Positions 1-31,376 of a stretch of DNA of 31,376 bases are shown one piece after another (positions within the stretch are counted from its first letter, which is position 1; each line of letters starts with the position of its first letter). Position numbers and translations under genes: made by a program. The stretch is from a virus. The DNA is taken from UHGV virus genome UHGV-0241516, one strand, 5' to 3'. The notes under the pieces were generated by a model. That model searched no databases and had not been told where the DNA came from. It saw nothing but the letters and a program-made list of their open reading frames with translations.

Positions 1-136
1 AGTTGTGGTATTTTCAGGGTAATCACCCGGAGCTGTGATTTCTTTTGACTCTCCCGTTTTGGTGCTATAGACGATTTCACCGCGATGGTCTGGCACATAT
101 TCCCATGAGTTAAAATTTGCAGAACGACAGATAGCA
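1..136. repeat. Copy A of a 136-bp perfect direct repeat (identical to 595-730); truncated by the window edge
   Basis: Read directly: 1-136 is base-for-base identical to 595-730, and identity stops at 137/731. On the minus strand copy A keeps the tfa reading frame but has an in-frame TAA at plus 158-160 just upstream and no ATG. Confidence 0.9.
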
Positions 137-219
137 GCAGGCAGAAACAACCCGCCTTAACGCTGTGCTGGATTACATTGACGCGGTGACGGCAACAGAT
201 ACCAGCACCGCGCCGGATG

Positions 220-912
220 TCATCTGGCCTGAACTGCCGGAGGCGTAGGCCATTCAATATCTGGCGCCCCGGAAGTATCGACCAGTTCCAGTGCGTCCAG
301 ATAATCCAGCCACGAATTATATTGTGCCAGTTCCTCGCCTTTCAGACGACCAATAGCGGCTTTACCGGGCCATTGTTTACTGTTCATGTATTCGTTGGCC
401 TGGTTAATCAATAATTGCCTCTCTGATTCGGCCTGTTCAATAAGTTCCTCAATCAGACTGATGGAGGCCATTGCAGTATCAATCAGTGACTGGCGCTGTG
501 CTTCTGCCGTGTCTACTGCGACGCTATGCTGTGCCTCAGTATCGGTCACCCATTTCTCACCATCCCATTTATCGTATGGTGTTAACGGGGCGATAGTTGT
601 GGTATTTTCAGGGTAATCACCCGGAGCTGTGATTTCTTTTGACTCTCCCGTTTTGGTGCTATAGACGATTTCACCGCGATGGTCTGGCACATATTCCCAT
701 GAGTTAAAATTTGCAGAACGACAGATAGCATAACCCACCTTATATGTGCCAGGAGCATCTAAACAGGAATATGCGGGGATACCGACACCCACAGCAAGAT
801 ATTCAATTGATGCAGAAATATACTCCCGTGTCTCACTGTCATAGTTATAAACGGTAATCTCTCCTGCCTTTGTGGCAATAAATTTATTATTTAAGATGGC
901 GTTATACATCAT
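220..912 (-). CDS. tfa: Tail fibre assembly protein (Tfa chaperone)
   Basis: 230 aa. C-terminal half (…[13 protein letters not shown]…[18 protein letters not shown]) resembles lambda Tfa-family chaperones as recalled. Sits directly downstream of the tail fibre gene. Stop TGA at 220-222. Confidence 0.8.
595..730. repeat. Copy B of the 136-bp direct repeat, internal to tfa (codons ~62-106)
   Basis: Identical to 1-136 (see copy A). Confidence 0.9.
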
Positions 913-1736
913 GCAGCCCTCACAATGTAATTAAATGAAATATTACGTGGGCGTGTCTCTGCTGCACCGACAATACTGGTGCTCAACCCCGTTGCCGTTC
1001 GTTTGTTATTTTTATTTCCTTCAATCAGACAGTTGTAATCATCATTACCAATTAACGAATTGGTGGCATCAATACTGTCCGGGGACAAGGCATTAGTAGT
1101 GGAACTTAAAGTCAGCATCTCGTCTGAACTTGGAAGATTTTTTAATGGTGTTTCATTGCGTGAAATACCCGCGTAAAAAAAGGACTCATGCCTGTGAGCT
1201 TCAAAAGAGTCATCCTGAAGACTTAGCAAGGCTCGCCCCGCATCCACTCCACGTCCATCATCCCAGCCACGAATAAATTCACCGCGTAAATCAGGCAATT
1301 TATTGGTCGGGTAAGCCTTTGCCAGTTCCGGGTATTCTTCAGCAGAAAAAGCCGCACCATTGCATTTCAGCCAGCCTGTTGGCGGAGTGGCTGAAGGCCA
1401 CGGAACAGGCACCCCAACCGGTAATGCAGAGCCTTCTCCCAAACCAAGGTTTTCGAGAGCCGTTTTCACCGTGCCATCCGATTTGATATCGCCAAACGGA
1501 TTCTTGCGGCTTAACAGCAGCGCACGAAGCGCGGTAAGCAACTGGTCGTGCCGCGCCTTCTCCAGGCTGGCACCGGATGCCTCCACCACGCTGCAGAGTT
1601 CTTCCTGCAACATATCAAAGTAGTCATCATCCAGATCGGTGGCAGGCGTGCCAGTCTGGGGGTTACCACGGGTAAAACCGTTCTTACCCGCGCCGAACTT
1701 ATCCTTCTGCGCGGTTTTCGTGTCTATACGATGCAT
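909..1736 (-). CDS. Tail fibre protein with phage tail-collar domain
   Basis: 275 aa. Tail-collar-like motif ([32 protein letters not shown]…[12 protein letters not shown]) and typical fibre C-terminus ([16 protein letters not shown]). ATG at 1736-1734. Lies just before tfa. Confidence 0.8.
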
Positions 1737-1739
1737 GGA

Positions 1740-2324
1740 TTACTCCGGATATTTAAAAATTACGTAGGTATGCGACGGGCAGAGTTTGTTAAGCACACAT
1801 TCGACAACGGTGTCGCCCCAGATACGCAGTGCGGAATCACAGGGATCGCCACATGTCATCCAGGTGGTGTTGGTGGCGGCTGGCATGTTGATCTGCCAGT
1901 AATACCGCCATTCCGGCGCATTCACCGCGTCAGTACAGGCCGATGAGCAGGTGAACGTGCTTTTGTCGTATCGCGTGATGGTAGCATCTGGTCTGCCCAG
2001 GGCAGCAAGCTGTGCAAGATAAAAATCCTCGTTGATGCCACCCGACAGGTTAACCTTCGCATCCAGCCGTTGCTGGCGCTGGCGAAGGGTCTGTGTCCCT
2101 GTAGGAATACATTCATCCGGCAGGCCGCACAGACGCTCCCAGCGGTTTATCAGTTCGGTGGTGGTGCGCGGATCCAGCTCCCGCATCAGGGCATCCGCAC
2201 GCTGATGAACACGGGTTAATGACGGTGCCGTACCGGCAATCGCCGGATCGCTGGCTGACCACGCCGGACCGGGCGGCAGCAGTGCCGACAACAGACGGAT
2301 GTAATCATCGTTTGTCACGTCCAT
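1740..2324 (-). CDS. Mu gp48-like baseplate/tail protein (DUF2313-like)
   Basis: 194 aa. Position between the baseplate J-like gene and the fibre gene matches Mu-like tail order. Family assignment from memory. Confidence 0.65.
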
Positions 2325-3373
2325 GAAATCGTCCCCAGAACCGCCAGTTCATTTTTTGCAATGGAGATATTGTCCGCCGGTGCAAGCAATTGATGGCTGT
2401 ATTCCCCGTTCGCACCGGAAATCGCCTCACTGATACGCGATACCTTCAGTTCTCCCTGCGGATAACCATCACGCAGCAGGAACGAACGCAACTCCGCGGT
2501 AATGGCAGCCCGTATTTCTGGTGTGTCCGGCGTCACGCGGATATGAAAATCCACCGTATGCGCCGCCGGCCTGAACACATACAAATCAGAGCCTGCCACC
2601 GGGGCCAGTGGCCCGATATGTTGTCTTGCCGCCGTTTCCGTTGATTCTTCCGGAATGGGATTAATCAGGTCACTGCCGGCAATCATCACACCGACAGTCC
2701 CCGTTCCCATCCAGTGACGGTATGTCCATGCGCGGGTAATGCCGGGCACTTCTTTAGCCCAGACGACATAGTCCCCGTCAGCCCCGCCCTGCGGCGTCCA
2801 GTAATACCGCTCAATGACGCGGGCGCGCCACGTTTCCAGATCTTCAGTATCGAATCCGCCAGTCAGGGTATCTGCCACACCGGAAGACGGCAGACCATTC
2901 ACCGGCGTGACCAGGATTAATGCCGTACCGTCGTCAGCGTTACCGACCGCGCCTGCAGTTGAGCAGGCGATCGGCACGCGCAGGACTCCACCTGAGCTGG
3001 TTGCATCAGAAGTTGCCGTGTACTGAACCAGGTCATCGCGCTGAATAACACTCCCGGCGGTCACCTTCAGGCCATCGCTGACACCTTCCCAGCGCATATA
3101 CCCGCTGGCAGACGTGGCCCCCTTGCGCGGACACCGTTTCATCGCAGCATGTCGCGCCAGCCAGGACTCATCGCACAGGTCAGGCAGCATGTTCATTGCC
3201 AGATAATCGATGTAACCGTAAACCGTATGCAGCGCCGCCGCATACACCTTTGCCCGCACGTCTTCATCCATGCGCCGGAGCGTGTCGCTGACGTCCAGCC
3301 TGGCGAATAAATCGTTACGGAGCATACTGATATTTTCTGCCAGCGTCGGGCGCTGAAATTCACTGTCCGCCAT
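2315..3373 (-). CDS. Baseplate J-like protein (Mu gp47-like)
   Basis: 352 aa. ATG at 3373-3371 checked. Position and size fit baseplate J family in the Mu-like tail cluster. Confidence 0.75.
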
Positions 3374-3788
3374 GCGTTATCGCACTCCACAGATCATCAA
3401 AAGAAATCATTACCGGTCCGTCACGACGCCAGAGAGTGATACTGTTACCCAGTTCATTAATCCCGGTGCGGCGGATATCCAGATCAATACGGGACACCAC
3501 ACCGTCATCAATCATCCATTGCAGGCATTCGCGGATATACCCCCTTACCGTCTGCACCAGCTGATTGGTCAGTTTGCCGCGCTGAAGCAGCCACAGCCGG
3601 GAGCCGTAACGGTCATTCTGTACCGCAGGCCAGGTATCCCCCCACCATCCCATCGGGACGTCGGCATTGTCATCAGGCTCCGCCCGCCGCCAGGTAAACA
3701 GGGAAATCACCACGGCGCGGGTCAGCGGATCCAGCGGTGCGCTGGCGCAGGTGCGTTTACCGTTCACCGTCAGCCACAGTTCCATCAT
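3360..3788 (-). CDS. Mu gp46-like baseplate protein
   Basis: 142 aa, overlaps neighbours by a few nt. Size and order match Mu-like baseplate. Confidence 0.65.
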   Translation of the reverse strand: MMELWLTVNGKRTCASAPLDPLTRAVVISLFTWRRAEPDDNADVPMGWWGDTWPAVQNDRYGSRLWLLQRGKLTNQLVQTVRGYIRECLQWMIDDGVVSRIDLDIRRTGINELGNSITLWRRDGPVMISFDDLWSAITHGGQ

Positions 3789-4333
3789 GCCTCCATCGCT
3801 TTATCCGGTTTGTCGGTGTTACTGCCCTGACCGTTCTCTCTGTGACAATGGCCGTTATAGGCAAGCCGCATCGCTGACATGGTGGTGCCGCCGGAGTCGC
3901 ACAGGTCTTTCACCTGTCCGGTCACTTCCAGGTCCATTTCAAAACGTGCTCTGGGCGCATTGCGAAACGTGATCGTTTTACCTGCACCGTCCACCACGAT
4001 CCCCTCCCGGGTCAGCGTCACAGACTGCCCCTGATCGTCATAGACAGCCACCTCACCCGTCTGCAGCCCTTTCAGGCGGTAGCGCCGGTCCGACACCGTA
4101 ACAACCACCGCATGAGAACGGTCGCCATCCGGAAACAACACCACCGCTTCCGCACCGCTGTTTGCCCTTGCGGTAAAACCGTAGGGTTCAAGATGTTCAA
4201 CCCCGGCTTTGGGTTCACCGGCAATCAGGGACACATCCACGGTCTGACATTTCGTGGCGGCACTGATGCTTTTCACCACTGCCCGCCCAATCAGGCCGAG
4301 AAGTTGTCGCTGCATGGCTTCAATCGTCCTCAT
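3785..4333 (-). CDS. Baseplate assembly protein V-like / spike (Mu gp45-like)
   Basis: 182 aa. Size and position between hub and gp46-like genes. Confidence 0.7.
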   Translation of the reverse strand: MRTIEAMQRQLLGLIGRAVVKSISAATKCQTVDVSLIAGEPKAGVEHLEPYGFTARANSGAEAVVLFPDGDRSHAVVVTVSDRRYRLKGLQTGEVAVYDDQGQSVTLTREGIVVDGAGKTITFRNAPRARFEMDLEVTGQVKDLCDSGGTTMSAMRLAYNGHCHRENGQGSNTDKPDKAMEA

Positions 4334-5412
4334 CAGAACGGGTCCTCCTGTACTCTGGCTTTTTTCTTTTTCCGCGCGCCGGGGGCTTCAGGTTCAGGCA
4401 GATAAGCATCAGGCGGGCCGACACGGATTTCCGTCAGGGTGCCGTTCTGGTCCTGAGTAAACGTGACTTCCGAAACAAGCAGTTCGGTATTGTCAAAACC
4501 ACAGACCGGATCAAAGACAATCACCCGCTGGTTGGGTTGCCACAGCGTACCGTTACCCTGTCGCCAGCCCTGCACCACATAGGTGGTTTCATCCGTCCGC
4601 GCCGCCCGTTGCCGGGCTTCAAAGTCAGCACGCGCAATACAGCCTGCCCCCGTAGCCTGCCCTGTCTGCCTGATATACATCGGACGGTAACGGGCAATAA
4701 ATGCGTCCTCTGTGCGGGCCCGCAGCGCGGTGGTGGTGGCCTCACCGAAATCATCGTCGTTTCCGGCACGCTGCCCCGCCACCTGGTAAACAGAAAACCG
4801 CTCCCGGATACTCTTCTCCGTATCACAGGAAAGGATGTTTTCCCCAAGTACCAGCGCGGTATGTGCCCGCGTTGAGCCAATACCGCCAATCACCAGCCTG
4901 CCGTGCGGGTCGTCGTAAGCCAGCGCCTGCTGCTGACCGAGTATTTTGTTGATTACCTCAATCACCGTTTCACCGTGATCAGGCTGAACATCAGGAATAA
5001 CACCCGACGGCGCACCGCTGTTCACCACCTCAATACCGAAAGGCGCAGCAAGCGCCTGCGCAATCTGCACCAGCGAGCGTCCGTTAAACTGTGTCGGTTC
5101 GGCTGCACAGTCAATCAGGTCAGCCGTCAGACTACGTCCGGCAATACCGGTGCTGACCGAACGGGCATCGTACCGAACGGGCGTCGCCTCCACCCAGCCG
5201 GTGATCACCAGCTCATCACCAATCAGCACTTCCACTTTTGAACCGTTTTTAATGCGCGGCTGAAGCGTGGTGATACCCTCATCTCCCGGCCACTGGCGAG
5301 TGATCTCCACACTGAAATCCCGCGCCAGCCGTTCAATACCGGCACCGATGCGCACCGATGTCCAGCCATTCCACTCCCGGCCATTTACCCGTAGCGTGAC
5401 GTTATCGTTCAT
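4333..5412 (-). CDS. Baseplate hub / tail protein (Mu gp44, P2 gpD-like)
   Basis: 359 aa. Follows the DNA-circulation gene as in Mu. C-terminus is Lys-rich (GARKKKKARVQEDPF). Confidence 0.7.
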   Translation of the reverse strand: MNDNVTLRVNGREWNGWTSVRIGAGIERLARDFSVEITRQWPGDEGITTLQPRIKNGSKVEVLIGDELVITGWVEATPVRYDARSVSTGIAGRSLTADLIDCAAEPTQFNGRSLVQIAQALAAPFGIEVVNSGAPSGVIPDVQPDHGETVIEVINKILGQQQALAYDDPHGRLVIGGIGSTRAHTALVLGENILSCDTEKSIRERFSVYQVAGQRAGNDDDFGEATTTALRARTEDAFIARYRPMYIRQTGQATGAGCIARADFEARQRAARTDETTYVVQGWRQGNGTLWQPNQRVIVFDPVCGFDNTELLVSEVTFTQDQNGTLTEIRVGPPDAYLPEPEAPGARKKKKARVQEDPF

Positions 5413-6779
5413 TGCACTGGCACCTTCAGAGGGATCACCGGCACAAAGCCGGGATGCGTAATGGCATTACGCCGGATAATGTCCGCGTCACGCGCCGCGT
5501 TATCAAACCAGGTCGCCGCCAGCACCAGCGCGGGTAAAACCTCATCCGGCGTGCGCTGAATGATCCGTGCAGACTGTTCAAGGCGCGTGTTGATATCCGC
5601 ATTCAGATCTGCTTTCACCCGGCGCAGCGCCAGAAACAGCGCATCACTGGTTGTACGGGACAACTCCTTATCAATTGCCGTATTCAGTGTGTCGCGAATG
5701 TCAGTCAGTTCTTCCCACGTCGGCAGGTCAACTGTGTTTTTCACCGCCGGTGCATTGTTCAGTGCCGGATGCGTGACGGAAGGCCAGCCAGTGCTCTGCG
5801 CAGGTGTTGTTGCCTGCCCCACTGCGGCATTCTGCATCACCGCGGAAGTTGTTGGCGTAGGCAATCGGGTGACGGCATACGCCGCTTCGCTGATTGCGGT
5901 CGTACGAAGGGTGCTGGCAACCACGTTACGCTGCTGCGTAGCCGTGGCGGTGGTTTTACTGTCCGTTTTCCAGACGCCGCGCGGTTGCAGATCGCTGCCG
6001 AGGCTGACACCGGAAAGCGTTTTGATCATGGTGACCAGGTCGCTGGCGTTACCATAAAGGCGTTTCCCGGTACGCCACATTTTCTGCACCTGCTCAACGA
6101 AATTTTTGCCTGACGATGGCGGCGGCAGAAGTACCGAGATATCCCCCTGCAACAGCCTGGCGGCATCCGATACGGCAGAATCCACCACTTTCATCGCATC
6201 AGAAACATACCCAAGCATTGTGCTGGCATTACCGACGACGTCGTTCTGCACAAAATCTGCCACGCCATCGATACTGAAACTACTGAAACTGTCACTGATG
6301 CAGTCATCCAGTGCAGAACAGGATGACATCAGCGTCTGCGCCGTCGCCGCACCTGATGTGGGGTAAGAGAGTTCTCCCGCTTCGACAAACTTCAGGTCAA
6401 AGCGGACAATACGCCCTTCACTCTTCGATGTGCTGACCCGAACCTCTCCGTCAACACAGACTTTCAGCTCACCGTAAGTCGGATGGACAAGCGTGCCGGG
6501 ACCGGGTTTATTCAGCGCGTCAATCAGGCGATCGCGCTGGTCAAAGCAGTCATCTCCCACCACATAAGCCGTGATGGACGGGCGGAAAGTGATTTTCCCC
6601 AGGTCTTCGGTATAGGGTTTGTCGCGGTTCGGGTATTCGTGCGTTTCCACACGACGACCGGTTCCCGCACTTTCTTCTTCAACCTTAAACGGCACACCGC
6701 GAAATGACGCGTCCTGAAGTCTGTCTTTCCACGTCATATAAACTCCGTACATAAAAAATCCCACCGGAGTGGGACTCAT
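5409..6779 (-). CDS. Mu N-like DNA circulation protein
   Basis: 456 aa. N-terminal MTWKDRLQDASFRGVPFKVEEE…HEYPNRDKPYTEDLG matches the DNA-circulation N-terminal domain as recalled. Directly downstream of the tape measure. Confidence 0.75.
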   Translation of the reverse strand: MSPTPVGFFMYGVYMTWKDRLQDASFRGVPFKVEEESAGTGRRVETHEYPNRDKPYTEDLGKITFRPSITAYVVGDDCFDQRDRLIDALNKPGPGTLVHPTYGELKVCVDGEVRVSTSKSEGRIVRFDLKFVEAGELSYPTSGAATAQTLMSSCSALDDCISDSFSSFSIDGVADFVQNDVVGNASTMLGYVSDAMKVVDSAVSDAARLLQGDISVLLPPPSSGKNFVEQVQKMWRTGKRLYGNASDLVTMIKTLSGVSLGSDLQPRGVWKTDSKTTATATQQRNVVASTLRTTAISEAAYAVTRLPTPTTSAVMQNAAVGQATTPAQSTGWPSVTHPALNNAPAVKNTVDLPTWEELTDIRDTLNTAIDKELSRTTSDALFLALRRVKADLNADINTRLEQSARIIQRTPDEVLPALVLAATWFDNAARDADIIRRNAITHPGFVPVIPLKVPVQ

Positions 6780-6797
6780 TAACAGATTAATTTTTCA

Positions 6798-8633
6798 TTA
6801 CCTGCCAAAGCGCGTATAGCCAACATCATGGCTGACATCAAAACCGCTGGATCGCGTTTCCATAACCCGCATACCCGGAGGCGAATTCACAAAAGAGACC
6901 TTGATCTCACCATCAACTTTTGGCGCAGAAGCTTTGTTAATCATGAAGGGATTCAGGCCTGTGGCACCGGAGGCGTTGTTTGACTGAGCCGGATCTACCG
7001 CCGGATAAGGTGTGTATCCCCGCGCCGGTATTCCCGTCCCATAAGCATCATAAGCACCCGCGCCCCACTGCGCAGAGTTAATGGCATCGACCGTGTCACC
7101 GGAACTGTCGGTAAACCACTCAATAATTGGCTTCAGCTTGTCCCACATATCCTGAAACCACTTAACAACCGGTCCCCAGTTATTGATCACCATCCCCAGC
7201 GGCGACCAGGCAAAAACCTTCTTAAGAAGTTCCCAGCCAGTCTCAAAATAAGGACCAATGGTTTCCCAGAGTTTCTTAAAATAAGGTCCGACAACATCCC
7301 AGTTAGTGATAATTAATCCCGCAGCGAGGGCTATCGCCGTCGCAATCATGCCAATCGGCGTCATCGACATGATCCTGCTGACAATACTGATGGCACCGCC
7401 AACGCCCATCAATCCCAGTTTCAGAATCGCAAGACCGGCAGCAAGCCCGACGACGCCGCGAATAACCCGGGGATTTTCATCCGCAAACTTCGTGAATTTT
7501 TCCCCTAACTCCCCCAGCCATTGCGTGATATTTTTAGCGTCACCAGAAAATGCGCCGCCAATAGCCGCAAGGCCGTTAGTTGCGGTCCCCGTCATTGCCT
7601 CCCACAGGTTGGACAGCGTACCAAGCTGAGCCTGAACACGTTTATTCAGGCTGGCCTGTTTATTCATCTTCTGCTGGATCTGATCGTAGCCATCCTTTCC
7701 TTTATCGATCAGCGCATTGACCACCTGAAGGGTTTCGGCATCATCACCAAATATTGCCTTAAGTACACCGGTTCGCTTAACGTCGGTCAGTTTTCGCAGC
7801 TTTGCCAGTTGCCTGAACATGTTATCAAGACCGCCAAAACTCCCTTTGCCATCAGTAAAATCGAGCTGTACCCCGAGTTTCTGGCGGGCCATGATTTTAT
7901 TGACGTCCCTGATTTTCTTAACGCTTAATCCGGACTGGATAACTTTTCGCAGGGCATTACCTGCCGACTCCCCGTTCATCCCCATCTGATCCATCATGAC
8001 ACTGATGGGGGCAAGACTCTGTGCAGCCTGAAGACCGTCCTTATTCACCATTTTCAGAACAGAACTGGTTTTAGTGAAGAAGGACAACATGTTGGTATCA
8101 TCAACGCCCAGATAAAACGCCTTCTGGATAGTGTCGAACAGCCCCATCATGTCTTCTGACGCCGTTCCGGTAGCATCCTGCATCTTTGCAGCAAACTCAG
8201 CAGCCGCTTCCGGTGTTTTTTTCAGTTGTACCGCAAGATAAGCTGTCGCTTTACCCACACCACCAAGAATGTTTTCTGCCGGGATCCCCTGACGCACCAG
8301 CATCTGCATCATGTTCTGGAAATCAGCCGTTGTACCGGGTAGCTGGTTACCCAGGCCAATAGCCAGTTTATTGATGTCCTGAAAGCTCTTTCCAACCTCG
8401 CCGTTCGCATCCATCATGGCGACTTTCAGCCCGGTGGCGGCGTTTTCCTGATCGGCATAAGATTTCAGGGAAAGCGTCAGACCCGCTGCCAGTCCGCCAC
8501 CAAGCGCCAGCCCACCCTGTGACGCTTCTTCCGCCTGGCGTTTAAATCCCCGGATTTTCTTTTGCATTTTCGACAGCGCGGGAGAAAGCCTGTCGACACC
8601 GGTGATCAACGCCTTAAGCTCAAATTCAGCCAT
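6798..8633 (-). CDS. Tail tape measure protein
   Basis: 611 aa, Ala/Gly-rich with long hydrophobic segments (GVVGLAAGLAILKLGLMGVGGAISIV…). Follows the frameshifted chaperone pair. ATG at 8633-8631. Confidence 0.85.
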   Translation of the reverse strand: MAEFELKALITGVDRLSPALSKMQKKIRGFKRQAEEASQGGLALGGGLAAGLTLSLKSYADQENAATGLKVAMMDANGEVGKSFQDINKLAIGLGNQLPGTTADFQNMMQMLVRQGIPAENILGGVGKATAYLAVQLKKTPEAAAEFAAKMQDATGTASEDMMGLFDTIQKAFYLGVDDTNMLSFFTKTSSVLKMVNKDGLQAAQSLAPISVMMDQMGMNGESAGNALRKVIQSGLSVKKIRDVNKIMARQKLGVQLDFTDGKGSFGGLDNMFRQLAKLRKLTDVKRTGVLKAIFGDDAETLQVVNALIDKGKDGYDQIQQKMNKQASLNKRVQAQLGTLSNLWEAMTGTATNGLAAIGGAFSGDAKNITQWLGELGEKFTKFADENPRVIRGVVGLAAGLAILKLGLMGVGGAISIVSRIMSMTPIGMIATAIALAAGLIITNWDVVGPYFKKLWETIGPYFETGWELLKKVFAWSPLGMVINNWGPVVKWFQDMWDKLKPIIEWFTDSSGDTVDAINSAQWGAGAYDAYGTGIPARGYTPYPAVDPAQSNNASGATGLNPFMINKASAPKVDGEIKVSFVNSPPGMRVMETRSSGFDVSHDVGYTRFGR

Positions 8634-9044
8634 GTGTGCGTTTCTCCTGCTCTATCCTGTTTGCCTGACTGACCAGCAAGGGAATTTCACTGATCGGCAT
8701 ATTCAGCAATTCGAAGGGATTAATGCGCCAGTAACTGGCGCAGTCAAAGAAGCGATCAGTGAGGTATTCAGCCGTCAGGCCTGGAGGAAAAAACCGGCCA
8801 CAAGCCACGCCGCTGCATTCAGGTCTGCCGGAGACATCTGGTCGACAGAGCTTTGCGGCACTTTCGCCAGCCGCACGATGTATTTCGATACCACATGCGC
8901 CAGAAGTCTGACGGACTCATCCTGATTCATCTGGTAGGGATATCCCAGCTCGCGGACATCTTTCCCGGTGGGCTCATCAAACTCCAGTACGGAGAGTGTC
9001 TCGCCATGAGCGGTAATCGGTTTCTTTAACTCAAGCTCTTTCAT
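8626..9044 (-). CDS. Tail assembly chaperone, predicted -1 frameshift fusion product (~139 aa)
   Basis: The -1 frame stays open from the slippery site to a TGA at 8628-8626, overlapping the tape-measure start. Same layout as the conserved G/GT-type chaperone frameshift between tube and tape-measure genes. Confidence 0.65.
8775..9044 (-). CDS. Tail assembly chaperone, short (zero-frame) product
   Basis: 89 aa. ATG at 9044-9042 overlaps the tube stop (TAATG). Ends TGA at 8777-8775. Contains slippery T_TTT_TTC (plus 8787-8793) near its 3' end. Confidence 0.8.
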   Translation of the reverse strand: MKELELKKPITAHGETLSVLEFDEPTGKDVRELGYPYQMNQDESVRLLAHVVSKYIVRLAKVPQSSVDQMSPADLNAAAWLVAGFFLQA

Positions 9045-9400
9045 TACTGGTAATCCCCTTCTTCACCGTGGAACTCAAGATCGACCGTGCCTTCTTCGGC
9101 ATTATGGTTCGCTTCGCCGTGCAGCCAGGCAGACGACAGTACATAGACCTGACCGTTTGCCAGCTCGGCAGTGATGGTCATCTCATCAGACGAGGTGATT
9201 TTGCTCACCGGAAAATTCTTCGGCACCTTGAAGGTCCCTTTGACATAAGGCGCACGGTGAGTTTCCTTGCGGTCCACTGAACCGTCCAGGCCGATGATGT
9301 CATCATTGACCGTCCTGTTCATGGGCACCTCAATGCCGCCGGTCAGCGATAGCTGCTGACCGTCAATTTTGAAATAACAGGTTCCCCCGATACGGGCCAT
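9044..9400 (-). CDS. Tail tube protein (Mu gpM-like)
   Basis: 118 aa, immediately downstream of the sheath gene. ATG at 9400-9398, TAA at 9046-9044. Confidence 0.8.
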   Translation of the reverse strand: MARIGGTCYFKIDGQQLSLTGGIEVPMNRTVNDDIIGLDGSVDRKETHRAPYVKGTFKVPKNFPVSKITSSDEMTITAELANGQVYVLSSAWLHGEANHNAEEGTVDLEFHGEEGDYQ

Positions 9401-10896
9401 TATGCAGACTCCTCTGAATACTGAAGACGGAACTGGTTAACCACGGCAAAGACACGCAACTGGTTAACATAGTCAGGCGGGAACAGCGTGTTCAGGCGGT
9501 TCGGATCGCTGGCATCACGCTCCACAACCAGGTACTGCTTAAACAGTTCGTAGTTTTCCACGATCCCCGCACGCTCAAGCTGACGGTAGGTTGCCAGCAG
9601 TTCCCCTTTGATCACCGCCGGTGTGACAATCGCCTGACCGGGACCAAAGCGGGTACCGTCGCTGGCAAGCTTGTGACGCCCGTACTTACTGGTAATGACG
9701 GATTTCAGTTTGCGCAGCACATACGCGCTGGTATGCAGCGTCTCGCTGTCGAGGTAGCTGTTATCCGCAACACCGTAAGCGTTTTTCCTGTACGTGGTGA
9801 CATCACGCTGAATGCGCAGCACCCCGCTTTCGACATACGCCGTTGCCACGCCATGAGACAGCAGGGTCTGTTGTTCGGTCATCGTGAACCGTTTCCCCTT
9901 CGGCGCAGGCAGCATACCCACCAGCTCACCGGTCTGCGTGGGACGTGCCGGATCGTTGCGAATAAACACCGCTGCGCGGGCGGTACGGCTTGCCGCCAGC
10001 TCGTCGGCAGGCGTCTGGGTCTCTTTTTCGTATCCCGCCAGGGTAATGTGCTGCTGGTTAAACTGGTCACCTGCGTTCACCAGTTCTGACAGCGTGCCGA
10101 TCTTTGCCGTATACACATGACCATACAGCTGACGCGCATAGCTCCAGCGACCGCTGGTATCGTTCATCTCTGTCACCAGCGTGTTAACGGAGGCCGTGTC
10201 GTTGAACGGCAGGCCAATATAATCAAACGGCTCATCCGCCATTGCAGCCACCGCGCCGGTGAGAACCGGAGCGCCCGTTCCGGCGCTCCCCGTCGCCACA
10301 GCAATCTGTACGCCCGCTGGCAGCACTTCGCCCCCACCAAAGCCGTAGTAATTGAGGCTGACAGGAATTTCATTCCCGCAAAGCCCCTTATGACGCGCGG
10401 TCAGCGTGACCACGCCTGCCGAAGATGAGGCCGTAAACGGCAGGGCCGGAACGGCATTAATGGCATCTTTGATACTGCTGGCAATCGTCGTGACGTTATC
10501 GCCGTTGGTCACCGGTGCCTGCACGCGGGTACGTCCCACATAAACATTCACCGTGCCGGTTTCGGTTGCCGCCCCGGTCACCGTCAGCGTAACCGTTGCC
10601 GCCGCGCCCGTGGATTCAGGAACGGCAATTACATACAGTTCACCAAACGGGTCGGTCTGGCGATAAGCCTCGACCATACGCGCCAGCTGACTTCCCGCAC
10701 CACAAATCTGGCGTGCATAGTCTGCCGATGGCATCAGCACCAGACTGTTGGCAACAATCTCTGCACCGTTATTGGCATGACCAATCAGCAGCGATGCTCC
10801 GCTGTCCTGTGCAGTATTCGCCGCCGAGTTATCCATTTCCGCATAAAAAATCGGAACCAGCGTATTCGACGGAATGGTGTTAAAGCTTATCGTCAT
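9400..10896 (-). CDS. Contractile tail sheath protein (Mu gpL-like)
   Basis: 498 aa. Size and position (before tube, after head-tail joining genes) typical of myovirus sheath. Confidence 0.85.
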   Translation of the reverse strand: MTISFNTIPSNTLVPIFYAEMDNSAANTAQDSGASLLIGHANNGAEIVANSLVLMPSADYARQICGAGSQLARMVEAYRQTDPFGELYVIAVPESTGAAATVTLTVTGAATETGTVNVYVGRTRVQAPVTNGDNVTTIASSIKDAINAVPALPFTASSSAGVVTLTARHKGLCGNEIPVSLNYYGFGGGEVLPAGVQIAVATGSAGTGAPVLTGAVAAMADEPFDYIGLPFNDTASVNTLVTEMNDTSGRWSYARQLYGHVYTAKIGTLSELVNAGDQFNQQHITLAGYEKETQTPADELAASRTARAAVFIRNDPARPTQTGELVGMLPAPKGKRFTMTEQQTLLSHGVATAYVESGVLRIQRDVTTYRKNAYGVADNSYLDSETLHTSAYVLRKLKSVITSKYGRHKLASDGTRFGPGQAIVTPAVIKGELLATYRQLERAGIVENYELFKQYLVVERDASDPNRLNTLFPPDYVNQLRVFAVVNQFRLQYSEESA

Positions 10897-11058
10897 CGGT
10901 ATTCACCTTTTTATTCACGCGCCGGATATCACCCGCTGCTTCACGGCGCAGCCAGTAGTTGTTCTCATCAACATTTCGCCCCTCGGCGGGCAAAAGGTCG
11001 CCGCGGGCAGGGTCAGGAACTGACCGCCCTTTAACAGGTTTCACAAACATGAAGATTC

Positions 11059-11619
11059 TCAGGAAGGAAGGGTTATTTCGGTGTGATGTTCGATATCGCC
11101 GTCAGGCCCGTTACCGGGATCGAGATAATCAACATCAATCGCCAGCGTTCGCAGTTCATCCAGACTGTTCAGGTCATCCTGCTGGCGGGTATCGTCTTCG
11201 GTCAGCTCGCTGATGACCGAAAAATCGAACTGATAAATCAGCTCATGACGATTCAGATCCAGCAGCGTGCCGCCGTCATAAGTAATCGGGTTACCGCACG
11301 CTTCCGGGTTCCAGCCCAGCATGGCCTTAAAGAGCATCTGCCGGACATCGTCCACCACATCATACGAGGCAAACTGACCGCGCTCATCACGCCCGTTACT
11401 CAGTATGACAACCACGGAGAAGCCCTCTTTCAGCTCCTGCCAGTAGTCGGTCTGGCTTTTGTTTTCTCCCGGAGAATCATCACCCGGTACAACATATGCC
11501 GCCGGGAGTTTCAGCTTTCCGACCTCCGGCAGATTTTTGAACTGGGCCGCGCCTGCAACCCGGTTTTCAAAATACGGACAACGGGCACGCAGTGCAGCAA
11601 TAACAGGCGTCAGTTTCAT
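11059..11619 (-). CDS. Putative tail completion/terminator protein
   Basis: 186 aa, between the gp10-like gene and the sheath gene. Assignment by position only. Confidence 0.5.
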   Translation of the reverse strand: MKLTPVIAALRARCPYFENRVAGAAQFKNLPEVGKLKLPAAYVVPGDDSPGENKSQTDYWQELKEGFSVVVILSNGRDERGQFASYDVVDDVRQMLFKAMLGWNPEACGNPITYDGGTLLDLNRHELIYQFDFSVISELTEDDTRQQDDLNSLDELRTLAIDVDYLDPGNGPDGDIEHHTEITLPS

Positions 11620-12134
11620 CTGTGTCGTCGCTCCGGCTTCAGTGATTTACGCAATTCCCGCGCCAGAAAATAGCGTGTCCAGCTGCGGTTCTTTTCAAGC
11701 GTTTCCACCATGAAGTTATTACGTGGAGCCAGTCGCCAGCCGCTGCCACCGGATGCACCACGATGATGGCTGCGACGACGCTTTGCCCCTCGCCTCACGC
11801 CATAGAACAAAAAAGCCGGATAAAAATCACCGGTGATACGGCGGTTTCCCTCTCCATTACGCTGGTTAGGGGCTATACGTGCCATAAAACCAGGGCGATG
11901 TTTACTGGCTCTGGGTACCATATACCCAATCGAACGTGCCAGGCGTCCGGTCTGATAACCGGGGTTTTCACCCGGTGCCGACCGCGCACGGCGCATCACC
12001 AGCCGACGGGCATCACGCATATGACGCTGACCAATCGTGACAAACGCCCGCCGGACACGGGCGCGGTTAAAGCGCATCTCCGCGGGCTGCTGAAAATCAA
12101 CGTGCAAAAAGGAAGTCGTCATTGTTGCCTCCAT
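11616..12134 (-). CDS. HK97 gp10-like virion morphogenesis protein
   Basis: 172 aa, Arg-rich, in the head-tail joining cluster. Family from memory. Confidence 0.55.
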   Translation of the reverse strand: MEATMTTSFLHVDFQQPAEMRFNRARVRRAFVTIGQRHMRDARRLVMRRARSAPGENPGYQTGRLARSIGYMVPRASKHRPGFMARIAPNQRNGEGNRRITGDFYPAFLFYGVRRGAKRRRSHHRGASGGSGWRLAPRNNFMVETLEKNRSWTRYFLARELRKSLKPERRHR

Positions 12135-12507
12135 GACTCTGCCTATATTCGCCCAGCTCCGTACACTCCAGCAGCAGAAAGCGCCGCGCCCCGTTCAGAT
12201 CGCGCTGACGTTTCACCCGGTACACACTGTCATCACAGACCACCTCATAATCAGCAGTGATCCCCCGGCGGTAGCGAATGGTGATGTAATGGGTGATGGC
12301 GTCCCCGGTCTGCGCGGTTTCCTGCCAGGTGGTGGCACTGGTCTGGATAACCTTCGCCCATGTCCGGAACGTAACCGGGTATTGAGACTCCACACCAAAG
12401 TTATCCGCGGGCATATCCACCCGCTGGCGGATCAGGACGCGTTTATTCAGTTCACCGGGGTCCGGCAGAATGTAGGTTGCGCTGGTCTGCGCCTGACGAA
12501 TTTTCAT
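12097..12507 (-). CDS. Head closure / head-tail adaptor protein
   Basis: 136 aa, directly after the gp6-like connector gene. Confidence 0.6.
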   Translation of the reverse strand: MKIRQAQTSATYILPDPGELNKRVLIRQRVDMPADNFGVESQYPVTFRTWAKVIQTSATTWQETAQTGDAITHYITIRYRRGITADYEVVCDDSVYRVKRQRDLNGARRFLLLECTELGEYRQSHGGNNDDFLFAR

Positions 12508-12827
12508 TGCGGAAAGTACCTGTACGGGCCGACAAGCCAGCCAAAACTCTGCGGCATGTCGAGTTTCTCCACTTCCGTAACCGACGAGCGGTTTTCGTAA
12601 AAATGGCTGATAAGCATCAGCATCCCCAGGCGAATATCATCCGGCAGGTGCAGCCCGTCTGGATCGCTATCCGGAATGGTTTCATCCGGTGCATAGAGCT
12701 TCCGGTTCAGATACGTTTCCGTCCGCTTTTGCGCCGCACAGGCCAGCAGTTGCAGATGGCGGTCATCAGCATCGAAATCCTCATCCAGCCGGAGTTGGGC
12801 TTTAATCTCTTCCATTGTCAGAAGCAT
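12504..12827 (-). CDS. gp6-like head-tail connector protein
   Basis: 107 aa. N-terminal MEEIKAQLRLDEDFDADD… is typical of gp6-like connectors as recalled. Confidence 0.65.
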   Translation of the reverse strand: MLLTMEEIKAQLRLDEDFDADDRHLQLLACAAQKRTETYLNRKLYAPDETIPDSDPDGLHLPDDIRLGMLMLISHFYENRSSVTEVEKLDMPQSFGWLVGPYRYFPQ

Positions 12828-12829
12828 AC

Positions 12830-13030
12830 TCAGCCCTCTTTACTGGTCGTGGCTTTTTTCTCTTTTGCCGCTTTACTGCTTTTTGCACTGATTCCGCGCT
12901 CTGCTAACCCGGCCTGAAGTGCAATCTCCTGCACCCGGGCAGGAAGCGCCCCGTCGTCATACTCACCGGCCCGAATGACCTCAACACGCATACCGTCCGG
13001 TGACCATTTCAGATCTTGTTTCAGGATCAT
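12830..13030 (-). CDS. Small hypothetical protein (66 aa) downstream of the capsid gene
   Basis: ATG at 13030-13028. Lys-rich C-terminus. Function unknown. Confidence 0.5.
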   Translation of the reverse strand: MILKQDLKWSPDGMRVEVIRAGEYDDGALPARVQEIALQAGLAERGISAKSSKAAKEKKATTSKEG

Positions 13031-13049
13031 GATTCTTCACCCGTCAGAA

Positions 13050-13074
13050 CAGGGGGCGCGGTTCCGCGCCCCTG
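13050..13074 (-). promoter_or_regulatory. GC-rich stem-loop (~10 bp stem, 1-nt bulge) just 3' of the capsid gene, no U-tract
   Basis: Read directly: CAGGGGGCGCG-gttc-CGCGCCCCTG, 6 nt after the capsid stop. No T-run on either side, so not a canonical intrinsic terminator. Confidence 0.5.
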
Positions 13075-13079
13075 AGTGA

Positions 13080-14285
13080 TTACGCCGCTGCAATCTTCAG
13101 CAGTTTGATGGCCTGCGAATCGACCAGCATCCCGCCGGTGCGCTTGGTGGTATAAAAACCGACAAACGGTTTATTGGTGTACGGGTCACGCAGAATGCGG
13201 GTGCCGATACGGTCAACGATGGTGTAACCCCGTTTGAAGTTACCAAATGCAATGGCTTTCGCATCAGCGGCGATATCCGGCATCTGTTCGTTTTCAGCGA
13301 TACCGTAACCCGCCAGAGAGGACGGCTGCCCCAGCTCCAGCCCCGGACGCCACAGATAGTTACCCTCGCTGTCTTTCAGCAGACGGATGGCAAACAGGCT
13401 ATTGTTGTTCATCATGAACTTCGCGCCGGTGCGGTGTGCCTTACGCAGCGTGTAAATCAGTTTGATAATGGCGTCTGCGGTCACCGCCGTCGCGTCGCCG
13501 GATACAATATGCTGAAGTTTGCCGAACGCCCGGACCTTATCGGTTTCATCCGTGGATTCATACGCCAGGAACCCTTTCGGCTTCTTGGTACCATCGCCGG
13601 TGGTAAAGGCAATTTCTTCCTGTTCGGCAAATTCGGTTGCCAGCTCGCTGTTGATCCATGCTTCCACGTTGAAAAAGGCATCATCCAGCATTTTCTGGGT
13701 GGCCTGCGGGTTACCGTAGATTTCCCCCATGAAAGGTTCAATCAGGCCCAGTTTTGAGGTGGCAGTCTGGGAGCGCGCGTCAGTCTCGCCAACCCATCCG
13801 GAAGCCGTGCCGCCCAGATTCACCAGTTTTTTGTAGTCGGAACCACCAACGGTGATCACCGTGGCTTCCTGGCGCATCACCACTTCATCTTTCAGCAGGG
13901 TGAGAATGTTGCGATCCAGTGCTTCCGGCACGGCATAGCCGCCGTCTTCATCGGTGCCCACCTGTAATGCCTTGCGCTCCAGATCGCGCAGACCATCTTC
14001 ACGGCCTTTACGCAGGAAGCCCACAAACGCTTCTTTATGCTCGGTGGCCAGTTTATTTTGCGCACCACCTGCCGGACGTTTCAGCTCAAGCAGCTCTTTT
14101 TCAAGATCGCTTTTGAGGTTTTCCAGCTCGCTGAGTTTCCCGTTCAGGGTTTCCACCTGCCCGGCAAGCTTGCCTTTTTCCTGCTCAATCGCATCCACGC
14201 GCTTGTCGTTCTTTGCTTTGAAGTCGTCAAACTTCTGCTGCAGCTCCTGCGCGACCTGTTCGACATCTTTAATATCAACCGCCAT
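13080..14285 (-). CDS. Major capsid protein, HK97 family
   Basis: 401 aa with coiled-coil-like N-terminal delta-domain region (…ELQQKFDDFKAKNDKRVDAIEQEKGKLAGQVETLNGKLSELENLKSDLEKELLELKR). Follows the prohead protease. Confidence 0.9.
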   Translation of the reverse strand: MAVDIKDVEQVAQELQQKFDDFKAKNDKRVDAIEQEKGKLAGQVETLNGKLSELENLKSDLEKELLELKRPAGGAQNKLATEHKEAFVGFLRKGREDGLRDLERKALQVGTDEDGGYAVPEALDRNILTLLKDEVVMRQEATVITVGGSDYKKLVNLGGTASGWVGETDARSQTATSKLGLIEPFMGEIYGNPQATQKMLDDAFFNVEAWINSELATEFAEQEEIAFTTGDGTKKPKGFLAYESTDETDKVRAFGKLQHIVSGDATAVTADAIIKLIYTLRKAHRTGAKFMMNNNSLFAIRLLKDSEGNYLWRPGLELGQPSSLAGYGIAENEQMPDIAADAKAIAFGNFKRGYTIVDRIGTRILRDPYTNKPFVGFYTTKRTGGMLVDSQAIKLLKIAAA

Positions 14286-14299
14286 CGTATTTCTCCTGA

Positions 14300-14986
14300 T
14301 TAGAAGTTCAGATTTTTCAGTGCATTCAGTGCAGAGCCCACATCCTCAGCGTCGCGCAGGGACAGTGCGCCATAGCCCCCGGCCATGAATGCTTTGGCCT
14401 GGGTACGGGAGAGTCCGACATCACGCAGGACTCTTTCGATTTTTTTCTGTTCGGGGATTTCCCCGCGGGCCAGTGCGTTCTTGACGTCGCTGATCCGCGC
14501 CTCGTCGTTAGACGGGAACGTCACCAGGCTGACTTCCCAGAGGTCGATTTCTTTCAGCAGAAAGGCTTCTTTGCTCCGGTCGTATTCCCAGTCTTTCAGG
14601 ACGTACCCAATAGAAAGGCCGGTTAACGAACCGGCCTTCATGTGTGCATGTGCGCGTTTTGCGAGGGGATCATCATCAATAAGCAACCGTCCCCTGACGT
14701 AAAGCCCGACATCGTCTTCCTTCATTTCGGTGTAAACACCGATGGGTTCATCCATGCGGTGCTGCCAGAGCAGCGCAGGTAACGCTTTTCTGTCACTCCA
14801 CGCCCGCAGGGAAGCAGCAAATGCCCCGGACATCACCACATCATCGTGGCTGTCCTTTACACCAAAGACGGAGCCATACCCTTCAAACTCACCGGAGTCA
14901 CTGACAGATTTCAGACTCAGCGGTACATCAAGACGTTGTTTCGTCTGCATTGGCGTTATCCTTCTGCTTACCGGCTTTACTGCCAT
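14300..14986 (-). CDS. Prohead protease, HK97 family
   Basis: 228 aa, between portal and capsid. N-terminal motif …EFEGYGSVFGVKDSHDDVV… as recalled for this family. Start uncertain; overlaps portal 3' end. Confidence 0.85.
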   Translation of the reverse strand: MAVKPVSRRITPMQTKQRLDVPLSLKSVSDSGEFEGYGSVFGVKDSHDDVVMSGAFAASLRAWSDRKALPALLWQHRMDEPIGVYTEMKEDDVGLYVRGRLLIDDDPLAKRAHAHMKAGSLTGLSIGYVLKDWEYDRSKEAFLLKEIDLWEVSLVTFPSNDEARISDVKNALARGEIPEQKKIERVLRDVGLSRTQAKAFMAGGYGALSLRDAEDVGSALNALKNLNF

Positions 14987-16169
14987 CGGAGGGTTTCGTG
15001 GTCATGTTCATCGGTGTGAGATAGACATCACCACCGGGACGCGGATTCATATCTTCCAGGTCGCGGCAGTCATTGGGAGAGTAAATTCCCCAGTTAATCC
15101 CGGTGGCGTAGGCTTCAAAACGGGACTTCATATCCCCGCGCAGTAACGCCCCGGCGTTAAATTTGGCGTAATAAACGCCCTGCTTACTTTTTCGTACCAG
15201 TCCGGTGTTGATCCGCTGTTCGATGCGGGTCAGATACGGCACCAGTGAATAGTTGATAAATCCAAGCCCCAGTTCTTCGATATTGTTGAAGGTGGCGCGA
15301 TCGGTGTTCTGCACCATGTGCAACGGTACCCGGAACAGACGACAGATTTCTTCAAGTTGAAACTTGCGGGTTTCCAGGAACTGGCTGTCCTCGGCGTTCA
15401 GCGCCATCGACTTCCAGTCCAGCCCCATCTCAAGGATCATCGGGCGGTGAGCATTGCCAAGCCCGGTGTGACGCTCCTCAAAATCTTTCTTCAGGCGCTC
15501 GTAAGCCTGATCTGACAGCGTCTGCTCTGTACGCAACACACCCGACGTCACCGCGCCATTGCTGAACAGTCTGGCCCCGTGCTCTTCGGTCGCTGCCGCC
15601 AGCGATATTGCCTCGCGGGCATAGGCGATGGGATTCAGCCCCACCAGTCCGTCCAGCGTCAGCGTGCGCACATGCCAGATATCCTCCTGGCTCAGTACAT
15701 CCGTGGAGCCATCCGGGAATGTGACCTGATAGACCGGCTCCCAGCTACTGTTAAGCTTCGGTACCACACAGCCGGGATCGACGGGCAGCAGTTCAGCCAC
15801 TTCGCCAAATGCTTTCACTTTGTAGGCGTAAAAGTTTCCCCGCAGGCACAGACAGGTGACCACCAGCTCCCAGAACTCCTGCGGCGTCATATAGCCATTG
15901 GGATGCGTGGAGATCAGCTTATGCAGACGTTCGCCAGTGGCTCTCTGCTTCAGGCTGCCGTTCAGGTGATACAGGTTGCAGGGCAACATCCCGACCGACT
16001 CCGCCAGCACCCTGACGCAGGAAAAAACCGCCGTCAGTCGCATGGCCCTCTGGCTGCTGATCTGCTTTCCGGTATAGGTGTCGTATGACAGCCCGATAGC
16101 ATCCACCAGCTCTGCTGGCGTGGTCACCGGTGCGTCACTTTTTCGTTGAAATAATCCCGAAAAGAACAC
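14928..16169 (-). CDS. Portal protein, HK97 family
   Basis: 413 aa. GTG start at 16169-16167 overlaps the upstream small-ORF stop by 1 nt. Sits between terminase and protease. Confidence 0.85.
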   Translation of the reverse strand: MFFSGLFQRKSDAPVTTPAELVDAIGLSYDTYTGKQISSQRAMRLTAVFSCVRVLAESVGMLPCNLYHLNGSLKQRATGERLHKLISTHPNGYMTPQEFWELVVTCLCLRGNFYAYKVKAFGEVAELLPVDPGCVVPKLNSSWEPVYQVTFPDGSTDVLSQEDIWHVRTLTLDGLVGLNPIAYAREAISLAAATEEHGARLFSNGAVTSGVLRTEQTLSDQAYERLKKDFEERHTGLGNAHRPMILEMGLDWKSMALNAEDSQFLETRKFQLEEICRLFRVPLHMVQNTDRATFNNIEELGLGFINYSLVPYLTRIEQRINTGLVRKSKQGVYYAKFNAGALLRGDMKSRFEAYATGINWGIYSPNDCRDLEDMNPRPGGDVYLTPMNMTTKPSDGSKAGKQKDNANADETTS

Positions 16170-16351
16170 TATTTACCTCCACCAACAGACATCTGTGTAC
16201 GGTCGAGATATCGCGCTACCAGCCACGACCAGAACAGGCACAACGCCCCGGCAACAACAAACCCCGCCGGGGGATAAATCAGCCAGGCACCATACGCCAG
16301 CAAAAGCACCCCCAGCACGCCCACCAGAGGCGCGAGAATCAGCATGATCAT
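16169..16351 (-). CDS. Small hydrophobic membrane protein (60 aa, two predicted TM helices)
   Basis: ATG at 16351-16349 with GAGG 5 nt upstream. Couples TerL stop to portal start. Function unknown. Confidence 0.6.
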
Positions 16352-16362
16352 AATTACCTCAG

Positions 16363-18096
16363 TTAAAGCGAGCGGATCCCGTAGGACTCAATGTGGTCGG
16401 ACAGCGTGTCTTCTTTCTCATACAGCATGGCTCTGCCAACCGCCATAATCAGCGCAACTGCACCATCGATTTTGTTTTCCGCCTGCTCTTTGACGGGCTT
16501 CACCACATCATCGTTACCCGGAATGGTTTTGCCGACCACGTTGCCGATACACCAGGTCATGATGGGATTGCCGTCATGATGAAAGCGCCCCGATTCAATT
16601 GCCGCTTCCAGCTCTTTCATCGGGTCGGACATGTTGGTGTAGTTCTGAATGATGGTGATGGGATTCAGGTCTTCATCAGCAAGGTCATGTGACAGCCCGG
16701 TCGCCCCGAAGGGGTCGATGGGTGACTCGCTGACCGGGCTGATTTTGTTCGCTGCTTTGGCCTCTTCGAGGATGTAGCGATAATCCACCTCTGCACCATC
16801 GGTAACGGTCAGGACGCCCATTTCCACCCATTTCTGAAAGCGTTCGGCTGTCCGGCGATCTTCATTTTTCTCGACGCTGTACACCGTGTCATACGGTACC
16901 CAGAAACGCGGGGCCACACTGTAGTAATGCGTTTTACCGTCAATCTCGCGGGTATAAAGTCGCGCCATGCTGTTCATATCCAGCTTACGCGCCAGGTCAA
17001 AGGCCAGAATGCACGGCTGCCCCTCGAACTGCTCAAGGGTCAGTGATTTATCCTCGCAGCTCTGCCAGCTCACCAGGTTGAAATACGCCGAACGCGCCGA
17101 CACCCAGATATTGAGGTGTTTTGTTTTAAAGACGTTTGCCAGACGGGCGTTATTTTTCGCACGCTGCTGCTGACTTAACAAAAATTCGCGATAAACCGAC
17201 ACGCCAATATTTGGATTGGCTTTTTCCAGCACCTGCGGGTCGGTCCAGTCGTCACCTTCATCAACGGTATAGATGATCCCGAACAGTTCATCGTTGGGCA
17301 CCGAGCCGTTGAGCATCTCGATGACTTCCCGCCGCTTGTCGTAGCACGGCCCCTCAATGTTGTACCCGGCAGTAGTAATGGCCCACATCAGTGGCTGACG
17401 TCGCGCCCCCATCCCGGTAAGCATCGTGGTGTAAAGCGCATCGGTGGCGTGCTCGTGATATTCATCCACCACCGCACAGTGGGGTGATGATCCATCACCG
17501 GGGTTACCGATCAGCGGTTCAAACCGCGCGCCATCCTCCGGACGGTTCATGTTTGAGGCGTTAACCTCAATCCCGAACGCTTCCGTCAGCATGGGCGTGC
17601 GTTTACACATCAGTCGCGCCGGGCGAAAGACTTCCCACGCCTGTTTCTCTGTCGTGGCACCGGAATACACTTCCGCGCCAAACTCGTTATCACAGGCAAA
17701 ACAATACAGGGCAACACCGGCAGAGATTGCCGATTTGCCGTTCTTACGGGGGATTTCGGTATACACCTCCCGGAAGCGGCGCAGCCGGGACCCTTTATTG
17801 ACCCAGCCAAACGCACAGCAGACCACAAATAGCTGCCACGGCTCCAGCGTGATGGGCATCCTCTTGAATGCCCACTCACCCTTGGTGTGCGGCAACAGCT
17901 GAATAAATTTGGCGGCCCGTTCAGCCAGGTCCTTGTCGAAGCGGTAACGAAACGACTTACTTTTTTCCGCCATCAGGTCATCAAGATGGCGCTGGCAGGC
18001 CTGAATCACAAACTGGCAGGCCACAATCTTTCCGCGAACGACATCCCGGGCATACTGATTGGCAGCATTTACGTTGGGGTAAGATTTCCGGCTCAT
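16363..18096 (-). CDS. Terminase large subunit
   Basis: 577 aa. Size and position right after the small terminase. Overlaps TerS stop (18093-18096). Confidence 0.9.
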
Positions 18097-18587
18097 GATT
18101 CGATGATTTTCAGAAACGGGTTAGTAGCTTTCTTCTGCCCCGCCAGGCCAATCAGACGCTGGCGGCTGCTGGGGTCGAGTCCGAGCATTGCCCCCGTGCT
18201 GCTCATCTCGGACTCCTGTTCTTTTTTGGCGGTCAGCTCAGGATTTTTGACCATACCGCCCATTGCACCGGTGATGGTGTTGCCCTGTCTGGCAATATTT
18301 TTCACGGCACGTCGCCAGAACTCATAGGCCACACACCACCGCTCAAGCACCGCGAGGTCAGTCACGCACAGCAGGCCCTGACCGCAAAGTTCTTTAGTTG
18401 TCAATTGCCACATGATCGTGGCGAGAGGGAGATCTTCTTCAGCGAACCACTCCGGTGGCTCAACACCTTTGATGGGCGTAAAAACAGGTTCATCTTTATT
18501 CAGGGCTCGCTTGCCGGGGTTTCCGGCCAGCGCCTTGCGCGCCGTTGGCTTGGGGCGACGCCCGGAACGCCCCGCCGTTCCAGCCAT
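18093..18587 (-). CDS. Terminase small subunit (P27-family-like)
   Basis: ORF track starts at GTG 18596. ATG at 18587-18585 has AGGAG 8 nt upstream and is preferred. Basic N-terminus. Confidence 0.75.
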
Positions 18588-18637
18588 ATGCGGCACTCCT
18601 GGTTAAATTTCATTTTTCGCGGGTATAAAAAAACGAT

Positions 18638-18686
18638 GGGGCGGGCAGTCCGGAAGACGTCAGGTCACAGGGATTTGACCCGCCCC
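18638..18686. other. Candidate cos/terminase-recognition region: GC-rich 8-bp inverted repeat
   Basis: Read directly: GGGGCGGG (18638-18645) and CCCGCCCC (18679-18686), 33 bp apart, in the HNH-TerS intergenic gap. HK97-like cos phages place cos between the HNH and small-terminase genes. Confidence 0.35.
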
Positions 18687-18712
18687 TCCCCTCTGGCAGT
18701 GGGAACTGGTTC

Positions 18713-19063
18713 TTACTTAATCCGTTCACGGGCCGTCTTCGCCTTATGACACGGCCAGCACAGACTCTGTAGGTTACTGTCTGCATCGGTGCCGCCATGC
18801 GCTTTAGGGATGATGTGGTCAACGGTTTTCGCCTCGCGCACCACACCGGCACGCAGGCACAACTGGCACAGGCCTTTGTCACGCTTCAGCACACGCGCGC
18901 GGATAACGTCCCACTTCGAACCATAACCGCGCTGATGACGGGACTGGCCAGACTTGTATTGCTTCCAGCCTTCGCTTTTGTGGCTTTCGCAGTAGCCTGA
19001 TGGGTCAGTCGTGGTATGGCGGCAGCCGCGAACGCGGCAGGCTTTTGGGGTTCGTGGAGGCAT
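18713..19063 (-). CDS. HNH endonuclease (terminase-associated)
   Basis: 116 aa. Cys pairs (CRVRGC…C) plus HIIPKAHGGTDADSNLQSLCWPCHKAKT are the HNH signature. Directly upstream of TerS as in HK97. Confidence 0.85.
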   Translation of the reverse strand: MPPRTPKACRVRGCRHTTTDPSGYCESHKSEGWKQYKSGQSRHQRGYGSKWDVIRARVLKRDKGLCQLCLRAGVVREAKTVDHIIPKAHGGTDADSNLQSLCWPCHKAKTARERIK

Positions 19064-19190
19064 CTATTATCCCTGTAGTTTTCGTTAAATATCTAACCAT
19101 AACTGCAATCAGAAACCGCTTTAACACGGTTTGCTAAATAGACTTTTCAATCCAATGAATAAACGGCAAGTAAATACCAATCGTTCATTT

Positions 19191-19625
19191 TCATTTGAAT
19201 ACAAACTGTTCTGAAAGAATATTATGACAAATATATTTCGCCTGAATACTATTATCTCTCATTCTAATATATTCTTTGTGGGCAACAGATAAAGAACGAC
19301 AACCGCTGTTTACACGTGGGTATTTTTCCAACATATGTTCGCATATCAAAAAAGCATTATTAATAGCATTTAATTTATGGCTTAACTCTCGTAGCTCGGC
19401 CCTTTTTTCAATACGAACATTACGACTAAGAGATAAAGGTAGCTGTGATAATGCATTTGAATAATCAGCCACTGCCATTTTCAGAGCCATTTTGGCCTTC
19501 AGAGCCTCCTGTCGCCGCCAAACATTCATTGCCCAAAAACCTAATGTAACAGTTACAATTGAACCTAAAGCCGATACAGCTGACCACACAGTTCCCCAAG
19601 GCCAGTTAAGTAATGTATGCCACAT
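19191..19625 (-). CDS. Moron: membrane-anchored protein of unknown function in an AT-rich island
   Basis: ORF track start is GTG 19637; second ATG at 19625 has GGAGG 5 nt upstream. N-terminal hydrophobic helix, then a ~100-aa soluble domain. Local GC is visibly lower than the flanking phage genes. Confidence 0.6.
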   Translation of the reverse strand: MWHTLLNWPWGTVWSAVSALGSIVTVTLGFWAMNVWRRQEALKAKMALKMAVADYSNALSQLPLSLSRNVRIEKRAELRELSHKLNAINNAFLICEHMLEKYPRVNSGCRSLSVAHKEYIRMRDNSIQAKYICHNILSEQFVFK

Positions 19626-19993
19626 CATAACCTCCACTGAATGAAAAGGTTAGTTTATCGTAAGTGAACATCACTGGCACTATCTAAAGATTAGCTGCTC
19701 TACTAGTTGTACTCTCGATAATCTAAACAAAATGATACGTAATAAACCTGTTCATGACTAGCTCTACTAGACACATGTTTAATCATCTACAAACGATTTG
19801 TACAAACTTCCACTTTCATATTGGTCCAAAATGTTGGACTAATAGTTAATCACGATGCATATTTTATGTAAGCTGCTACATTACACTATAAAAACGCTGG
19901 CGTCTGAATTTAAGCCCATAAGTTTTATAAAATTATCATAATACACAGCTTTATTAGGCGCATTCGCACTGATAATGAAAAATATAACTCGAG

Positions 19994-20266
19994 CTATTTG
20001 TCTTTCGAATGCAAAATAGCGCGCCGTGATTCAATCTTTCTGATTCCAGTTTTATCAAAATTACATTGTCCCAAGGCTGACAATAGAGCAACATTCAACT
20101 CCAGACTGGTACCATACGTCAGCGGATTGGGTATAAACGGTACAGGAGTATCAGAAGTCAGGCTGGCTGGCAGTGGTGCCACCGGAGCGCTCACGTAAAC
20201 CGTTCGCGAATTTCCGCAACCGGTCAGCAGCGGCAGCAGGCACAGGACGTGAAGCACAATCATCAT
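19994..20266 (-). CDS. Rz1-like o-spanin lipoprotein (+1 frame, overlapping Rz 3' end)
   Basis: ATG ATG at 20266-20261. Signal peptide with lipobox LLTGC, Pro-rich mature part. Overlaps the last ~115 nt of Rz and extends past its stop. Confidence 0.65.
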   Translation of the reverse strand: MMIVLHVLCLLPLLTGCGNSRTVYVSAPVAPLPASLTSDTPVPFIPNPLTYGTSLELNVALLSALGQCNFDKTGIRKIESRRAILHSKDK

Positions 20267-20543
20267 CCGCAACAGCCACTTTGATATCTTCCTGGGTTCT
20301 CTGTGACTCCAGTGCGATCTGCTGTTTTGCATGCTGGTTAACCTCTATAACTGTATTGACGATTTGCAGTGATTGCAGGACGTTACGGGTAATGGCTGTT
20401 GCAGATTCAACATTTTGTACAGCCTCATCAGCACGTTTCTTTTCGTGCTGATATTTGCTGTAGTAGTGGTTGGCAGACCAGATGAAAGAACCGATGACAG
20501 TAAAGAAGAATGCAGCGATAACCAGCTTATAGCTCAACTTCAT
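20151..20543 (-). CDS. Rz-like i-spanin
   Basis: 130 aa with N-terminal TM helix and coiled-coil periplasmic domain. Immediately follows the endolysin. Confidence 0.8.
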   Translation of the reverse strand: MKLSYKLVIAAFFFTVIGSFIWSANHYYSKYQHEKKRADEAVQNVESATAITRNVLQSLQIVNTVIEVNQHAKQQIALESQRTQEDIKVAVADDDCASRPVPAAAADRLRKFANGLRERSGGTTASQPDF

Positions 20544-21003
20544 TTACCACCCCACCAGCCTCTTTAAACCGGGAAATCAGGTCACCGATTTTATGTTCAT
20601 ACTGACCGTAACCTGCACCAGGTAACGACGCCCAGATATTGCTGCAACGATCGATAGCCTGACGGATATCACCGCGATCAATCATCGGTAAAGCGCCACG
20701 CTCTTTAATCTGCTGCAATGCCACTGCGTCCTGGCTTTTGGGGGAGAAGTCTTTCAAACCAAGCTGTTTACGGTAAGCATCCCACCAGCGTGAAAGAAGC
20801 TGATAACGTCCGGCGGCTGTTGATTTGAGTTTGGGGTTTAACGTGACAAGTTTGCGAGGGTGATCAGAGTAATCAGTAAACAGTTCGCCGCCAACAATAA
20901 CATCATAACCGTGGTTACGTGTCGGTTGTCGCCCGTTATCCGTTCCTTCTGACCATGCAACCATATCCAGGAAAGCTTTACGCTGGGAATTTAGTACCTG
21001 CAT
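20527..21003 (-). CDS. R: Endolysin, lambda R-like lytic transglycosylase
   Basis: 158 aa, near-identical over most of its length to lambda R as recalled (…QRKAFLDM.AWSEGTDNGRQ.TRNHGYDVIVGGELFTDYSDHPRKLVTLNPKLKST…). Confidence 0.95.
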   Translation of the reverse strand: MQVLNSQRKAFLDMVAWSEGTDNGRQPTRNHGYDVIVGGELFTDYSDHPRKLVTLNPKLKSTAAGRYQLLSRWWDAYRKQLGLKDFSPKSQDAVALQQIKERGALPMIDRGDIRQAIDRCSNIWASLPGAGYGQYEHKIGDLISRFKEAGGVVNEVEL

Positions 21004-21006
21004 AAA

Positions 21007-21342
21007 TTACTCCTTCGAGCTACCAAACTTGTTACCGATTACTCTCATTGCAGCCCCACGAATAGCATCGACACCGATCAGCCCCACCCCACCACCAATG
21101 GCAACAGAAAGCGATTTAGGCCATCCGACATACTCAAGCGCGGATGCAAAGGTCAACGTCAGAGCGCCACATAGCAAAATCTCGAGCGTTTTTCGCTTCC
21201 AGCCACCACCACCGCCAAAATAGGCGATGCGCAAACCAGCCATAACAATCGACATAATCACTGCGCCCAGCGGCGTATCTCCACGCCACCAGCTCTGAAA
21301 CAACTCCAGCCAGTCCGGCCAGGTATTTGGGTTATGAGGCAT
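21007..21342 (-). CDS. Putative holin (three predicted TM segments)
   Basis: Chosen start ATG at 21342 has GAGGTGAGAG ~9 nt upstream. The ORF track's longer frame starts at 21438 and overlaps the methyltransferase. Directly upstream of the endolysin. Confidence 0.6.
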   Translation of the reverse strand: MPHNPNTWPDWLELFQSWWRGDTPLGAVIMSIVMAGLRIAYFGGGGGWKRKTLEILLCGALTLTFASALEYVGWPKSLSVAIGGGVGLIGVDAIRGAAMRVIGNKFGSSKE

Positions 21343-21418
21343 TTCGTCATCTCTCACCTCGCGATATTTGCGGGTGCTGTGTTGGAAATAAAAAGGCCAC
21401 GCAACGTGGCCACCAGAA

Positions 21419-22471
21419 TTATTTCCCCACCAGTTCACTTACCTCTTTCACCGTCTGATTAAACCGCTCTGACTCAAGTTCAACACCTAACGCCCGACGC
21501 CCCAGCGCCATTGCCGCTTTTATTGTGGAACCGGATCCCATAAAGAAATCAGCAACCAGATCGCCTTGTCGACTACTGGCACTGATTATTTGCCGGAGCA
21601 TATCCGCAGGCTTCTCACACGGATGTTTACCCGGGTAGAACTGAACGGGTTTATGCGTCCAGACGTCGGTATAAGGCACGGAAACTGATACGGAGAAATA
21701 GCGCCGGAGAGTTTTAAACTCATCCAGCAATTCATAATATTTGCGATTCAGTGAATCATAAGATGCCACCAGCTGGTGGTGTGGTTGTTCCAGTTGTTGT
21801 TCCTGAAACTTCTCTGCCGCTATACGGGAAAACAGTGCCTGCAACTTCCGGTAGTCAGCCTCATTCGGCAACTGCCACTGACTGGCACCAAACCAGTGGG
21901 AAACCATATTTTTCTTACCAGTGGCTTCGGCAATCTGTTTTGCCGTTATACCCAGTTCGGCACGAGCATCCCTGAAATACGATATCAGCGGTGCCATTAT
22001 GTGCTGTTTGAGTTCCCTTTCTTTTGCCGCATAGCCGTCACTTTTGCCGCGATATGGCCCCTGGTAATGTTCAGCAAACAGAACGCGCTCTGTGGCAGGA
22101 AAATATGCGCGCAGACTTTCTTTATTACACCCATTCCAACGTCCGGACGGCTTCGCCCAGATGATATGGTTAAGCACGTTGAAACGTTCACGCATCATGA
22201 TCTCAATATCAGATGCCAGGCGATGCCCACAGAACAGGTAAAGGCTTCCGGCAGGTTTCAACACCCGCCAGAACTGGGCCAGACAGTGGTCCAGCCACTT
22301 AAGGTAATCTTCGTCCCCTTTCCACTGATTGTCCCAGCCGTTGGGTTTCACCTTGAAGTAAGGCGGATCGGTAACAATCAGGTCAATGGAATCATCAGGC
22401 AGGGACTGAATAAAATGCAGGCAATCAGCGTTGATTAAATCAACACTGTTTATTTTTACAGTATTTTTCAT
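21419..22471 (-). CDS. DNA methyltransferase, beta-class (N6A or N4C), orphan
   Basis: 350 aa. DPPY (motif IV) near the N-terminus and FFMGSGST (motif I) near the C-terminus. No restriction partner seen. Confidence 0.8.
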   Translation of the reverse strand: MKNTVKINSVDLINADCLHFIQSLPDDSIDLIVTDPPYFKVKPNGWDNQWKGDEDYLKWLDHCLAQFWRVLKPAGSLYLFCGHRLASDIEIMMRERFNVLNHIIWAKPSGRWNGCNKESLRAYFPATERVLFAEHYQGPYRGKSDGYAAKERELKQHIMAPLISYFRDARAELGITAKQIAEATGKKNMVSHWFGASQWQLPNEADYRKLQALFSRIAAEKFQEQQLEQPHHQLVASYDSLNRKYYELLDEFKTLRRYFSVSVSVPYTDVWTHKPVQFYPGKHPCEKPADMLRQIISASSRQGDLVADFFMGSGSTIKAAMALGRRALGVELESERFNQTVKEVSELVGK

Positions 22472-22621
22472 GGATCAGTAAGCGTAACTCTGGTAGGCTC
22501 ACTCTGCTTTTGCGCTAAAGCAGTGGGCCGTGGTTCGCTTGTGACCAGTAGGCATGAGCGAATGGCTGGCAGGTGCTACCAACACCCACCAGCCGCCCAT
22601 TTTCACAGCAGGAAACCGCCA

Positions 22622-22849
22622 TTACTGGCAGCGTCTGAATTTATTCCCGTACCCGCCGTTATCCTTCGCCAGACCCGCCAGAACTAACTGAGTCAGTATT
22701 AACTGGCACCGGGCTTCGCTTACTCCGGTAGTTCTCGTCATCATGCGTGGCGTTACCCACTTGTCAGCAGGTAAGAAATGAAGGACTGCGGCGGCGGTTT
22801 CTGTCATATCTTGCTGTTTTAGCATGTCTTTTTCCCTTCTGGTTAACAT
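22622..22849 (-). CDS. Small hypothetical protein (75 aa), possible winged-helix
   Basis: ATG at 22849-22847 with weak RBS. Function unknown; could be spurious. Confidence 0.4.
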   Translation of the reverse strand: MLTRREKDMLKQQDMTETAAAVLHFLPADKWVTPRMMTRTTGVSEARCQLILTQLVLAGLAKDNGGYGNKFRRCQ

Positions 22850-22946
22850 GACATACCAATAACTCTTGTCTAAAAAGCCAGCAAGATAAAAAGTCAGTAT
22901 TCACGACCACCAGCGTGTTTACTGTGCTGCACCAAGTTTACAGGTA

Positions 22947-22972
22947 CAAAAAAACCGCTCAGCGGCGGGTTT
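22947..22972 (-). terminator. Terminator-like hairpin with T7 tract on the minus strand
   Basis: Minus strand reads AAACCCGCCGCTGAGCGG followed by TTTTTTT (plus A-run 22948-22954). Stem is short. Could be tR'-like. Confidence 0.35.
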
Positions 22973-23144
22973 AAGTTGTGTGGCGAAGTAACCACTCTTA
23001 ACACAGTAATCTAGAAAATGCGGACCGCGTTAGTGATTTTTATCTGTTTTTCCATTATTTTTTTGCCACACAGCTTAAAACGAAAAATAAAGCAGGCGTT
23101 GCCAAACCTCACGGTGACAGTTGGCTTAGAATGAGGACATATTT

Positions 23145-24164
23145 TTGGATAAGTTTGATGAGATTCATGTAGACATTGAATCTGAGCAGCAAGCCTTCGA
23201 TTTGCTTGAAAGCTATCTTGATGGTTATGGTTTACCTGACAGTTTAAGTTTCAACGGATGGCCAAACCTTACCATCAGATTAACCGGTGAAAAATTCAAC
23301 AGATCGCTAACACCTTCAGTTATGAAGGGATTTGTTGAAATGCAAGCTCAAATCAACAAATCATATGCCCTTGCCAAGTACGGTGTCCCTGACGTCCGCA
23401 AACTGACCAAAGAAGAACTTGATGCCCTAGAAATAGAAGTTACGGTAGAACAGGGTTCTTCAATAGTAGAAATCAACATTGATGGCTTTTTAACCAAACT
23501 CACACAGGAACTTGTTGGTAAAATGAACGCAACTGAGATCATGTTTACTGTTCTCGGCGCAGCAGTCATCTGGGGCGGAGTAACAGTATTTAAACGGTTC
23601 TTGGACAACCGTAAAGATATTCGCCTTGCAGAAATTGCTAAGGATGGAGAGAAAGAACATCTCCGGACTATGCAGATCATGAGCGAGCAAGAAACTAAAC
23701 GCCTGCGGGTTATTTCAGAAATGATTGCGGAAAAACCACTTCTCGATAACATGGACCGTATGTCGTATGACGCTAAAACCCAAATGGTCAAATCCTTTGT
23801 GCGTTCAGATAACGCTCAAATTGATGGCGTTACTATTGATTCTGAAATGGCGAAAGAGTTGGTTACGAATGCTCGTAGACGTTCATCAGAAATGAGGATT
23901 GATGGTATTTACCGAATTGAAGAAGTCAATAATACTGACCCAGAGAGTTTCAAAGTTAAGGTCCGACGCGTAGATACCGACCAACGTCTAACCTGCGTAG
24001 TTCAGGATGTTTTCCTTGATGAATCCGGAAACAAAGAAGCATTGCAGCGAGCTGAGTGGGAAAGAAAGCCTGTACATTTGAGCATTAACGCAAAACACGT
24101 CGATGGTGACATTAAGTCAGCAGTAATTCTCTATGTTCGAGATGTGGAACAAAAGCCCGAGTAA
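23145..24164 (+). CDS. Moron: 339-aa protein of unknown function with a central predicted TM helix, opposite strand to the prophage
   Basis: TTG start at 23145 with GAGGA 7 nt upstream; no in-frame ATG upstream after the stop at 23127-23129. Hydrophobic IMFTVLGAAVIWGGVTVF mid-protein. Lower GC than flanks. Ends 14 bp from the convergent Q stop. Confidence 0.7.
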   Translation: MDKFDEIHVDIESEQQAFDLLESYLDGYGLPDSLSFNGWPNLTIRLTGEKFNRSLTPSVMKGFVEMQAQINKSYALAKYGVPDVRKLTKEELDALEIEVTVEQGSSIVEINIDGFLTKLTQELVGKMNATEIMFTVLGAAVIWGGVTVFKRFLDNRKDIRLAEIAKDGEKEHLRTMQIMSEQETKRLRVISEMIAEKPLLDNMDRMSYDAKTQMVKSFVRSDNAQIDGVTIDSEMAKELVTNARRRSSEMRIDGIYRIEEVNNTDPESFKVKVRRVDTDQRLTCVVQDVFLDESGNKEALQRAEWERKPVHLSINAKHVDGDIKSAVILYVRDVEQKPE

Positions 24165-24178
24165 TCGGGCTTCAATAA

Positions 24179-24556
24179 TCAATCTTTAATTTCGGGGTCC
24201 ATCTCTAGACTAATTTCCAGCATCGATAGGCAGCCATCAATAAACCCCTCAGCCATCTGTATCTCAATGCGTATTAGTTTCTCATCCTTTTTACGAGCCT
24301 TGGCGAGCTTTCTTTTAGAGATACCGTATAGGTAATGGGCAACAAGAAGCGAATGTTCGTCCGGCCTTTTTTGCCTTAGACGAGCAAGACAACCTTCAAT
24401 AATTAATGCATCACTATCTGAACATGCCTGACGTGTTTTGCTTGTATAGGGAAGAAGCCCTTTAAACCCAGCAGCTATAGGAGAATAGTCTACTCCTGAA
24501 CTATCACTCGCCGCCCATGCTCCCCAACGATCCAGAACCATTTGAATATCACGCAT
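24179..24556 (-). CDS. Late-gene antiterminator Q (QuuD-like)
   Basis: Preferred ATG at 24556 with GGAGA 6 nt upstream. MRDIQMVLDRWGAWAA…IAAGFKGL… matches the QuuD-like Q N-terminus as recalled. Upstream of the lysis cassette. Confidence 0.7.
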   Translation of the reverse strand: MRDIQMVLDRWGAWAASDSSGVDYSPIAAGFKGLLPYTSKTRQACSDSDALIIEGCLARLRQKRPDEHSLLVAHYLYGISKRKLAKARKKDEKLIRIEIQMAEGFIDGCLSMLEISLEMDPEIKD

Positions 24557-24573
24557 CAACTTTCTCCACAAAA

Positions 24574-25569
24574 TCAGGCCAGCACGCCAATTGCCAGCGC
24601 ACGATCGATAAAACGAAATATCAGCTCCAACTGAGAGCCATACTTTTCTTCAAATACCACGGTATCCGCATGCAGCTCGTCGTGATGCTTTCTGCACAAA
24701 GGCAGCACGAAGAGGTCATGCGCTTTTGTACCCATTCCACCCTGACCGTGGCCTATCAGGTGGTGGGGATCATCTGCAGGCTTTCCACAACATGCACACG
24801 GCTGCGTCTTAACCCAGCGCGTGTACTTTTCGTTAACCCAGCGGCGACGTTTGGGACGTAACATAAAAGACTCCGGCGACTCCGGATCCACTTTCAGCGC
24901 CAGCACCTTTTTCGCTTTATCCTGGATGATGCTGGTGGCAGGAACCGAAGGCACAAGGTCACTTTCCCGGGTGACAGACGGCACAACAGGCTTCGGTAAT
25001 CTCAGTGCCTTACGGGCTGCGCTTTCCGGTAAGGCATCCGCCAGGTCATTACGAACCAGCCACCAGCACAGTTCCGGCATTGTCACAACGTGACTGTCAT
25101 CAAAACCGAGATCCCGACGCACGACAGACAACACCCAGCGGGCACAGTTATCCGTTGCCATTGATTCCAGCCGTTCCGTGAATTGATCGCGCAGCTGGTT
25201 ATCGCAGTGCCAGCACAGACGGATTGCGCCCGGAGCATGTCGCATTGTGGTCATGTTCTCGCTGTGCCAGCCGGAATGAGGCCACTGACAGCCTTTTTCA
25301 CGAAGTAACCAGCTTTCAAGACATTCCACGCCACCAGCACGACGGATCACTGCCTCATTACGGAACACGGCCCGAACGGCAGGATCATCCGCCAGTGGTT
25401 GTGATGCCGCCGGAACGGCACCACTGGCAAAAGATGAATAACGTTCCGGCTCAGGCTCCAGCAGGACACGCCCCTGCATAAACAGGGGCATCAGCTCTGA
25501 ACCAGGCCTGAATAATACGATCCCCATACGCGGGGCAATTTCAGGGGTCAGTAGTGCTCTCACGGTCAC
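24574..25569 (-). CDS. DUF968-like protein with C-terminal HNH-type motif
   Basis: 331 aa. C-terminus CACCGKP…HHLIGHGQGG…CRKHHDELH is HNH/zinc-finger-like. GTG start is uncertain. Confidence 0.6.
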   Translation of the reverse strand: MTVRALLTPEIAPRMGIVLFRPGSELMPLFMQGRVLLEPEPERYSSFASGAVPAASQPLADDPAVRAVFRNEAVIRRAGGVECLESWLLREKGCQWPHSGWHSENMTTMRHAPGAIRLCWHCDNQLRDQFTERLESMATDNCARWVLSVVRRDLGFDDSHVVTMPELCWWLVRNDLADALPESAARKALRLPKPVVPSVTRESDLVPSVPATSIIQDKAKKVLALKVDPESPESFMLRPKRRRWVNEKYTRWVKTQPCACCGKPADDPHHLIGHGQGGMGTKAHDLFVLPLCRKHHDELHADTVVFEEKYGSQLELIFRFIDRALAIGVLA

Positions 25570-25570
25570 C

Positions 25571-26368
25571 TCAATGAACGGTATCGAGCAGCTTTAACAG
25601 CTCAGGGAATCGGGATTCGAAGAAATGCGGCTGCGTCTCGCGCGGATTTGCAGGACTGGTAATGTTCTTGCCGAACATGCAGCCTTTCGCCGTCAGCGAC
25701 CAGAATTTTTTGATGTTGTTAATCGCGGTACGGCTGTATCGTTCGCGTTGTTCAACGATCCCCAGCTTCGCCATCTGGTGATATGCCTGATTAGCTGTCA
25801 GGCGGATACCATACTGCCTCAGCAGTGCACTCAGTGACAGCGTGGGGCGGCTTGAGCCATCAGGCGCGTCAGCAGGAGCATCAATGGCATAGCGCGGTGC
25901 CAGATTCGGTAAGCCAACAGCCTCCTGGAGTTTCTGACAGGCACCAAGCACTGAAGAGTTAGACAGGTTTAATTCCCGGCGCATAAAGTCCAGCAGAATC
26001 ACACCAGCCTGCATCTTGTCAGCAGCCTGTCCGGATAATTTTTCCGGTGCGCTGGTTACCATGTCGAAAGTACGGATCACCTTCAGATGGAATGACGGGC
26101 TGATCCACATTGCATAGGCATACACCAGTTCTTTGCAGACATACGTCCCCTGGTTATTTCCGCCACGAATAACGTTAACTGGCTCTATATTGACCGAGTT
26201 GCAAATCTGCAACTCGCTTATTAAACGTTCAGTTTGCTCATTGCGGAGCCAGAATGCAGGCTTATGCTTATCCAGAGAACCGGCAGCCCTGTGCAGATCG
26301 TTCAGGCTGTAACGTCCATAAGCATCACGACGAACTTCAATACCATCAATGACCATCAGATTATTCAT
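25571..26368 (-). CDS. KilA-N domain protein
   Basis: Preferred ATG at 26368 with GAGGAG 9 nt upstream. N-terminal MNNLMVIDGIEVRRDAYGRYSLNDLHRAAG… is KilA-N-like. Confidence 0.7.
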   Translation of the reverse strand: MNNLMVIDGIEVRRDAYGRYSLNDLHRAAGSLDKHKPAFWLRNEQTERLISELQICNSVNIEPVNVIRGGNNQGTYVCKELVYAYAMWISPSFHLKVIRTFDMVTSAPEKLSGQAADKMQAGVILLDFMRRELNLSNSSVLGACQKLQEAVGLPNLAPRYAIDAPADAPDGSSRPTLSLSALLRQYGIRLTANQAYHQMAKLGIVEQRERYSRTAINNIKKFWSLTAKGCMFGKNITSPANPRETQPHFFESRFPELLKLLDTVH

Positions 26369-26387
26369 ACTTCGTTTCTCCTCTTGA

Positions 26388-26777
26388 TCAGGCGGCTGCA
26401 CCCGCCGTTTTCTCGTACTTACTGATAGTGATCTCGACCTTCCCTTCCGGGATAACCGGTCCCCACTCCACCAGCATTCTTTTCACCTGGCTGTCGTCTT
26501 CCCACACACCCGCGTGGGTCAGGGCGTCAAACAGTGCCTTGTTATAGTTGTCCAGATCGCGGATCCGGTTATCCGGAGGAAACAACACGATCTCCACTGA
26601 AGCAGGTGCCGACGTTGGTTTTGGCAGACGACGTAACTGCTCAACTATTGCTGCACACGCCGCGCTCTGAAATTTTCGCCCCGCCGCGCTTATCAGGCTC
26701 TTACCAGCAAATGCCCCTTTGTTGGGGTGTCGCCAGTACGTGTTCACGCTGGGCGGGAAAGGAAGGATCAACTTCAT
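26388..26777 (-). CDS. rusA: RusA Holliday-junction resolvase
   Basis: 129 aa with RusA-like motifs (…PPSVNTYWRH…RDLDNYNKALFDALTHAGVWEDDSQV…). ATGA overlap with the upstream gene. Confidence 0.85.
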   Translation of the reverse strand: MKLILPFPPSVNTYWRHPNKGAFAGKSLISAAGRKFQSAACAAIVEQLRRLPKPTSAPASVEIVLFPPDNRIRDLDNYNKALFDALTHAGVWEDDSQVKRMLVEWGPVIPEGKVEITISKYEKTAGAAA

Positions 26778-27100
26778 ACTTTCAGGCCCCTCTCATGTAA
26801 CCAGTGGGCTGCACGCAGCCTGGCGTTTTCCTCACCGGCAAGCAGTGAGCGGATAATCCCGACCGCCTCGCTGTCGTCGTCCTTCACCGCGGTATGAAGC
26901 GTGATGCCCCGGGCCACGCCACGCTTTATCGTGATGACGCCTTTTTTCTCCAGTGCGCGAAGATGCTCCACCGCTGCATTCACTGAACGGTATCCCAGCA
27001 TGGTTGCCACCTCCTGATTGGTTGGCGGGAAGCCACGTTCTTTCTGATAAGAAATCAGCATATCCAGCACCTGCTGCTGGCATTGAGTTAACGTCGTCAT
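26774..27100 (-). CDS. LexA N-terminal DNA-binding-domain-like protein, no peptidase domain
   Basis: 108 aa. Residues ~6-65 parallel the LexA wHTH (TxxQQxVLDxI…GxPPTxxEVAxxLGYRSxNAAxEHLxALxKKGVIxI). Ends long before any S24 domain could fit. Confidence 0.6.
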   Translation of the reverse strand: MTTLTQCQQQVLDMLISYQKERGFPPTNQEVATMLGYRSVNAAVEHLRALEKKGVITIKRGVARGITLHTAVKDDDSEAVGIIRSLLAGEENARLRAAHWLHERGLKV

Positions 27101-27750
27101 GCCGCCATCTCCCTGACCAGTTTTTCTGCCTGCTGGCGAACCTGCGCCAGAAAGGCCTCACCACATGCCTCAAGTTCATCGCGCCCGATGTAGCTGATTG
27201 CCGGTCCCTTCCAGGTCTTGTCGAAAACAGCAATAGCACCAGCGAAGAAAGCGCCTGTCGGCACCTGCTTCTCATCCTTCGGGATAAACCAGGCAGGCAG
27301 TTCAAAACCAATACGCCCGCGAATAAAAGCAATATGATCTGCATCTTCCGGCCACCACACTTCGCTGGTGGCAGCTTTGATCAGGAAAACATAGCGCCCG
27401 CCTTTATCACGCATGGCACTGGCATGCTTCATGATGTAACGCATGCCGGTGATGTATTGCCCCTCATGCTGACTGGCGCGGCTGTATGGGGGATTACCAA
27501 AGGCAGCACCTTTAAGCTCCGCAAGGCGTTCTGACCAGTCATGCGCCAGCGCGTTGTCTTCCGCCGTGTAATACGCAGCACATTTGGCGTTATCACCGTC
27601 AGTGAACAGATCCAGAACAAACGGGCCAAACAGGGTGTTAATTCCCCAGAAAATGTTGTCCGGCGTGCGCCACTGATCGCCCACTTCCTTCAGTTCATGG
27701 GCTGGTTTGTTCCGCAGTTCCGCCAGCGCCTGGCAATATTTATTACTCAT
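27097..27750 (-). CDS. Phage Dam-like N6-adenine methyltransferase
   Basis: ATG at 27750 overlaps the upstream stop (TAATG). NPPY motif (GNPPYSRA). Confidence 0.8.
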   Translation of the reverse strand: MSNKYCQALAELRNKPAHELKEVGDQWRTPDNIFWGINTLFGPFVLDLFTDGDNAKCAAYYTAEDNALAHDWSERLAELKGAAFGNPPYSRASQHEGQYITGMRYIMKHASAMRDKGGRYVFLIKAATSEVWWPEDADHIAFIRGRIGFELPAWFIPKDEKQVPTGAFFAGAIAVFDKTWKGPAISYIGRDELEACGEAFLAQVRQQAEKLVREMAA

Positions 27751-28238
27751 TAAGCCCCCACGTAATTCCCTGAGAGATACCACTCTTCACCTGATGCAGC
27801 CTGCTTACTGCTTTTCCGTAAACACCGTTCACGACGCGCCAGAAAATTGTTTCGTTCTGGCTGGGAGTGGCTTTCACGGAATGCCGCCATCCACACGGTT
27901 GCAGCACGACGGTATAAGCCCCTGGACTCCAGTTCTTCAGCCTGGCGGGTCAGGCACAAAATCACCTGGGGATCGTTAGTGCCGACATAGAAATTGCGCA
28001 CAGGTCTGGTTTCTCGAACTGGTTGTGGTTCCGGTTCCTGCGCTCTCTCAGTCAGGCGCGGGAAATGTCTGCGTGTATCTCCTTCACAACGGTGAGCCAC
28101 ACGCCCACTCTGACGTAACTTGCTTGCTGACTGCAGAACGCGCTGCCGTGAGTAACCTGCAAAAGCATCCGCAATGTCTCCGGAAGTACATCCCGGATGG
28201 GCTTCAATGAATTTCTGAACTTCATTCAAAAGACTCAT
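27750..28238 (-). CDS. PerC-family-like transcriptional regulator with N-terminal wHTH-like region
   Basis: Preferred ATG at 28238. Motif AEELESRGLYRRAATVWMAAF resembles the PerC core (LE..GLWRRAA..W) as recalled. Confidence 0.5.
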   Translation of the reverse strand: MSLLNEVQKFIEAHPGCTSGDIADAFAGYSRQRVLQSASKLRQSGRVAHRCEGDTRRHFPRLTERAQEPEPQPVRETRPVRNFYVGTNDPQVILCLTRQAEELESRGLYRRAATVWMAAFRESHSQPERNNFLARRERCLRKSSKQAASGEEWYLSGNYVGA

Positions 28239-28240
28239 GA

Positions 28241-29182
28241 TCACCCCCTGAATCCTGCCGGGATCTGGCTGTAGTCCACGTTGTCGTAACTGGATTTGAA
28301 GTACGGGTCTTCGCGTTTTTCGGTGTACGTGCTAACGGACGGTGATAAGCGCAGGGAAAGCTCATCCCATTTTTCCCGCAACTTCGACGGGCTGAGCACG
28401 TTACGGCACCAGAACGGATCGCGGCTGACGCGGCTGTACATCTCGCAGATTTGTTTGTGAGTACGACCATCCTGCACACACATCAGGCGAATTTCGTTTG
28501 CCCAGGCTGTCCAGTTCGGTTCTTTGGGACGAACCACCTCGCCGTCACATTCGGCGGCTTGCTCGTACAGGGCGATGATTTTTTTCCAGAGCCACTGTGC
28601 GCAGGTCAAATCATCCTGCGTTCCCCACTGGCGCTTTTTAGGGCTGAATACAACCGCATCAGGATGGCGAGTTAAAAAATCCTGTTCATCCGTCTGCGTG
28701 TCCGGTTGCGAAGCGTCCGGACGAGAAGGTTTTTTATCTGACGGATCATGTTTTGATTTTACTGACGGATCCCCGCCAGATTCTGACGGGTGAAAACCCG
28801 CTTTTTTGCCAGATTTCGACGCATCAAATTTTGACGGGTCAGATTTTGATGCGTCAGATTTTGACGGGTCAGAATCTGACAGTTGAGAAAATGCCGCTGC
28901 CTGAAGCTTCGCAACGTTAAGCTGATAAACATTCGACGCATTGCGGTTACCCTGGCGACGCGCCTTACGCGTTAACCAGCCTTCTGCTTCCAGCCGTGCG
29001 ATAGCCGTTCTGACGGTACTCATTCCCGCGCCAATCTGGCGGGCAATGGTTTCAATTGATGGCCAGCACACACCTTCGTCATTACTGAAATCAGCCAGGC
29101 GGGCCATAATTGCCACGCTGGATAATTTCATGCCTGATGCAGCGCAACCATCCCATACATAGCCGGTTAATTTAGTGCTCAT
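28241..29182 (-). CDS. Replication initiator, lambda O-like, with ori iterons inside the gene
   Basis: 313 aa. N-terminal HTH-like region, then a linker of repeated SDxSK pentapeptides encoded by the iteron array, then a C-terminal domain. ATG at 29182-29180. Confidence 0.7.
   Translation of the reverse strand: MSTKLTGYVWDGCAASGMKLSSVAIMARLADFSNDEGVCWPSIETIARQIGAGMSTVRTAIARLEAEGWLTRKARRQGNRNASNVYQLNVAKLQAAAFSQLSDSDPSKSDASKSDPSKFDASKSGKKAGFHPSESGGDPSVKSKHDPSDKKPSRPDASQPDTQTDEQDFLTRHPDAVVFSPKKRQWGTQDDLTCAQWLWKKIIALYEQAAECDGEVVRPKEPNWTAWANEIRLMCVQDGRTHKQICEMYSRVSRDPFWCRNVLSPSKLREKWDELSLRLSPSVSTYTEKREDPYFKSSYDNVDYSQIPAGFRG
28735..28885. repeat. Iteron array (putative ori): 4 tight 15-bp tandem repeats plus 3-4 degenerate copies
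   Basis: Read directly: 15-bp units at 28811-28870 (AGATTTCGACGCATC / AAATTTTGACGGGTC / AGATTTTGATGCGTC / AGATTTTGACGGGTC), degenerate copies at 28735-28792 and 28871-28885. Confidence 0.75.
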
Positions 29183-29191
29183 GACCGACCT

Positions 29192-29530
29192 CTATTTCCC
29201 TGAATTTACGACGAAACTGTTCGAGCGGGCTGAAGCACTCATGCTCATAACCTTCGCGGAGGTAGATAACCCGTTGTGTTTCCGGCTCCCAACGAATGAC
29301 TCTGACGGGCACTCCGTAGTGATCTTTGAACCAGCGGTTAACTTGTCGCAAAGGACTGTCTCCTTCTGCCGGTTGAAATCACCCACAGCCCACTCTGCAA
29401 AGCTGTGGGTTACAATTTCCCTGTCACCTGGTACATTTACTGCATAGCAATACTCCACCTTCGCTTTTCCACCCGGTACAGGAAGCGCAATCAGTTGCGA
29501 GCGACGGTAGTGTGTTGTTAAACTGTTCAT
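29192..29530 (-). CDS. Hypothetical protein (112 aa) coupled between CII-like and O-like genes
   Basis: ATG at 29530-29528 overlaps the upstream stop (ATGA). Ends 10 nt before the O-like start. No recognisable motif. Confidence 0.5.
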
Positions 29531-30090
29531 GCGTTAGTTTCTCCACAGTCACGACACGCCACGGCGCCCGGAGCTGCACACTCGCGGGCGTCATTACTTT
29601 CTGAAATGCAAAAAATTTTGTAGACCAGTGCTGCATGCTCCTGCAGCTTCGAAATTGAGAGGTACAGCTCGTCGTTAATTGCTGTCTTCTCATGCGGTTC
29701 CACTACACCGTCTTCAATTGCTGAACGAATCTGTTTTGAATAACTGCCGATCTGTTCAATGACTTCCAGCAGGCGCTGGTTAATATCGGCGTTGTCCACA
29801 TCCTCGACGTCAGGAAGAGACACAAAGACGCCATTTGCAGACTGCGCCACAGCGTCAGCAATGAAGTGAGTTCCACCAGCACGTTGCAAAATCATTGCCC
29901 ATCCCAGCGGGAAAATCTGATCGCCATCGGCACGAAGGCGGTTAAATAATGCGTTCTCTGTTACATCCAGCCAGTCAGCTGCTTCAGCGTAACCACCCGG
30001 CAACTTTGCGATAGTTTTTCTGACAGCTTTCACGTACCACTCAGGCTGTTTTTCTACTTTCCAGTGATGCTTACCCACGGTTAGCCTCAT
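29527..30090 (-). CDS. Early regulatory protein, CII-like (CP76 family) or YdaT-like; uncertain
   Basis: 187 aa, immediately downstream of the Cro-like gene. Family tentative. Start could be ATG 30090 or GTG 12 nt in. Confidence 0.45.
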
Positions 30091-30121
30091 CGTTCTGTGG
30101 TTAAAAATTGAAAGTGTTCTG

Positions 30122-30322
30122 CTAATCTTTCGGATAGATATCCGGTCTTAAGTCAGATTTCGTAATTGCACCTGACGTGCATTGCTCAAGTTTTTTAGCC
30201 AGCACAAAACTGGCTTTTTTATAGCCATTGAAAACCAGCCGTAAGTAGCCAGGTGTTGAGCCAACTTTTCCGGCCAACTCGCCCTGCTGTTCTTTGGTTA
30301 AAGAGTCCCAATACGCTTTCAT
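30122..30322 (-). CDS. Cro-like HTH repressor
   Basis: 66 aa (MKAYWDSLTKEQQGELAGKVGSTPGYLRLVFNGYKKASFVLAKKLEQ…). ATG at 30322-30320 with GGAGG upstream. The ORF track's 167-aa frame is a spurious upstream extension. Confidence 0.75.
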   Translation of the reverse strand: MKAYWDSLTKEQQGELAGKVGSTPGYLRLVFNGYKKASFVLAKKLEQCTSGAITKSDLRPDIYPKD

Positions 30323-30412
30323 ACAATATGTACCTCCGGTGTACATATTACATGATTGAAATGAACCTTCAAGATACTTGTACCTTAACGGTACAAGGGT
30401 TTTAATTTCGTT
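30323..30412. promoter_or_regulatory. Immunity switch: two palindromic operators and candidate divergent promoters
   Basis: Palindromes AATATGTAC-N7-GTACATATT (30325-30349) and CTTGTACC-N5-GGTACAAG (30377-30397). Candidate PR-like promoter on minus: -35 at plus 30367-30372, 16-bp spacer, -10 at plus 30345-30350. Candidate PRM-like on plus: TTGTAC (30378-30383), 17 bp, TTTAAT (30401-30406). Confidence 0.6.
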
Positions 30413-31087
30413 ATGAAAACAATCCATGACATCCGGCGGTCTAACGCCAGAAAACTGAGAGATGGTGTTGGCGGGAATTCTTCCTTTGCCACTATGATTG
30501 ATCGCGAGCCAACCCAGACCAGCAGGTTTATGGGAGATGGTGCTACTAAAAATATCGGTGACAGCATGGCACGACACATCGAAAAATGTTTCGACCTGCC
30601 TGTCGGATGGCTCGATCAAGAACACCAGACAACGAACATCACAAAAAAACCTGATGTTTCAATCACTAATAAACAAATCACATTAGTCCCTGTCATATCA
30701 TGGGTACAGGCCGGAGCATGGAAAGAAGTTGGATATTCTGAGGTTGATTTGAGCACAGCAGAAACGTATCCCTGCCCTGTACCCTGTGGGGAAATGACTT
30801 ATATCTTGCGGGTGATAGGTGATTCAATGATTGATGAGTACCGCCCGGGAGACATGATTTTTGTCGATCCTGAAGTACCTGCCTGCCACGGTGACGACGT
30901 TATTGCATTGATGCACGATACAGGCGAAACCACCTTCAAAAGGTTGATAGAAGATGGGACACAGCGTTATCTCAAAGCGTTAAACCCAAACTGGCCTGAG
31001 CCTTACATTAAGATCAACGGTAATTGCTCTATAATTGGTACAGTGATTTTCTCAGGAAAACCAAGAAGATACAAAATCAAAGCCTAA
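30413..31087 (+). CDS. CI-like repressor (HTH + S24 LexA-like autocleavage domain)
   Basis: 224 aa. ATG at 30413, TAA at 31085-31087. C-terminal half has the S24 peptidase signature (…VIGDSMIDEYRPGDMIFVDP…). Confidence 0.85.
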   Translation: MKTIHDIRRSNARKLRDGVGGNSSFATMIDREPTQTSRFMGDGATKNIGDSMARHIEKCFDLPVGWLDQEHQTTNITKKPDVSITNKQITLVPVISWVQAGAWKEVGYSEVDLSTAETYPCPVPCGEMTYILRVIGDSMIDEYRPGDMIFVDPEVPACHGDDVIALMHDTGETTFKRLIEDGTQRYLKALNPNWPEPYIKINGNCSIIGTVIFSGKPRRYKIKA

Positions 31088-31099
31088 TCAATGTTTATG

Positions 31100-31122
31100 A
31101 ACCTGCTTCGGCAGGTTTTTTT
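31100..31122 (+). terminator. Rho-independent terminator after the repressor gene
   Basis: AACCTGC-ttcg-GCAGGTT then TTTTTTT, 13 nt after the CI stop. Confidence 0.8.
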
Positions 31123-31126
31123 ATAC

Positions 31127-31154
31127 TTGACAATGTACCTTTGAGATACATAAT
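31127..31154 (+). promoter_or_regulatory. Near-consensus sigma70 promoter (PL-like) with operator-like TGTACC motifs
   Basis: TTGACA (31127-31132), 16-bp spacer, CATAAT (31149-31154). TGTACC at 31134-31139 and 31154-31159, the same hexamer found in both operator palindromes. Confidence 0.6.
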
Positions 31155-31321
31155 GTACCCAAGCGAAACAACGAACAGGCAGGACGCCCACGAAGTAGCC
31201 GCCTGGGGCATATGAAGTCCAGGATGATTCGTTAGCAACAAAAAAGCGCCCTACAGGACGCTTAGCTCTTTAACAATCTGGTCCCCATCAACAAGTAACT
31301 GATAACTTGAGGAGGTGTGAA

Positions 31322-31376
31322 ATGCACAAAACAGAACCCAAAATCGTCGCGCCTGGCTACACAGATGAGGAAATTT
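31322..31376 (+). CDS. 5' end of a plus-strand early gene (runs off the window)
   Basis: ATG at 31322 with GAGGAGG 6 nt upstream; MHKTEPKIVAPGYTDEEI… Only 18 codons visible. Confidence 0.45.
   Translation, partial: MHKTEPKIVAPGYTDEEI

Follow-up and report, generated by a model that had tools for sequence, protein, structure and literature searches.

A perfect 136-nt repeat beside a prophage tail-fibre assembly gene is most likely part of a chimeric contig end

Introduction

The left end of UHGV virus genome UHGV-0241516 carries part of a tail-fibre assembly gene (tfa) twice, in direct orientation and without a single mismatch. The question raised by this locus is whether the repeat is a working genetic feature of the phage or a product of the amplification or assembly of its DNA. 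The original prediction, made from the letters alone, described an internal tfa segment duplicated downstream of the gene, and offered a recent duplication or recombination, or the edge of a second tfa cassette, as its origin. Here the whole stretch of 31,376 nt (the window) was compared with reference prophages. The observation itself was confirmed, and its interpretation was supported in part.

The source prophage

On sequence grounds, the window is a prophage of Escherichia coli of the SfV/e14 type with a Mu-like baseplate. Its minus strand encodes baseplate genes of the gp44-48 type and a YmfQ/gp48 gene, after which come a collar-domain fibre of 275 aa and then tfa. The complete genomes of E. 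coli S163-2 and TUM9754 were 100% identical to window positions 8000-31376, and TUM9754 contained window positions 452-31376 (30,925 bp) as an exact substring with 0 mismatches. No SNP was found over 30.9 kb in comparison with isolates from Japan and China. The canonical sequence was taken from TUM9754 (NZ_CP128939.1, about 3643700-3644700). Locus coordinates given below as L016 are those of the TUM9754 fibre region, and L003 and L016 denote one locus.

Both ends of the window lie inside genes and not at prophage boundaries, which is the typical look of contig ends. In a repeat-boundary test of the right end, the following 800 bp were found to be single-copy in both TUM9754 and S163-2. A circular molecule or a terminal-repeat artefact was considered and rejected. 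The end of the window does not run into its start, and TUM9754 continues with ATGAGTGG...

Two further regions of the prophage are recorded here. A 339-aa ORF on the plus strand (window 23145-24164) is present in TUM9754 as WP_000357056.1, annotated as a hypothetical protein. It is flanked by the Q antiterminator and a DNA methyltransferase, runs opposite to its neighbours and occupies a typical moron position. No Pfam family scored above the cut-off for this protein (weak FNIII-A_GpJ, 18.6 bits), and no PADLOC match was obtained. Outside the window, just past pinE at the end of the prophage, TUM9754 3638506-3641259 encodes a 917-aa TrlF-family AAA-like ATPase and two small hypothetical genes. 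This region may be a defence or accessory cargo island.

The invertible tail-fibre locus

Two features of the window define the fibre locus:

909-1736, minus strand: tail fibre gene, 275 aa, with collar domain PF07484; identical to WP_054446573.1 of TUM9754
1434-1459, inside the fibre gene: crossover site of the serine invertase Pin, TTCTCCCAAACCAAGGTTTTCGAGAG; the only match in the window and the right-hand boundary of the invertible segment

The left end of the window can be placed inside a Pin-invertible tail-fibre segment of the class of e14 P, Mu G and P1 C, and every testable defining feature of that class was found in the surrounding locus. The canonical order in TUM9754, S163-2 and FORC_081 is the constant fibre part, the invertible segment with tip 1, tfa1 (147 aa), the convergent tfaE (200 aa) and tip 2, and then pinE. 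Convergent tfaE (200 aa) and tfa1 (142-147 aa) genes were present in every reference examined. The 275-aa fibre gene consists of the constant N-terminal part and the currently joined variable tip, which is swapped by the invertible segment. The inverted partner of the crossover site is located at L016 709-734, beside pinE and about 480 bp left of the window start, and differs at 5 positions. In TUM9754 the pinE gene itself (184 aa, Resolvase and HTH_7) is found outside the window, about 1 kb to the left of window position 1. It was also found in S163-2, in FORC_081 and in nine of the ten contigs with an identical fibre, the exception being L010, in which none was called.

The alignments of FORC_081 to the window switch strand at the Pin site, with positions 1433-1452 common to both alignments. 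The window represents the TUM9754 state, in which the 275-aa collar-type fibre is expressed, and S163-2 and FORC_081 represent the other state. TUM9754 and these two prophages are identical over more than 23 kb and differ only in the orientation of the fibre segment, which shows directly that this lineage has active Pin switching. The assumption of an inversion-type fibre locus in the original prediction was thus borne out by the site at 1434-1459, by pinE about 1 kb to the left in identical genomes and by the occurrence of both orientations. Its remark that a direct repeat is foreign to such loci also holds.

Decay and assembly irregularities were encountered in related segments. In an otherwise identical fibre locus, the second tfa is disrupted by an insertion of 768 bp that has an 8-bp target duplication (L013 5654-6421, CP029687.1), and the size and target duplication of this insertion would fit IS1. 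In a related prophage of APEC O78 (NC_020163.1, 1003115-1003710) the second tfa is annotated as two pseudogene fragments 62 bp apart, one without the N-terminus and one without the C-terminus, another case of decay in the "off" cassette. The PLSDB entry NZ_CP148526.1 (L017, 1827 bp), a circular, non-mobilizable "plasmid", consists only of a fibre tip, a tfa, a convergent tfa and a second fibre tip. It represents an invertible P-type segment deposited as a replicon, and is probably a by-product of assembly due to the flanking inverted crossover sites. Three further entries of 1.8-1.9 kb (NZ_CP148540.1, NZ_CP148554.1 and NZ_CP148396.1) matched the same tfa/fibre query, and a stand-alone 1.9-kb contig likewise consists of the invertible segment.

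The repeat

A repeat search returned 1-136 and 595-730 as a pair of 136-nt copies, 100% identical and 594 nt apart from start to start, exactly as originally described. A repeat of this length and identity in 31 kb cannot have arisen by chance. The second copy (copy B) spans tfaE codons 61 (third base only) to 106, in agreement with the predicted residues 62-106. The first copy (copy A) lies 83 bp past the tfa stop and is in the same frame, 594 being a multiple of 3. It has no start codon, and an in-frame TAA at 159-157 lies between the tfa stop and copy A; all of these points had been stated correctly. The right edges of the repeat are sharp (G at position 137, T at position 731), and on the left copy A is bounded only by the start of the window.

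The suggestion that copy A forms the border of another tfa cassette, in a shufflon-like or Min-like multi-cassette locus continuing to the left, was examined against the reference loci. Cassettes are indeed swapped at this locus, and in the reference genomes a second one is found to the left. That cassette is, however, convergent (plus strand) and encodes a different tfa of 147 aa, which the canonical layout would place at the present left end of the window, while copy A has the minus-strand sense. In addition, copy A begins in the middle of the N-terminal domain, at codon 61/62, and is 100% identical to the neighbouring gene. No crossover site was found near copy A, the best match within positions 1-1000 having 10 mismatches in 26, and each of 13 related loci (L001, L003/L016, L006-L015 and L114) has exactly two cassettes. 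This explanation is largely refuted and retains a very small probability. The zero divergence between the copies had been read as the mark of a recent duplication or recombination, or as the edge of a second tfa cassette. It does point to a very recent event or an artefact, and the cassette edge is not supported.

Composition of the left end

The window was compared with the TUM9754 locus L016 by a walk of maximal exact matches. The left end was found to be composed of the following parts:

1-136, minus strand: copy A, an orphan tfaE fragment from the third base of codon 61 to codon 106, truncated on its left side at window position 1
130-143: junction J1 (between 136 and 137), from L016 1917 to the reverse complement of L016 1605; inversion-type, points 312 nt apart, 0 nt microhomology
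137-451, gene ends on both strands: inverted block of 315 bp, an exact reverse-complement match to L016 1291-1605
445-458: junction J2 (between 451 and 452), from the reverse complement of L016 1291 to L016 1639; inversion-type, points 348 nt apart, 1 nt microhomology
452-730, minus strand: canonical tfaE stretch of 279 nt, colinear and identical with TUM9754, in which 595-730 is copy B
220-912, minus strand: hybrid tail-fibre-assembly ORF of 230 aa (229 aa from the second Met), with the stop TGA at 222-220

The map contains three pieces and nothing else. Positions 1-136 correspond to L016 1782-1917 in forward direction, a stretch that occurs once in the TUM9754 locus, positions 137-451 to L016 1291-1605 in reverse complement, and position 452 onward to L016 1639 onward. 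The blocks, of 136, 315 and 30,925 nt, are all perfect, and the whole anomaly is confined to the first 451 bases. The left end is therefore a mosaic of three blocks from one otherwise canonical locus of convergent tfaE and tfa1. The plus strand of the inverted block carries the 3' end of tfaE, residues 165-200 and the stop (137-248), and its minus strand carries the 3' part of tfa1, residues 72-147 and the stop (451-220). The orientation of the block relative to its flanks is opposite to that in TUM9754, in ten draft or complete genomes with an identical fibre and in one IMG/VR contig. The 33 bp of L016 1606-1638, coding for TfaE residues 154-164 (QLKLQAGRKLT), are missing from the window.

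The two joins amount to a double U-turn, by which L016 1639-1917 (279 nt) is copied twice, and this produces the direct repeat, 136 nt of which lie in the window. A repeat of up to 279 nt, corresponding to window 452-730, is thus predicted by the block map, and only 136 nt are seen twice. A simple direct duplication failed as an explanation, with two novel junctions present and the intervening 315 bp inverted and not colinear. The duplicated tfa segment of the original prediction accounts for only one third of the anomaly, which also includes the inversion of 315 bp, the loss of 33 bp and the junction at 451/452. The convergent 3' end of tfaE at 137-248, the inversion of 137-451 and the fusion nature of the 230-aa ORF had been missed.

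The block map also bears on the possibility that Pin itself made the internal inversion at secondary (quasi) crossover sites. Invertases of the Din family use secondary sites at low frequency, and pinE adjoins the segment in the reference genomes. Exchange by serine invertases is conservative and reciprocal and takes place at a shared 2-bp core. The change observed here is, in contrast, non-conservative, with 33 bp lost and at least 136 nt duplicated. Furthermore, no single inversion can have J1 and J2 as its ends, since J2 implies a segment of 1291-1638 and J1 a segment of 1606-1917. No Pin-like site was found near either junction within positions 1-1000, where the best match was that with 10 of 26 positions mismatched, and the shared core is 0-1 nt. 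A Pin product is refuted by the non-conservative map and is regarded as extremely improbable.

Another candidate was an exchange, by homologous recombination or gene conversion, between tfa paralogues carried by different prophages of one genome. The tfa genes are known mosaics, and tfa-like DNA was found to be multi-copy in E. coli, with 2 places per genome as the median and 14 as the maximum. All blocks of the window are, however, 100% identical to one locus, compared with 90-95% for the paralogues, and the junctions are at non-homologous positions without shared sequence. Recombination between paralogues is refuted by the exact block map, and its likelihood is considered negligible. Even when combined, the second-cassette, invertase and paralogue explanations carry only a slight probability.

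The hybrid tfa open reading frame

The 230-aa ORF, which had been taken as the reference tfa gene, proved to be a junction product itself. It consists of TfaE 1-153 fused in frame to Tfa1 72-147. The fusion point is at non-homologous positions, such that a TfaE helix is followed by its Tfa1 counterpart and the central Caudo_TAP helix is partly duplicated. Pfam PF02413 (Caudo_TAP) matched the ORF with an E-value of 1.5e-36, in two stretches. Assembly proteins of the tfaE type presumably consist of Caudo_TAP_N followed by a single Caudo_TAP, with a total of about 200 aa. The homologues listed were 179-205 aa long, compared with 230 aa for the hybrid, with the exception of one protein of 229 aa (P0001), described below. 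When the fusion protein was used in a homology search, none of the homologues shared its architecture, and an exact look-up among 153 billion gene positions had no record of either the 230-aa or the 229-aa product. The architecture of the hybrid appears unnatural, and natural tfa mosaics do not look like this.

Search for the arrangement in other genomes

The junctions were searched for in several collections. 30-mers across J1 and J2 were absent from IMG/VR, from 185,579 species-representative genomes (one each) and from the JGI metagenomes. None of 5,426 complete E. coli genomes spanned J1 or J2 when searched with 120-bp queries, and nothing comparable to the J1/J2 arrangement was found in phage and plasmid collections. 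No second case of the doubled repeat was detected in viral contigs with 35-37-mers from the right end and from within the repeat. The 275-aa fibre was followed by a 200-aa tfa in all ten other contigs carrying it. All ten had the canonical 200-aa tfa, the convergent tfa of 142-147 aa (interrupted in L013) and the alternative tip. No internal repeat was found in these contigs, in TUM9754, S163-2 and FORC_081 or in one IMG/VR contig with a related fibre allele, and the layout was canonical in each.

A different alteration was observed in another draft genome (GCA_003686495.1, contig RDDA01000086.1, L018 609-782). Its homologous tfaE contains a perfect 87-bp head-to-tail duplication, by which 29 aa occur twice in a protein of 229 aa (P0001). 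The duplication shows no microhomology, and its start breakpoint is 1 nt from the J1 breakpoint in tfaE, at codon 61/62. It was absent from the 5,426 complete E. coli genomes. The proximity of the two breakpoints may be due to chance (a post hoc estimate of roughly 4%) or may point to a fragile spot. With such neighbouring breakpoints in unrelated genomes, and if the rearrangement in the window is heritable, tfaE codon 61/62 might be a breakage hotspot.

Origin of the repeat

The repeat is most likely part of a chimeric contig end, formed by amplification or assembly, and not a working genetic feature (probability about 0.55). Followed from its left end, the sequence proceeds through tfaE as far as L016 1917, turns onto the other strand 312 nt back and is read in reverse for 315 nt. 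After a second turn 348 nt back, the forward direction resumes at L016 1639. Such a double U-turn must copy 279 nt again, and it loses 33 bp and fuses TfaE(1-153) to Tfa1(72-147). The molecule itself would most likely be a non-heritable chimera that survived at the contig end. It could be due to a strand-displacing or otherwise strand-switching polymerase during sample amplification, or to the handling by an assembler of a fibre region that is difficult to reconstruct. The real locus would then be expected to resemble that of TUM9754, with an intact 200-aa tfaE and a convergent 147-aa tfa1, followed by the alternative tip and pinE. An assembly artefact, which the original prediction had named as the case that would refute it, has thereby become part of the leading explanation.

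Several observations argue for a chimera. The blocks are perfect and nothing except the joins differs from the canonical sequence. The anomaly stays within the terminal 451 bases of a window that ends inside genes. The junctions and the fusion protein were found nowhere else in the collections searched, and the related loci examined are all canonical. The non-homologous fusion duplicates part of the Caudo_TAP domain. Segments of this kind are seen to disturb assembly, as the 1.8-1.9 kb "plasmids" in PLSDB and the stand-alone 1.9-kb contig indicate. Finally, each of the two joins is of the inverted type and links points close to each other (312 and 348 nt apart), as in the chimeras formed by phi29 polymerase in multiple displacement amplification (MDA). 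More than 85% of such chimeras are inverted with an intervening deletion (Lasken & Stockwell 2007, PMC1855051). The joined parts come from neighbouring chromosomal positions, with separations that peak at 250-300 nt, and chimeras of several parts are also described (Tu et al. 2015, PMC4595205). Complementarity of 2-21 nt is present at more than 70% of the junctions and is a majority feature, not an obligatory one (PMC1855051, PMC4595205).

Other observations count against a chimera and in favour of a very recent rearrangement in vivo, private to this phage or strain, which is possible although unlikely. Such a rearrangement could have taken two forms. In the first, two template switches at a replication fork would have given the layout of a tandem inversion duplication, ...tfa1-S2-S3-S4-R, then rc(S2), then S4-R-rest of tfaE, where S2 is the inverted 315-bp block, S3 the missing 33 bp, R the 136-nt repeat and S4+R window 452-730. 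In the second, a 348-bp inversion would have swapped the 3' ends of the convergent tfa genes and would have been followed by a tandem duplication of 594 bp. Both forms would create a new in-frame hybrid chaperone gene beside the expressed fibre. The copies visible in the window are in the order R, inverted block, S4+R. The inverted block lies outside the duplicated stretch, and the left copy is incomplete at the start of the window. As far as it is visible, this direct-inverted-direct order, together with two inversion-type joins, fits a double U-turn.

To our knowledge, k-mer assemblers cannot invent junctions, so J1 and J2 must both have been present in reads. For two joins to lie on one molecule, either a chimera was amplified or a real subpopulation carried them. 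MDA is not used for most E. coli isolates that are sequenced, and J1 and J2 do not show the short complementarity usual in MDA chimeras. The hybrid is in frame, for which the chance is 1 in 3, and it keeps a complete C-terminal Caudo_TAP region. Genuine direct repeats of 279 bp and inverted repeats of 315 bp would also break a short-read assembly at this point and would explain why the contig stops here; the terminal position therefore discriminates only weakly. The locus is moreover one that gathers private changes, such as the 87-bp duplication in P0001 and the IS1-sized insertion in another genome.

A rearrangement in vivo is opposed by the fact that it was seen nowhere else in the collections searched. 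A microhomology of 0-1 nt is atypical of template switching in E. coli, a species that, as far as we know, is without end-joining. DNA folding detected no hairpins or quasi-palindromes at any of the four canonical breakpoints (z-scores +0.73, +0.37, -0.41 and +1.04). The rearrangement would likely carry a fitness cost, since a helix is duplicated and the only intact tfaE beside its fibre is lost. With 0 SNPs in 30.9 kb relative to the isolates from Japan and China, the event would also have to be extremely recent. That a heritable double template switch gave, in one step, a hybrid chaperone (N-terminal 153 aa of TfaE and C-terminal 76 aa of Tfa1) together with unstable direct and inverted repeats is considered doubtful.

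The two explanations have different consequences. If the contig end is chimeric, the perfect repeat and the plausible 230-aa "tfa" at the contig edge both come from one scrambled molecule. The 230-aa ORF would then be unfit for protein databases as a new chaperone variant, and inference of host range should rest on the canonical pair of tfaE and tfa1. If the rearrangement is real, it would be an invertase-independent route to diversify invertible fibre modules, and a small, clean case of template switching that builds a hybrid fibre chaperone, of modest value for the study of phage host-range evolution. Even then it would not be a new kind of system.

Comparison with known systems

The chimeric contig end favoured here resembles phi29/MDA chimeras in several respects. 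The joins are inverted, their distances of 312 and 348 nt are near the peak of 250-300 nt, the molecule is multi-part and there is an intervening deletion. It is unlike most phi29/MDA junctions, with their 2-21 nt of complementarity, in that J1 has 0 nt and J2 has 1 nt.

Tandem inversion duplications (TIDs) of Salmonella have reportedly been worked out in the Roth laboratory. They start at short quasi-palindromes or at microhomology. The window is like such duplications and like U-turn rearrangements in vivo in the visible part of its direct-inverted-direct order, the left copy being cut off, and in its short-range inversion-type joins. It is unlike the tandem inversion duplications in that its switch points show no quasi-palindromes and no microhomology beyond 0-1 nt. 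U-turn inversions in organelles belong to the same group of template-switch rearrangements (PMC4417113). In microhomology the repeat departs from both MDA chimeras and tandem inversion duplications, and in orientation and distance it agrees with both.

The duplication in P0001 and the anomaly in the window are both private changes in the same gene family, with neighbouring breakpoints, and the former is perfect and microhomology-free. It differs in being a simple tandem duplication within the gene, away from a contig end, in which neither an inverted block nor a fusion of genes is present.

The repeat and the 315-bp inversion are unlike the inversions of e14 P, Mu G and P1 C, as they lie off the crossover sites and are non-conservative. 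The surrounding locus is of the same kind as these systems, with a constant part and two tips, a convergent pair of tfa genes, a 26-bp site, pinE and both orientations.

Follow-up and report, generated by a model that had tools for sequence, protein, structure and literature searches.

The tail genes of the phage analysed here raise the question of how a reading frame is translated that lies between the tail assembly chaperone and the tape measure protein, runs into the start of the latter and has no conserved start signal of its own. The whole stretch of DNA analysed, hereafter the window, is the virus genome UHGV-0241516 with 31,376 nucleotides. An earlier note on this DNA, made from its letters, had proposed that this frame is joined to the chaperone by G/GT-type programmed −1 frameshifting. 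The comparisons described below indicate that the tail assembly chaperone gene carries a programmed −1 ribosomal frameshift site homologous to that of E/E+E' in phage P2, and a probability of about 0.9 is given to this reading.

The window is 98–99% identical to the Shigella phages SfI, SfV and SfII, and the host element is an SfV/SfI-like E. coli/Shigella prophage, a temperate myophage. Its tail module (sheath, tube, DNA-circulation protein and gp44/gp45 hub) resembles that of Mu and not that of P2, and the context of a Mu-like tail with an HK97-like head had been recognised rightly from the letters. The module is present in 1,086 of 5,426 complete E. coli genomes, which is about one in five.

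The genes follow each other in the order tube, chaperone ('G'), −1 open reading frame (ORF) and tape measure (Table 1). The 3' end of the chaperone ORF reads ...GCC GGT TTT TTC CTC CAG GCC TGA, and the first base of the heptamer T_TTT_TTC is a third codon position, which gives the X_XXY_YYZ register; after the A-site TTC three sense codons remain before the UGA. When C8787 is read again in the −1 frame, the sequence PPGLTAEYL...RTHG of 53 amino acids follows, with its stop at 8628..8626. By translation, the predicted fusion has exactly 139 amino acids with the junction …VAGFFPPGLTAEYL… and the junction peptide …AWLVAGFFPPGLTAE…, whereas the +1 frame closes after 2 codons. The tape-measure ATG is located at 8633..8631 and therefore overlaps with the fusion stop by 8 nt, and the AGGAG of the tape-measure gene is embedded within the 3' end of the T coding segment. 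The ORF and heptamer coordinates given in the earlier note were thus correct to the base, and its open −1 frame down to 8626, its overlap with the tape-measure start, its fusion of about 139 amino acids and its junction sequence were all found again.

Table 1. Coordinates of the putative recoded unit and of its neighbours in the window
Feature	Position	Strand	Remarks
Zero-frame tail assembly chaperone ORF ('G', P2 gpE equivalent)	8775..9044	-	89 aa; UGA 8777-8775
Slippery heptamer T_TTT_TTC (U_UUU_UUC)	8787..8793	-	P-site UUU (Phe85), A-site UUC (Phe86)
−1 frame 'T' segment	8626..8787	-	53 codons (PPGLTAEYL...EKRTHG) + UGA 8628-8626
Whole recoded unit, predicted 139-aa fusion (GT; P2 E+E' equivalent)	8626..9044	-	
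8-nt overlap ATGGCTGA of fusion stop and tape-measure start codon	8626..8633	-	
AGGAG Shine-Dalgarno of the tape-measure gene	8644..8648	-	10 nt 5' of ATG; read from sequence
Tape measure protein gene, 611 aa	6798..8633	-	PF10145 E=1.3e-26; tape-measure PHROGs
Tail tube protein gene, 118 aa	9044..9400	-	PF10618 E=2.4e-33; phrog_185; immediately upstream of chaperone
Perfect 8-bp hairpin UGCGCCAG-UUA-CUGGCGCA	8724..8742	-	within T segment, 44 nt 3' of heptamer

The chaperone belongs to the Pfam family PF10109 (Phage_TAC_7; E=1.9e-16, 60.3 bits with a cutoff of 25) and to phrog_166 (tail protein), and it is found in public records as 'phage tail assembly protein' or 'small tail protein E'. The T segment matches phrog_32181 (E=3e-41), for which the function is given as 'unknown'.

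Conservation of the slip site was assessed in 27 distinct sequences from 28 loci, with chaperone identities from 100 to 40%. An in-register T_TTT_TTY was present in 27/27, and so were a P-site TTT and a preceding codon ending in T (each 27/27), compared with a background usage in the genes of the window of 32% for GGT and 62% for TTT. The distance from the heptamer to the G stop varies between 16 and 70 nt, and the −1 frame stays open for 30–50 codons beyond this stop. The +1 frame closes in 2–6 codons in window-type relatives but is open for 13–51 codons in several more distant ones. Four phages of Burkholderia, Pseudomonas, Bordetella and Stutzerimonas with 33–46% identity also keep T_TTT_TTC/G and have −1 extensions of 50–63 amino acids ending a few nt from the tape-measure start; the same range of 50–63 amino acids covers the extensions of the 27 relatives and these four phages together. 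A geometry of the 8-nt type between fusion stop and tape-measure start was found in most relatives. Conservation of the heptamer in related phages, on which the earlier note had let its proposal depend, was therefore confirmed in all 27 distinct relatives and in the four distant phages.

The −1 frame is under purifying selection. From the end of G to the end of the fusion, the −1 frame has a pN/pS of 0.27, whereas the other two frames have values of 1.26 and 1.14; by −1-frame codon position 40 variable sites fell on the third position and 28 and 18 on the other two. The encoded T protein carries the conserved motif FDCAxYWRINPxELL...QANRI, with conservation down to 34% identity. Synonymous variation drops to 0.06 at codons 84–90 as compared to a mean of 0.44, so that the slip site has the lowest value of the unit, and it is also reduced in the last T codons, over the region of the tape-measure Shine-Dalgarno sequence.

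A first scan of viral contigs gave 80 loci with a chaperone that was 100% identical in all of them; these were of no use for tests of divergence and served for population variants. In population copies, 118/120 read GGT TTT TTC, whereas all four Ala codons occur at the position next to it. Rare natural variants in about 2–4% of near-identical prophage copies have GGG TTT TTC or a shifted T6 run; the canonical heptamer is thus not absolutely required for persistence in the genome. In one of these variants, L030, the T6 run is shifted out of register and the −1 ORF is still intact.

The 139-aa fusion could also mainly be made by transcriptional slippage if the RNA polymerase, and not the ribosome, slipped and added one U to the U6 run; since the extra U leads to an identical protein (GFFPPGL…), the conserved T run and −1 ORF are equally compatible with this possibility. 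A run of six U's is shorter than E. coli RNA polymerase usually needs for appreciable slippage. All divergent relatives keep the run in the X_XXY_YYZ register, a single tRNA-Phe species can re-pair perfectly in both sites, and the literature treats the homologous P2 site as translational. In favour of the polymerase, a T7 run occurs in some relatives, variant L030 retains its −1 ORF with an out-of-register T6, and E. coli genes are depleted of UUUUUUU in every frame, for which slippage may be the reason (Sharma 2014). Taken together, transcriptional slippage as the main source of the fusion is regarded as quite improbable, and we infer that the slippage is ribosomal.

Another possibility is that the −1 ORF forms a small gene of its own, with 60 amino acids translated independently from GTG 8808. 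This −1-frame GTG lies 15 nt 5' of the heptamer, the ORF is annotated as a hypothetical protein in the GenBank record of Escherichia phage vB_EcoM-689R6, and it is held as a PHROGs family of its own (phrog_32181). However, GTG 8808 has no Shine-Dalgarno sequence and is not conserved, as relatives have ATG, TTG or nothing at this place. No conserved start codon or Shine-Dalgarno sequence for the −1 ORF was found among the 27 relatives, three of which have no start codon anywhere in it, and in several relatives the −1 frame opens just 15–24 nt before the heptamer. A separate gene is on these grounds very improbable, and the T segment is reachable only via a frameshift.

In-register heptamers of the X_XXY_YYZ type are frequent in the window, with 27 in about 9,400 codons of its other ORFs, and two of these 27 are followed by a −1 ORF of 53 codons or more; a heptamer alone is thus weak evidence. 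The site discussed here stands well above chance because it lies at a gene end between tube and tape-measure genes, because its −1 ORF ends on the start of the next gene, because it is conserved in every relative examined and because the −1 frame is under purifying selection. That heptamer and open −1 frame coincide by accident and that the 142 nt from chaperone to tape measure are a non-coding spacer, as the number of other heptamers might suggest, has practically no probability left and is refuted by the comparative sequence data, i.e., by the low pN/pS in the −1 frame alone, the conserved T motif, the trough at synonymous sites and a slip site kept across Enterobacterales, Burkholderia, Pseudomonas and Bordetella.

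The closest known system is phage P2, for which a programmed −1 frameshift from gpE to gpE+E' was reportedly described by Christie and colleagues in 2002. The −1 frameshift is annotated in RefSeq NC_001895 (P2p25/P2p26), its slip site is experimentally established, and a citing paper (PMC3091744) states that the TTTTTTG site gives a 91-aa E and a 142-aa E+E'. The zero-frame protein of P2 belongs to PF10109 as here (47.8 bits for P2 gpE, 60.3 for the window), and the slip site is found at the homologous position, with GTC GGT TTT TTG in P2 and GCC GGT TTT TTC in the window, i.e., …VVGFL… and …VAGFF… at the same place of the alignment. The direction is −1 in both, the products have similar sizes (91/142 and 89/139 amino acids), and in both a contractile tail is encoded, with the chaperone gene lying between those for tube and tape measure. 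Fusion stop and tape-measure ATG overlap by 8 nt in P2 (ATGAGTAA) as they do here, and neither has a downstream hairpin at stimulator distance. The two systems differ in the Z base, which is G in P2 and C here, and in the zero-frame stop, which follows the site by 6 codons in P2 and by 3 here.

Another difference concerns the extension, since E' of P2 is PF06528 (Phage_P2_GpE), whereas the T part of the window has no match to PF06528 even at E<=10; it has no NCBIfam match either. Alignment of the T-part profile to P2 E' by hhalign gave a weak, colinear match (P=0.006, probability 6%), and alignment to the +1 extension of Mu gave P=0.003 with a low probability. A Bordetella intermediate reached 15.8 bits for PF06528, with a cutoff of 23. 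That the T part is homologous to P2 E' or to the Mu extension is therefore no more than a suggestion.

For lambda, gpG and gpGT are said to have been worked out by Levin, Hendrix and Casjens in 1993 and by Xu, Hendrix and Duda in 2004, 2013 and 2014. Logic and gene position are the same as in the window, with a −1 slip near the gene end upstream of the tape measure, a chaperone pair with a shared N-terminus and no required RNA stimulator. In contrast, lambda has no detectable sequence homology to the chaperone of the window and uses G_GGA_AAG in a non-contractile tail, as opposed to T_TTT_TTC in a contractile one. The gpG:gpGT ratio of lambda is fixed at about 30:1 (review PMC5009743). In the window, two overlapping ORFs lie between the tube and tape-measure genes, an in-register slippery sequence lies in the frame overlap, and the downstream ORF is coding yet has no translation start of its own, which are the characteristics of the class of Xu et al. 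2004. By analogy with this class, the two products would form a fixed-ratio pair that is essential for the tail and absent from virions.

In phage Mu, gp41 (Mup41) lies at the corresponding place of a homologous tail module (sheath L, tube M, gp42, gp43 and hub gp44, of which gp42 is the tape measure and gp43 the DNA circulation protein). Mu gp41 has 144 amino acids, shows a weak relationship to PF10109 and belongs to PF23746 (Gp41_Mu), whereas the window protein matches PF10109 and not PF23746. The extension of Mu gp41 is in the +1 frame, and Mu was reported to use a −2 shift; the +1 frame of the window closes 2 codons after the G stop. The G/GT type put forward in the earlier note is thus supported by slip-site conservation, pN/pS, the lack of a start and positional homology to P2, and can be refined, as chaperone and frameshift follow P2 gpE (PF10109, −1) rather than Mu gp41 (PF23746). 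A comparison to phage SfIV showed 98% identity for the sheath and 100% for the tube but only 36% for G, 34% for T and 25% for the tape measure, which indicates that the chaperone pair travels with its tape measure.

Folding of the RNA downstream of the slip site, which the earlier note had recommended, did not reveal a classical stimulator. No stimulatory structure was found at the classical spacing of 5–9 nt 3' of the heptamer by folding or by consensus fold; the 47 nt 3' of the heptamer fold with −6.2 kcal/mol (z=+0.3), and the 87 nt after it had no significant structure either. In the consensus fold the heptamer was weakly paired with a downstream GGCC, which was not taken as a stimulator. 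On inspection by eye, no Shine-Dalgarno-like element was seen 5' of the heptamer. The site therefore shows neither the hairpin or pseudoknot 5–9 nt 3' nor the Shine-Dalgarno-like element 6–17 nt 5' of stimulated −1 frameshifting of the dnaX/IS3 type. Rfam gave no match in the region except for a chance CRISPR-DR hit (E=0.76), and a scan for terminators and promoters gave no more hits than in shuffled sequences.

The sole strong hairpin near the site starts 44 nt from the heptamer and is clade-specific (Table 1). Its synonymous sites are frozen across relatives in which other synonymous sites are near saturation, and it is kept almost base for base in lineages with a chaperone of just 55% identity. 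A part in the frameshift signal is doubtful. It could be an undescribed RNA element on the sparsely translated stretch from chaperone stop to tape-measure start, which is considered unlikely. If true, such an element might tune the frameshift output from a distance, couple tape-measure translation to frameshifted ribosomes or protect the late transcript from Rho or RNase where ribosome density drops. Sequestration of the tape-measure Shine-Dalgarno sequence and AUG by a structure that includes the hairpin was rejected, as the region shows no significant structure (z=−0.9) and hardly any covariation.

With a programmed ribosomal frameshift as the preferred reading, ribosomes on the late tail operon would decode the 89-aa chaperone until, on U_UUU_UUC, a tRNA-Phe sits in each of the two sites, with UUU in the P site and UUC in the A site. 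A minority would then slip one base 5', so that both tRNAs re-pair with UUU, would read the −1 frame (CCU CCA GGC ...), add 53 residues and end at the UGA overlapping the tape-measure AUG, whereas the majority would keep the frame and terminate three codons later. Two proteins with 86 common N-terminal residues would result, and the frequency of slippage would fix their ratio. As for efficiency, reporter measurements on UUUUUUC in E. coli listed in Sharma 2014 (Table S3) gave 0.12% slippage without a stimulator, 0.89% with a moderate and 7.6% with a strong one, and a slipperiness at least equal to that of the UUUUUUG of P2. If the two products act as lambda gpG/gpGT and P2 gpE/gpE+E' do, the tape measure protein would be coated by the part common to both, and the −1-encoded part would bring in tube protein so that tail polymerisation starts; both chaperone products would be missing from the virion.

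Public data do not record such a product so far. A clean fusion sequence was not found among 5.8 billion database proteins. Six full-length fusion matches (P0001–P0006) were rejected, since they switch frame at varying places and contain other indels, which points to sequencing noise and gives no evidence of a natural fusion. The 139-aa product is not annotated in the GenBank, RefSeq or PGAP records examined, and the SfI and SfIV genome papers do not mention a frameshift. The validated tail-chaperone cluster of GeneTack is HK97-like and not of the family of the window, which is also not among the prophage clusters in the accessible part of Table S4 of Sharma 2014. Among solved structures, no match for the chaperone was found by sequence. 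An AlphaFold model of the G part (pLDDT 67, pTM 0.49) had no Foldseek match at E<=0.001 in BFVD and PDB.

The frameshift is thus an unannotated member of a well-known kind and otherwise ordinary, and it opens no new question. Its main value lies in annotation, as marking the recoding would correct public records and would name a small orphan family that PHROGs lists with unknown function. For the biology of these phages, the prophage module, which is also found in Shigella serotype-converting phages, provides a well-supported case of a Mu-type contractile tail module with a P2-type −1 frameshift and not the −2 shift of Mu, in which chaperone pair and tape measure move between phages as a single cassette.

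The 89-aa tail assembly chaperone ORF on the minus strand (G) ends in …GCC GGT TTT TTC CTC CAG GCC TGA, and the first T of T TTT TTC at 8793-8787 is a third codon position, which places the heptamer in the X_XXY_YYZ register that tandem -1 slippage requires. The earlier note had predicted a -1 frame open to 8626, overlapping the tape-measure start and giving a fusion of about 139 aa, and all of this was recovered. Re-reading of C8787 leads into PPGLTAEYL…EKRTHG (53 residues, the T segment) and to a UGA at 8628-8626, the fusion (GT) has 139 aa with the junction …VAGFFPPGLTAEYL… exactly as predicted, and 8 nt (ATGGCTGA) are shared with the tape measure, whose ATG lies at 8633-8631. The +1 frame of the window stops after two codons. 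Since in-register heptamers are common in the window (27 X_XXY_YYZ motifs in ~9,400 codons of its other ORFs, two of them with a -1 ORF of at least 53 codons), the heptamer alone carries little weight, and the case must rest on context and comparison. Transcriptional slippage on the U6 run would yield an identical protein, but it is rated low, given a short run and a canonical register.

Some features close to the site, or resembling it, were observed in passing. Two more in-register heptamers, TTTTTTG at 11814 and 19353 (minus strand), lie within longer ORFs (172 and 148 aa) and open -1 ORFs of 29 and 27 codons that end ahead of the regular stop; both probably arose by chance. The first three codons after the shift (8779-8787, minus strand; CCU CCA GGC) encode Pro-Pro-Gly, a motif that stalls ribosomes in the absence of EF-P. 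It is probably incidental, as relatives do not conserve it (PQG, PSG, PAG, PRD, YRL and others). At the other end of the fusion, a GCT>GCG change in the second codon of the tape measure abolishes the fusion stop in 13 of 80 viral contigs (L010-L089) and extends the fusion by two codons (…THGGI).

Relatives were collected as 23 loci from one-genome-per-species contigs, by a search with an alignment of diverse homologues, and five phage loci; their chaperones range from 100% to 40% identity and comprise 27 distinct sequences. Loss of the heptamer in related phages would, by the earlier note, have refuted the frameshift; it is kept in all 23 + 5 loci as an in-register T_TTT_TTC or T_TTT_TTT. In every locus the -1 frame is also open for 30-50 codons past the G stop, which itself lies 16, 31, 34, 49 or 70 nt 3' of the heptamer. 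The +1 frame is shut within 2-6 codons in window-type relatives and open for 13-51 codons in several more distant ones. All 27 distinct sequences have TTT in the P site, preceded by a codon ending in T that is GGT in 24 of them; the A site holds TTC in 21 and TTT in six. The genes of the window itself spell 32% of their Gly residues with GGT and 62% of their Phe residues with TTT. Four phages of Burkholderia, Pseudomonas, Bordetella and Stutzerimonas (33-46% identity) carry T_TTT_TTC/G as well, with -1 extensions of 50-63 aa ending within a few nucleotides of the tape-measure start.

Constraint was also visible at the nucleotide level. Along the fusion frame of 14 distinct sequences, the synonymous difference rate averages 0.44 and shows three troughs: codons 83-90 (AGFFPPGL, minimum 0.06) at the slip site and the short dual-coded overlap, codons 101-108 (DCASYWRI, minimum 0.16) at a hairpin at 8724-8742, and the last ~7 codons (…EKRTHG, minimum 0.15) at the tape-measure Shine-Dalgarno sequence (AGGAG, 8648-8644) and start. 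In a population sample of 120 viral contigs, retrieved with a pattern admitting every synonymous Gly-Phe-Phe spelling, GGT TTT TTC was found in 118. Over the 120, the Ala codon directly 5' of it is spelled GCT 81, GCC 24, GCA 9 and GCG 6 times. At the equivalent of window 8795-8784, three loci (L061, L067, L196) have a synonymous GGT>GGG change giving GGG TTT TTC, and the identical L030 and L178 read GGG TTT TTT CTC, with the T6 run displaced by one base. Such breakers of the canonical motif are a few near-identical prophage copies with chaperone and -1 ORF both intact, and account for 2/120 of the unbiased sample. The GGG variants may come from prophages in decay, or the ribosome may tolerate a P-site mismatch at the first position.

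The -1 segment itself behaves as coding sequence. For twelve distinct gapless sequences, pN/pS over the 146 nt that separate the G stop from the fusion stop is 0.27 in the -1 frame versus 1.26 and 1.14 in the other two, and -1-frame third positions hold most variable sites. The aligned peptides share a motif, …FDCAxYWRINPxELL…QANRI…, with A, W, P, R and I invariant. Translation of the -1 ORF from a start of its own is contradicted: relatives have no conserved start (ATG, TTG or nothing where the window has GTG), no Shine-Dalgarno sequence was found for the window's GTG (at -15), three relatives lack any start codon in the -1 ORF, and in several the frame opens just 15-24 nt 5' of the heptamer. 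Because the segment is coding yet lacks a conserved start or Shine-Dalgarno sequence, the separate 60-aa "hypothetical protein" called there in one GenBank record, also captured as phrog_32181, is most reasonably interpreted as the fusion's orphaned 3' half. Coincidence of a heptamer with an open -1 frame is contradicted by the recurrence of the site in all relatives and the four distant phages, by the pN/pS of 0.27 and by the synonymous trough at the site.

The earlier note had suggested folding the RNA downstream of the site, and this gave no structure at the classical spacing: the 47 nt 3' of the site reach -6.2 kcal/mol (z = +0.3), the 87 nt 3' of it z = -1.4, a consensus fold adds nothing at that spacing, and no Rfam match was found for the site region. 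Lambda and P2 are likewise reported without a downstream stimulator (PMC5009743; PMC3091744). A perfect 8-bp hairpin or palindrome does occur within the -1 coding segment at 8724-8742 (minus strand), once in the window and 44 nt 3' of the heptamer (RNA UGCGCCAG-UUA-CUGGCGCA; DNA TGCGCCAG-TTA-CTGGCGCA; encoding C-A-S-Y-W-R). Its stem shows no synonymous change in 11 of 12 relatives, a set in which synonymous sites elsewhere are close to saturation, the wobble position of the loop varies, and the hairpin is nearly base-for-base intact in L108/L109, whose chaperone is just 55% identical. It is missing, with the slip site kept, from L102, L104, L107, the SfIV/P27/ST64B group and others. By position it is too distant for a classical stimulator, and going by these relatives it is evidently dispensable for the frameshift.

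At the nucleotide level, the region around the site shares 98-99% identity with SfI, SfV and SfII, which are serotype-converting phages of Shigella flexneri, and with several Escherichia phages, and 100% with a prophage of E. coli AMSHJX01; a match is present in 1,086 of 5,426 complete E. coli genomes. The Mu-like tail and HK97-like head named in the earlier note were borne out by the tail-gene families and, further along, by an HK97-type capsid (PF05065), S78 prohead protease, portal and terminase.

Tail-module genes around the chaperone ORF, with their domain assignments
Feature	Coordinates	Strand	Length	Domains
Tail sheath	10896-9400	minus	498 aa	Phage_sheath_1 domains PF04984, PF17482, PF17481
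Tail tube	9400-9044	minus	118 aa	PF10618
Chaperone ORF (G)	9044-8775	minus	89 aa	PF10109
Tape measure	8633-6798	minus	611 aa	PF10145
DNA-circulation protein	6779-5409	minus	456 aa	PF07157 (DNA_circ_N)
Mu gp44-type hub	5412-4333	minus	359 aa	Mu gp44/GpP-like hub domains

The chaperone, however, belongs elsewhere. G scores 60.3 bits (cutoff 25) against the Pfam family "Phage tail assembly chaperone proteins, E, or 41 or 14", to which P2 gpE also belongs, and the P2 -1 frameshift is annotated in RefSeq. The slip sites occupy the same relative position (GTC GGT TTT TTG, …VVGFL…, in P2; GCC GGT TTT TTC, …VAGFF…, in the window), the products are of similar size (91 and 142 aa in P2; 89 and 139 aa here), and both phages have an 8-nt overlap between fusion stop and tape-measure ATG (ATGAGTAA and ATGGCTGA). 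A paper citing the P2 work describes a TTTTTTG site in P2 with products E and E+E' and without a downstream hairpin; the site is conserved in Burkholderia P2-like phages (PMC3091744). Mu gp41, in contrast, has 144 aa, matches PF23746 and carries its extension in the +1 frame, the reported shift being -2 (PMC5009743; PMC2628397). On these matches the tail module is Mu-like, yet its chaperone and recoding signal are P2-type. The -1 signal and G/GT-type arrangement proposed in the earlier note are supported, with the refinement that the chaperone is of the P2 gpE type rather than the Mu gp41 type.

At the level of sequence, the analysis demonstrates a conserved signal and its register, a -1 segment that is coding and has no independent start, and membership of G in the P2 gpE family. 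In the established -1 frameshift model, P-site and A-site tRNA-Phe would slip from UUU UUC to U UUU UU, and a minority of ribosomes would make the 139-aa protein while the rest terminate three codons later. According to Sharma et al., who measured every heptamer in E. coli, U_UU.U_UU.Y belongs to a favourable class; UUUUUUC gave 0.12% unstimulated, 0.89% with IS911 stimulators and 7.6% with the IS3 pseudoknot, and UUUUUUG, the P2 heptamer, 0.12%, 0.25% and 0.77% (PMC4066793, Table S3). The lambda product ratio is ~30:1, and P2-type phages are said to be 2-3 fold higher (PMC5009743). If the products act as lambda G/GT and P2 E/E+E' do, the G part common to both would bind the tape measure, T would recruit the tube protein, and neither product would be found in the virion.

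A natural experiment is offered by SfIV (L007), in which identity to the window is 98% for the sheath and 100% for the tube but 36% for G, 34% for T and 25% for the tape measure, with a sharp mosaic boundary exactly at the tube/chaperone junction (window 9044). By this comparison the chaperone pair and tape measure are exchanged as one cassette, which fits a chaperone-tape measure partnership. It is curious that T, the presumed tube-binding part, is highly divergent in SfIV though the tube is identical.

Six protein-database matches resembling full-length or extended fusions (P0001-P0006) were rejected as natural in-frame fusions; their frame switches at varying places, with other indels, and homopolymer or long-read sequencing errors are the likely source. 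No joined CDS was found in the RefSeq/GenBank records of SfI and SfV, in vB_EcoM-689R6, in the PGAP annotation of the E. coli prophage or in eight related phage records, and the word "frameshift" is absent from the SfI and SfIV genome papers. No description of the frameshift in the SfV group was found, and a listing of SfV orf13 in Xu et al. 2004, Christie et al. 2002 or Allison et al. 2002 is possible. Frameshifting in the tail chaperone is a textbook feature of long-tailed phages. Because of this, and because it is experimentally established for the P2 homologue, yet the records lack a joined CDS, the SfV-group frameshift is rated an unannotated instance of a known phenomenon, and its practical value is the correction of annotation.

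Follow-up and report, generated by a model that had tools for sequence, protein, structure and literature searches.

A probable cos site between the HNH endonuclease and terminase genes of an SfV/SfI-type prophage

Packaging genes and the gap between HNH and TerS

The window analysed here (the whole stretch of 31,376 nucleotides of UHGV virus genome UHGV-0241516, one strand, numbered from its first letter) carries an HNH endonuclease gene, the genes for the small and large terminase subunits (TerS and TerL) and a portal gene. All four are on the minus strand, with the HNH gene lying upstream-most. These genes, and the features identified in the DNA between HNH and TerS, are as follows, in the order in which they are met along the gene strand:

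18713–19063, minus: HNH endonuclease, 116 aa (PF01844, E = 2e-16; phrog_144, E = 5e-46)
18672–18691, minus: G-box GGGGAGGGGCGGG (18691–18679) followed by TCAAATC (18678–18672), columns conserved in seven lineages
18679–18686: right arm of an inverted repeat, CCCGCCCC, from the repeat search; inside the G-box
18651–18671, minus: variable spacer from the G-box to the cut site, conserved in length and not in sequence
18656–18661: GACGTC hexamer, within the variable spacer
18638–18650, minus: probable cos cleavage site (cosN equivalent), GAC (18650–18648) and the overhang TGCCCGCCCC (18647–18638), from the match to SfI run-off sequencing and the alignment with HK97
18638–18645: left arm of the inverted repeat, GGGGCGGG, from the repeat search; inside the overhang box
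18601–18637, minus: probable TerS recognition region (cosB equivalent), +1 to +37, inferred
18093–18587, minus: TerS (P27 family), 164 aa from the ATG at 18587 (PF05119 Terminase_4, E = 2e-21; phrog_83, E = 5e-60)
16363–18096, minus: TerL, 577 aa, with ATPase and nuclease domains (PF03354 and PF20441)
14928–16169, minus: portal (PF04860)

Reading the HNH translation by eye revealed an intact CxxC/CxxC zinc site and the H83/N97/H106 motif; a zinc-ribbon-like stretch (CxxxxC...CxxH) at the N-terminus precedes the HNH core. The protein is the counterpart of HK97 gp74, with 36% identity over the HNH core, and of SfV orf53, which occupies the equivalent position. TerS scores 76.4 bits on PF05119, against a Pfam gathering cut-off of 24.7, which places it in the P27 family. 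The Pfam assignments and the gene order agree with a first-pass annotation of this DNA, in which an HNH gene was placed directly upstream of TerS and TerL.

The same annotation described a gap of 116 bp between HNH and TerS. The gap does exist, but this length rests on a GTG start at 18596, an automatic call that falls inside the Shine-Dalgarno sequence AGGAG (18600–18596), itself located 8 nt upstream of an ATG at 18587. SfV orf1 is annotated from the ATG equivalent to 18587. The likely TerS start is this ATG rather than the GTG, so the gap measures 125 bp (18588–18712).

At the DNA level, positions 18000–19200 of the window are 97–98% identical to SfV, SfIV, SfII and SfI (megablast, phage records), through TerS and into TerL, and the window TerS is 99.4% identical to that of SfI and SfII. 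The gene order is also identical to that of SfV, where HNH (orf53) is followed by cos, TerS, TerL and portal. The two differ at the 3′ end and stop region of the HNH gene, and in an additional, AT-rich insert of ∼0.9 kb, holding one ORF, that separates the spanin genes from HNH in the window prophage and is lacking in SfV.

This AT-rich island (19064–20000, GC 0.31–0.43 against a window mean of 0.52) lies between the Rz/Rz1 spanin genes and HNH; in SfV, 27 nt separate the end of Rz1 from the HNH gene. The ORF of the island (19191–19637, minus, 148 aa) has a hydrophobic N-terminus and matches phrog_6169 (function unknown, E = 3e-57), with no match in Pfam or PADLOC, and looks like an accessory cargo gene (‘moron’). 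Elsewhere in the window, a 339-aa ORF on the opposite strand (23145–24164, plus) has phrog_6191 (unknown function, E = 2e-152) as its only match, and none in PADLOC. A 350-aa ORF (21419–22471, minus), whose translation I take to resemble a DNA methyltransferase, overlaps the start of a putative holin ORF (21007–21438).

The cut site and the TerS side of the gap

With high confidence, the HNH–TerS gap can be regarded as the cos site of a temperate phage of the SfV/SfI type, presumably cut by TerL with the help of HNH and with a probable TerS site downstream of the cut. Such a cos site is already known, as it was mapped experimentally in the near-identical phage SfI. There, run-off reads on virion DNA, from primers in the HNH and TerS genes, lacked 10 nt compared to the prophage, 5′-TGCCCGCCCC-3′, and SfI packaging was concluded to be of the cos type, like that of SfV (PMC3636060). 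According to the SfIV paper, the cos site is identical in SfI, SfII, SfIV and SfV (PMC3851460). In the window, TGCCCGCCCC is found on the gene strand at 18647–18638, with flanks identical to those of SfV and SfI; it is the sole match to the 10-mer within the gap, and consists of the left repeat arm (18638–18645) plus CA. This identity to the SfI cos gap, within DNA that is 97–98% identical, bears out the earlier proposal that the gap holds a terminase cleavage site. The 10-nt overhang length of an HK97-type module is likewise found by way of SfI. The prophage itself could be defective.

I also compared the locus in 80 IMG/VR prophages whose TerS is 99–100% identical to that of the window. The cut site is invariant in all of these, except for T/C at its first base; the invariance of the DNA on the TerS side is partly an ascertainment effect, since the loci were picked by TerS identity. 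At least 590 IMG/VR matches to this type of prophage were found.

A comparison of the gap with the cos sites of HK97-like phages, which the first-pass annotation had recommended, places the cuts more precisely. The numbering used in the HK97 paper (T16, C21:G, A:T 24–29, 9-bp A-tract) fits the GenBank record exactly, and it follows that the HK97 top strand is nicked at the point where the record begins and ends, and that its final 10 nt, CGCCGCCAAA, which come after GAC, form the overhang. The cut region of the window aligns base for base with these ends, in an ungapped alignment of GAC-CGCCGCCAAA-GTTTG (HK97) and GAC-TGCCCGCCCC-ATCG (window). Because of this ungapped match, +1 would correspond to 18637, with the gene strand nicked between 18638 and 18637 and the opposite strand between 18647 and 18648.

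The 10-nt ends are very probably 3′ overhangs, as judged from the HK97 alignment and the SfI run-off method. Converging run-off reads that show a gap, and not an overlap, imply that both 5′ ends are recessed, and hence that the overhangs are 3′; for the SfV group this polarity is drawn from the description of the SfI method, the paper itself being silent on it.

The deposited records of these phages begin at different points. That of SfI begins at window position 18637, which is +1, with TerS at 51–542, while those of SfV and SfIV begin at window position 18654, 7 nt upstream of the overhang, indicating that the nick was not the end chosen by every depositor. The SfV and SfI cos sites were said to differ by one 5′ base, T versus A (PMC3636060); the current SfV record, U82619.2, reads TGCCCGCCCC, as does SfI.

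Among the Pseudomonas-type relatives, one IMG/VR contig starts exactly at the predicted +1 and another at +3, which suggests that they were assembled from the ends of linear virion DNA and provides weak independent support for the nick position. Two other contigs of this type start 6–8 nt upstream of GAC instead.

Downstream of the cut, the gene strand from 18637 to 18601 reads ATCG-T7 (T7 at 18633–18627), ATACCCGCGAAAAATG (18626–18611) and GAAATTTAACC. It includes CCGCG at +16 to +20 (18622–18618), and CCGCG followed by an A-tract is present at +16 to +20 (±1 base), with flanking A/T tracts, in all five of the P27-TerS lineages. In HK97, the TerS site has been mapped to +15 to +29, the minimum for binding, and contains a C:G step beside an A-tract (HK97 TerS work). 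Arg128 of HK97 TerS reads the C21:G pair, and the A-tract gives deformability (TerS–DNA structure paper). The corresponding HK97 sequence is CCCG at +19 to +22, followed by T7. By analogy, the TerS site of the window is probably contained in 18637–18601, and especially in ATACCCGCGAAAAATG (18626–18611), with CCGCG at +16 to +20 being the probable site of recognition. The transfer of the HK97 binding mode is an analogy because the window TerS has no detectable similarity to gp1.

The G-box and the inverted repeat

In order to identify conserved elements, I examined the DNA preceding TerS in distant relatives found by tblastn (TerS identity 33–88%), as well as in HK97; consensuses were derived for four groups, each from 56–70 distinct sequences. 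The lineages included in the comparison were the window, Klebsiella phages Kp4887-1 and Kp4887-3, Moraxella Mcat28, HK97, Pseudomonas and Psychrobacter. A common layout emerged, consisting of a G-box (GGGGnGGG) with TCAAA, a variable spacer, GAC, the 10-nt overhang, a T-rich tract, a C/G step with an A-tract, the Shine-Dalgarno sequence and the TerS ATG. This layout is kept from the prophage to the Klebsiella, Pseudomonas, Moraxella and Psychrobacter phages and HK97. Counted from the T of TCAAA to the C of GAC, the separation is 31 nt in the window, Kp4887-1, Kp4887-3, Moraxella Mcat28 and HK97, and 30 nt in Pseudomonas and Psychrobacter.

In the window, the G-box and TCAAATC together span −35 to −54 from the top-strand nick, and the G-box alone about −42 to −54; it contains the right repeat arm (18679–18686). 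Its G and T/A columns are invariant in the seven-lineage alignment, and the motif occurs once in the whole 31-kb window. The G-box is conserved although the TerS families and the overhang sequences differ among the lineages. In the literature searched, no description of it or function assigned to it was found, and a search with the literal cos sequences returned only unrelated papers; work on the termini of Serratia and Variovorax phages had no bearing on the cos sequence of this family.

The layout is not universal. In Vibrio phage H2 (PGK-2017) the HNH abuts TerS, leaving no gap, and no G-box is present within 2.2 kb, which implies that cos is placed differently in this phage. Its HNH gene, annotated as ‘holin’, ends 6 nt before TerS. 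The Gram-positive P27-TerS relatives Javan93, CWou-2020b and NatCom_6392 have neither an adjacent HNH gene nor a G-box. As far as tested, the architecture is confined to HNH-bearing proteobacterial phages.

Burkholderia phage vB_RY3 was considered as a source of true ends, and rejected: a CCCGCGAAATTAAAAATTCAGGAG box is present, and the record is without the cos region. This ‘complete genome’ breaks off within a coding sequence that has the HNH motif, where the annotation shows a hypothetical protein on the other strand instead, and the record appears to have been cut within the packaging module.

One of the Klebsiella phages, Kp4887-3, has a composite cos. With HK97 it shares the left half of cos, CCCCAAATGACCGCCGCC, and an HNH that is 72% identical to gp74; the N-terminus of its TerL has an identity of only 24% to gp2 of HK97, its TerS belongs to the P27 family, and the right half of its cos has the P27-type CCGCGAAA box. 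These shared and unshared halves point to a mosaic joint at the cut site, the left half being associated with HNH and the right one with TerS. That the left half travels with the HNH allele is compatible with a specificity on the HNH side, and is explained equally well by physical linkage.

The first-pass annotation had noted GC-rich arms 33 bp apart around a GACGTC core. The arms (8 nt each, 100% complementary, separated by 33 nt) and the hexamer are indeed all present. The hexamer is not a true core: it sits 3.5 bp off the repeat centre (18662), lies in the variable spacer, and is swapped for GCGCGC, CTGACTG or CGCATC in near-identical prophages among the 80 IMG/VR loci. Nor is the repeat by itself significant. 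When the gap was shuffled 2000 times with its dinucleotides preserved, 157 of the shuffles (7.9%) contained a perfect inverted repeat of at least 8 bp with a loop of at most 60 nt. The whole window contains 57 8-mer pairs of this kind, and 6 of these have 7 or more G/C.

As a symmetric unit the repeat does not hold up either, since its arms vary independently. In the 80 IMG/VR loci, the upstream arm GGGGCGGG becomes GGGGGAGG, GGGCAGG or GGGGGAGGG-TAAATC, while the overhang arm stays (T/C)GCCCGCCCC, so that the changes are not compensated. In the seven-lineage alignment, only 58.9% of the cells of the 8-bp helix hold a standard pair; 217 of 500 shuffles equal this value, and registers slid by −2 or −3 pair better than the named helix (64–66%). 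The repeat is not the functional unit, and its arms are two separately conserved subsites of cos. Because these subsites are independent, it would be a mistake to read the conspicuous inverted repeat as a structural element.

These data bear on three other readings of the locus. Pairing of the arms would give an mRNA hairpin that, together with AUCG-U7, forms an intrinsic terminator or attenuator after HNH, or else a DNA cruciform recognised by terminase. T7 does begin 4 nt after the arms on the gene strand, and the fold of the gap RNA pairs them (−36.8 kcal/mol, z = −2.1), but the DNA fold has a z of −1.5, and both folds are marginal compared to shuffles. The loop is 33 nt long, there is no Rfam match, and a terminator scan found none in 17500–20000. 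The position of the U-tract is not conserved, with the Moraxella C-rich box being followed by A8, not T, and the HK97 T-tract lying 23 nt away. In addition, late transcription must read through to the terminase and head genes. I therefore rejected an intrinsic terminator on the scan, the loop, the U-tract position and the lack of covariation. More generally, pairing of the arms is largely refuted by the uncompensated changes from GGGGCGGG to GGGGGAGG or GGGCAGG in close relatives, and by a pairing across the seven lineages that does not exceed that of shuffles or slid registers, and I consider it very improbable.

Somewhat less improbable, while still unlikely, is that the G-box and the C-rich overhang box are inverted copies of one motif, spaced by about four helical turns and bound by the two halves of a symmetric protein assembly, for instance a dimer of TerL or HNH. 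In all lineages a G-rich box precedes a C-rich one located at the cut, their centres lie a near-constant distance of about 41 bp apart, and the window phage shows a perfect 8-bp match. Yet the G-box stays GGGGnGGG where the overhang box varies (TGCCCGCCCC, CGCCGCCAAA, CGCGCCCTCA, CGTCCCCTTG, CGCACCCTAA), its TCAAA extension has no mirrored partner at the cut, and the two boxes pair no better than in slid registers. The least credible reading, to which I attach almost no weight, is that the repeat is a chance occurrence in GC-rich intergenic DNA, with packaging specificity residing elsewhere, at another cos locus or in a headful mechanism. The frequency of equally long perfect repeats in shuffled gaps is in its favour, but the virion ends of SfI map to this exact sequence (PMC3636060), both boxes are kept at a fixed spacing across very distant phages, and the G-box motif is unique in the 31 kb. 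The reading of the gap as a cos site, with the two arms belonging to different subsites, is the one I pursue below.

Proposed packaging scheme and comparison with known systems

During lytic growth, concatemeric DNA would be cut at GAC^TGCCCGCCCC^ATCG (18650–18634, gene strand), a sequence and position taken from SfI. Staggered nicks 10 bp apart would leave 10-nt single-stranded ends, very probably 3′. By extension from HK97, the nuclease domain of TerL would make the cuts with the help of the adjacent HNH protein; HK97 gp74, the HNH protein, binds TerL, stimulates cos cleavage and is essential in vivo (PMC9410871, PMC13595911). TerS would most likely bind the T-tract/CCCGCG/A-tract region at +1 to +37 (18637–18601), on the side packaged first. 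Bound TerS may mark the site and stall the motor at the next cos; in HK97, TerS stalls the motor at cos, and the ends are 10-nt 3′ overhangs. Packaging would start at +1 and proceed through the genes for TerS, TerL and portal, towards lower window coordinates, and would end at the next cos, past the HNH gene and the G-box. In such a scheme, the left arm of the repeat is the overhang itself, and the right arm a part of the G-box, 30–31 bp upstream of the opposite-strand nick, with no hairpin or symmetric operator involved. For annotation, cos shows where the genome of this very common enterobacterial prophage physically ends and in which direction it is packaged.

The minimal HK97 TerS site (+15 to +29) does not include the G-box, which suggests that this box serves another partner or step. 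My best guess is a role in the terminal cut, for example in TerL or HNH docking, from a position like that of lambda cosQ; such a role is the most likely one because the G-box sits at the DNA end that is packaged last. It is possible, and I propose this only tentatively, that the G-box represents an unrecognised third subsite of HNH-dependent cos sites, a cosQ analogue acting as a TerL/HNH docking or measuring element that sets the second nick or the terminal cut. The conserved G-box at a fixed distance is a modest lead, and the sole mildly novel point of this analysis. If truly functional, it would offer a defined DNA element to test in the HK97 in vitro packaging system, and would bear on the way in which the second nick, 10 bp away, is made and on the contribution of HNH.

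Across its ends, the HK97 record has a matching arrangement, with HNH (gp74), cos, TerS (gp1) and TerL (gp2). Common to both are the 10-nt overhang after GAC, the G-box and TCAAATC 31 nt upstream, and an A/T tract beside a C:G step about 15–30 bp downstream, which in HK97 is the TerS site. TerL is 26% identical to HK97 gp2 over 462 aa (E = 3e-29), both having PF03354 and PF20441. In contrast, BLASTP detected no similarity between TerS and HK97 gp1, the former belonging to PF05119 and the latter to no Pfam family. The overhangs also differ (TGCCCGCCCC in the window, CGCCGCCAAA in HK97), as do the boxes on the TerS side (CCCGCG and A5 at +15 in the window, CCCG and T7 at +19 in HK97), and the G-box and overhang box, perfectly complementary over 8 bp in the window, are not so in HK97. 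The initial description of the locus as an HK97-type packaging module is thus upheld by the gene order and the PF03354/PF20441 domains of TerL, but does not extend to TerS, which is of the P27 family and dissimilar to gp1.

A more distant likeness is seen in the herpesvirus pac1 and pac2 elements, where G-rich tracts flank T-rich elements, CGCGGCG lies by a T-rich stretch, and the distance between the motifs and the point of cleavage is fixed (PMC13595911). Their composition resembles that of the window G-box, CCGCC overhang, T-tract and CCGCG. The likeness is one of composition and logic only; the enzymes and the termini differ.

The cos site of phage lambda is tripartite, with cosQ upstream of the nick on the end packaged last, cosN at the nick, and cosB, bound by TerS, on the end packaged first. 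Lambda has 12-nt 5′ overhangs and no HNH protein, and uses gpNu1 R-sites and IHF; a similarity in sequence to the window cos is not to be expected. The lambda cos and the window cos would be alike in their tripartite layout.

What the first reader, a model, noticed from the sequence alone, without database searches (positions are those of the whole stretch)
19064..19993. AT-rich island between the lysis cassette and HNH/terminase carrying a membrane-anchored orphan protein
The 19064-19993 stretch is markedly AT-richer than the rest of the window and holds one gene (19191-19625, N-terminal TM helix, no recognisable domain) plus ~370 bp of noncoding DNA upstream of it. In lambda this position holds bor-type morons. 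Composition and placement suggest horizontally acquired cargo with its own promoter.
Basis: partly seen in the sequence, partly recalled or inferred. Interest (0 to 1): 0.68.

Follow-up and report, generated by a model that had tools for sequence, protein, structure and literature searches.

The report
AT-rich prophage cargo: small membrane protein
This is a real, horizontally swapped accessory-gene cassette in a known variable slot of an E. coli prophage, between the lysis genes and the DNA-packaging genes; it encodes a small inner-membrane protein of an uncharacterised phage family, probably used in phage-versus-phage competition, and is interesting but not extraordinary.

Summary
Window 19064-19993 has 35% GC against 53% for the window (z = -3.5) and is the lowest-GC stretch in the 31 kb. 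It carries one minus-strand gene (19625-19191, 144 aa) plus a 368-nt non-coding leader.

The gene is real (dN/dS 0.13-0.24). It encodes an N-out/C-in single-pass membrane anchor joined to a four-helix bundle (PHROG 6169, function unknown; no Pfam, NCBIfam, PADLOC or PDB match).

It is dispensable cargo. About 1110 of 5426 complete E. coli genomes carry the same HNH-terminase module, but only 27-28 carry this island. Homology with relatives breaks exactly at the HNH start codon. In relatives the slot is empty (26 bp) or holds iss (the bor homologue), DUF6236, DUF2441, GrlR, KilA-N, ClpP and others, all AT-rich. Two deeply divergent members of the same family sit in this same slot in near-identical phages.

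The "own promoter" claim is not supported. Only weak consensus matches occur and no terminator was found. The gene is co-oriented with the late operon in about 46 loci.

Function is inferred, not shown. My best guess is inner-membrane exclusion or defence, in the manner of HK97 gp15 (about 0.35-0.4). The main rival is a late-expressed modulator or counter-defence protein. This is a new member of a known kind, of moderate-to-low interest.

The parts
19191..19625 (-). Cargo gene. It encodes a 144-aa protein with a short periplasmic N-terminus, one transmembrane helix (about residues 11-34), a near-invariant juxtamembrane motif W-R/K-x-Q-E-x-L-K-A-K, and a cytoplasmic four-helix bundle.
   Evidence: PHROG 6169, E = 4e-57. 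Homologues at 60-70% identity in Hafnia, Enterobacter, Salmonella and E. coli. dN/dS 0.13-0.24. AF2 model with pLDDT 83.8. K/R bias to the C-terminal flank in 43/43 members. Start codon fixed.
19626..19993 (-). AT-rich non-coding leader (GC 0.33) between the LysC stop and the cargo gene. About 240 nt of it travel with the gene when the lysis cassette is swapped. It contains only weak sigma-70-like matches, for example -35 at 19760 and -10 ending at 19732.
   Evidence: The AH65 and L3Cip3 variants have the same leader next to a different (GH19) lysis cassette.
19064..19190 (-). AT-rich 127-nt spacer (GC 0.33) between the cargo stop codon and the HNH start codon. It is part of the island, nearly invariant among island variants, and has no intrinsic terminator.
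18713..19063 (-). HNH endonuclease gene, first gene of the HK97-type packaging module. Its start codon is the sharp left boundary of the variable slot.
   Evidence: Pfam HNH, E = 2.3e-16. Homology with six relatives ends at 19063 in five and at 19076 in one, and at 19063 in L021.
19994..20332 (-). Rz1-like o-spanin gene (LysC), embedded in Rz (20151-20543). Its 3' end is the fuzzy right recombination boundary of the slot: homology with relatives resumes between 20027 and 20157.
   Evidence: Pfam LysC, E = 8.9e-15. Boundaries.

Best explanation
Shown, confidence about 0.9. Window 19064-19993 is an accessory-gene cassette of the moron kind. It occupies the hypervariable slot between the spanin genes and the HNH/terminase packaging module of a lambdoid E. 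coli prophage that has HK97-type packaging genes and a contractile tail. It carries one real gene under purifying selection. The product belongs to a small family restricted to temperate enterobacterial phages (PHROG 6169). It has an N-out/C-in single-pass inner-membrane anchor continuous with a cytoplasmic four-helix bundle. The gene is dispensable for lysis and packaging.

Inferred on expression. The gene is co-oriented with the Q-dependent late transcript and not insulated from it, so it should be made at least late after induction. Whether the AT-rich leader also drives expression in the lysogen is open.

Inferred on function, confidence about 0.35-0.4. The protein acts at the cytoplasmic face of the inner membrane in conflict between phages. 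The most likely role is single-gene superinfection exclusion or defence: blocking genome entry or aborting infection by other phages, as HK97 gp15 does. On this reading the conserved TM and juxtamembrane helix dock on a conserved membrane partner, and the fast-diverging bundle provides specificity.
For: Cargo status:
- The GC anomaly is real.
- The island is in 27-28 of 5426 complete E. coli genomes, while the adjoining HNH-TerS module is in 1110.
- The slot is empty (26 bp) in NA3664. Elsewhere it holds iss, GrlR-family, DUF6236, DUF2441, DUF6979 plus KilA-N, a hypothetical plus ClpP, and other hypothetical genes.
- Slot GC was 0.33-0.45 in all 12 relatives examined (11 with cargo, one empty).
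- Homology breaks exactly at the HNH ATG.
- The same island at 91-97% identity sits next to an unrelated GH19 / two-holin lysis cassette.

Real gene: dN/dS 0.13-0.24, and 67 representative clusters at E <= 1e-3 among 1.84 billion proteins.

Conflict-type signature:
- Two deeply divergent family members occupy the same slot. L021 has flanks 97% and 86% identical to the window but a protein about 18% identical. The L029 allele of 184 aa is in 27 further E. coli genomes.
- The juxtamembrane helix shows 40% mean pairwise identity against 21% for the bundle.
- The slot upstream of the packaging module is a published location of prophage immunity genes (Tai/Ati of phi80; PMC11364771).
- HK97 gp15 is a small inner-membrane exclusion protein encoded by a co-oriented moron in the late operon (PMC3594210). 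Its sequence shows a comparable N-terminal TM plus charged helical tail.
Against: - No experiment or homology links the family to exclusion or defence. There was no PADLOC hit for 43 members beyond isolated marginal ones. There was no homologue in HK97 or in the right-end regions of lambda and phi80 that were fetched.
- Exclusion needs expression in the lysogen. No convincing promoter and no terminator were found, and the gap to the spanin gene can be 78 nt.
- The gene is co-oriented with late genes in every locus seen, and directly follows the lysis cassette in most. That fits a late function at least as well.
- The fold is a generic helical bundle and carries no functional information.
Confidence: 0.4

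Rival explanations
1. The protein is a late-expressed accessory that serves the phage's own lytic cycle. It would be made only from the Q-antiterminated late transcript and act at the inner membrane. Possible roles are to tune the end of infection (lysis timing or membrane integrity) or to neutralise a membrane-associated host or prophage defence, as a counter-defence in the sense of phi80 Ati.
For: - The gene is co-oriented with the late operon in about 46 loci, covering roughly 10 independent genomic contexts.
- It is usually the first gene after the spanins.
- There is no flanking terminator and no conserved promoter.
- The intergenic gap is as short as 78-82 nt.
- In phi80, a co-oriented gene of this same slot is a late-expressed antidote (PMC11364771).
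Against: - Island alleles 97-100% identical sit next to unrelated holin and endolysin sets: lambda-S-type holin with GH24, or Holin_8 plus Holin_3_7 with GH19. A specific antiholin-type partnership is therefore unlikely.
- About 97% of prophages with the same lysis and packaging genes do without it.
- No cognate defence gene lies in the island, as an Ati-like antidote would need.
- Distant members sit in tail or head modules, away from lysis genes.
Confidence: 0.27
2. The protein is a single-protein abortive-infection or toxic membrane effector. The cytoplasmic bundle would sense an invading phage component, and the Ala/Ser/Thr/Gly-rich TM helices would then oligomerise and depolarise the membrane.
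For: - The TM helix is rich in small residues and conserved.
- The single-gene cassette sits in an immunity hotspot.
- One family member gives a marginal match to a PADLOC '1TM effector' model, E = 0.007.
Against: - The PADLOC match is isolated and not significant for 43 searches.
- A gene that kills on activation, sitting uninsulated in the phage's own late operon, would need self-immunity, and no partner gene is present.
- There is nothing in the fold search to support it.
Confidence: 0.1
3. The gene is a lysogenic-conversion factor of the Bor/Iss type, acting on the cell surface in serum resistance or adhesion, as the first reader suggested testing.
For: The position matches bor in lambda and iss in sister prophages. 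The DNA is AT-rich and horizontally acquired.
Against: - No signal peptide or lipobox: there is no Cys in the first 90 residues (sequence).
- The positive-inside rule places the domain in the cytoplasm in 43/43 members.
- No Pfam Bor match.
- The orientation is opposite to bor and iss.
Confidence: 0.04
4. The gene is an essential or core component of lysis or packaging that merely looks odd in composition.
For: It sits between the two modules and on the same strand.
Against: - The slot is empty in NA3664, with intact flanking genes.
- Other relatives carry a dozen different unrelated cargos there.
- The island is present in only about 2.5% of genomes that carry the packaging module.
Confidence: 0.01

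Closest known systems
Morons of lambdoid phages (Juhala et al. 2000; Cumby et al. 2012, PMC3594210), including lambda bor and its E. coli prophage homologue iss
   Same: It is extra DNA that close relatives lack, with a composition different from its neighbours, inserted at a module junction. It occupies exactly the slot that holds bor in lambda and iss in sister prophages.
   Different: No recognisable promoter or terminator of its own was found. It is co-oriented with late genes, whereas bor and iss are on the opposite strand. The product is an inner-membrane protein with a cytoplasmic domain, not an outer-membrane lipoprotein. There is no sequence relationship.
HK97 gp15 (YebO-like) superinfection-exclusion moron
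   Same: Both are small proteins with an N-terminal single TM helix followed by a basic, helical cytoplasmic tail. Both are encoded by a co-oriented insertion in the late operon of a lambdoid phage with HK97-type packaging.
   Different: gp15 is 62 aa, has no helical bundle, lies in the tail module and has an annotated terminator. The family HMM does not detect it. Exclusion has not been shown for the present protein.
Tai/Ati immunity and counter-immunity pair of phi80 and the hotspot upstream of the packaging module (PMC11364771)
   Same: The genomic slot is the same, between Rz/Rz1 and the terminase/cos region, and is documented as a place where lambdoid prophages keep anti-phage genes. Co-oriented genes there are expressed late from the Q transcript.
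   Different: There is no homology to any ORF of the phi80 right end. This is a single gene, not a divergent pair. Tai is a soluble 26-kDa protein, and nothing points to a tail-assembly target here.
PHROG 6169 (function unknown)
   Same: A direct profile match over the full length, E = 4e-57.
   Different: The family is only a cluster with no annotated function and no paper.

Membership tests
Moron (independent accessory transcription unit in a phage genome) | Extra DNA that is absent from otherwise collinear relatives | tested here: met
   The slot is empty (26 bp) in NA3664. Eleven other relatives carry different cargo. The island is in 27-28 genomes against 1110 with the flanking module.
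Moron (independent accessory transcription unit in a phage genome) | Base composition different from the surrounding genes | tested here: met
   GC 0.353 against 0.58 and 0.47 in the flanks; z = -3.5.
Moron (independent accessory transcription unit in a phage genome) | Own promoter upstream of the gene | tested here: inconclusive
   Only 9/12 consensus matches, no more than shuffles give. None lies upstream on the gene's strand in L002 or L005. Needs 5' RACE or RNA-seq.
Moron (independent accessory transcription unit in a phage genome) | Own factor-independent terminator downstream of the gene | tested here: not met
   There is no terminator-like site on the minus strand between 19190 and 19064. 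The only hairpin lacks a U-run.
Moron (independent accessory transcription unit in a phage genome) | Expression from the repressed prophage | not testable with these tools
   No expression data are available.
Bor/Iss outer-membrane lipoproteins | Signal peptide with lipobox cysteine, and sequence match to the Bor family | tested here: not met
   No Pfam hit. No Cys in the N-terminal 90 residues. The C-terminal domain is predicted cytoplasmic.
HK97 gp15 / YebO family | Sequence homology to gp15 | tested here: not met
   The family HMM searched against all six-frame ORFs of HK97 gave no hit better than E = 1.
HK97 gp15 / YebO family | Blocks genome entry of superinfecting phages when expressed from the prophage | not testable with these tools
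   Needs plating and DNA-entry assays.
Tai / Ati (phi80) | Sequence homology to phi80 orf63 or orf64 | tested here: not met
   The family HMM gave no hit in phi80 40000-46150. tblastn against 50,697 phage records found only Enterobacter phage CobraSix.
Known anti-phage defence systems (PADLOC-DB 2.0) | Profile match to a catalogued defence protein | tested here: not met
   0 families for the window protein. Across 43 family members there were only isolated marginal hits, E >= 0.002.
Holin / antiholin / spanin (lysis cassette component) | Profile match, or obligatory co-occurrence with one lysis system | tested here: not met
   No Pfam match. Near-identical alleles sit beside unrelated holin and endolysin sets, and most sister phages lack the gene.
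PHROG 6169 | Full-length profile match | tested here: met
   E = 4e-57, residues 4-145 against profile positions 2-164 of 165.

The most novel reading that the evidence does not exclude
PHROG 6169 would be a previously unrecognised family of single-gene, inner-membrane-anchored exclusion or defence proteins (or counter-defence proteins) of temperate enterobacterial phages. It would be kept as rapidly diversifying alleles in the slot between the spanin genes and the packaging module. A conserved TM and juxtamembrane module would dock on a host membrane component, and a variable cytoplasmic four-helix bundle would recognise different invading phages.
Probability: 0.3. Interest if true: 0.55.

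Novelty: new member of a known kind. Interest (0 to 1): 0.32.

Why it matters
If the protein excludes or aborts other phages, it would add a new small membrane-protein family to the prophage immunity repertoire. It would also mark the junction between the spanin genes and the HNH/terminase module of HK97-type prophages as a place to mine for such genes. That module is present in about a fifth of complete E. coli genomes, and here the slot held at least a dozen different AT-rich cargos, almost all uncharacterised. If it is only a late-expressed helper, it is a modest addition to phage accessory biology. Either way the finding does not overturn anything. Variable cargo at this junction (bor, iss, Tai/Ati) is already known.

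Tried and rejected
- Domain and family searches found nothing. This covers Pfam, NCBIfam and PADLOC on the protein and Pfam, PADLOC and a PDB profile search on 43 family members.
- DNA search of the island against 50,697 phage records gave no match.
- Rfam found nothing on 18600-20600.
- The promoter and terminator scans on the window and three related loci gave no convincing signal.
- PADLOC on 13 alternative cargo proteins from the same slot gave no hits, apart from a weak PDC-S22 match for the KilA-N protein. The slot could therefore not be shown to be a hotspot of catalogued defence systems.
- An alignment-based scan of species-representative genomes found a single locus, in Enterobacter quasihormaechei.
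- A literature search for the protein accessions and the PHROG id returned nothing.
- I considered an insertion signature from the 15-nt inverted repeat flanking the island. I set it aside because one arm lies in lysC coding sequence and the differences in the AH65 variant are not compensatory.
- I considered a specific antiholin role and rejected it because identical alleles accompany unrelated holins.

Full report
1. The observation

All genes in this part of the window run on the minus strand. In order they are:
- a DNA methyltransferase (22471-21419)
- a lambda-S-type holin
- a GH24 endolysin (21003-20527)
- Rz (20543-20151) with the embedded Rz1-like LysC (ending at 19994)
- the stretch in question
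- an HNH endonuclease (19063-18713)
- a P27-family small terminase (18596-18093)
- the large terminase (18096-16363).

Composition. GC is 0.353 for 19064-19993, against 0.526 for the whole window. For 930-nt windows this is z = -3.5, and only 0.14% of such windows are as low. The minimum of the whole 31 kb starts at 19076. The gene's GC3 is 0.29, against 0.63-0.66 for the HNH and terminase genes.

- The start is the ATG at 19625. Three natural variants of the island read ATT at 19628-19626, where this window has an extra ATG.
- A GGAGG lies 5 nt upstream of 19625, and every homologue begins at the equivalent Met.

The 368 nt upstream (19626-19993) contain no ORF above 31 aa, differ by indels between variants, and have no Rfam match.

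2. What it is

2a. A real gene of an uncharacterised phage family
- The protein matches PHROG 6169 (function unknown) at E = 4e-57. It matches nothing in Pfam, NCBIfam or PADLOC.
- Homologues of 60-70% identity occur in Hafnia, Enterobacter, Salmonella and E. coli.
- An exhaustive profile search of 1.84 billion representatives found only 67 clusters at E <= 1e-3. Forty-three members gave no Pfam, PADLOC or PDB match.
- dN/dS against the 65-70% homologues is 0.13-0.24, so the ORF is translated and under purifying selection.
- The AlphaFold2 model (pLDDT 83.8) shows one helix from residue 11 to 61 that starts as the hydrophobic segment and runs into a four-helix bundle.
- Flanking charges are 0.26 K/R on the N side against 5.0 on the C side, biased in 43 of 43 members. 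By the positive-inside rule this means N-out/C-in, so the bundle is cytoplasmic. This topology is inferred.
- No cysteine lies in or before the TM helix, so the protein is not a lipoprotein.
- Across the family the juxtamembrane helix, with the motif W-R/K-x-Q-E-x-L-K-A-K, is the best-conserved part: 40% mean pairwise identity against 21% for the bundle.

2b. Dispensable cargo in a hypervariable slot
- The island is found at 91-100% identity in 27-28 of 5426 complete E. coli genomes, always chromosomal.
- The adjacent HNH-TerS module is found in 1110 genomes.
- In the six sister prophages aligned first, homology to the window stops at the HNH start codon (19063 in five, 19076 in one). It resumes inside the 3' end of lysC, between 20051 and 20157, or at 20591 in the iss prophage, whose spanin genes differ. 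The metagenomic relative L021 resumes at 20027.
- Between those points one relative has 26 bp.
- Others have iss on the opposite strand, or two small hypothetical genes on either strand.
- Others carry a hypothetical gene plus ClpP, a GrlR-family gene, DUF6236, or DUF6979 plus KilA-N.
- Others carry DUF2441, other hypothetical genes, or 418 bp with no annotated gene.
- Slot GC was 0.33-0.45 in all 12 relatives examined, against about 0.57 and 0.48 in the flanks.
- HK97 itself carries a KilA-N gene between Rz and its HNH gene. Lambda carries bor after Rz.
- phi80 carries rha, Tai and Ati in the same slot (PMC11364771). That paper states that Tai homologues lie predominantly upstream of the packaging module.

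2c. The family keeps to this neighbourhood while everything around it changes

The flanking modules vary widely in the 13 loci retrieved by protein identity, the Enterobacter quasihormaechei genome locus and the 25 IMG/VR loci.
- The gene lies downstream of at least five different lysis cassettes: lambda-S holin with GH24; Holin_2_1 with lysozyme; Holin_8 plus Holin_3_7 with GH19 or GH108; Holin_3_3.
- It lies upstream of at least three packaging types: HNH/P27/HK97-TerL; Nu1/GpA; ParB-Mom-Terminase_2/6.
- It is always on the same strand as these genes.
- Island alleles 97-100% identical to the window occur beside both the lambda-S/GH24 cassette and the unrelated two-holin/GH19 cassette.

More distant members lie elsewhere in late regions.
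- One lies between baseplate genes of a Serratia myovirus-type prophage.
- One lies behind other cargo in a Pantoea prophage.
- One lies between TerL and the next gene downstream (a 449-aa unnamed protein) in the temperate Enterobacter phage CobraSix.

Two deeply divergent members occupy this very slot.
- The first is in a metagenomic phage, L021, whose flanks are 97% and 86% identical to the window but whose protein is about 18% identical. The profile built without it scored it at E = 9e-5.
- The second is a 184-aa allele present in 27 other E. coli genomes. hhalign gave probability 97%, and the local HMM search gave E = 1.5e-37.

3. How it most likely works

Shown:
- It is an accessory cassette.
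- It encodes a membrane-anchored helical protein.
- It is not needed for lysis or packaging.
- It is not tied to one holin, endolysin, spanin or terminase.

Inferred on expression. No terminator-like element lies on the gene's strand between lysC and the gene, or between the gene and HNH. The gene should therefore be read by the Q-antiterminated late transcript.

The evidence for a promoter of its own is weak.
- There are 5 consensus matches in 2 kb against 4.1 expected. The best on the right strand is TAGTCA-17-TATCAT at 19760-19732, scoring 9/12.
- No promoter-like site lies upstream on the gene's strand in the Hafnia and Enterobacter relatives.
- In some relatives the gap to the spanin gene is only about 80 nt.
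- On the other hand, about 240 nt of the AT-rich leader travel with the gene when the lysis cassette is exchanged.

Inferred on function. I commit to a role in conflict between phages at the cytoplasmic face of the inner membrane. The most likely form is single-gene exclusion or defence, in the manner of HK97 gp15. That protein is a small inner-membrane product of a co-oriented late-operon moron and blocks genome entry (PMC3594210). Its sequence shows the same layout of TM helix plus basic helical tail.

The reasons are:
- the single-gene cassette
- the position in a slot already known to hold immunity genes
- the presence of several very divergent alleles in the same slot
- the pattern of a conserved membrane-proximal module with a fast-changing distal domain.

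I put this at about 0.35-0.4. The main rival, at about 0.27, is a late-expressed helper: a lysis or membrane modulator, or a counter-defence protein. It is favoured by the strict co-orientation, the lack of insulation and the habitual position right after the spanins. It is weakened because identical alleles accompany unrelated holins, and because no partner gene is present. An abortive-infection effector (about 0.1), a Bor/Iss-like surface factor (about 0.04) and an essential function (about 0.01) are less likely, for the reasons given under the rivals.

4. Comparison with known systems

The element meets two defining features of a moron: extra DNA and deviant composition. It fails one (no terminator), and two remain open (own promoter, expression in the lysogen). 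It is not a member of the Bor/Iss, gp15/YebO, Tai/Ati, holin/spanin or any PADLOC family. It is a member of PHROG 6169, for which no paper or annotation was found.

5. Novelty and verdict

Variable AT-rich cargo at the junction between lysis and packaging genes is well known. What is new here is:
- the description of this small family
- its predicted N-out/C-in architecture of anchor plus bundle
- its fidelity to late-operon junctions
- the co-existence of very divergent alleles in one slot.

That makes it a new member of a known kind. Interest is moderate to low (0.32). If it proved to be a new exclusion or defence family, interest would rise to about 0.55.

Noticed in passing
window 22700-24400 (ORF 23145-24164, + strand): A second low-GC region (0.40-0.43) lies between the Q antiterminator gene (24571-24179, minus strand) and the methyltransferase. 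It holds a 339-aa ORF on the opposite strand to the late genes, with no Pfam or PADLOC match above threshold. The relative EC1515 has two different hypothetical genes here. It is probably another cargo slot, at the position where Stx phages carry stx (that comparison is from memory).
   Followed up: partly
window 21419-22471 (minus strand): A 350-aa N6/N4 DNA methyltransferase (Pfam E = 8.5e-42; PADLOC MTase_II E = 2.6e-152) sits directly upstream of the holin gene, with no restriction partner nearby. It is absent from the otherwise 96-98% identical EC1515 prophage and is a pseudogene in strain 1506.
   Followed up: partly
window 19101-19115 and 20037-20051: A 15-nt inverted repeat (14/15 complementary) brackets the island, 921 nt apart. 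My rough estimate of chance for this region is 0.04-0.1. One arm lies in lysC coding sequence, and the changes in the AH65 variant are not compensatory, so it is probably chance.
   Followed up: partly
L023 (E. coli AH65), gene at 2128-2583, minus strand: This 91%-identical allele carries an in-frame 21-nt tandem duplication that repeats seven residues (SAVSALG) inside the transmembrane segment, lengthening it. RefSeq annotates it as intact.
   Followed up: no
L056-L059 and L061 (IMG/VR loci), about 5440-9400: In these relatives (63-64% identical protein) roughly 4 kb of further unidentified DNA lies between the family gene and the HNH/terminase genes. The slot can therefore hold multi-gene cargo, with this gene still first after the lysis cassette.
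   Followed up: no
L002 6759-6781 and L005 6671-6693: A conserved terminator-like hairpin (GCGGGAAACGGCTAGTTTTT[C/T]GC followed by ATTTTAT) lies 230-320 nt downstream of the family gene, just upstream of the Nu1-type small terminase gene. This is where I would expect the cos region of these phages. Its role was not examined.
   Followed up: no
L022 (E. coli 1506), 1373-2791: An IS5-family element (ISKpn26) has truncated the prophage inside the island's leader. It removed the cargo gene and everything downstream, leaving the lysis cassette next to ecp fimbrial genes.
   Followed up: no

Follow-up and report, generated by a model that had tools for sequence, protein, structure and literature searches.

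Why should a single prophage carry two unrelated DNA methyltransferases, neither with a restriction enzyme at its side? The question is raised by virus genome UHGV-0241516, whose 31,376 nucleotides (the window) make up an E. coli prophage of the lambdoid type, with a contractile tail like that of Mu. One gene lies just ahead of the lysis genes and the other in an early operon. A preliminary description of the sequence proposed that the enzymes differ in class, timing and target motif, and plausibly protect phage DNA from restriction. In our judgment the two are probably independent orphans brought in as separate mosaic modules: a late, motif-free anti-restriction enzyme and an early enzyme of the Dam type, most likely acting at GATC.

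The window has a complete set of morphogenesis, lysis and immunity genes. It is 100% identical to a prophage of E. coli FORC_081, where RefSeq gives both genes the same coordinates and names them 'DNA-methyltransferase' (late) and 'phage N-6-adenine-methyltransferase' (early). An isolated phage, vB_EcoM-720R4, is near-identical to the window prophage, and the phage type is therefore viable.

The late methyltransferase

The late gene (21419-22471, minus strand) encodes 350 amino acids that match PF01555 (N6_N4_Mtase) over residues 29-341 in a Pfam profile search (E 8.5e-42). [quoted passage not shown] The profile match and the identity to M.EcoGII place it among the beta-class N6-adenine DNA methyltransferases of the M.EcoGI/M.EcoGII family. 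With the M.EcoGII reference sequence (Table S1 of PMC11551740, matched to the C227-11 locus; WP_000935520.1, L007:5809-6858), 286 of 349 residues are identical over the full length (82%). Identity is 89% to Anc291 and 67% to SUPREM, ancestor sequences that were extracted from PDF text and may contain small errors. The gene occurs in 1266 of 5426 complete E. coli genomes and is under purifying selection (dN/dS of 0.087 against M.EcoGII).

M.EcoGII is a non-specific adenine methyltransferase that is toxic under constitutive expression; in the lysogen it is silent (Murray et al., 2018; PMC5778455). Anc291 and SUPREM are reconstructed ancestors of the clade, and they too methylate adenine without a sequence motif (PMC11551740). 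Because the window enzyme is so close to M.EcoGII and Anc291, which both lack a motif, it too is most likely motif-free. Many of its 63 differences from M.EcoGII fall in the TRD-like centre of the protein, which makes some degree of sequence preference possible. For annotation, we advise 'probable non-specific adenine methyltransferase' rather than 'site-specific'.

The early Dam-type methyltransferase

The early gene (27097-27750, minus strand) encodes a phage Dam-type N6-adenine methyltransferase of 217 amino acids; a longer GTG-started ORF, to 27783, is unnecessary. The protein matches PF05869 (Dam; E 1.2e-45, 155.7 bits against a cut-off of 28.1) and TIGR01712 (phage_N6A_met, an NCBI equivalog model; 255.3 bits against 97.05). 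Its NPPY spans residues 86-89 and is preceded by a motif-I-like LDLFTD (45-50), and D47, N86, P87, P88 and Y89 are invariant in an alignment with the Dam proteins of T1 and VT2. No solved structure is detectable for it by sequence. Relatives exist as fusions with a PAPS-reductase-like domain (phrog_33262).

The gene is common, being present in 2120 of 5426 complete E. coli genomes (39%). Its truncated counterpart in K-12 is the remnant yfdM, and the K-12-type yfdM covers only bases 388-654 of the query. M.EcoGII is encoded in a prophage of E. coli O104:H4 C227-11, and the homologue in that prophage is identical at 216 of 217 residues.

The characterised PF05869 members that can be traced all act at GATC, the site of host Dam: this is the target of M.EcoVT2Dam and of T1 Dam, and the distant PamA of an S. 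aureus prophage yields DpnI-sensitive (G-m6A-TC) DNA. We predict the same target for the window enzyme, but weakly, because it is only 29% identical to the VT2-Sakai and 23% to the T1 enzyme and has two insertions relative to both. A literature search found no experimentally assigned specificity for the TIGR01712 clade, which is ancestral to K-12 yfdM. The idea of two distinct motifs thus stands only in part: the late enzyme probably has none, and for the early one a motif not shared with host Dam is probably wrong.

Placement of the two genes

The late gene lies downstream of antiterminator Q (24179-24571, minus strand; PF06530, E 2.1e-52; 24179-24559 in RefSeq) and of a tR'-like intrinsic terminator (22954-22966). 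Next to the terminator is a putative late promoter/qut segment (~22975-23035); both are on the minus strand and were located by a terminator scan and by conservation. The promoter/qut segment is shared with a Stx2a phage of the same Q type, where it starts ~10 nt past the Q stop codon, and the terminator stem shows compensatory changes. In phage 720R4, which has a different Q, homology begins only at the terminator. Between Q and the promoter region of the window lies an opposite-strand gene of low G+C content (23145-24164, plus strand; 339 amino acids, phrog_6191). It is absent from 720R4 and the Stx2a phage; in C227-11 other genes stand in its place, and in strain CUPF06 a KAP NTPase does. 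It is no conserved partner of the late methyltransferase.

On the other side, 76 bp separate the late gene from the lysis cassette (20151-21342, minus strand), which comprises holin (21007-21342), endolysin (20527-21003) and spanin (20151-20543). The gene order is conserved in the Stx2a phage, 720R4 and C227-11: Q is followed by the terminator, the small ORF and the methyltransferase, and these by tRNAs and stx2 or by the holin. The gene had been called the first of its region; it is the second, the small ORF at 22622-22849 being ahead of it. Between the methyltransferase stop and the holin start, the terminator scan found a GC-rich terminator-like hairpin (21395-21411, minus strand), with a 7-bp stem containing six GC pairs, followed by TTTTTATTTC. 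Together with the structured leader described below, this hairpin suggests regulation beyond plain Q read-through.

In lysogens, PR' is constitutive but its transcripts terminate at tR' (PMC7547250), and an M.EcoGI homologue in ST131 was not expressed in the lysogen by RT-PCR. From this literature and the position of the gene behind a tR'-like terminator, we infer that the late enzyme is silent in the lysogen and expressed upon induction.

The Dam-type gene overlaps both its neighbours (26774-28244 in all, minus strand): the upstream yfdN/PerC-like gene (27750-28244) through TAATG and the downstream LexA-DBD-like ORF (26774-27100) through ATGA. These overlaps indicate that it is translationally coupled to both, within a replication/nin-type operon, and bear out its early placement.

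Two orphans rather than a pair

Both genes proved real and intact, with the coordinates first given for them. That they belong to unrelated classes and lack a restriction partner had been noted before, and our searches agree (PF01555 and PF05869). Pfam and PADLOC scans found no restriction endonuclease domain among the neighbouring genes; nuclease-like matches were limited to an HNH protein adjoining terminase (18713-19063) and a DUF968/HNHc_6 protein of the nin region. A type II restriction-modification system was rejected, there being no adjacent, co-inherited cognate endonuclease, and gene neighbours vary among phages that share these methyltransferases. An MT-A70 assignment (the M.EcoGV / M.EcoPA8orf6770P type) was also rejected, as the enzymes match PF01555 or PF05869 instead.

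The two genes assort independently among phages and form no functional unit: among 14 viral contigs with the late enzyme and at least 6.5 kb of upstream sequence, only two have the Dam-type gene. Nor is their combination new, as had been implied. The methyltransferase pair is already known: both genes are present in the C227-11 prophage in which M.EcoGII was first found, where the Dam-type gene is 4.6 kb upstream of M.EcoGII, and in the published phages cdtI, Stx2a_1447 and vB_EcoM-720R4. Methylome papers based on REBASE already list orphans of the M.EcoGII and Dam families from prophages of E. coli, and the family of the late enzyme is sold as a commercial reagent.

A structured leader RNA and a small winged-helix ORF

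What is new here is a conserved structured RNA upstream of the M.EcoGII-type gene, accompanied by a small winged-helix ORF. The RNA, with helices P1-P5, occupies 22472-22613 (minus strand), directly 5' of the methyltransferase start codon. Our covariance model R1 matches 22466-22613 with 163.6 bits, the element being ~140 nt long. The structure, a three-way junction plus two hairpins, is backed by covariation and has a fold z-score of -3.0. Searches against Rfam 15 gave nothing at E<=1 over 3 kb and nothing at E<=10 over 221 nt, and no tRNA or tmRNA was found in the region.

The RNA is found 5' of M.EcoGII-type genes across Enterobacterales, and also in late-operon leaders that have no such methyltransferase. 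The core, P1-P4, follows a tR'-like terminator irrespective of the Q family, and the gene after it is an M.EcoGII-type methyltransferase, a C5-cytosine methyltransferase or directly the holin. Invariant features are G(G/A)UCAC in the P3 loop and UGAUC at a start site that lacks a Shine-Dalgarno sequence. The RNA may represent a class of late-operon leader not described before, belonging to lambdoid phages of Enterobacterales, a reading that is somewhat less likely than not.

The small ORF (22622-22849, minus strand) is listed as 75 amino acids; with the RefSeq start it has 67 (22622-22825). It is winged-helix-like and matches phrog_331 (E 3e-26); among its homologues are some with a PF17782 (DprA_WH) domain or with a TrmB-family name. 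Homologues precede the methyltransferase in 62 of 86 loci.

This control module, small ORF plus leader RNA, appears to have been annotated by nobody so far. It may act as a gate on translation or stability of the toxic methyltransferase and the late genes. Possibly the P3-loop G(G/A)UCAC pairs with the UGAUC at the start site; alternatively, a ligand or protein may be bound at the three-way junction. If the leader regulates a toxic hypermodifying enzyme or late genes, it could help explain how expression of so toxic an enzyme is kept in check. This would be relevant to Stx2 phages, where the leader precedes stx2 on what is putatively one late transcript.

Weighing the explanations

The preferred reading of two independent orphans would work as follows. 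The late gene would be carried on the Q-dependent late transcript, after the terminator, the winged-helix ORF and the leader, and be turned on only following induction. The enzyme would then methylate adenines of progeny DNA before packaging, with little or no sequence preference, and the methylated DNA would be shielded in the next host from many m6A-blocked restriction enzymes of types I, II and III. Anti-restriction is the role proposed for the M.EcoGII-type enzyme (PMC5778455); it is also the best-supported role among those considered, as the preliminary description had surmised. Heavily m6A-modified DNA is in turn a substrate for m6A-dependent type IV enzymes, and any protection is therefore conditional. 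The Dam-type enzyme would be made from the early rightward operon, its translation coupled to that of replication/nin-type genes. When lambda replicates rapidly, host Dam methylates its DNA incompletely (PMC11037411); acting most likely at GATC, the phage enzyme could supplement limiting host Dam on fast-replicating phage DNA and free the phage from dependence on host dam status.

The rivals touch parts of this reading. That the late enzyme is a sequence-specific orphan with a motif of its own is very improbable. Most PF01555 enzymes are site-specific, as are the nearest solved structures (M.RsrI, M.MboIIA and CcrM), and 63 substitutions leave room for a change. But the enzyme falls within the M.EcoGI/GII clade, and SUPREM, a more distant ancestor, is still motif-free. 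Of the relatives named in PMC11551740, M.PflMI is the closest with confirmed site specificity, and it lies outside the Anc291 and SUPREM nodes; homologues at ~93% similarity are entered as 'nonspecific' in REBASE-based tables. It is improbable, too, that mRNA or rRNA is the real substrate of one or both enzymes, and that translation or induction is tuned rather than restriction blocked. M.EcoGII does act in vitro on single-stranded RNA and DNA:RNA hybrids, but it is far less efficient with RNA, and in duplex DNA it methylates up to 99% of dA unaided (PMC5778455). The Stx-prophage MT-A70 enzyme M.EcoPA8orf6770P, taken for a DNA adenine methyltransferase, proved to methylate 16S rRNA once bound to a small protein partner (PMC10810198), and a conserved small ORF also adjoins the M.EcoGII-type gene; that rRNA enzyme, however, is from another family.

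A non-GATC Dam-type enzyme, of other or relaxed specificity or with a role in packaging or replication control, is unlikely but has more in its favor: the low identity to GATC-specific members, clade-specific insertions, the lack of a structure detectable by sequence, the PAPS-reductase-like fusions, and a report that the K-12 remnant YfdM helps phage SW1 to propagate (bioRxiv 413146). Against these stand a score far above the NCBI equivalog cut-off and the GATC activity of even so distant a relative as PamA. Least probable of all is that the prophage is decaying and carries both genes as inert cargo. M.EcoGI and M.EcoGII are indeed unexpressed in lysogens, and K-12 keeps just a fragment of the Dam-type gene, but here neither ORF is truncated and the catalytic motifs of both are intact, the late gene is under purifying selection, the morphogenesis, lysis and immunity genes are complete, and a near-identical phage has been isolated.

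Comparison with known systems

The closest systems are M.EcoGII of C227-11 and M.EcoGI. M.EcoGII shares with the late enzyme its family and motif order, is of the same length (349 against 350 amino acids), and occupies the same slot, behind Q, the terminator, the small ORF and the structured leader. Unlike in the window, where the holin follows directly, the C227-11 gene is followed by tRNA genes and an esterase, and the opposite-strand insert between Q and the late promoter is a different one. The Dam-type enzyme resembles T1 Dam, M.EcoVT2Dam and PamA of mPhi11 in being a small PF05869 orphan with NPPY, and M.EcoVT2Dam of VT2-Sakai also in its early, nin-region placement. It exceeds VT2 Dam, however, by ~40 amino acids and has a C-terminal extension as well as two internal insertions. 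M.EcoGV / M.EcoPA8orf6770P is likewise a 'Dam homologue' of STEC prophages beside a small partner gene (PMC10810198). Unlike the window enzymes, it is of the MT-A70 type and encoded near the left end of the prophage, and is not the Dam-type gene of the window.

The alpha-class non-specific adenine methyltransferases Hia5, Hin1523 and Nma1821, and Mom of Mu, are late, phage-borne agents of broad adenine modification and anti-restriction that are toxic when mis-expressed and so are tightly controlled. They differ from the late enzyme in class or chemistry and occupy the mom position of Mu-like phages, whereas the late gene is downstream of Q. Among late-leader RNAs of lambdoid phages is the put RNA of HK022; 6S RNA of lambda and StxS are PR'-tR' transcripts (PMC7547250). 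Like these three, the window leader lies in the 5' region of the late operon downstream of Q, but it follows rather than precedes the tR'-like terminator, shares no sequence similarity with them, and has a different architecture.

Prophage and its gene order

The window is an ordinary mosaic prophage of the lambdoid type from E. coli, and it looks complete. Its phage genes (about 1-30100) lie on the minus strand, the exception being one gene on the opposite strand (23145-24164, +). The chromosome of E. coli FORC_081 is 100% identical over 21419-27750, and its RefSeq annotation is the source of the gene order. The early side reads, in order, a cI-like repressor, Cro, YmfL, a replication protein, yfdN/PerC and a phage N-6-adenine-methyltransferase, and then a LexA-DBD-like protein, RusA, KilA-N, DUF968 and the antiterminator Q. 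After Q come the opposite-strand gene, a small ORF, a DNA-methyltransferase, holin, endolysin and spanin, and beyond spanin are HNH, a P27-type terminase, an HK97-type head and a Mu-like contractile tail. At least 80% of the full 6.3-kb segment (21419-27750) is covered in each of 96 E. coli genomes. The isolated phage vB_EcoM-720R4 (720R4) matches the two methyltransferases of the window at 98.9% and 100% amino-acid identity. Between spanin and the HNH/terminase genes, in the window's lowest-G+C kilobase (0.37), is an ORF of 148 aa (19191-19637, -). It belongs to phrog_6169 (function unknown), has no match in PADLOC, and is probably further cargo.

The late methyltransferase

The preliminary description had noted two orphan DNA methyltransferases in this prophage, one early and one late. 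Both ORFs, their motifs and their placement are confirmed; the interpretation was right only in part. The late ORF (21419-22471, -, 350 aa) has intact catalytic motifs (PF01555, E = 8.5e-42), and DPPY from residue 35 with FMGSG from residue 310 is the motif order of the beta class. It lies behind Q and a tR′-like terminator, 76 bp before holin, as its late assignment would have it. Since a conserved small ORF (22622-22849, -) is ahead of it, it is the second gene of the region and not the first, as had been claimed. Within the 76-bp gap from methyltransferase stop to holin start, inside a supposedly continuous late operon, is a strong terminator-like hairpin with a T-run (21395-21411, -; 7-bp stem, six GC pairs).

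The enzyme is of the M.EcoGII type. The published M.EcoGII sequence, text-extracted from Table S1 of PMC11551740, agrees with a 349-aa gene of the E. coli O104:H4 strain C227-11 at every position bar three text-extraction artefacts; that gene is thus M.EcoGII itself. The window protein is identical to it at 286 of 349 positions (82%), and to two reconstructed ancestors of the clade, Anc291 and the deeper node SUPREM, at 89 and 67%, respectively. M.EcoGII methylates adenine in any context, in vitro modifying as much as 99% of dA, and is also active on ssDNA and RNA (PMC5778455); the reconstructed ancestors have kept the motif-free activity (PMC11551740). Constitutive expression of M.EcoGII is harmful and the gene is not expressed in the lysogen, and its authors proposed that it is turned on at induction to defeat restriction (PMC5778455). 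The window gene is under purifying selection, as judged by a dN/dS of 0.087 against M.EcoGII. Of 5426 complete E. coli genomes, 1266 carry the late gene, and many Stx2 phages have it too.

A structured leader RNA precedes the late methyltransferase

The Q-to-methyltransferase interval was aligned with those of an Stx2a phage having the same Q type and of 720R4, which has a different Q. In this alignment, the 150-nt leader interval that separates the small ORF from the methyltransferase start is better conserved than the ORF. Immediately 5′ of the start codon is a leader of about 140 nt (22472-22613, -) that folds as a three-way junction (P1 closing, with P2 and P3) followed by the hairpins P4 and P5. 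A methyltransferase-alignment scan with one genome per species gave 80 loci across Enterobacterales, in genera that include Escherichia, Salmonella, Citrobacter, Enterobacter, Klebsiella, Mixta, Erwinia, Providencia and Yersinia.

RNAalifold recovered only part of the structure from the raw MAFFT alignment, because the P2 apex is out of register there. The structure was therefore specified by hand and tested with shuffles and slid-partner controls. In the plain MAFFT alignment of 54 leaders, 83% of cells are paired (at most 49% with slid partners), 17 pairs show changes on both sides (at most 10 in controls) and the covariation score is 0.132 (at most 0.090 in controls). None of 500 shuffles reached the pairing or covariation values of that alignment. 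The alignment built with the covariance model gives 84.7% paired cells, 19 pairs changed on both sides and a score of 0.153. P2 is wholly replaced through compensatory changes in Klebsiella, Yersinia, Ewingella and Lonsdalea; one P3 pair is CG, AU, UA or UG among the loci, and one P1 pair goes from GC to AU in Mixta. The frequent G-U pairs indicate that the RNA is read on the late-gene strand.

At each locus the covariance model has a single match, which invariably abuts the methyltransferase start codon on its 5′ side; it has none in VT2-Sakai, which lacks an M.EcoGII-type gene. Rfam 15 has no match to the leader at E ≤ 10, nor does the leader contain a tRNA or tmRNA, and none of the 40 records listed among 60 matching phage records carries an RNA annotation there.

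Distribution and possible role of the leader

Viral contigs were searched with a sequence pattern independent of the methyltransferase, followed by a covariance-model filter. This yielded 58 leader elements. In 53 the methyltransferase start codon keeps its register, and in one more the gene is truncated. Covariation backs the structure in over 50 Enterobacterales loci and 58 viral contigs. The remaining four elements consist of the P1-P4 core only, lie downstream of Q proteins from other families (PF03589, PF06323), and are upstream of a C5-cytosine methyltransferase or directly of holin. In one such contig the element is about 135 nt past a strong terminator, which itself follows a promoter-like sequence adjoining Q. 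We had considered the leader specific to the methyltransferase, a view dropped in light of these four cores without an M.EcoGII-type gene; the core is better described as a late-operon leader element. In the IMG/VR contig IMGVR_UViG_2713896920_000002 (L095:3297-4470), the core is followed by a C5-cytosine methyltransferase (PF00145), then holin and endolysin. Behind the leader there seems to be a slot open to late methyltransferases in general.

The methyltransferase start region CUGAUC(U/C)AUG (22463-22480, -) is almost invariant, contains GATC, and has no canonical Shine-Dalgarno sequence. The invariant P3 loop, G(G/A)UCAC, is complementary to the start region and also resembles the 3′ end of 16S rRNA (GGAUCAC). 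Pairing of the loop with the start site is offered only as a hypothesis from this complementarity, both segments being so nearly invariant that covariation gives no signal either way. Our leading guess is that the leader controls translation or stability in cis.

The small ORF (67-75 aa, phrog_331) is winged-helix-like. Of 86 loci from different genera, 62 have it conserved directly ahead of the M.EcoGII-family gene, and among these are Xenorhabdus and Photorhabdus, which have a shortened leader. For some homologues the annotation reads DprA-type winged helix (PF17782) or TrmB family. The product may be a regulator or partner, and M.EcoGII itself works in vitro without it.

Late promoter region and proposed working

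In the same three-way alignment, a stretch of about 55 nt that precedes a hairpin terminator (22954-22966) shows conservation only with the same-Q Stx2a phage, where it begins about 10 nt past the Q stop codon. Homology with 720R4 begins at the terminator, the stem of which shows compensatory changes. This is the pattern expected of a late promoter segment (PR′/qut) followed by its terminator (tR′), the promoter itself being putative. The PR′ promoter of lambdoid Stx phages fires constitutively, and its transcript is stopped at tR′ until Q acts (PMC7547250), which explains the silence of M.EcoGI and M.EcoGII in lysogens. Under such control, the late enzyme would act on progeny DNA, hypermethylating it shortly ahead of packaging and lysis. 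The early enzyme, by the same scheme, would act during replication; host Dam does not keep pace with replicating λ DNA (PMC11037411). The price of hypermethylation would be sensitivity to m6A-dependent type IV nucleases, which attack hypermethylated DNA.

Restriction partners and linkage

The orphan status of both methyltransferases held up, as Pfam and PADLOC scans of the neighbors gave no restriction enzyme. The possibility that the opposite-strand gene (23145-24164, +, 339 aa) is a hidden partner was rejected: neither PADLOC nor Pfam gives a match, and all its homologues, found across Gammaproteobacteria, are "hypothetical." It is missing from 720R4 and from an Stx2a phage, both of which have the late methyltransferase, and at its site C227-11 has two other ORFs and strain CUPF06 a KAP NTPase. 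The gene thus looks like cargo rather than a methyltransferase partner, and the site like a variable cargo or defense hotspot. The gene, low in G+C (0.41), interrupts the stretch from Q to the late promoter region; it belongs to phrog_6191 and has a predicted central hydrophobic helix. An HNH endonuclease (18713-19063, -) with weak REase-like PADLOC matches (E about 1e-5) adjoins the P27-family small terminase subunit; it too was rejected, as the usual packaging-associated HNH. Nor is there linkage between the two methyltransferases: of 14 viral contigs that encode the late enzyme and extend at least 6.5 kb upstream of it, 2 have the Dam-type gene.

The early methyltransferase and comparison with known systems

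The early ORF (27097-27750, -, 217 aa) is intact (PF05869, E = 1.2e-45; NPPY at residues 86-89) and scores 255 bits against the NCBI equivalog TIGR01712 (cut-off 97). Its assignment to the early operon is borne out by its junctions: it has a stop/start overlap with yfdN at its 5′ end (TAATG) and with the following ORF at its 3′ end (ATGA), so that it is translationally coupled to its operon neighbors. The protein is identical at 216 of 217 positions to that of a gene in the M.EcoGII prophage of C227-11, 4.6 kb upstream of M.EcoGII and in the same gene order. The gene is 99% identical to genes of the cdtI phage and of Stx2a and Stx2c phages, and 2120 of 5426 E. coli genomes have it. K-12 yfdM (CPS-53) matches only its 3′ 41% (27097-27363, 97% identity), and is thus a truncated remnant without NPPY, although overproduction of YfdM was reported to activate phage SW1 (bioRxiv 413146). 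The best PHROG match is to positions 283-492 of the 495 of phrog_33262, and in several phages, virulent and temperate alike (Salmonella 59-kb phages, Escherichia phage Eeyore), the homologue is either annotated as a PAPS-reductase-like protein or fused to one.

Identity with M.EcoGV or M.EcoGVI was rejected, the former belonging to the MT-A70 family and the latter targeting ATGCAT, the site of YhdJ-type enzymes. The enzyme shares its Pfam family with T1 Dam (23% identity), whose target is GATC, and with VT2-Sakai Dam (29%), from both of which it differs by clade-specific insertions. Among characterized members, M.EcoVT2Dam has GATC as its listed target and PamA of S. aureus renders DNA DpnI-sensitive; the literature gave no experimental specificity for the window enzyme's own clade. 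GATC occurs 122 times in the window against 163.5 expected, a ratio (0.75) inside the range of other 4-mers; avoidance of GATC or of palindromes thus gave no clue to specificity. The proposal of distinct target motifs probably fails for each enzyme in its own way: the late one is of the non-specific M.EcoGII type and most likely has no motif, and the characterized members of the early family target GATC.

The pair is already represented in the M.EcoGII type strain and in published phages, and as submitted the finding of two methyltransferases adds little. Of the features described here, only the leader RNA and the small ORF look undescribed.

Follow-up and report, generated by a model that had tools for sequence, protein, structure and literature searches.

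Where does late transcription start when the gene for the antiterminator Q is separated from the late genes by a convergent gene? We addressed this for the virus genome UHGV-0241516, the whole 31,376-nucleotide stretch of which is referred to below as the window. The stop codon of Q and that of the convergent gene are 14 bp apart (24165-24178), as the initial annotation had pointed out. That annotation took the late promoter PR' to lie normally right after Q and left two options: either PR' falls within the 3'-terminal part of the convergent gene, here also called the moron, so that late transcription runs through it in antisense, or PR' and the terminator tR' have moved to 22973-23144.

The Q of the window (coordinates of this and other features are in Table 1) belongs to PF06530, the family of the Q21 and Q933W antiterminators (bioRxiv 10.1101/651190). 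It also matches phrog_79, "anti-termination protein Q-like" (E value of 8e-47), and is 89.6% identical to the Q of phage cdtI and 46 to 48% identical to the Q proteins of H-19B and Stx phages. The ATG at 24556 (MRDIQMVL...) is probably its real start. At the junction of Q and the moron there is a GC-rich hairpin that the terminator scan did not call, its T-run being too short; at best, it would be a weak two-way terminator. Early transcription passing beyond Q would cross the moron in antisense, and this hairpin may limit that.

Table 1. Features between the gene preceding Q and the lysis genes, in order of decreasing coordinate. Positions relative to the predicted late start are in parentheses.
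Feature	Position	Strand	Basis or remark
DUF968/YdfU-like gene	24574-25569		Precedes Q in late direction
Antiterminator Q, Q21/Q933W family	24179-24571	-	PF06530, E 2.1e-52 over full profile
8-bp GC-rich hairpin AAGCCCGA gtaa TCGGGCTT	24153-24172	.	Spans moron stop codon and ends in Q/moron gap; sequence inspection
Convergent cargo gene (moron), 339 aa	23145-24164	+	TTG start preceded by GAGGA
A-tract	23037-23041 (-45 to -41)	-	A at 62-89% in 82 distinct cassettes
Palindrome GCGGTCCGC, 9 bp	23020-23028 (-32 to -24)	-	Candidate Q-binding element, DNA part of qut
Putative -10 element TACTGT	23003-23008 (-12 to -7)	-	TATCAT at the aligned position in H-19B and Sakai
Conserved box TAAGAGTGGTTACTTCGCCAC	22980-23000	-	Spans predicted start and first 17 transcribed bases
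Predicted late start (+/-2 nt), second A of AAGAG	~22996	-	Transferred from Sakai Sp5
Putative intrinsic terminator tR'	22947-22972; stem 22955-22968, U7 22948-22954 (+43 to +49)	-	Hairpin plus T7
First late-strand ORF, 75 aa	22622-22849	-	phrog_331, E 3e-26
Structured conserved 150-nt leader	22472-22621	-	Upstream of methyltransferase
N6/N4 DNA methyltransferase	21419-22471	-	PF01555, E 8.5e-42
Second, stronger intrinsic terminator GGCCACG ttg CGTGGCC + TTTTTATTT	21395-21411	-	Between methyltransferase and holin
Lysis cassette: holin, lysozyme, Rz/Rz1	20151-21438	-	Holin PF05106, E 6e-27; ORF list

A probable late-control cassette beyond the convergent gene

The late control region of the window, a PR'-qut-tR' cassette of the Q933W type, most probably corresponds to the minus strand from about 23045 to 22947, displaced from Q by a cargo insert; we give this reading a probability of roughly 85%. 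The cassette is found 1178 bp from Q, between the start of the convergent cargo gene, which it immediately follows, and the late genes, with a spacer of 172 bp between the cargo gene and the terminator. Because the cargo gene occupies a recombination slot that spans the end of Q to about -45 of PR', late transcription would proceed without crossing it. The second option of the initial annotation is thereby upheld and can be narrowed to a promoter at about 23045-22997, a start at about 22996, and a terminator at 22972-22947. What the sequences show is homology, position, conservation, covariation with the type of Q, and terminator structure; the site of initiation, the binding of Q, the pause, and the activity of the cassette in the UHGV-0241516 prophage are inferred.

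The box around the predicted start is common to all phages with a PF06530 Q that we examined. The window has a single copy of it, and no copy turned up in 100 shuffles. It could form a 5-bp hairpin (GTGGT/GCCAC) and is presumed to be the region of pausing and Q loading. The window box is without a clear -10-like pause element having both A2 and T6: TACTTC lacks the final T, and H-19B has TACATT at +7 to +12.

The predicted start is transferred from the Stx phages of strain Sakai, in which the PR' start determined by dRNA-seq and the tR' 3' end determined by Term-seq are 257 nt apart (PMC7547250). In Sakai Sp5, counting back from the T-run of tR', which is assumed to contain the published 3' end, lands on AAGAG (positions 743-747 of locus L090), 6 to 8 nt after TATCAT. 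By analogy, late transcription of the window would start at about 22996.

Conservation of the cassette among relatives

Relatives were collected from IMG/VR as two independent samples, 80 loci retrieved with the window Q protein and ∼120 loci retrieved with the DNA pattern of the box. The box-anchored sample is the less biased of the two, and positions -12, -11, and -7 lie outside both retrieval patterns; the near-invariance of +1 to +17 in 82 distinct cassettes is partly a product of how the loci were retrieved. The first matches of a loose 10-mer box search in loci L038 and L070 fell inside other genes and were discarded as chance. All 18 box sites at which no PF06530 Q was detected were preceded by less than 2.3 kb of available sequence.

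The distance from the Q stop codon to the box is bimodal, either 5 to 48 bp or 527 to 3013 bp. Among the box-anchored loci, the box is adjacent to Q in 29 of 100, and 0.5 to 3 kb of cargo lies between them in the other 71. The premise that PR' follows directly upon Q is correct for lambda and H-19B but does not hold for this clade of Q, in which adjacency of Q and the cassette is not a defining trait and a cargo insert is the majority state. In close cargo-free relatives (Stx2_EH1846, L045, L081, and others), the cassette is 29 to 48 bp after the Q stop codon. The box begins 17 bp after this codon in H-19B and 40 bp after it in Stx2_EH1846, the Q of which is 74% identical to that of the window; both are cargo free, and both align with 23045-22947 of the window over an A-rich stretch, a short palindrome, TAnnnT, the box, and a GC hairpin with a T-run. 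In phages cdtI, 733R5, PhiR40_1, and mEp460_4F5, which have a Q of the same family, another convergent gene or gene pair follows Q, and the cassette comes next. Cargo-bearing relatives represent 36 cargo clusters, and in every one of these relatives the cassette lies between the cargo and the late genes; it remains constant while the neighboring cargo changes.

Across the 82 distinct cassettes, T is present at -12 in 93%, A at -11 in 100%, and T at -7 in 100%, and positions -10 to -8 are variable; conservation of these three bases around a variable middle is what a working -10 element leaves as its signature. Of 87 distinct cassettes, 81 have a hairpin plus T-run that ends between +47 and +61, and these hairpins comprise 35 different sequences, so it is the structure of the terminator that is conserved at this position and not its sequence.

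The layout of the window also has a close counterpart in Escherichia coli K-12. The cryptic prophage DLP12 has a PF06530-type quuD, the convergent gene nmpC, the same box and terminator (L213:4196-4280), and the lysis genes beginning with essD; its cassette, located between nmpC and essD, reads GGTTTACGTACGTAAAAAATTGGTTATGCTGTTAAGAGTGGTTACTTCGTCAC...CCCGCCGTCGAGCGGGTTTTT. DLP12 differs in that its cargo is a porin gene, nmpC, interrupted by IS5, in that its palindrome is TTTACGTACGTAAA, and in that the prophage is defective. Taken together with the occurrence of the block of Q, moron, and cassette in other E. coli genomes (see below), DLP12 indicates that the layout of the window is ordinary for this Q family, and the apparent puzzle dissolves.

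The palindrome changes with the Q subgroup

The palindrome GCGGTCCGC is present in all loci with a Q at least 73% identical to that of the window, and the few variants differ by one base. At the same position, loci with a Q about 52 to 58% identical (the mEp460_4F5 group) have GCGTACGC, the H-19B/933W and PhiR40_1 types of Q go with TTTAC(G/A)ATCGTAAA, and two further Q groups have GTTATAAC and TGGAATTCCA. Thus, in ∼90 distinct loci, the palindrome switches with the Q subgroup, and the position of the -10 element and the box stay fixed. Because it changes with the Q subgroup, the palindrome at -32 to -24 is likely the Q-binding element. Its position agrees with the location of qut between -35 and -10 (PMC6266700) and with that of the Q21 site (see below).

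Phage 21, for which structures are available (6P18-6P1C), has a Q of the same Pfam family, but the similarity of the window Q to the solved Q21 structure is remote (E value of 7e-4). The Q21-binding element lies within -40 to -1 of PR' and is a direct repeat with two 8-bp subsites (bioRxiv 10.1101/651190), whereas the covarying candidate element of the window is an inverted repeat. Transfer of the phage 21 site to the window was rejected, Q21 being too distant.

An unusual putative promoter and a weak terminator stem

The proposed late promoter deviates from consensus. Its -10 element matches at three of six positions, and a recognizable -35 element is absent, the best candidates, TAACGC and AACGCG, matching at no more than two of six. 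It was missed by a simple sigma-70 scan, in which the number of promoter-like sites was at chance (12 found versus 10.3 expected). The poor -35 sequence TAACGC is, however, kept across two Q subgroups, which suggests function rather than decay. The A-tract at -45 to -41 is a possible UP-element half-site that may compensate for the poor -35. From the conserved TAACGC and the A-tract, we read the late promoter as unusual but functional; the poor -35 lowers confidence in its strength but not in the homology.

As initially noted, a single terminator-like element is present on the minus strand about 1.2 kb from Q: the hairpin at 22947-22972, which the terminator scan placed at 22954-22966 with T7 behind it, is the sole such site found between Q and the methyltransferase. 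The scan of 19000-27000 was only mildly enriched (14 sites found versus 8.2 +/- 2.6 expected), and the significance of this hairpin therefore rests on comparative evidence rather than on the scan. Its stem is weak, with 4 to 5 pairs and -5 kcal/mol versus a median of -8.5 among the cassettes. SfV, Ayreon, mEp460, and the Stx2c phages share sequence with the window only from the terminator downstream, and in SfV and Ayreon the depositors annotated the same hairpin as a terminator after Q. The Q of both phages is of the lambda family, PF03589, and the SfV promoter is lambda-like, with AACGATGGG. Since in these phages a PF03589 Q feeds the same hairpin and late module, the hairpin appears to serve as tR' in two unrelated Q systems, an argument for terminator function of 22972-22947 even though its stem is weak.

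Downstream of the terminator, the arrangement described initially is present throughout: a small ORF, then the 150-bp gap containing a hairpin with a 7-bp stem at 22504-22523, and then the methyltransferase. The 75-aa ORF is conserved in cdtI, SfV, Ayreon, mEp460, and the Stx2c phages, where it likewise precedes the methylase. The gap corresponds to a leader with a minimum free energy of -63.9 kcal/mol (z score of -3.38; none of 200 shuffles was as stable), in which the 7-bp stem (CTGCTTT/AAAGCAG) is one of four helices; a 14-bp helix is preserved in Stx2_EH1846 through pairing-preserving changes. Rfam gave nothing at the gathering threshold over the whole window and no match to the leader; hits in 22300-24300, such as STnc130 with 25 bits versus a cutoff of 55, were at chance level and were discarded. 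The second terminator, much the stronger of the two, has an annotated counterpart at the corresponding position in SfV and Ayreon. If the first terminator is leaky, a lysogen could express the small ORF and the methyltransferase and still keep the lysis genes off.

The cassette might instead be a relic or too weak to matter, the late genes being silent in a decaying prophage or reached mainly by read-through of the early rightward transcript across Q and, in antisense, the moron. The poor -35, the modest -10, the weak terminator stem, and the presence of the K-12 homologue in the defective DLP12 all fit this idea, but we regard it as unlikely. Many independent contexts contain the cassette in intact and identical form. 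Of 5426 complete E. coli genomes, 80 match the exact block of Q, moron, and cassette over 80% or more of the query, with 100% identity among the matches listed. Conservation of TAACGC across two Q subgroups stands against decay as well, as does the late operon downstream, a series of long uninterrupted minus-strand ORFs continuing to position 220.

Comparison with Stx phages and lambda

H-19B, 933W, and Sakai Sp5 resemble the window in having a PF06530 Q, the same position of the -10 element, and the box (T/A)TAAGAGTGGTTAC(T/A)T(C/T)GCCAC around the start, followed by a first hairpin and U-run at about +29 to +49. They differ in three respects. In the Stx phages, the cassette follows Q after 17 bp, whereas in the window it lies beyond the convergent gene. 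Their palindrome, TTTACGATCGTAAA, also provides a -35-like TTTACG, unlike that of the window with its poor -35. Finally, a second terminator at +258 defines their small RNA, StxS, whereas no second StxS-type hairpin with a U-run was seen in the window before the first late ORF. As the mapped short RNA of the Stx phages ends at +258, the homologous first hairpin cannot be fully efficient there.

StxS, the PR'-tR' product of Stx phages, is an Hfq-binding sRNA, made as a 258-nt transcript and processed to an Hfq-binding 3' fragment (PMC7547250). Such a functional RNA raises the question of whether the box and hairpin of the window are chiefly a small-RNA gene (a short StxS- or 6S-like RNA), or else a regulatory region of the divergent moron, and not a late switch. 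The 5-bp hairpin of the box has some compensatory variants, e.g., GTGAT/GTCAC, and the promoter of the moron must fall within about 100 bp of the cassette. Both versions nevertheless seem very improbable as replacements for a late switch. StxS is itself a by-product of PR'/tR', so a small RNA is compatible with a displaced late-control cassette; the cassette is constant as the cargo changes and hence not part of the cargo, and the palindrome follows the Q subgroup, not the cargo. The window RNA was not accepted as a StxS, being homologous in only the first ∼50 nt.

The first option of the initial annotation, a PR' directly downstream of Q within the 3' end of the convergent gene and late transcription in antisense through the moron, has precedents in the position of PR' in lambda, H-19B, and cargo-free relatives (box 5 to 48 bp after Q) and in phi80, where the cargo taiEcA/tai lies antisense within a Q-controlled late operon (PMC11364771), but we abandon it as extremely unlikely, given that the gap between Q and the moron is just 14 bp, that it contains no palindrome and no second copy of the box even with three mismatches allowed, that no promoter-like minus-strand site was called in 24000-24200, that a complete cassette is found 1.18 kb further on, and that cargo-bearing relatives from all 36 clusters keep the cassette beyond the cargo.

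In its proposed logic, the displaced cassette would correspond to the late switches of lambda, SfV, and Ayreon, in which transcription from a constitutive promoter pauses early and passes a terminator only when Q is present, Q having its binding element between -35 and -10. These phages differ from the window in the Q itself, which is of the unrelated family PF03589, and in the promoter/pause sequence, AACGATGGG. The lambda tR' is at +194.

A working model would be as follows. RNA polymerase would start at about 22996 from the -10 element TACTGT (23008-23003) and would next transcribe the conserved box AGTGGTTACTTCGCCAC. Without Q, it would stop at the hairpin with U7, ending near 22948 and releasing an RNA of ∼49 nt. 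Q, encoded 1.2 kb away on the early transcript, would act in trans as a protein, recognizing both the palindrome GCGGTCCGC at -32 to -24 and a polymerase held early in the box. It would thereby convert the polymerase to a termination-resistant form that passes both the hairpin at 22947-22972 and the stronger terminator at 21395-21411 and so reaches the genes for lysis and morphogenesis.

Cargo between Q and its promoter

Cargo in the slot between the last codons of Q and about -45 of PR' falls into 36 sequence clusters, with one to three genes each; in most of these clusters, every gene is convergent with Q. A PADLOC scan of 20 cargo families gave seven strong matches to known or candidate defense systems and two weak ones (NYN and MBL). 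The strong matches are PDC-S20, a KAP NTPase (1e-177), TIR-TM (7e-57), NsnA (6e-45), a HEC-04/OLD-like ATPase (2e-36) that adjoins an ORF judged by eye to be cytosine methyltransferase-like, PDC-M53A (2e-32), PDC-S42 (3e-32), and a PDC-M68A-like HNH protein (8e-27).

The 339-aa product of the window's own cargo gene matches no Pfam or PADLOC family. It corresponds to phrog_6191, of unknown function (E value of 1.6e-152), and its 101 homologues found in Enterobacterales, Pseudomonas, Acinetobacter, and Burkholderiales are all "hypothetical." In prophages of Pseudomonas aeruginosa, the homologue is elsewhere, among the tail genes just upstream of a J-like tail-tip gene. An AlphaFold2 model (pLDDT of 83.6) has an alpha/beta domain at the N terminus, a helical middle, where the sequence includes a hydrophobic segment, and a beta domain at the C terminus; in a Foldseek comparison with the PDB, it gave only weak OB-fold matches (best E value of 3.5e-3). 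The protein was also compared with Tab (83 aa, between terminase genes) and SNIPE (DUF4041 plus GIY-YIG), and both were set aside as unrelated in architecture. From its location, a defense or exclusion role is a reasonable guess, and no more.

The slot resembles the P2/P4 hotspots and the "noncontiguous operon" tai/ati of phi80, which are likewise fixed slots with many unrelated cassettes, several of them known defense systems, and in which the cargo is likewise oriented against phage transcription. It differs in lying between Q and its own promoter, with the cargo outside the late transcript, whereas late transcription in phi80 runs antisense through tai. A limited literature search found no description of a Q-PR' defense hotspot, which is not proof of absence; the closest published case is phi80.

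As a tentative proposal, to which we would give somewhat less than an even chance, the stretch from Q to about -45 is a dedicated defense slot of Q933W-type lambdoid prophages, with cargo that lies outside the late transcript, converges on early transcription, and is active in the lysogen; the 339-aa protein, with its predicted central hydrophobic helix and OB-fold-like C terminus, is the product of an anti-phage or exclusion gene; and the inverted repeat at -32 to -24 is a specificity code for a symmetric Q dimer, unlike the element of Q21.

Implications

For annotation of phages and prophages with this family of Q, these findings mean that the late promoter should be sought by the box beside the late genes and not by proximity to Q. 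The box, the covarying palindrome, and the terminator together form a simple, testable signature, and the matched sets of Q subgroups and palindromes are a natural experiment on how Q chooses its promoters. Antisense silencing of the cargo gene by late transcription, as had been suggested, is no longer called for. The gap between Q and its promoter is a practical place to seek new anti-phage genes, with the 339-aa gene of the window among the candidates.

A cargo slot between Q and its promoter

Among IMG/VR relatives of this prophage (loci L010 to L208), the interval between the antiterminator gene Q and the late promoter is occupied by 36 sequence clusters of one to three genes each, and in most clusters all of these genes are convergent with Q. 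The Q-to-promoter interval is a cargo slot. PADLOC models were matched by 9 of the 20 cargo families scanned; the matches were to PDC-S20, TIR-TM, PDC-M68A, NsnA, HEC-04/OLD-like, PDC-M53A, and PDC-S42, with weak matches to NYN and MBL.

Similarity to the window Q extends over residues 1 to 130 in relatives carrying the same cargo but only over residues 1 to 125 in those with other cargo. Recombination at the slot therefore seems to have one of its junctions inside the Q coding sequence, within the last ∼5 codons at the 3′ end, which would give Q a cargo-specific tail. A hairpin spans the stop codon of the convergent moron and extends into the 14 bp that separate the two genes, with a proper T-run on neither strand.

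At the promoter, an inverted repeat at −32 to −24 switches by Q subgroup, while the −10 element and the transcribed box stay constant (L001 to L208). The known Q21 site, in contrast, is a direct repeat; thus, the binding geometry here may be unlike that of Q21. A short hairpin can fold from the initial 17 transcribed bases; its pairing is kept in some variants (GTGAT/GTCAC; GTGGTC/GACAC with a bulge) and lost in others. A sub-threshold Rfam match to the enterobacterial sRNA STnc130 (25 bits versus a cutoff of 55) arises from the tR′ terminator hairpin read in the opposite direction and is probably due to chance.

Features in and around the late promoter region of the window
Feature	Coordinates	Strand	Details
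Cargo slot	23045-24178		Q-to-promoter interval
Putative slot junction	24179-24195	−	3′ end of Q
Convergent-gene hairpin	24153-24172		8 bp, GC rich
Inverted repeat	23020-23028	−	Versions GCGGTCCGC, GCGTACGC, TTTACGATCGTAAA, GTTATAAC, TGGAATTCCA; same position in L001-L208
Box hairpin	22980-22995	−	5 bp, GTGGT/GCCAC
STnc130 match (probably chance)	22844-22980	+	Rfam
RNA leader	22472-22621	−	150 nt, 5′ of methyltransferase
Leader helix	∼22591-22558	−	14 bp
Strong intrinsic terminator	21395-21411	−	7-bp stem, 6 GC pairs, then TTTTTATTT

Boundaries of the late module

Phage SfV (L004:2420-2530) encodes a lambda-family Q (PF03589, as opposed to PF06530 in the window) and has a lambda-like late promoter carrying AACGATGGG, yet this promoter feeds a terminator hairpin and late module in common with the window. 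The shared terminator marks the mosaic boundary at which Q-specific modules give way to late modules. Farther downstream, a second terminator separates the end of the methyltransferase gene from the likely start of the holin gene, within a mechanically called 143-amino-acid ORF; the small ORF and the methyltransferase resemble an insert that is bounded by terminators and placed downstream of tR′.

The gap preceding the methyltransferase is a strongly structured and highly conserved RNA leader (minimum free energy, −63.9 kcal/mol; z score, −3.38; 0 of 200 shuffles equally stable), for which Rfam returned no match. It has four helices, among them the 7-bp hairpin noted in the initial annotation. 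The 14-bp helix is retained in Stx2_EH1846, where base changes preserve pairing.

The same layout, or homologous cargo, in other prophages

In Escherichia coli K-12, prophage DLP12 has the same box and terminator (L213:4196-4280; NC_000913.3, ∼577195-577279), located 2.8 kb downstream of quuD, with the convergent porin gene nmpC on one side and essD on the other. Homologs of the 339-amino-acid cargo protein (44% identity) are found in Pseudomonas aeruginosa prophages (L209 to L212) among tail genes, directly upstream of a J-like tail-tip gene and preceded by a gene whose match to Lambda_tail_I is faint. Thus, we conclude that this cargo gene is mobile among different moron sites of different phages.

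Follow-up and report, generated by a model that had tools for sequence, protein, structure and literature searches.

A single-gene cassette inserted in the 3' end of the prophage antiterminator gene Q encodes a possible phage-exclusion protein of the widespread PHROG 6191 family

The window analysed here is a stretch of 31,376 nucleotides from the virus genome UHGV-0241516. At positions 23145-24164 of its plus strand lies a gene encoding a 339-aa protein (RefSeq WP_000357056.1; PHROG 6191), hereafter the cargo gene. The ORF starts with a TTG codon at 23145 and stops with TAA at 24162-24164; a Shine-Dalgarno motif GAGGA (23133-23137, plus strand) is found 7 nt 5' of the start, and a 14-bp gap separates the stop from that of the convergent late antiterminator gene Q (PF06530; 24179-24571, minus strand, stop at 24179-24181, GC content of 43.8%). 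These coordinates bear out the TTG start, the GAGGA ribosome-binding site and the 14 bp to the Q stop given in the original prediction, which had also described the only sizeable plus-strand gene of the late region, lower in GC than its flanks. Indeed, between position 1 and cI (30413) this is the only plus-strand ORF of at least 90 aa without a longer overlapping minus-strand ORF, and its GC content is 42.0% compared to 49.7% in the left flank, 53.5% in the right flank and 52.5% in the window. A GC content as low as that of the cargo ORF occurs in 3.9% of 1020-bp windows, and the GC3 of the gene is 0.39 versus 0.51-0.56 for the neighbouring genes. Within its own prophage the cargo gene lies on the cI strand.

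On the late-gene side, the conserved flank is formed by the first ORF of the late operon (75 aa, phrog_331; 22622-22849, minus strand), next to which are a tR'-like intrinsic terminator (GCCGCTGAGCGG then seven T; 22947-22966, minus strand) and a late regulatory spacer (22967-23029, minus strand), homologous to the 200-bp spacer found between Q and the first late gene in an empty-site prophage. Between this spacer and the cassette, a remnant of an ancestral Q 3' end (AVWQKNNGKTDKNH and a stop; 23030-23074, minus strand) can be compared with the tail DWLPKKVKND of the empty-site prophage L005, and most of the Q-adjacent loci compared share its 5' edge (23069-23075; ACACAGC when read on the plus strand). 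The late promoter pR' must lie within the spacer or the Q-tail remnant; its exact position was not found, a consensus promoter scan giving no match. Rfam likewise gave no match within 19000-26000.

The cassette-specific 5' region (23076-23144, plus strand) is the presumed site of the promoter and leader of the cargo gene, and includes an inverted repeat GCCAA...TTGGC (23101-23125, plus strand); other lineages display a different inverted repeat at a roughly equivalent position. A consensus scan of this 69-bp leader found no canonical sigma-70 promoter upstream of the cargo gene. A conserved RNA structure of the leader was also considered and dropped, since minimum-free-energy folds differ between lineages. 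At the other end, a hairpin (AAGCCCGA-GTAA-TCGGGCTT; 24153-24172) overlaps the cargo stop codon, with a dG of -13.6 on the plus strand and -13.8 on the minus strand. Given that it is followed by TTTTGTT on the minus strand, the plus strand having no T-run, it looks like the terminator of a transcript reading through Q. Furthermore, Q resembles its counterpart in the empty-site prophage only as far as ...LEMD; the last Q codons (PEIKD and the stop; 24179-24196, minus strand) come after this point, hence this replacement tail probably came in with the cassette.

Together these features delimit a single-gene moron cassette of ~ 1.1 kb, at about 23076-24196. Judging from the older Q-tail remnant, the cassette is inserted into the 3' end of Q and thus upstream of the late promoter/terminator region. 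The same site in near-identical E. coli prophages holds other genes or nothing: the alternative alleles are a 148-aa gene on the plus strand or a 205-aa gene on the minus strand, with flanks that are 99% identical on the late side up to 23003/23010 and about 96% at the DUF968/Q 5' end, and an empty allele is also found, the flanks of which are just 74-82% identical. The moron status proposed earlier is thus supported, as the slot is variable, with alternative genes and an empty allele, the composition is foreign and a hairpin, with its T-run on the opposite strand, stands at the gene end. Of the proposal that the gene occupies the known cargo hotspot between Q and the lysis genes, the variable slot is retained; the classical site lies downstream of the late terminator, whereas this cassette sits between Q and the late promoter/terminator. 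Among 5,426 complete E. coli genomes, 87 carry the cargo allele. Close relatives of this prophage that look complete do without the gene, which is therefore not needed for the phage cycle. The cassette would have been inserted once into the 3' tail of Q and would have travelled with Q since then.

The cargo ORF is a genuine gene. A chance ORF is excluded by a full-length match to phrog_6191 (E=1.6e-152; residues 3-337 on profile positions 2-337 of 338), by the size of that family (at least 1,523 clusters at 50% identity, E<=1e-3), by a low dN/dS and by the same CDS being annotated in RefSeq (WP_000357056.1). The dN/dS, calculated against relatives with unsaturated synonymous sites, ranges from 0.014 to 0.042 (~ 0.02) and indicates that the gene is under strong purifying selection. 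A value of about 0.02 is tighter than that of many fast-evolving defence genes, which speaks against defence. Moreover, Q-adjacent relatives at 69-100% identity retain the TTG start together with a ribosome-binding site of the GAGG type.

PHROG 6191 is a very large family of uniform architecture, found in prophages of Enterobacterales, Pseudomonas, Acinetobacter, Moraxella, Pasteurella, Halomonas/Vreelandella and Treponema; APEC and UPEC are among the host strains. The family is annotated as 'unknown function' and is the only match of the protein, in agreement with the original prediction that it belongs to no nameable family: nothing was above threshold in Pfam, NCBIfam or the PDB by sequence or by profile, and none of the defence HMMs of PADLOC-DB v2.0.0 (2023) matched at E<=1. 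A Pfam scan of 53 aligned members gave sub-threshold matches only (DUF7947 on the OB region in 7, FNIII-A_GpJ in 5), and a literature search returned no paper mentioning DUF7947 and no characterisation of WP_000357056.1, the PHROG 6191 number or phi458. Profile searches with the N-terminal or the C-terminal domain alone, looking for domain fusions, gave fragments only. Across 152 diverse members, the positions kept in 85% or more are for the most part Gly, Ala, Pro, Trp or hydrophobic residues, and no conserved catalytic-looking residues were seen in the family. The weak GpJ match, together with the tail-gene context of the P. aeruginosa homologues, raised the idea of a Tai tail-assembly inhibitor; this was rejected, as BLASTP against phi80 Orf63 (TaiEcA) gave E=9.2, and the 205-aa alternative cargo is likewise unrelated to phi80 Orf63.

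AlphaFold models of the cargo protein are confident and display an acidic alpha/beta and helical N-terminal region (1-245), which includes a Gly-rich hydrophobic helix (132-149), and an OB fold at about 248-333. Residues 1-245 form a single compact unit (pTM 0.87) with no structural match in two libraries, of solved and of viral structures, while the C-terminal domain is a five-stranded barrel superposing on solved OB folds; on these models the fold would be largely new. In charge the OB domain ranges from acidic to neutral, which is not typical of an ssDNA binder, and a conserved motif NARR-x-S precedes it. The uncharged stretch I132-F149 (18 residues) splits the protein into 131 and 190 residues. 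The soluble flanks of ~ 130 and ~ 190 aa announced earlier are therefore correct in size, the actual parts being the library-unmatched N-terminal region and the OB fold. The central transmembrane helix that was to separate them holds as a hydrophobic stretch, with a Kyte-Doolittle 19-mer mean of 1.77 (usual cut-off 1.6), but less well as a membrane span, given a plain Hessa biological-scale sum of +2.7 kcal/mol and the compactness of the 1-245 model. Among the relatives, 36 of 53 are at or above 1.6 and 17 are below, and the family mean on the Hessa scale is +3.0. By sequence the helix is thus only marginal as a membrane span, and according to the models it may be packed inside the helical bundle. 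A K/R bias towards the C-side of the helix (3.7 vs 1.9) would put the C-terminal part in the cytoplasm, so that a 131-residue N-domain without signal peptide would have to cross the membrane, which is an unusual topology. The marginal helix, the compact model, this topology, the charge of the OB domain and the promoter scan without match are points against exclusion acting at the membrane.

The relatives of the cargo gene occupy two main slots: next to Q in a tail-to-tail arrangement, or on the repressor strand immediately behind the CI gene. Among 63 distinct contexts, 26 have Q as convergent neighbour; in 17 of 61, the adjacent gene upstream on the same strand encodes an S24/HTH repressor, and the N antiterminator is the downstream neighbour in 5 distinct contexts. 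The post-repressor cases include Salmonella, Morganella, Acinetobacter and the inducible APEC phage phi458. In the Moraxella phage Mcat17 the homologue follows an unclassified 240-aa ORF on the same strand and is divergent from the early genes, and in P. aeruginosa prophages it is located between tail genes I and J.

In Table S10 of the machine-learning study DefensePredictor (Science 2026), WP_000357056.1 has a mean log-odds of 6.55 (min 4.51, max 9.74), the cut-off being 4 in the published E. coli pangenome run, and carries the label 'Predicted novel defense gene', neither HHblits nor Foldseek connecting it to defence proteins already known (PMC13092281). It is absent from the tested-systems tables of that study, in which DS-34, an unrelated membrane protein with two predicted TM segments encoded after a CI repressor, was validated (PMC13092281). 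Hence a defence or exclusion role, offered as speculation in the original prediction, is now better founded, although still predicted, through this listing and through the relatives at the rexAB position.

The reading that we favour, with a probability of about 0.45, is that the cargo protein is a non-enzymatic phage-exclusion protein, which the lysogen would make in small amounts and which would act at the inner membrane. The gene would have its own weak promoter, in divergent orientation to the late promoter, and the conserved TTG start would hold the protein level low. The hairpin after Q would normally shield the gene from antisense transcription, and upon induction the antiterminated early transcription would pass this hairpin and silence the gene. 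As for the mechanism, we give about one chance in three to an abortive infection of the Rex/AbiZ type accomplished by one polypeptide: the soluble parts (acidic N-domain and OB fold) would recognise a product of the infecting phage, and the Gly-rich helix (VLGAAVIWGG), whose small residues are conserved, would thereupon insert into the inner membrane or form oligomers there, so that the membrane potential collapses. A generalisation to the whole family is improbable. PHROG 6191 would then represent a novel type of one-protein 'sensor plus pore' immunity, a single-chain Rex in which the bundle hides the Gly-rich helix until the OB fold or acidic domain senses a phage product and membrane insertion follows, carried by temperate phages from enterobacteria to spirochaetes in the two slots beside their main regulators, cI and Q.

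Exclusion could also take place at the entry step, a possibility that we regard as unlikely. The protein would be an inner-membrane protein with one periplasmic domain, blocking genome injection without killing the cell by binding the tape-measure protein, an ejection protein or a host channel. HK97 gp15, P22 SieA and T4 Imm are reported to block genome injection at entry, and exclusion morons are known from tail-gene regions, as for HK97 gp15. The central hydrophobic helix, the acidic and non-enzymatic nature of the protein and the P. aeruginosa homologue among tail genes I/J would all be consistent with such a function. However, a cytoplasmic OB half follows from the positive-inside rule, a signal peptide is lacking, the helix is marginal as a TM segment, and the packing of the N-domain with the helical region in the AlphaFold models is hard to reconcile with opposite sides of the membrane. 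Moreover, the dominant slots are regulatory regions, after cI and beside Q, and not the tail module.

Another reading is a soluble cytoplasmic defence or regulatory protein, in which the helix would be a buried core or serve oligomerisation. With a nucleic acid or a phage protein as the ligand of its OB fold, the protein would interfere directly with the replication, transcription or assembly of the invader as BstA or Tai do. The compact, high-pTM model of residues 1-245, a hydrophobic stretch that is marginal here and short in distant members, the conservation of NARR-x-S before the OB fold and the occurrence of this fold in SSB, PriB and RPA are compatible with it. We nevertheless consider it quite unlikely, as the cargo protein and its close relatives have 18-20 uncharged residues followed by K/R (Kyte-Doolittle 1.77-2.33), as is usual for a membrane anchor, the OB domain lacks a basic character, and there is neither homology to Tai nor a match in PADLOC, which covers systems up to 2023.

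Lambdoid morons also encode virulence and fitness factors, and a lysogenic-conversion or fitness factor outside defence (envelope, stress or virulence, cf. bor, lom and iss) or a role in the prophage cycle (lysis timing, late-transcription control or stability of the Q module) would suit the APEC and UPEC hosts in the first case and, as phage housekeeping, the very strong purifying selection, uniform architecture and tight linkage to Q in the second, but it is equally doubtful given hosts of many different lifestyles, closely related and apparently complete prophages that miss the gene, its location in many phages on the repressor strand, behind cI, and a DefensePredictor score that designates defence.

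Should the favoured exclusion function be correct, a very widespread family would join the prophage-borne immunity genes with a single-gene, non-enzymatic protein largely without structural precedent. It would also represent a second mode of using the Q region as a cargo site: lodged between Q and the late promoter region, the gene is inherited together with the late-regulation module, and one hairpin would shield it from early transcription or let it be silenced by it. Furthermore, the position after cI recurs and so offers an easy way to look for more genes of this sort, and since the gene is short and self-contained the hypothesis is directly testable.

Compared with known systems, the C-terminal domain has its closest named OB-fold counterparts in SilF/CusF, the B subunits of AB5 toxins and SSB/PriB. 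HK97 gp15, P22 SieA and T4 Imm are small inner-membrane proteins carried as morons, and one PHROG 6191 lineage is located among tail genes as HK97 gp15 is; in contrast, the cargo protein greatly exceeds them in size, its two folded domains having about 130 and about 190 residues, and Pfam and PHROG scans of it gave no match pointing to any of the three. The stx-type cargo of 933W-type phages is likewise an accessory gene between Q and the lysis cassette, in a slot that varies among near-identical prophages. Stx-type cargo is found downstream of pR'/tR', co-oriented with the late genes, and its expression upon induction depends on Q, whereas the cassette described here sits within the end of Q, ahead of the late promoter/terminator, and is oppositely oriented; it should therefore be independent of Q.

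DS-34 ('CITO'), given as defensive in the tested-systems table (PMC13092281), and the lactococcal AbiZ resemble the cargo protein and its relatives as single proteins of ~ 320-340 aa that contain a hydrophobic region, only marginal as a membrane span in the cargo protein, and whose genes can stand immediately behind that of a prophage CI. Homology to DS-34/AbiZ was rejected (hhalign probability 0.35% against DS-34, WP_000377448.1), and DS-34 has its own two-helix membrane region (184-237) and a remote similarity to AbiZ, neither of which is seen in PHROG 6191. With lambda RexA and RexB there is also no sequence relationship (hhalign probabilities of 0.12% and 0.09%). Rex consists of two polypeptides and the cargo of one; RexB has four membrane helices and the cargo protein at most one, marginal; and in this window the cargo gene adjoins Q rather than cI. 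However, PHROG 6191 relatives occupy the same slot as rexAB, directly after CI on the repressor strand and with N downstream in five contexts, and the logic proposed here, a sensor and a membrane effector expressed in the lysogen, would by analogy be shared with Rex.

The 339-residue open reading frame at 23145-24164 on the plus strand begins with TTG, carries GAGGA 7 nt before that codon and leaves 14 bp between its own stop codon and that of convergent Q (24179-24571, a PF06530 match with E=2e-52 in the Pfam scan), all as described in the original prediction. It was also expected to be the sole sizeable plus-strand gene inside the minus-strand late region and indeed the other unshadowed long ORFs from 1 to ~30400 are all on the minus strand. 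Since the only other plus-strand gene in the window encodes a CI-type repressor (30413-31084, Peptidase_S24 match), the cargo gene lies on the cI strand and is read in the opposite direction to both the early-right and the late operons. Its reported low GC was recovered as 42.0% compared to 52.5% for the window, with a GC3 of 0.39 compared to 0.51-0.56 for the neighbouring genes, and 3.9% of windows of its size are as low in GC. This is a real and strongly constrained gene, with a dN/dS of 0.014-0.042 against relatives whose synonymous sites are unsaturated. The identical CDS in RefSeq, WP_000357056.1, is a 'hypothetical protein' and the 22850-24178 segment is found in 87 of 5,426 complete E. 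coli genomes at a coverage of at least 80%.

The TTG start and a GAGG-type ribosome-binding site are kept throughout the lineage of homologues lying tail-to-tail with Q, and conservation of this start fits a need for low protein levels. The leaders (window 23095-23150 and related loci L018, L050 and L072-L078) carry an inverted repeat 20-35 nt before the TTG that differs per lineage, and one fold of the window leader (dG -7.9) has the ribosome-binding site and start codon paired with CCUCA and CCAAA. Across these same lineages the predicted leader folds were not consistent.

When positions 22600-24600 were used as a query against E. coli genomes, several alleles of the slot were recovered. In three near-identical prophages (L003, L006 and L004) identity to the window is 99% in the late-side flank, as far as 23003 or 23010, and ~ 96% at the DUF968/Q 5' end, while the same Q-adjoining slot holds another cargo, which is either a 148-aa protein on the plus strand (WP_001038608/9; L003 3497-3943, L006 3306-3752) or a 205-aa protein on the minus strand with a sub-threshold WYL match (WP_000360285; L004 3503-4120). 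In a more distant prophage (L005, flanks 74-82% identical) the slot is empty and the Q stop directly adjoins DNA homologous to window 22793-23050; the window counterpart of this spacer contains a tR'-like terminator, GCCGCTGAGCGG then seven T (22966-22947, minus strand). Window Q matches the empty-site Q through ...LEMD (residue 125) and then has a differing five-residue end, PEIKD. On the far side of the cargo gene lies an apparent remnant of the old Q tail, AVWQKNNGKTDKNH then stop (23074-23030, minus strand), and its stop is aligned with that of the empty-site tail DWLPKKVKND. This comparison suggests that a cassette of ~ 1.1 kb (~ 23076-24196) entered the last codons of Q, which would have received a new short tail while the old one was stranded beyond the cassette. 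Furthermore, ACACAGC (23069-23075, plus strand), at the edge of the remnant, is kept 5' of the cargo in most of the listed Q-adjacent relatives, from 69% to 100% protein identity, which points to one ancestral insertion behind these loci. The cargo gene is almost certainly a genuine moron cassette. As for Q itself, its start is uncertain, because the longest ORF has a TTG start and 130 aa and the RefSeq product is shorter (381 bp including the stop, ~ 126 aa, in APEC O78). Just upstream of Q, a gene that goes with this Q type in most related prophages (24574-25569, minus strand) encodes a DUF968 protein, which also matches the HNHc_6 nuclease weakly.

By these alignments the cassette is placed between Q and the entire late regulatory spacer, hence the late promoter has to be on its late-gene side; consensus located neither this promoter, pR', nor that of the cargo gene. 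In contrast, cargo of the stx type follows the late terminator and points the same way as the late genes. A hairpin (24153-24172, dG about -13.7) spans the cargo stop codon and, given that its U-run is on the minus strand only, it looks primarily like a terminator for transcription arriving through Q. In this genome the classical cargo position, downstream of tR' and before the holin, is occupied by a type II N6/N4 DNA methyltransferase (21419-22471, minus strand; PADLOC MTase_II, E=3e-152) and a 75-aa phrog_331 ORF (22622-22849, minus strand). A 148-aa ORF that Pfam does not match (19191-19637, minus strand, within 19001-20000) could be further cargo; it sits where the GC of the window is lowest (36-38%), with the HNH/terminase end of the structural genes on one side and the lysis genes on the other.

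The protein had been said to match no family that could be named, and this stands. Pfam, NCBIfam and PADLOC gave no family above threshold, and the PDB gave no sequence match; the sole library match is PHROG 6191, full-length and of unknown function. The family is large and uniform, with 101 clusters at 90% identity in a word-indexed search and, at 50% identity in an exhaustive profile search, 1,523 clusters at E<=1e-3, of which 590 reach E<=1e-30, and nearly all of the best 150 members have 320-374 residues and align over their full length. Spirochaete prophages also have distant relatives or structural look-alikes (L028 and L029, from Treponema genome bins; BFVD hits A0A8S5T657 and Q6NE06, the latter from Leptospira phage LE1), so that the family may extend well beyond Proteobacteria. 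The AlphaFold2 model of the full protein is confident (pLDDT 85.2, pTM 0.79, 53-sequence alignment), and that of residues 1-245 alone reaches a pLDDT of 90.0 and a pTM of 0.87. The C-terminal domain is of the OB-fold class, while the N-terminal fold was not seen in the two structure libraries searched. Across 152 diverse members, the positions conserved in 85% or more are largely Gly, Ala, Pro, Trp or another hydrophobic residue, with few polar ones (E14, Q67, E91, S105 and R244), a pattern unlike that of an active site. By net charge the N-domain is acidic (-10, family mean -5.6) and the OB domain is not basic (-4, family mean -1.1).

A central transmembrane helix had also been proposed, and here the hydrophobic stretch itself is present whereas its insertion is less clear. 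I132-F149 comprises 18 uncharged residues, with E131 before and K150-R151 after, carries the conserved small residues VLGAAVIWGG and has a Kyte-Doolittle 19-mer mean of 1.77 (at least 1.6 in 36 of 53 relatives). Summed plainly on the Hessa scale it scores +2.7 kcal/mol (family mean +3.0), and in distant members the uncharged run has 14-15 residues only. Lysine and arginine within 15 residues of the stretch are in excess on the C-terminal side (3.7 vs 1.9), hence a true span would put the C-terminal half in the cytoplasm and export the 131-residue N-domain without a signal peptide, which is an unusual topology. The AlphaFold helix is broken at G144/G145 and, judging by the high pTM of the model of residues 1-245, seems to be packed among other helices. 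Membrane association is therefore plausible but unproven; the helix could be buried and insert only upon activation, or be structural in a soluble cytoplasmic defence protein.

To survey the context of relatives, ORFs were called in 109 loci drawn from E. coli, from other genomes and from viral contigs, and each distinct neighbour was scanned against Pfam. Downstream, 26 of 63 distinct cases have a convergent Q antiterminator as neighbour, usually at 12-23 bp and always in relatives of at least 69% identity, and 5 have an N antiterminator. In 17 of 61 cases the same-strand upstream neighbour is a CI/LexA-type repressor (Peptidase_S24 and HTH), these relatives being 33-63% identical. Such post-repressor homologues occur in Salmonella, Morganella and Acinetobacter, the Salmonella one (P0052, 63% identity) on hundreds of contigs including S. 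Typhi. Likewise, Orf11 of the inducible APEC phage phi458 is located 25 bp after CI; this distant member of the family matches over its full length (hhalign probability 98%) and goes without discussion in the paper on the phage. The slot after cI is the classical place of lysogen-expressed genes, and lambda carries rexAB in this same position. The homologue of Moraxella phage Mcat17 comes after an unclassified ORF of 240 aa on the same strand. In an Acinetobacter prophage (L015 4308-8193) the homologue sits within a run of accessory genes after the repressor, with an HSDR_N-domain protein and then a 100-aa ORF before it and a GGDEF protein behind it. The homologues share no conserved partner gene in any of these contexts.

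Full-text search returned no paper naming WP_000357056.1 or PHROG 6191. Nevertheless, Table S10 of DefensePredictor includes this protein in a set of 1,041 E. coli protein clusters with a predicted, uncharacterised defence function. There it is labelled 'Predicted novel defense gene', has a mean log-odds of 6.55 (cut-off 4) and is connected to known defence proteins by neither HHblits nor Foldseek, and in the available parts of that paper it is absent from the tested-system tables (DeWeirdt, Mahoney and Laub, Science 2026; PMC13092281). Given this earlier machine-learning screen, the present candidate is not a discovery from nothing.

We estimate at roughly 60-65% the probability that the gene guards the lysogen against other phages. 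Within this reading we favour, although at less than even odds overall, a mechanism that acts at the membrane and is of the abortive-infection type: recognition of a phage product by the soluble domains would lead the Gly-rich helix to oligomerise in, or insert into, the membrane. Alternatively, the protein could block DNA entry of the incoming phage. In P. aeruginosa prophages (L011-L014) the homologue (6001-7002, 44% identity) lies on the late strand between tail genes I and J, and this third slot could point to a connection with tail or entry functions. A role outside defence is also conceivable.

The cargo gene encodes a candidate prophage-borne single-gene exclusion protein, with an N-terminal fold absent from the two libraries searched and an unusual insertion site, whose interest lies in family size, strong constraint, consistent rex-slot placement and easy testability. 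Membership in Tai was rejected by sequence comparison, and hhalign found no sequence relationship to the lambda Rex or DS-34/AbiZ families. In DS-34, a validated system, the CI repressor precedes an AbiZ-like membrane protein of 323 aa for which two TM segments are predicted (PMC13092281). It is in position and proposed logic that the cargo gene resembles both lambda Rex and DS-34/AbiZ.

Follow-up and report, generated by a model that had tools for sequence, protein, structure and literature searches.

A stand-alone LexA DNA-binding-domain protein encoded in the nin-type region of an enterobacterial prophage

Genes at the locus and domain content of the protein

The window analyzed here, i.e., the whole 31,376-nucleotide stretch of DNA from UHGV virus genome UHGV-0241516, contains on its minus strand an open reading frame of 108 codons (26774..27100; hereafter the LexA-DBD gene), which matches PF01726 and phrog_362 and is also a coding sequence in RefSeq. 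Its product is WP_000210164.1 (identical CDS in E. coli FORC_081, RefSeq), a protein named "LexA family transcriptional regulator". The upstream neighbor on the same strand (27097..27783) encodes a Dam-family phage N-6-adenine methyltransferase (PF05869, E = 1.2e-45; TIGR01712, 255 bits), for which RefSeq places the start at 27750, and the downstream neighbor, also on the minus strand (26388..26777), encodes a RusA Holliday-junction resolvase (PF05866, E = 6e-15; phrog_34). The LexA-DBD gene overlaps both of these genes by 4 nt, in each case through an ATGA sequence that joins the stop codon of one frame to the start codon of the next, i.e., at 27097..27100 (minus strand) between the methyltransferase and the LexA-DBD gene, and at 26774..26777 (minus strand) between the LexA-DBD gene and rusA.

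Read along the minus strand, the gene order is CII-like, DUF4222, replication (HTH_36), PerC-like, Dam, LexA-DBD, RusA, KilA-N, DUF968/HNH and Q. With the replication gene on one side and the gene for the Q antiterminator on the other, the locus represents a nin-type delayed-early region, in agreement with a preliminary description of this DNA that had called the surroundings nin-like, and the nin region upstream of Q was the constant location of the LexA-DBD gene among the loci compared. A CI-type repressor with a Peptidase_S24 domain (domain match) is encoded by a separate gene on the plus strand (30413-31087), and the small protein is thus distinct from the cleavable CI repressor, as had been stated. 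The position between the Dam-like methyltransferase and rusA, with ATGA overlaps, is likewise as described earlier, while the translational coupling that had been claimed along with it is predicted from these overlaps.

The ATGA overlaps on both sides, of which the one with rusA is also present in mEp390 and in Citrobacter prophages, could suggest that the protein is a DNA-binding accessory of RusA or Dam (e.g., for tethering or targeting) rather than a transcription factor. We consider this improbable. Dam is an optional member of the module, missing upstream of the LexA-DBD gene in SfIV, 2H10, mEp390 and the Citrobacter prophages; rusA is frameshifted in SfIV while the adjoining LexA-DBD gene is intact; and in Klebsiella, Proteus and Edwardsiella phages the gene has other neighbors. 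Moreover, gene overlaps are the rule throughout nin regions whatever the function of the genes involved, which counts against a functional reading of the overlaps seen here.

PF01726 (LexA_DNA_bind) covers residues 1-65 of the protein over its entire profile (positions 1-65 of 65; E = 2.9e-19; 69 bits as compared to the Pfam cut-off of 23.7), and phrog_362 was matched over the full length of the protein (E = 1.4e-59). A phmmer search against the PDB aligned residues 2-69, without gaps, to the LexA DNA-binding domain in 1lea (E = 7e-16). The AF2 model (mean pLDDT 80.8) shows the LexA winged helix-turn-helix (wHTH) topology, followed by a flexible linker and two helices. The wHTH is encoded by codons 1-68 (26897..27100, minus strand), with helices at residues 6-22, 28-35 and 40-52 and wing strands at residues 56-58 and 66-68, and this head superimposes on LexA in the LexA-DNA complex 3jso with an rmsd of 1.0 Å over 66-67 residues at 51-52% identity (Foldseek; 1.0-1.2 Å for 1lea/3jso).

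No match to PF00717 (Peptidase_S24, in LexA the serine-lysine peptidase and dimerization domain with Ser119 and Lys156) was found in the protein, the chain of which stops at residue 108, and TIGR00498, the equivalog model for full LexA, scored 70.8 bits (cut-off 110.95) with an alignment to model positions 1-91 of 203 only. [quoted passage not shown] The protein belongs to the stand-alone LexA_DNA_bind phage proteins (PF01726 only; PHROG 362). A PADLOC search returned a weak wHTH-type match only (CARF3, E = 3.6e-4) and no defence system.

The DNA-reading head, the C-terminal tail and their conservation

In an alignment to LexA DNA-binding domains, as had been proposed in the preliminary description, the DNA-contact residues of LexA were conserved (S39, N41, A42, E45 and R64-G65 in the wing), and the possibility raised there that the protein might have a generic wHTH only, with contact residues not conserved, does not hold. 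The recognition helix (codons 39-52; 26945..26986, minus strand) reads SVNAAVEHLRALEK in the phage protein and SPNAAEEHLKALAR in LexA, and the alignment of the reading region as a whole pairs RSVNAAVEHLRAL with LexA RSPNAAEEHLKAL. S39, N41, A42 and E45 are identical in the two proteins, while E44 is replaced by V and R28 by N. The wing residues R64-G65 are as in LexA, and R64-G65-I66 is invariant throughout the family. According to summaries of the LexA-operator crystal structure (PMC11442139; bioRxiv 2020.07.14.201889), S39, N41, A42 and E45 account for the direct readout of CTGT; the same summaries give N41 and E45 as the key base contacts in LexA and R28 as a backbone contact. E44 is added as a LexA contact in an older summary (PMC3091678).

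Position 44 was never E in the stand-alone homologs with a C-terminal tail (0 of 10; V, T, F, A, L or Y instead), while E44 was present in most of the remaining matches in the family survey, i.e., those with LexA-type recognition helices. Loss of E44 is thus a signature of the family, possibly with a changed half-site preference or affinity; as both E44 and R28 are replaced in the protein studied here, its half-site or affinity may differ from that of LexA. The S-N-A-E residues are kept in the majority of the distant stand-alone homologs (Cronobacter, Kosakonia, Enterobacter, Cedecea and mEp390). In the syntenic Citrobacter ortholog, on the other hand, the recognition helix reads RSVNTIAGHL, i.e., with A42T and E45G substitutions, which shows that the family has no fixed specificity; this pair of substitutions suggests a drift in specificity of the kind expected for phage-private regulators. 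Since the LexA dimerization domain is absent, spacing and affinity can not be predicted. Overall, the LexA-like character assigned to the protein in the preliminary description stands for the contact residues, but is qualified by the changes at R28 and E44, by the different Citrobacter helix and by the missing dimerization domain.

The systematic replacement of E44 in the stand-alone family, as opposed to its retention in most LexA-type matches, and the different recognition helix of the Citrobacter ortholog are also what would be expected if the head had been retuned to a non-SOS phage operator, with the protein acting as a phage-private regulator, be it an activator or a repressor of a phage promoter (late, or for early turn-off), that leaves the host SOS response untouched. 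A precedent is gp6 of GIL01, a tectivirus of Bacillus thuringiensis; this truncated LexA homolog, which consists of the DNA-binding domain only, binds GaCACAnnTGTGaC and activates the late promoter P3 (PMC6182141). Against such retuning, however, the protein studied here has all four CTGT-reading residues of LexA in unchanged form.

In place of the S24 domain, codons 74-103 (26792..26881, minus strand) encode a two-helix hairpin, with AF2 helices at residues 74-87 and 93-103 (block-mean pLDDT of about 85 for residues 81-100). This tail is conserved in homologs down to 41% identity, while the linker is variable, and a Foldseek search against the PDB returned no structural match for the hairpin. 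The first tail helix aligns with the linker and cleavage-site region of LexA (IIRSLLAGE as compared to LVGRVAAGE); the HMMER and TIGR00498 alignments reach residue 90-91 (EAVGIIRSLLAGE as compared to LexA EGLPLVGRVAAGE), and true LexA sequences occupy the same columns of the family survey as the first part of the tail. The dipeptide A88-G89 lies opposite the A84-G85 scissile bond of LexA, but sits in a predicted helix and has no catalytic domain in cis. In the majority of the distant homologs the A-G dipeptide is gone (MVERES, LLTRKE, MIDDQP and LVAELP). As the segment is helical in the model and A-G is lost in these homologs, cleavage of the LexA-DBD protein is unlikely. From these alignments, the protein looks like the product of a lexA truncated past the cleavage-site region, i.e., approximately LexA(1-84) plus about 18 new residues, and the tail is probably a new interaction module that serves dimerization.

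As the alignments to LexA span the cleavage-site region and place A-G opposite A84-G85, one could also hypothesize that the protein acts as a decoy at the protein level, in which the cleavage-site-like LLAGEE (VAAGEP in LexA) would modulate cleavage through occupancy of RecA* or of the active site in host LexA or CI. This appears highly improbable, as the segment is predicted to be helical, unlike the cleavage loop of LexA, as the A-G dipeptide is lost in the majority of the distant homologs, and as the high degree to which the wing and the DNA-reading residues are conserved points to DNA binding.

The 327-bp gene was found in 2233 of 5426 complete E. coli genomes (about 41%), nearly all with nucleotide identities of at least 95% and with up to 4 copies per genome, and was intact in 2223 genomes. 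In the E. coli genomes listed, the annotation was always "LexA family transcriptional regulator" and the flanking genes were the same. Moreover, 50 phage records carry the gene, including SfV, SfII, SfIV, mEp460, cdtI, 15 Stx2c phages, Stx2a_1447/WGPS2 and 1720a-02; names in these and related records range from "unknown" (SfV orf42) to "LexA DNA binding domain protein" (mEp460) and "transcriptional repressor" (PHROG 362). The protein of SfV orf42, that of mEp460, PHROG 362 and WP_000210164.1 represent the same gene in the same module (97-100% protein identity), described by annotation only. The framing of the gene as unusual in the preliminary description is not upheld by these data, as the gene is very common and already has the same annotation in the databases; it is not new, its product is already catalogued, and specialists on phages would not be surprised by the observation as such. 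Literature searches found no functional or experimental study of the enterobacterial LexA-DBD protein.

Full-length homologs that include the tail, with 41-66% identity, were found in Cronobacter, Kosakonia, Enterobacter, Cedecea, Klebsiella, Salmonella, Citrobacter and mEp390; where these were named, most were assigned to the LexA family and a few were called "DNA-binding protein" or assigned to the Rrf2 family. Structural neighbors with the same head in BFVD included many phage proteins of 70-150 amino acids named "LexA repressor DNA-binding domain-containing protein", and the relatives bear PF01726 as their single domain. Conservation was densest in the wHTH and in both tail helices. Compared to the Citrobacter ortholog, pS was 0.76 (saturated) and pN was 0.21; compared to mEp390, the values were 0.80 and 0.36, respectively. 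On these sequence comparisons, the LexA-DBD gene is under purifying selection.

The resemblance to a truncated lexA would also fit a decaying, functionless remnant of a captured lexA gene. The conservation data effectively refute this explanation, given that the gene is intact in more than two thousand E. coli genomes, that full length and tail are conserved across genera of the Enterobacteriaceae at the identities given above, and that synonymous sites are saturated while pN ranges from 0.2 to 0.36.

SOS boxes in the window and in related phages

The preliminary description had also proposed a search of the prophage for LexA-box-like sites. We scored the window with a position-specific scoring matrix (PSSM) based on a set of 20 SOS boxes of E. 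coli, with the dinB box in the flanking chromosome recovered as a positive control. A single strong candidate LexA (SOS) box was found, i.e., TACTGTAAAAATAAACAGTG in minus-strand reading (22444..22463), which is a perfect CTGT-N8-ACAG and scored 23.5 bits, as compared to 11.3 bits for the next best site in the window and a maximum of 16.0 bits over 30 shuffles. The box lies in codons 4-9 of a gene for a late-region N6/N4 DNA methyltransferase of 350 amino acids (21419..22471, minus strand). A tR'-like terminator and a small ORF come before this gene, which has a terminator of its own downstream, and the lysis genes come after it. CTGT-N8-ACAG with one mismatch occurred at 18 sites (9.7 expected); apart from the perfect site, these scored 11 bits or below on the PSSM, inside the shuffle range, and were dropped as chance occurrences.

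Half-sites arranged as CTGT-Nx-ACAG or ACAG-Nx-CTGT with x = 0-20 occurred at chance level (about 0.5 expected for each arrangement). Inverted repeats in 22300-31376 represented CI/Cro operators, ori iterons and hairpins, and the methyltransferase box alone was LexA-like; the region from Q to the late genes showed no candidate palindrome besides this box. No site above 8 bits was found with the PSSM upstream of the LexA-DBD gene (27100-30400). As the window has no SOS box upstream of it, the LexA-DBD gene is not autoregulated as lexA is, and since the product also lacks an S24 domain, it is not a LexA repressor. For the homolog in an Edwardsiella phage, a 25-bit box is present upstream of its operon. 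In an Rfam search of the window, no family reached the gathering threshold, and the conserved leader that precedes the late methyltransferase gene was free of matches; the sub-threshold matches in 22300-23300 were all located upstream of it.

Among 11 sequences (the window and ten diverged phages), CTGT-N8-(A/C)CAG was kept in all, while the amino acids encoded over the box varied (TVKINS, TVIINS, TVKISS, TVNMNS and TVNLNS). Only 5 of the first 50 codons had invariant third positions; three of these encode Met or Trp, and the only degenerate ones are codons 4 and 8, in the core of the box. Judging from this pattern, the methyltransferase box is a real operator under selection at the DNA level.

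The box and the LexA-DBD gene do not always occur together. Flotzy, Kp4866-6, phiNP, LLS, Stx2_EH2201 and phiP27 have the box without a LexA-DBD homolog, and 2H10, SfIV and mEp390 have the gene without this methyltransferase. An obligate pairing of the gene with the methyltransferase box was rejected on these grounds, as at least six phages have the box without the gene and others have the gene without the methyltransferase. The box is best read as an operator for host LexA, which the phage protein could also occupy.

A locus search with a family alignment returned near-identical copies only. Among 80 IMG/VR prophage loci with the same gene, 43 had at least one box of at least 16 bits within 10 kb, a plain count over these loci rather than a measure of enrichment. 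The exact methyltransferase box was present in 21 of the 80 loci at about +4.9 kb (with two more near variants at a similar distance), a 26-27-bit box in the linker-coding part of a different cI allele was present in 24 loci (confirmed in the three loci examined), and one locus, like SfIV, had a box beside the KilA-N gene.

These data also bear on the phage-private regulator described above. Such a regulator is favored by 2H10, a phage with the gene in which a scan of 16 kb, covering the early, nin and lysis regions, detected no strong SOS box. On the other hand, no alternative palindrome or CTGT arrangement stood out in the window, as the spacings occurred at chance level and the inverted repeats were those of the ori iterons and the CI/Cro operators; coding sequence fills the module in which the gene lies and leaves no space for a private operator; and late activation is already served by Q in these phages. 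We regard a private regulator as the main alternative to the function proposed below, although a somewhat unlikely one.

Proposed function and comparison with known systems

Our preferred reading, to which we give a probability of roughly 40%, is that of a surrogate repressor: the LexA-DBD protein, made in the delayed-early phase and insensitive to RecA, would bind operators in the manner of LexA and act on those of the CTGT type once host LexA is cleaved. The protein would be a functional phage transcription factor descended from a lexA gene cut just past the cleavage-site region, in which a LexA winged-HTH head is joined by a short linker to a phage-specific two-helix tail that replaces the S24 protease and dimerization domain. 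From the position of the gene, which lies between the replication genes and Q, we infer transcription together with the other delayed-early (nin) genes, and since this implies production during lytic growth, its expression after SOS induction would coincide with the presence of cleaved host LexA. As the protein has no catalytic domain, it would not undergo autocleavage and is not expected to respond to RecA*.

Given that the wing and all four residues that read CTGT are retained, CTGT-containing, SOS-box-like operators are the most likely binding sites. Binding of SOS boxes by the LexA-DBD protein, which the preliminary description had suggested along with competition with host LexA, is plausible, and would probably involve a dimer that assembles either via the helical tail or on the DNA. 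The isolated N-terminal domain of LexA reportedly binds operators cooperatively, as Kim and Little are said to have found in 1992, and LexA(1-84), according to what Neher and colleagues are said to have reported in 2003, still represses, so that the cell must degrade this fragment by ClpXP. The protein may thus act as a non-inducible surrogate LexA that re-occupies phage operators, e.g., the late-methyltransferase box in the window and the box upstream of the KilA-N gene in SfIV, with host SOS promoters and the promoters of co-resident prophages as possible further targets. In its broadest form, which we consider unlikely, this proposal would have a RecA-proof surrogate LexA re-impose repression on the LexA-gated genes of the phage, on the host regulon (recA, sulA and umuDC) and on the LexA-controlled antirepressors of rival prophages.

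Compared to the N-terminal domain of E. coli LexA (1lea, 3jso and the LexA(1-84) fragment), the phage protein has the same wHTH fold (1.0 Å, 51% identity), shares S39, N41, A42, E45 and R64-G65, and can be aligned through the linker to the A-G dipeptide. It differs in being phage-encoded, in having V44 and N28, in having a helical tail of about 18 new residues instead of the S24 protease and dimerization domain, in the predicted helical structure of its cleavage-site-like segment and in the absence of an SOS box upstream of its own gene.

Phage-encoded LexA homologs that consist of the DNA-binding domain only are a recognized class, many members of which have been annotated; GIL01 gp6, the one that has been studied, is the closest studied relative of the protein described here. 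Like the latter, gp6 is phage-encoded and limited to a LexA-type DNA-binding domain; it is expressed early in the lytic program and is a functional DNA-binding regulator. As compared by its published description, gp6 is shorter, i.e., approximately the wHTH alone without a helical tail, and comes from a tectivirus of a Gram-positive host. Moreover, gp6 recognizes via K38 a non-SOS palindrome, which overlaps the -35 of its late promoter, and activates transcription, whereas the protein studied here keeps the reading residues of E. coli LexA and is encoded in a lambdoid nin region that is already equipped with Q.

A second GIL01 protein, gp7, is a LexA co-repressor that manipulates the LexA regulon and suppresses a co-resident prophage (PMC9700832). 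The possible analogy is functional, i.e., a phage product that holds LexA-controlled promoters shut during the SOS response. Unlike the LexA-DBD protein, gp7 is not a LexA homolog, acts by binding host LexA rather than DNA and has no sequence relationship to the protein studied here.

The enterobacterial family is very widespread, being found in E. coli, in the serotype-converting phages of Shigella, and in Stx2c and some Stx2a phages, and it has retained precisely those residues with which the host repressor reads CTGT. Simple and cheap experiments could settle the function of the LexA-DBD protein. If the protein were to act on a private operator instead, it would represent one more nin-region regulator. 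If it occupies SOS boxes and is immune to RecA*, the SOS response of a sizable fraction of E. coli strains would be subject to a brake under phage control, with effects on SOS output, mutagenesis, prophage competition and induction hierarchy, toxin expression and, possibly, Shiga-toxin yield.

An SOS box within the late methyltransferase gene

An SOS operator (22444-22463; 23.5 bits) lies at codons 4-9 of an N6/N4 DNA methyltransferase gene in the late region of the window (minus strand, 21419-22471). The box was retained in all 11 sequences compared (i.e., the window and ten diverged phages, among them Hafnia and Morganella phages), despite amino acid changes in the encoded protein, and the degenerate third-codon positions that were invariant among these 11 sequences within codons 1-50 were solely those in the SOS box. 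Among complete E. coli genomes (5426 in all), 1086 carry this region in near-identical form. Candidate roles for LexA bound at this box are that of a roadblock to late read-through transcription or that of a controller of an unmapped promoter.

Leader and terminator-like hairpins around the methyltransferase gene

A conserved non-coding leader of approx. 140 nt (22472-22615, minus strand) separates the ATG of the methyltransferase gene from a terminator-like hairpin. Equivalents of the leader were found in the comparison phage loci L003-L012, and its conservation among diverged phages is very strong. The leader has a stable predicted fold (-58.3 kcal/mol; z = -2.9), and an alignment fold of a stretch of approx. 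200 nt, which included the upstream terminator-like hairpin, showed compensatory changes at 8 of 44 predicted pairs. A comparison of the leader against Rfam gave no family match. A hairpin resembling an intrinsic terminator (GGCCACgttgcGTGGCC followed by TTTTTATTT; about 21385-21412, minus strand) is also located 3' of the gene, between the methyltransferase stop codon and the holin gene, and its equivalent in SfV is annotated as a terminator. Putative terminators therefore flank the methyltransferase gene on both sides.

Other window features and two-stretch LexA-DBD proteins

A gene encoding 339 amino acids (23145-24164) is located on the opposite, plus strand between Q and the late region, a position typical of morons; its product is a member of the functionally uncharacterised family phrog_6191 and had no match in Pfam or PADLOC. 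Repeated inverted repeats of the GTCAGATTTTGAC type within the HTH_36 replication gene (28818-28880) are probably origin iterons.

Among homologues of the LexA-DBD protein, a representative search found proteins of 140-350 amino acids with two LexA-DBD stretches per chain (P0132, P0133, P0148, P0152, P0153, P0156, P0160 and P0164), arranged in tandem in at least some of them. These proteins could be single-chain pseudo-dimers.

SOS boxes in other loci with LexA-DBD genes

Very strong SOS boxes (26-27 bits; TACTGTATGTAAAAACAGTA or TACTGTATATAAAAACAGTA) were found 3-4 kb upstream of the LexA-DBD gene in 24 of 80 prophage loci with the same LexA-DBD gene as the window; these 24 loci have a different immunity region. 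In the three loci examined (L046, 5546-5565; L086, 7094-7113; L028, 3139-3158), the box is part of the coding sequence for the cI repressor and falls in the stretch that encodes the linker joining the HTH and S24 domains (protein ...KSNTVCKNS...). The cI and methyltransferase boxes have the reading frame ACT GTx ... AAC AGT in common.

In Shigella phage SfIV (L021), in which rusA is frameshifted, a box of 24 bits (TACTGTATTTATGAACAGTA; 6640-6659) directly follows the LexA-DBD gene and is located approx. 100 nt upstream of a KilA-N gene. This arrangement suggests a variant in which a KilA-N or antirepressor-like gene would be under LexA control. In Edwardsiella phage EPP-1 (L016), a box of 25 bits (2731-2750) is located upstream of a two-gene unit, the second gene of which encodes a 71-aa, DBD-only LexA homologue without a tail; in this phage, the DBD-only homologue may itself be LexA-regulated.

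Follow-up and report, generated by a model that had tools for sequence, protein, structure and literature searches.

In the O/P system of bacteriophage lambda, a two-domain initiator has iterons and an AT-rich region within its own gene and is expressed from pR after cII; its iteron-bearing N-domain and its C-domain assort as separate mosaic units. Iteron plasmids take their helicase from the host DnaB-DnaC pool and usually require DnaA too. A review by Weigel and Seitz (2006) reportedly describes 'initiator-solo' modules; the term did not occur in the papers listed by a search for it, and no study of helicase loading by modules of the SfII, SfIV, SfV and mEp460 type was found in the literature searched. 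Among iteron plasmids, those of pSC101 RepA, R6K pi and RK2 TrfA (reviewed in PMC4980987) offer an analogy to such modules, having a single initiator with iterons and no loader gene. Lambdoid prophages of the DnaC type (e.g., Sp4, Sp10 and Sp12 of O157 Sakai) have a gene for a DnaC homologue immediately behind the initiator gene, and across the O157 Sakai prophages the partners are of lambda-P-type, DnaC-type or DnaB-type (PMC2669165). In the non-lambdoid Eru replication units of Stx phages, HTH_36 proteins are encoded first or second beyond cI in Eru5, 6, 8, 11 and 13, and PerC is not mentioned in the papers concerned (PMC8044961, PMC8951638).

The DNA considered here is a window of 31,376 nucleotides, the whole stretch analysed, from virus genome UHGV-0241516. 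The genes of interest form the early-right (pR) operon of a temperate E. coli and Shigella phage belonging to the SfII/SfIV/mEp460 type. Sequence comparison showed that its replication module was 97–99% identical in SfII, SfIV, mEp460, PhiR49_1 and Kati, and was 97.5% identical to that of the complete, 41.5-kb SfII genome; SfV and the yfdO-yfdN genes of K-12 CPS-53 likewise represent essentially the same DNA. Gene order in these phages was also the same (cII, a small ORF, the initiator, a PerC-family gene, Dam, LexA-DBD and RusA) with no substantive difference, save that SfIV, unlike the window, is without the methyltransferase (PMC3851460). The SfII genes are labelled in GenBank as 'O protein family protein' and 'PerC transcriptional activator family protein', while the NCBI annotation of complete E. 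coli genomes names the PerC-like gene yfdN. The pairing of a loader-less initiator with a YfdN-family gene is an already known and very common module: it was present in 2728 of 5426 complete E. coli genomes (approximately half), it occurs in Shigella serotype-converting phages, and sequence comparison placed part of it in some Stx2c phages. Its features, by position in the window, are these:

29172–29351, minus strand: small DUF4222 gene (PF13973, E = 8.6e-19), directly upstream of the initiator and overlapping its start
28241–29182, minus strand: replication initiator gene, 313 aa (HTH_36 and PHROG 391 matches)
28898–29182, minus strand: N-terminal winged-helix DNA-binding domain of the initiator, about aa 1–95 (HTH_36, GntR, HTH_29 and DnaD_N matches, aa 21–89)
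28739–28884, no strand: putative origin iteron array in the Ser/Asp-rich linker of the initiator (Tandem Repeats Finder, repeat families D1 and D2, regular expression)
28721–28770, no strand: most AT-rich stretch of the initiator gene (67.5% AT, 40-nt windows), a candidate unwinding element
28328–28630, minus strand: helical C-terminal domain of the initiator, about aa 185–285, a candidate domain for recruitment of the host helicase or loader
28244–28315, minus strand: conserved C-terminal tail of the initiator, REDPYFKSSYDNVDYSQIPAGFRG, predicted to be disordered and common to initiators with unrelated C-domains, in different codons
27750–28238, minus strand: YfdN-family gene, 162 aa, encoding a winged helix and a three-helix PerC domain joined by a disordered linker (Pfam PerC, PF06069; predicted fold)
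28059–28232, minus strand: winged-helix domain of the YfdN-family protein, aa 3–60
27798–27971, minus strand: PerC domain of the YfdN-family protein, aa 90–147, three helices, motif LE..GL.RRAATVW..AF
27097–27750, minus strand: phage Dam methyltransferase gene (PF05869, E = 1.2e-45), next in the operon after the YfdN-family gene

A first-pass annotation of this DNA had claimed that it contained neither a helicase loader nor a helicase, and this was upheld. Every gene between cro and Q could be accounted for (cro, cII/CP76, DUF4222, initiator, YfdN-like, Dam, LexA-DBD, RusA, KilA-N, DUF968, Q), with no loader among them, and when 34 ORFs of the window were scanned, no helicase or loader family appeared among 25 listed of the 42 Pfam families matched. 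A loader just outside the window on the early operon was not found either: the interval from cro to Q is complete, and the whole SfII genome has no helicase or loader annotated. A phage-encoded P loader, which partners the C-domain in lambda, was absent from both the window and SfII. Having no helicase-loader gene, the phage probably uses the loader of its host.

The same absence could signify that the module is degenerate, i.e., that loss of a loader gene has left the prophage unable to replicate on its own; K-12 does have a defective copy, in CPS-53. Loss of function is nonetheless very improbable indeed. Both genes are intact in SfII, SfIV and mEp460, and SfIV was induced with UV, formed plaques and was propagated (PMC3851460); as viable related phages carry the same module, degeneracy is refuted for this class. 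The arrangement of initiator and YfdN-like gene was also kept at 25–48% protein identity across Escherichia, Shigella, Enterobacter, Kosakonia and metagenomic relatives, which implies purifying selection on the arrangement. (Two scans of viral contigs yielded near-identical loci only, and a genome scan with a narrower alignment, A5, returned 11 loci.) Recruitment of host DnaB/DnaC by the initiator, offered by the annotation beside degeneracy, appears from the sequence to be the better reading. When prophages are scored for intactness, a missing P or DnaC gene should not count as a defect.

The description of the initiator as O-like, with iterons inside its gene, was confirmed. Pfam HTH_36 matched aa 23–70 (E = 4.3e-11) and PHROG 391 ('replication initiation O-like') matched the full length (E = 1.2e-135); Pfam Phage_rep_O (PF04492) produced no match at E ≤ 0.01, the 'O-like' label coming only from PHROG families. 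Tandem Repeats Finder identified 4.3 copies of a period of 15 at 28810–28873 (score 100), and a repeat search widened the family to 28739–28884. Here, five 14-bp iterons matched the expression (C/G)C(G/A)TC(A/G)(A/G)AAT(C/T)TG(A/G), starting on the minus strand at 28867, 28852, 28837, 28822 and 28789; four were in tandem with 15-bp spacing (28809–28867), the fifth lay at 28776–28789, and two half-sites containing GATC were found at about 28744 and 28768. Each iteron contained a GTCA-N5-TGAC inverted repeat, and the AT-rich stretch lay immediately downstream of the iterons with respect to transcription. Judged by its sequence, the initiator would belong to the iteron-binding class and work like lambda O, with a putative origin within its own gene. 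It is unlike the lambda system in its HTH_36 domain, 15-bp iteron spacing, unrelated C-domain and extra conserved tail, in addition to the lack of P. The N-terminal winged helix most likely binds the iterons within its own coding sequence, and the initiator would then open the adjoining AT-rich stretch.

For what follows unwinding, the reading we favour, to which we give a probability of roughly 0.6, is that the initiator alone recruits host DnaB-DnaC, and that the YfdN-family gene is a delayed-early regulator outside the loading machinery. The helical C-domain, perhaps together with the disordered tail, would recruit the host DnaB-DnaC complex directly, in a mode that may be likened to that of iteron-plasmid Rep proteins. 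To our knowledge, no direct contact of the initiator with DnaB or DnaC, nor dependence on dnaC or dnaB, is on record for these phages. The argument for this reading came from relatives of the C-domain. Initiators with C-domains 62–65% identical to that of the window, and with the same ...IPxGFRG tail (L162), belong to the DnaC-type lambdoid prophages; their next gene encodes a 248-aa protein with a full-length match to DnaC of E. coli (PDB 6qel, E = 2.4e-74). No such gene accompanies the window initiator. Because relatives of its C-domain precede a true DnaC homologue, use of host DnaB-DnaC is the best inference. If this is true, iteron-plasmid replication would have in this module a natural counterpart among phages, and the module would be a simple system for asking how a lone initiator captures a helicase-loader complex.

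The likeness to iteron plasmids is incomplete, in that their origins usually have DnaA boxes, which are not evident here, and their initiator folds differ. DnaA boxes with at most one mismatch numbered 54, against 51.7 expected, and none was perfect; the sole match within the initiator gene was at 28582, some 150 bp from the iterons. An origin without DnaA-box enrichment or a perfect box counts against the analogy with host recruitment by plasmids.

The genes found downstream of related initiators were tabulated for 120 viral contigs having an ORF that ended in ...GFRG. With classes set without a DnaB-type reference sequence, and only two short downstream ORFs left unclassified, the next gene was YfdN-like in 84–85 cases, DnaC-type in 23, Dam in 6 and lambda-P-type in none; YfdN-like and DnaC-type genes never shared a contig directly after a GFRG-tailed initiator. 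In Klebsiella L188, an initiator with the same C-domain was followed directly by a methyltransferase.

The tail itself (pLDDT about 50) had the motif ...S/N-Y-D-x-V-D-Y-S-x-I/L-P-x-G-F-R-G and was present on at least four initiator architectures with otherwise unrelated N- and C-domains. Its last codons double as the AGGGGG ribosome-binding site of the YfdN-family gene. That site was rejected as a full explanation for conservation of the tail; the motif was kept with different codons, in L163 where the next gene is 40 nt away, and before other gene families. Co-variation of the tail with the YfdN-like protein was not seen; L183 and L184 have near-identical YfdN-like proteins and different initiator tails. 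Tentatively, and with the odds rather against it, the tail might serve as a transferable peptide on which DnaC-family loaders or DnaB dock or, less likely still, on which the YfdN-like protein would dock in the role of a new, non-AAA+ loader adaptor. If true, a docking tail would give a large group of enterobacterial phages the choice between a DnaC copy of their own and the loader of the host.

Concerning the gene after the initiator, the claim that it was PerC-like and not P- or DnaC-like proved correct. The protein (162 aa from ATG, or 164 aa from a GTG at 28244) matched Pfam PerC, PF06069, with 36.9 bits against a cut-off of 22.6 (aa 100–151, profile positions 5–56 of 90), and this was its only Pfam match; Phage_lambda_P (PF06992) and IstB/DnaC (PF01695) did not match, and similarity to the ANR family was weak (22 bits, below a cut-off of 32). 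No solved loader structure matched the YfdN family profile, and neither an AAA+ or P-loop motif nor a loader-like fold was found in the protein, so that the alternative of a helicase-loader homologue was not borne out. From sequence and predicted fold, the YfdN-family protein has the look of a phage regulator and not of a loader or of virulence cargo.

A place in replication could still be argued for it, as an accessory standing in for P or DnaC, i.e., an adaptor that docks on the initiator, with the GFRG tail as one conceivable site, and links it to DnaB or DnaB-DnaC of the host. The mutual exclusivity of YfdN-like and DnaC-type genes in the slot after the initiator would fit a loader-adaptor role as well, as would coupling to the initiator: in most sampled lineages, at 25–48% identity, the YfdN-like gene came directly after the initiator, overlapped it and was translationally coupled to it. 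Moreover, where the body of the initiator had been swapped (types A and C), its last 33 codons stayed with the yfdN-like gene. We consider such an adaptor doubtful, however. Exclusivity is explicable by two phage lineages with entirely different downstream blocks; the GFRG tail occurs without a YfdN-like gene, when a DnaC-type, DUF977 or methyltransferase gene is next; and near-identical YfdN-like proteins lie behind the differing tails of L183 and L184. By fold and family, the YfdN-like protein belongs with transcription regulators. Furthermore, a full-length relative (41% identity) was located directly after a lambda-P gene in L166, and others were located just upstream of Q and far from any initiator (L308–310, L185). 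As its relatives follow a lambda-P gene or directly precede Q, the YfdN-like protein is not a substitute for P, and a loader role for the gene in the P/DnaC slot was not sustained.

In the favoured reading, then, the YfdN-family protein would be a delayed-early phage regulator with no part in helicase loading. Its winged helix probably provides specificity for DNA sites, while the PerC domain probably acts through protein contacts; in Pch this kind of domain displaces H-NS, and Pch, the EHEC homologue of PerC, is an H-NS anti-silencer (PMC4764244). An anti-silencing role for the YfdN family may be inferred by analogy; it is an extrapolation, given that effects of PerC-family proteins on LEE vary and are sometimes opposite (PMC11773190).

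The YfdN-like gene is a member of the pR operon, since it overlaps both of its neighbours (the ATG of Dam overlaps its stop codon, as TAATG in the sequence) and a simple-consensus scan of the minus strand at 26700–30500, which is weak evidence, detected no sigma-70-like promoter. This bears on a further proposal of the annotation, that the PerC-like gene is lysogenic-conversion cargo, a regulator of virulence or host physiology expressed from the prophage like PchABC. Family membership speaks for it; like PerC of EPEC and PchA/B/C of EHEC, the protein has the PerC domain (PF06069) and is carried on a mobile element. Overexpressed PchE alters curli, flagella and adhesion (PMC6265319, PMC7369912), and PerC-like genes of phage-inducible chromosomal islands can modulate LEE (PMC11773190). 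But PerC and Pch consist of one domain (group 1 pch genes have a length of 315 bp, ~105 aa; PMC5931665), whereas the YfdN-family protein, at 162 aa, has in addition an N-terminal winged helix and a disordered linker, and is encoded in a phage early operon. That operon is repressed by cI, and the gene, having no promoter of its own that could be found, is not conversion cargo of the typical kind. PchD and PchE, homologues from groups 2 and 3 whose orthology to the 162-aa protein is not assumed, barely activate ler: PchD was inactive and PchE gave less than two-fold activation, in an assay where deletion of yfdN was merely the background (PMC5931665). Prophages of Enterobacter and of plant-associated Kosakonia likewise retained the family and its position, and the module is present in half of complete E. 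coli genomes. Cargo is therefore quite improbable, and genes in this slot that are annotated as 'PerC family transcriptional regulator' should not be counted as virulence cargo.

The initiator comprised three evolutionary modules, these being the winged helix with the iteron-bearing linker, the helical C-domain and the C-terminal tail. The N-domain and C-domain were swapped as mosaics in L003, L005, L170 and L186, and the DUF4222 gene kept the same position in L170 and L175.

In this lambdoid-type prophage, the region fell within the early-right operon, which runs on the minus strand with neighbouring genes abutting or overlapping. A simple scan of that strand from 30500 to 26700 detected no sigma-70-like promoter. 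The features of the region were as follows:

30413-31087 (+), cI
between cI and the CII/CP76 gene (-), cro
29527-30090 (-), CII/CP76 protein
29172-29351 (-), DUF4222 small protein of 59 aa (Pfam, E = 8.6e-19)
28241-29182 (-), initiator, 313 aa
28244-28315 (-), initiator tail, predicted to be disordered
27750-28238 (-), PerC-family (YfdN-like) gene, 162 aa
27097-27750 (-), Dam
26774-27100 (-), LexA DNA-binding-domain-only protein, 108 aa
between the LexA-type gene and Q (-), RusA, then KilA-N, then DUF968/HNH
24179-24571 (-), Q

This left no unassigned slot in the operon and, among the matches listed, no ORF in the window matched a helicase or loader family; nor was any helicase, primase or loader annotated in the complete genome of the Shigella phage SfII. 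The first-pass annotation was correct in describing a loader-less initiator with in-gene iterons and a PerC-like neighbour, and the sequence feature is real. Its suggestion that the module might be degenerate was contradicted by 97–99% identity to SfII, SfIV, mEp460, PhiR49_1, Kati and others, of which SfIV has been induced with UV, forms plaques and propagates on S. flexneri (PMC3851460). The module is very common and already annotated: the gene pair was present in mEp460 and, among 5426 complete genomes of E. coli, in 2728, where its members are labelled 'helix-turn-helix domain-containing protein' and 'yfdN: PerC family transcriptional regulator'; strain FORC_081 was 100% identical to the window region.

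The N-terminal third of the initiator was a winged helix (HTH_36, E = 4.3e-11) and the whole protein matched PHROG 391, 'replication initiation O-like' (E = 1.2e-135), while Pfam Phage_rep_O gave no match; it was therefore considered lambda-O-like in its working but outside that sequence family. Four tandem iterons with 15-bp spacing encode its Ser/Asp-rich linker (DPSKSDASKSDPSKFDASKSG); a fifth lies 33 bp beyond, followed by two half-sites containing GATC and, directly after these, the most AT-rich stretch of the gene. Each iteron contained a GTCA-N5-TGAC dyad, as would be expected of a dimeric winged-helix binder. DnaA boxes were not enriched at the origin, and none was perfect. A GATC occurs in each of the degenerate half-sites, at 28744 and 28768, and the phage itself encodes Dam two genes downstream; on this pattern, the origin may be sensitive to methylation.

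Among other loci carrying relatives of either gene (designated L003–L310), the initiator was mosaic, with at least four architectures upstream of the same yfdN-like gene: the window type; the window-type C-domain joined to another N-domain (L003, L170); the window-type N-domain joined to a Phg_2220_C domain (L168, L175, L181-184); and a third kind of C-domain (L005). Where initiator C-domains were 62–65% identical, the next gene encoded a 248-aa protein that aligned over its full length with E. coli DnaC (PDB 6qel, E = 2.4e-74). The gene following an ORF ending in ...GFRG was classified in 120 viral contigs, using classes that included no DnaB-type reference and left only two short downstream ORFs unclassified. 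YfdN-like genes accounted for 84 contigs, DnaC-type genes for 23, Dam for 6 and DUF977 for 1, and a P-type gene followed in none of the 120; YfdN-like and DnaC-type genes never co-occurred in these contigs. From the DnaC-type neighbours and these counts we infer that the initiator lineage partners DnaC-family loaders, and that a phage without one would use the host DnaB-DnaC complex. Recruitment of host DnaB/DnaC, as proposed initially, is the best available reading, though unproven.

Most of the divergent YfdN-like relatives lay directly 3' of the initiator with a 4-nt overlap, and upstream of a methyltransferase gene, then a LexA-DBD gene, then RusA (L167, L168, L170, L175, L177, L181-184, L186). 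Elsewhere, a relative with 41% identity came after a lambda-P gene (L166), another with 41% identity stood between type I restriction-modification genes and Q, directly before Q (L308-310), and a remnant preceded Q in L185. Conversely, in the Klebsiella locus L188 a methyltransferase directly followed an initiator with the same C-domain, with no YfdN-like gene between, an arrangement found in 6/120 viral contigs. Given these exceptions, the YfdN-like gene belongs between the replication genes and Q, and is outside the replication machinery.

The 162-aa protein exceeded the Pfam PerC threshold, and a scan of 1.8 billion representative proteins recovered a coherent family of 140–165 aa, 25–48% identical to it. 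An AlphaFold2 model (36-sequence input, mean pLDDT 83.5) comprised a winged helix (residues 4–61), a disordered linker, three helices bearing the motif LE..GL.RRAATVW..AF (residues 91–148) and a short conserved tail. The idea that this gene is lysogenic-conversion cargo was unsupported. In sister lineages that are DnaC-type or loader-less (L162-L165), the replication genes were followed by a 140-aa DUF977 protein, the N-terminus of which resembled a winged helix by eye; this protein may correspond in position to the YfdN-like winged-helix protein.

Of the loose ends, the most interesting is the initiator's conserved tail, paired with a DnaC-type gene or with no loader. Regardless of C-domain type, the initiators described above all shared a tail predicted to be disordered, ...(S/N)YDxVDYSx(I/L)PxGFR(G/S/T/Q), and ...DYSxIPxGFRG (or GFRS, GFRT, GFRQ) occurred on unrelated N- and C-domains in the window, L162, L167, L168, L175, L181-184 and L186. 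Tail codons differed between lineages, such that conservation was at the peptide level. The last codons also form the ribosome-binding site for the gene that follows; this function fails to explain conservation of the IP..GF residues, or retention of the tail in L163, where 40 nt separate it from the following gene. The tail was followed by YfdN-like, DnaC-type or methyltransferase genes (P-type, 0/120 contigs sampled). It did not co-vary with the YfdN-like protein, since L183 and L184 had near-identical YfdN-like proteins and different tails.

Upstream of the initiator (29172-29530, -), the 59-aa DUF4222 ORF overlapped a 112-aa ORF (29192-29530), annotated as SfII_40 in SfII; the latter call is probably spurious because the Pfam match and NCBI annotation favour the 59-aa gene. 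The 108-aa LexA-type protein matched PF01726 (E = 2.9e-19) and covered positions 1–91 of 203 in TIGR00498; it lacked the S24 peptidase, and might be a non-cleavable binder of SOS boxes. Almost every related locus retained its gene downstream of the methyltransferase gene. The phage has two DNA methyltransferases, the Dam-type enzyme of the early operon (27097-27750, -) and a second at 21422-22471 (-), which lies between Q and the lysis genes and is an N6_N4_Mtase (PADLOC MTase_II, E = 2.6e-152); in SfII, other genes occupy this second site. Just beyond Q, on the opposite strand, a 339-aa ORF with a TTG start (23145-24164, +) sits in a low-GC patch (41%, 23001-24000); it matched nothing in NCBIfam or PADLOC, resembles SfII_50 of SfII in position, and is a possible moron or defence gene. 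At 19001-20000, an interval separating the lysis genes from the terminase and HNH genes, GC content also fell sharply, to 37%; this interval may represent a cos-proximal or accessory-gene region.
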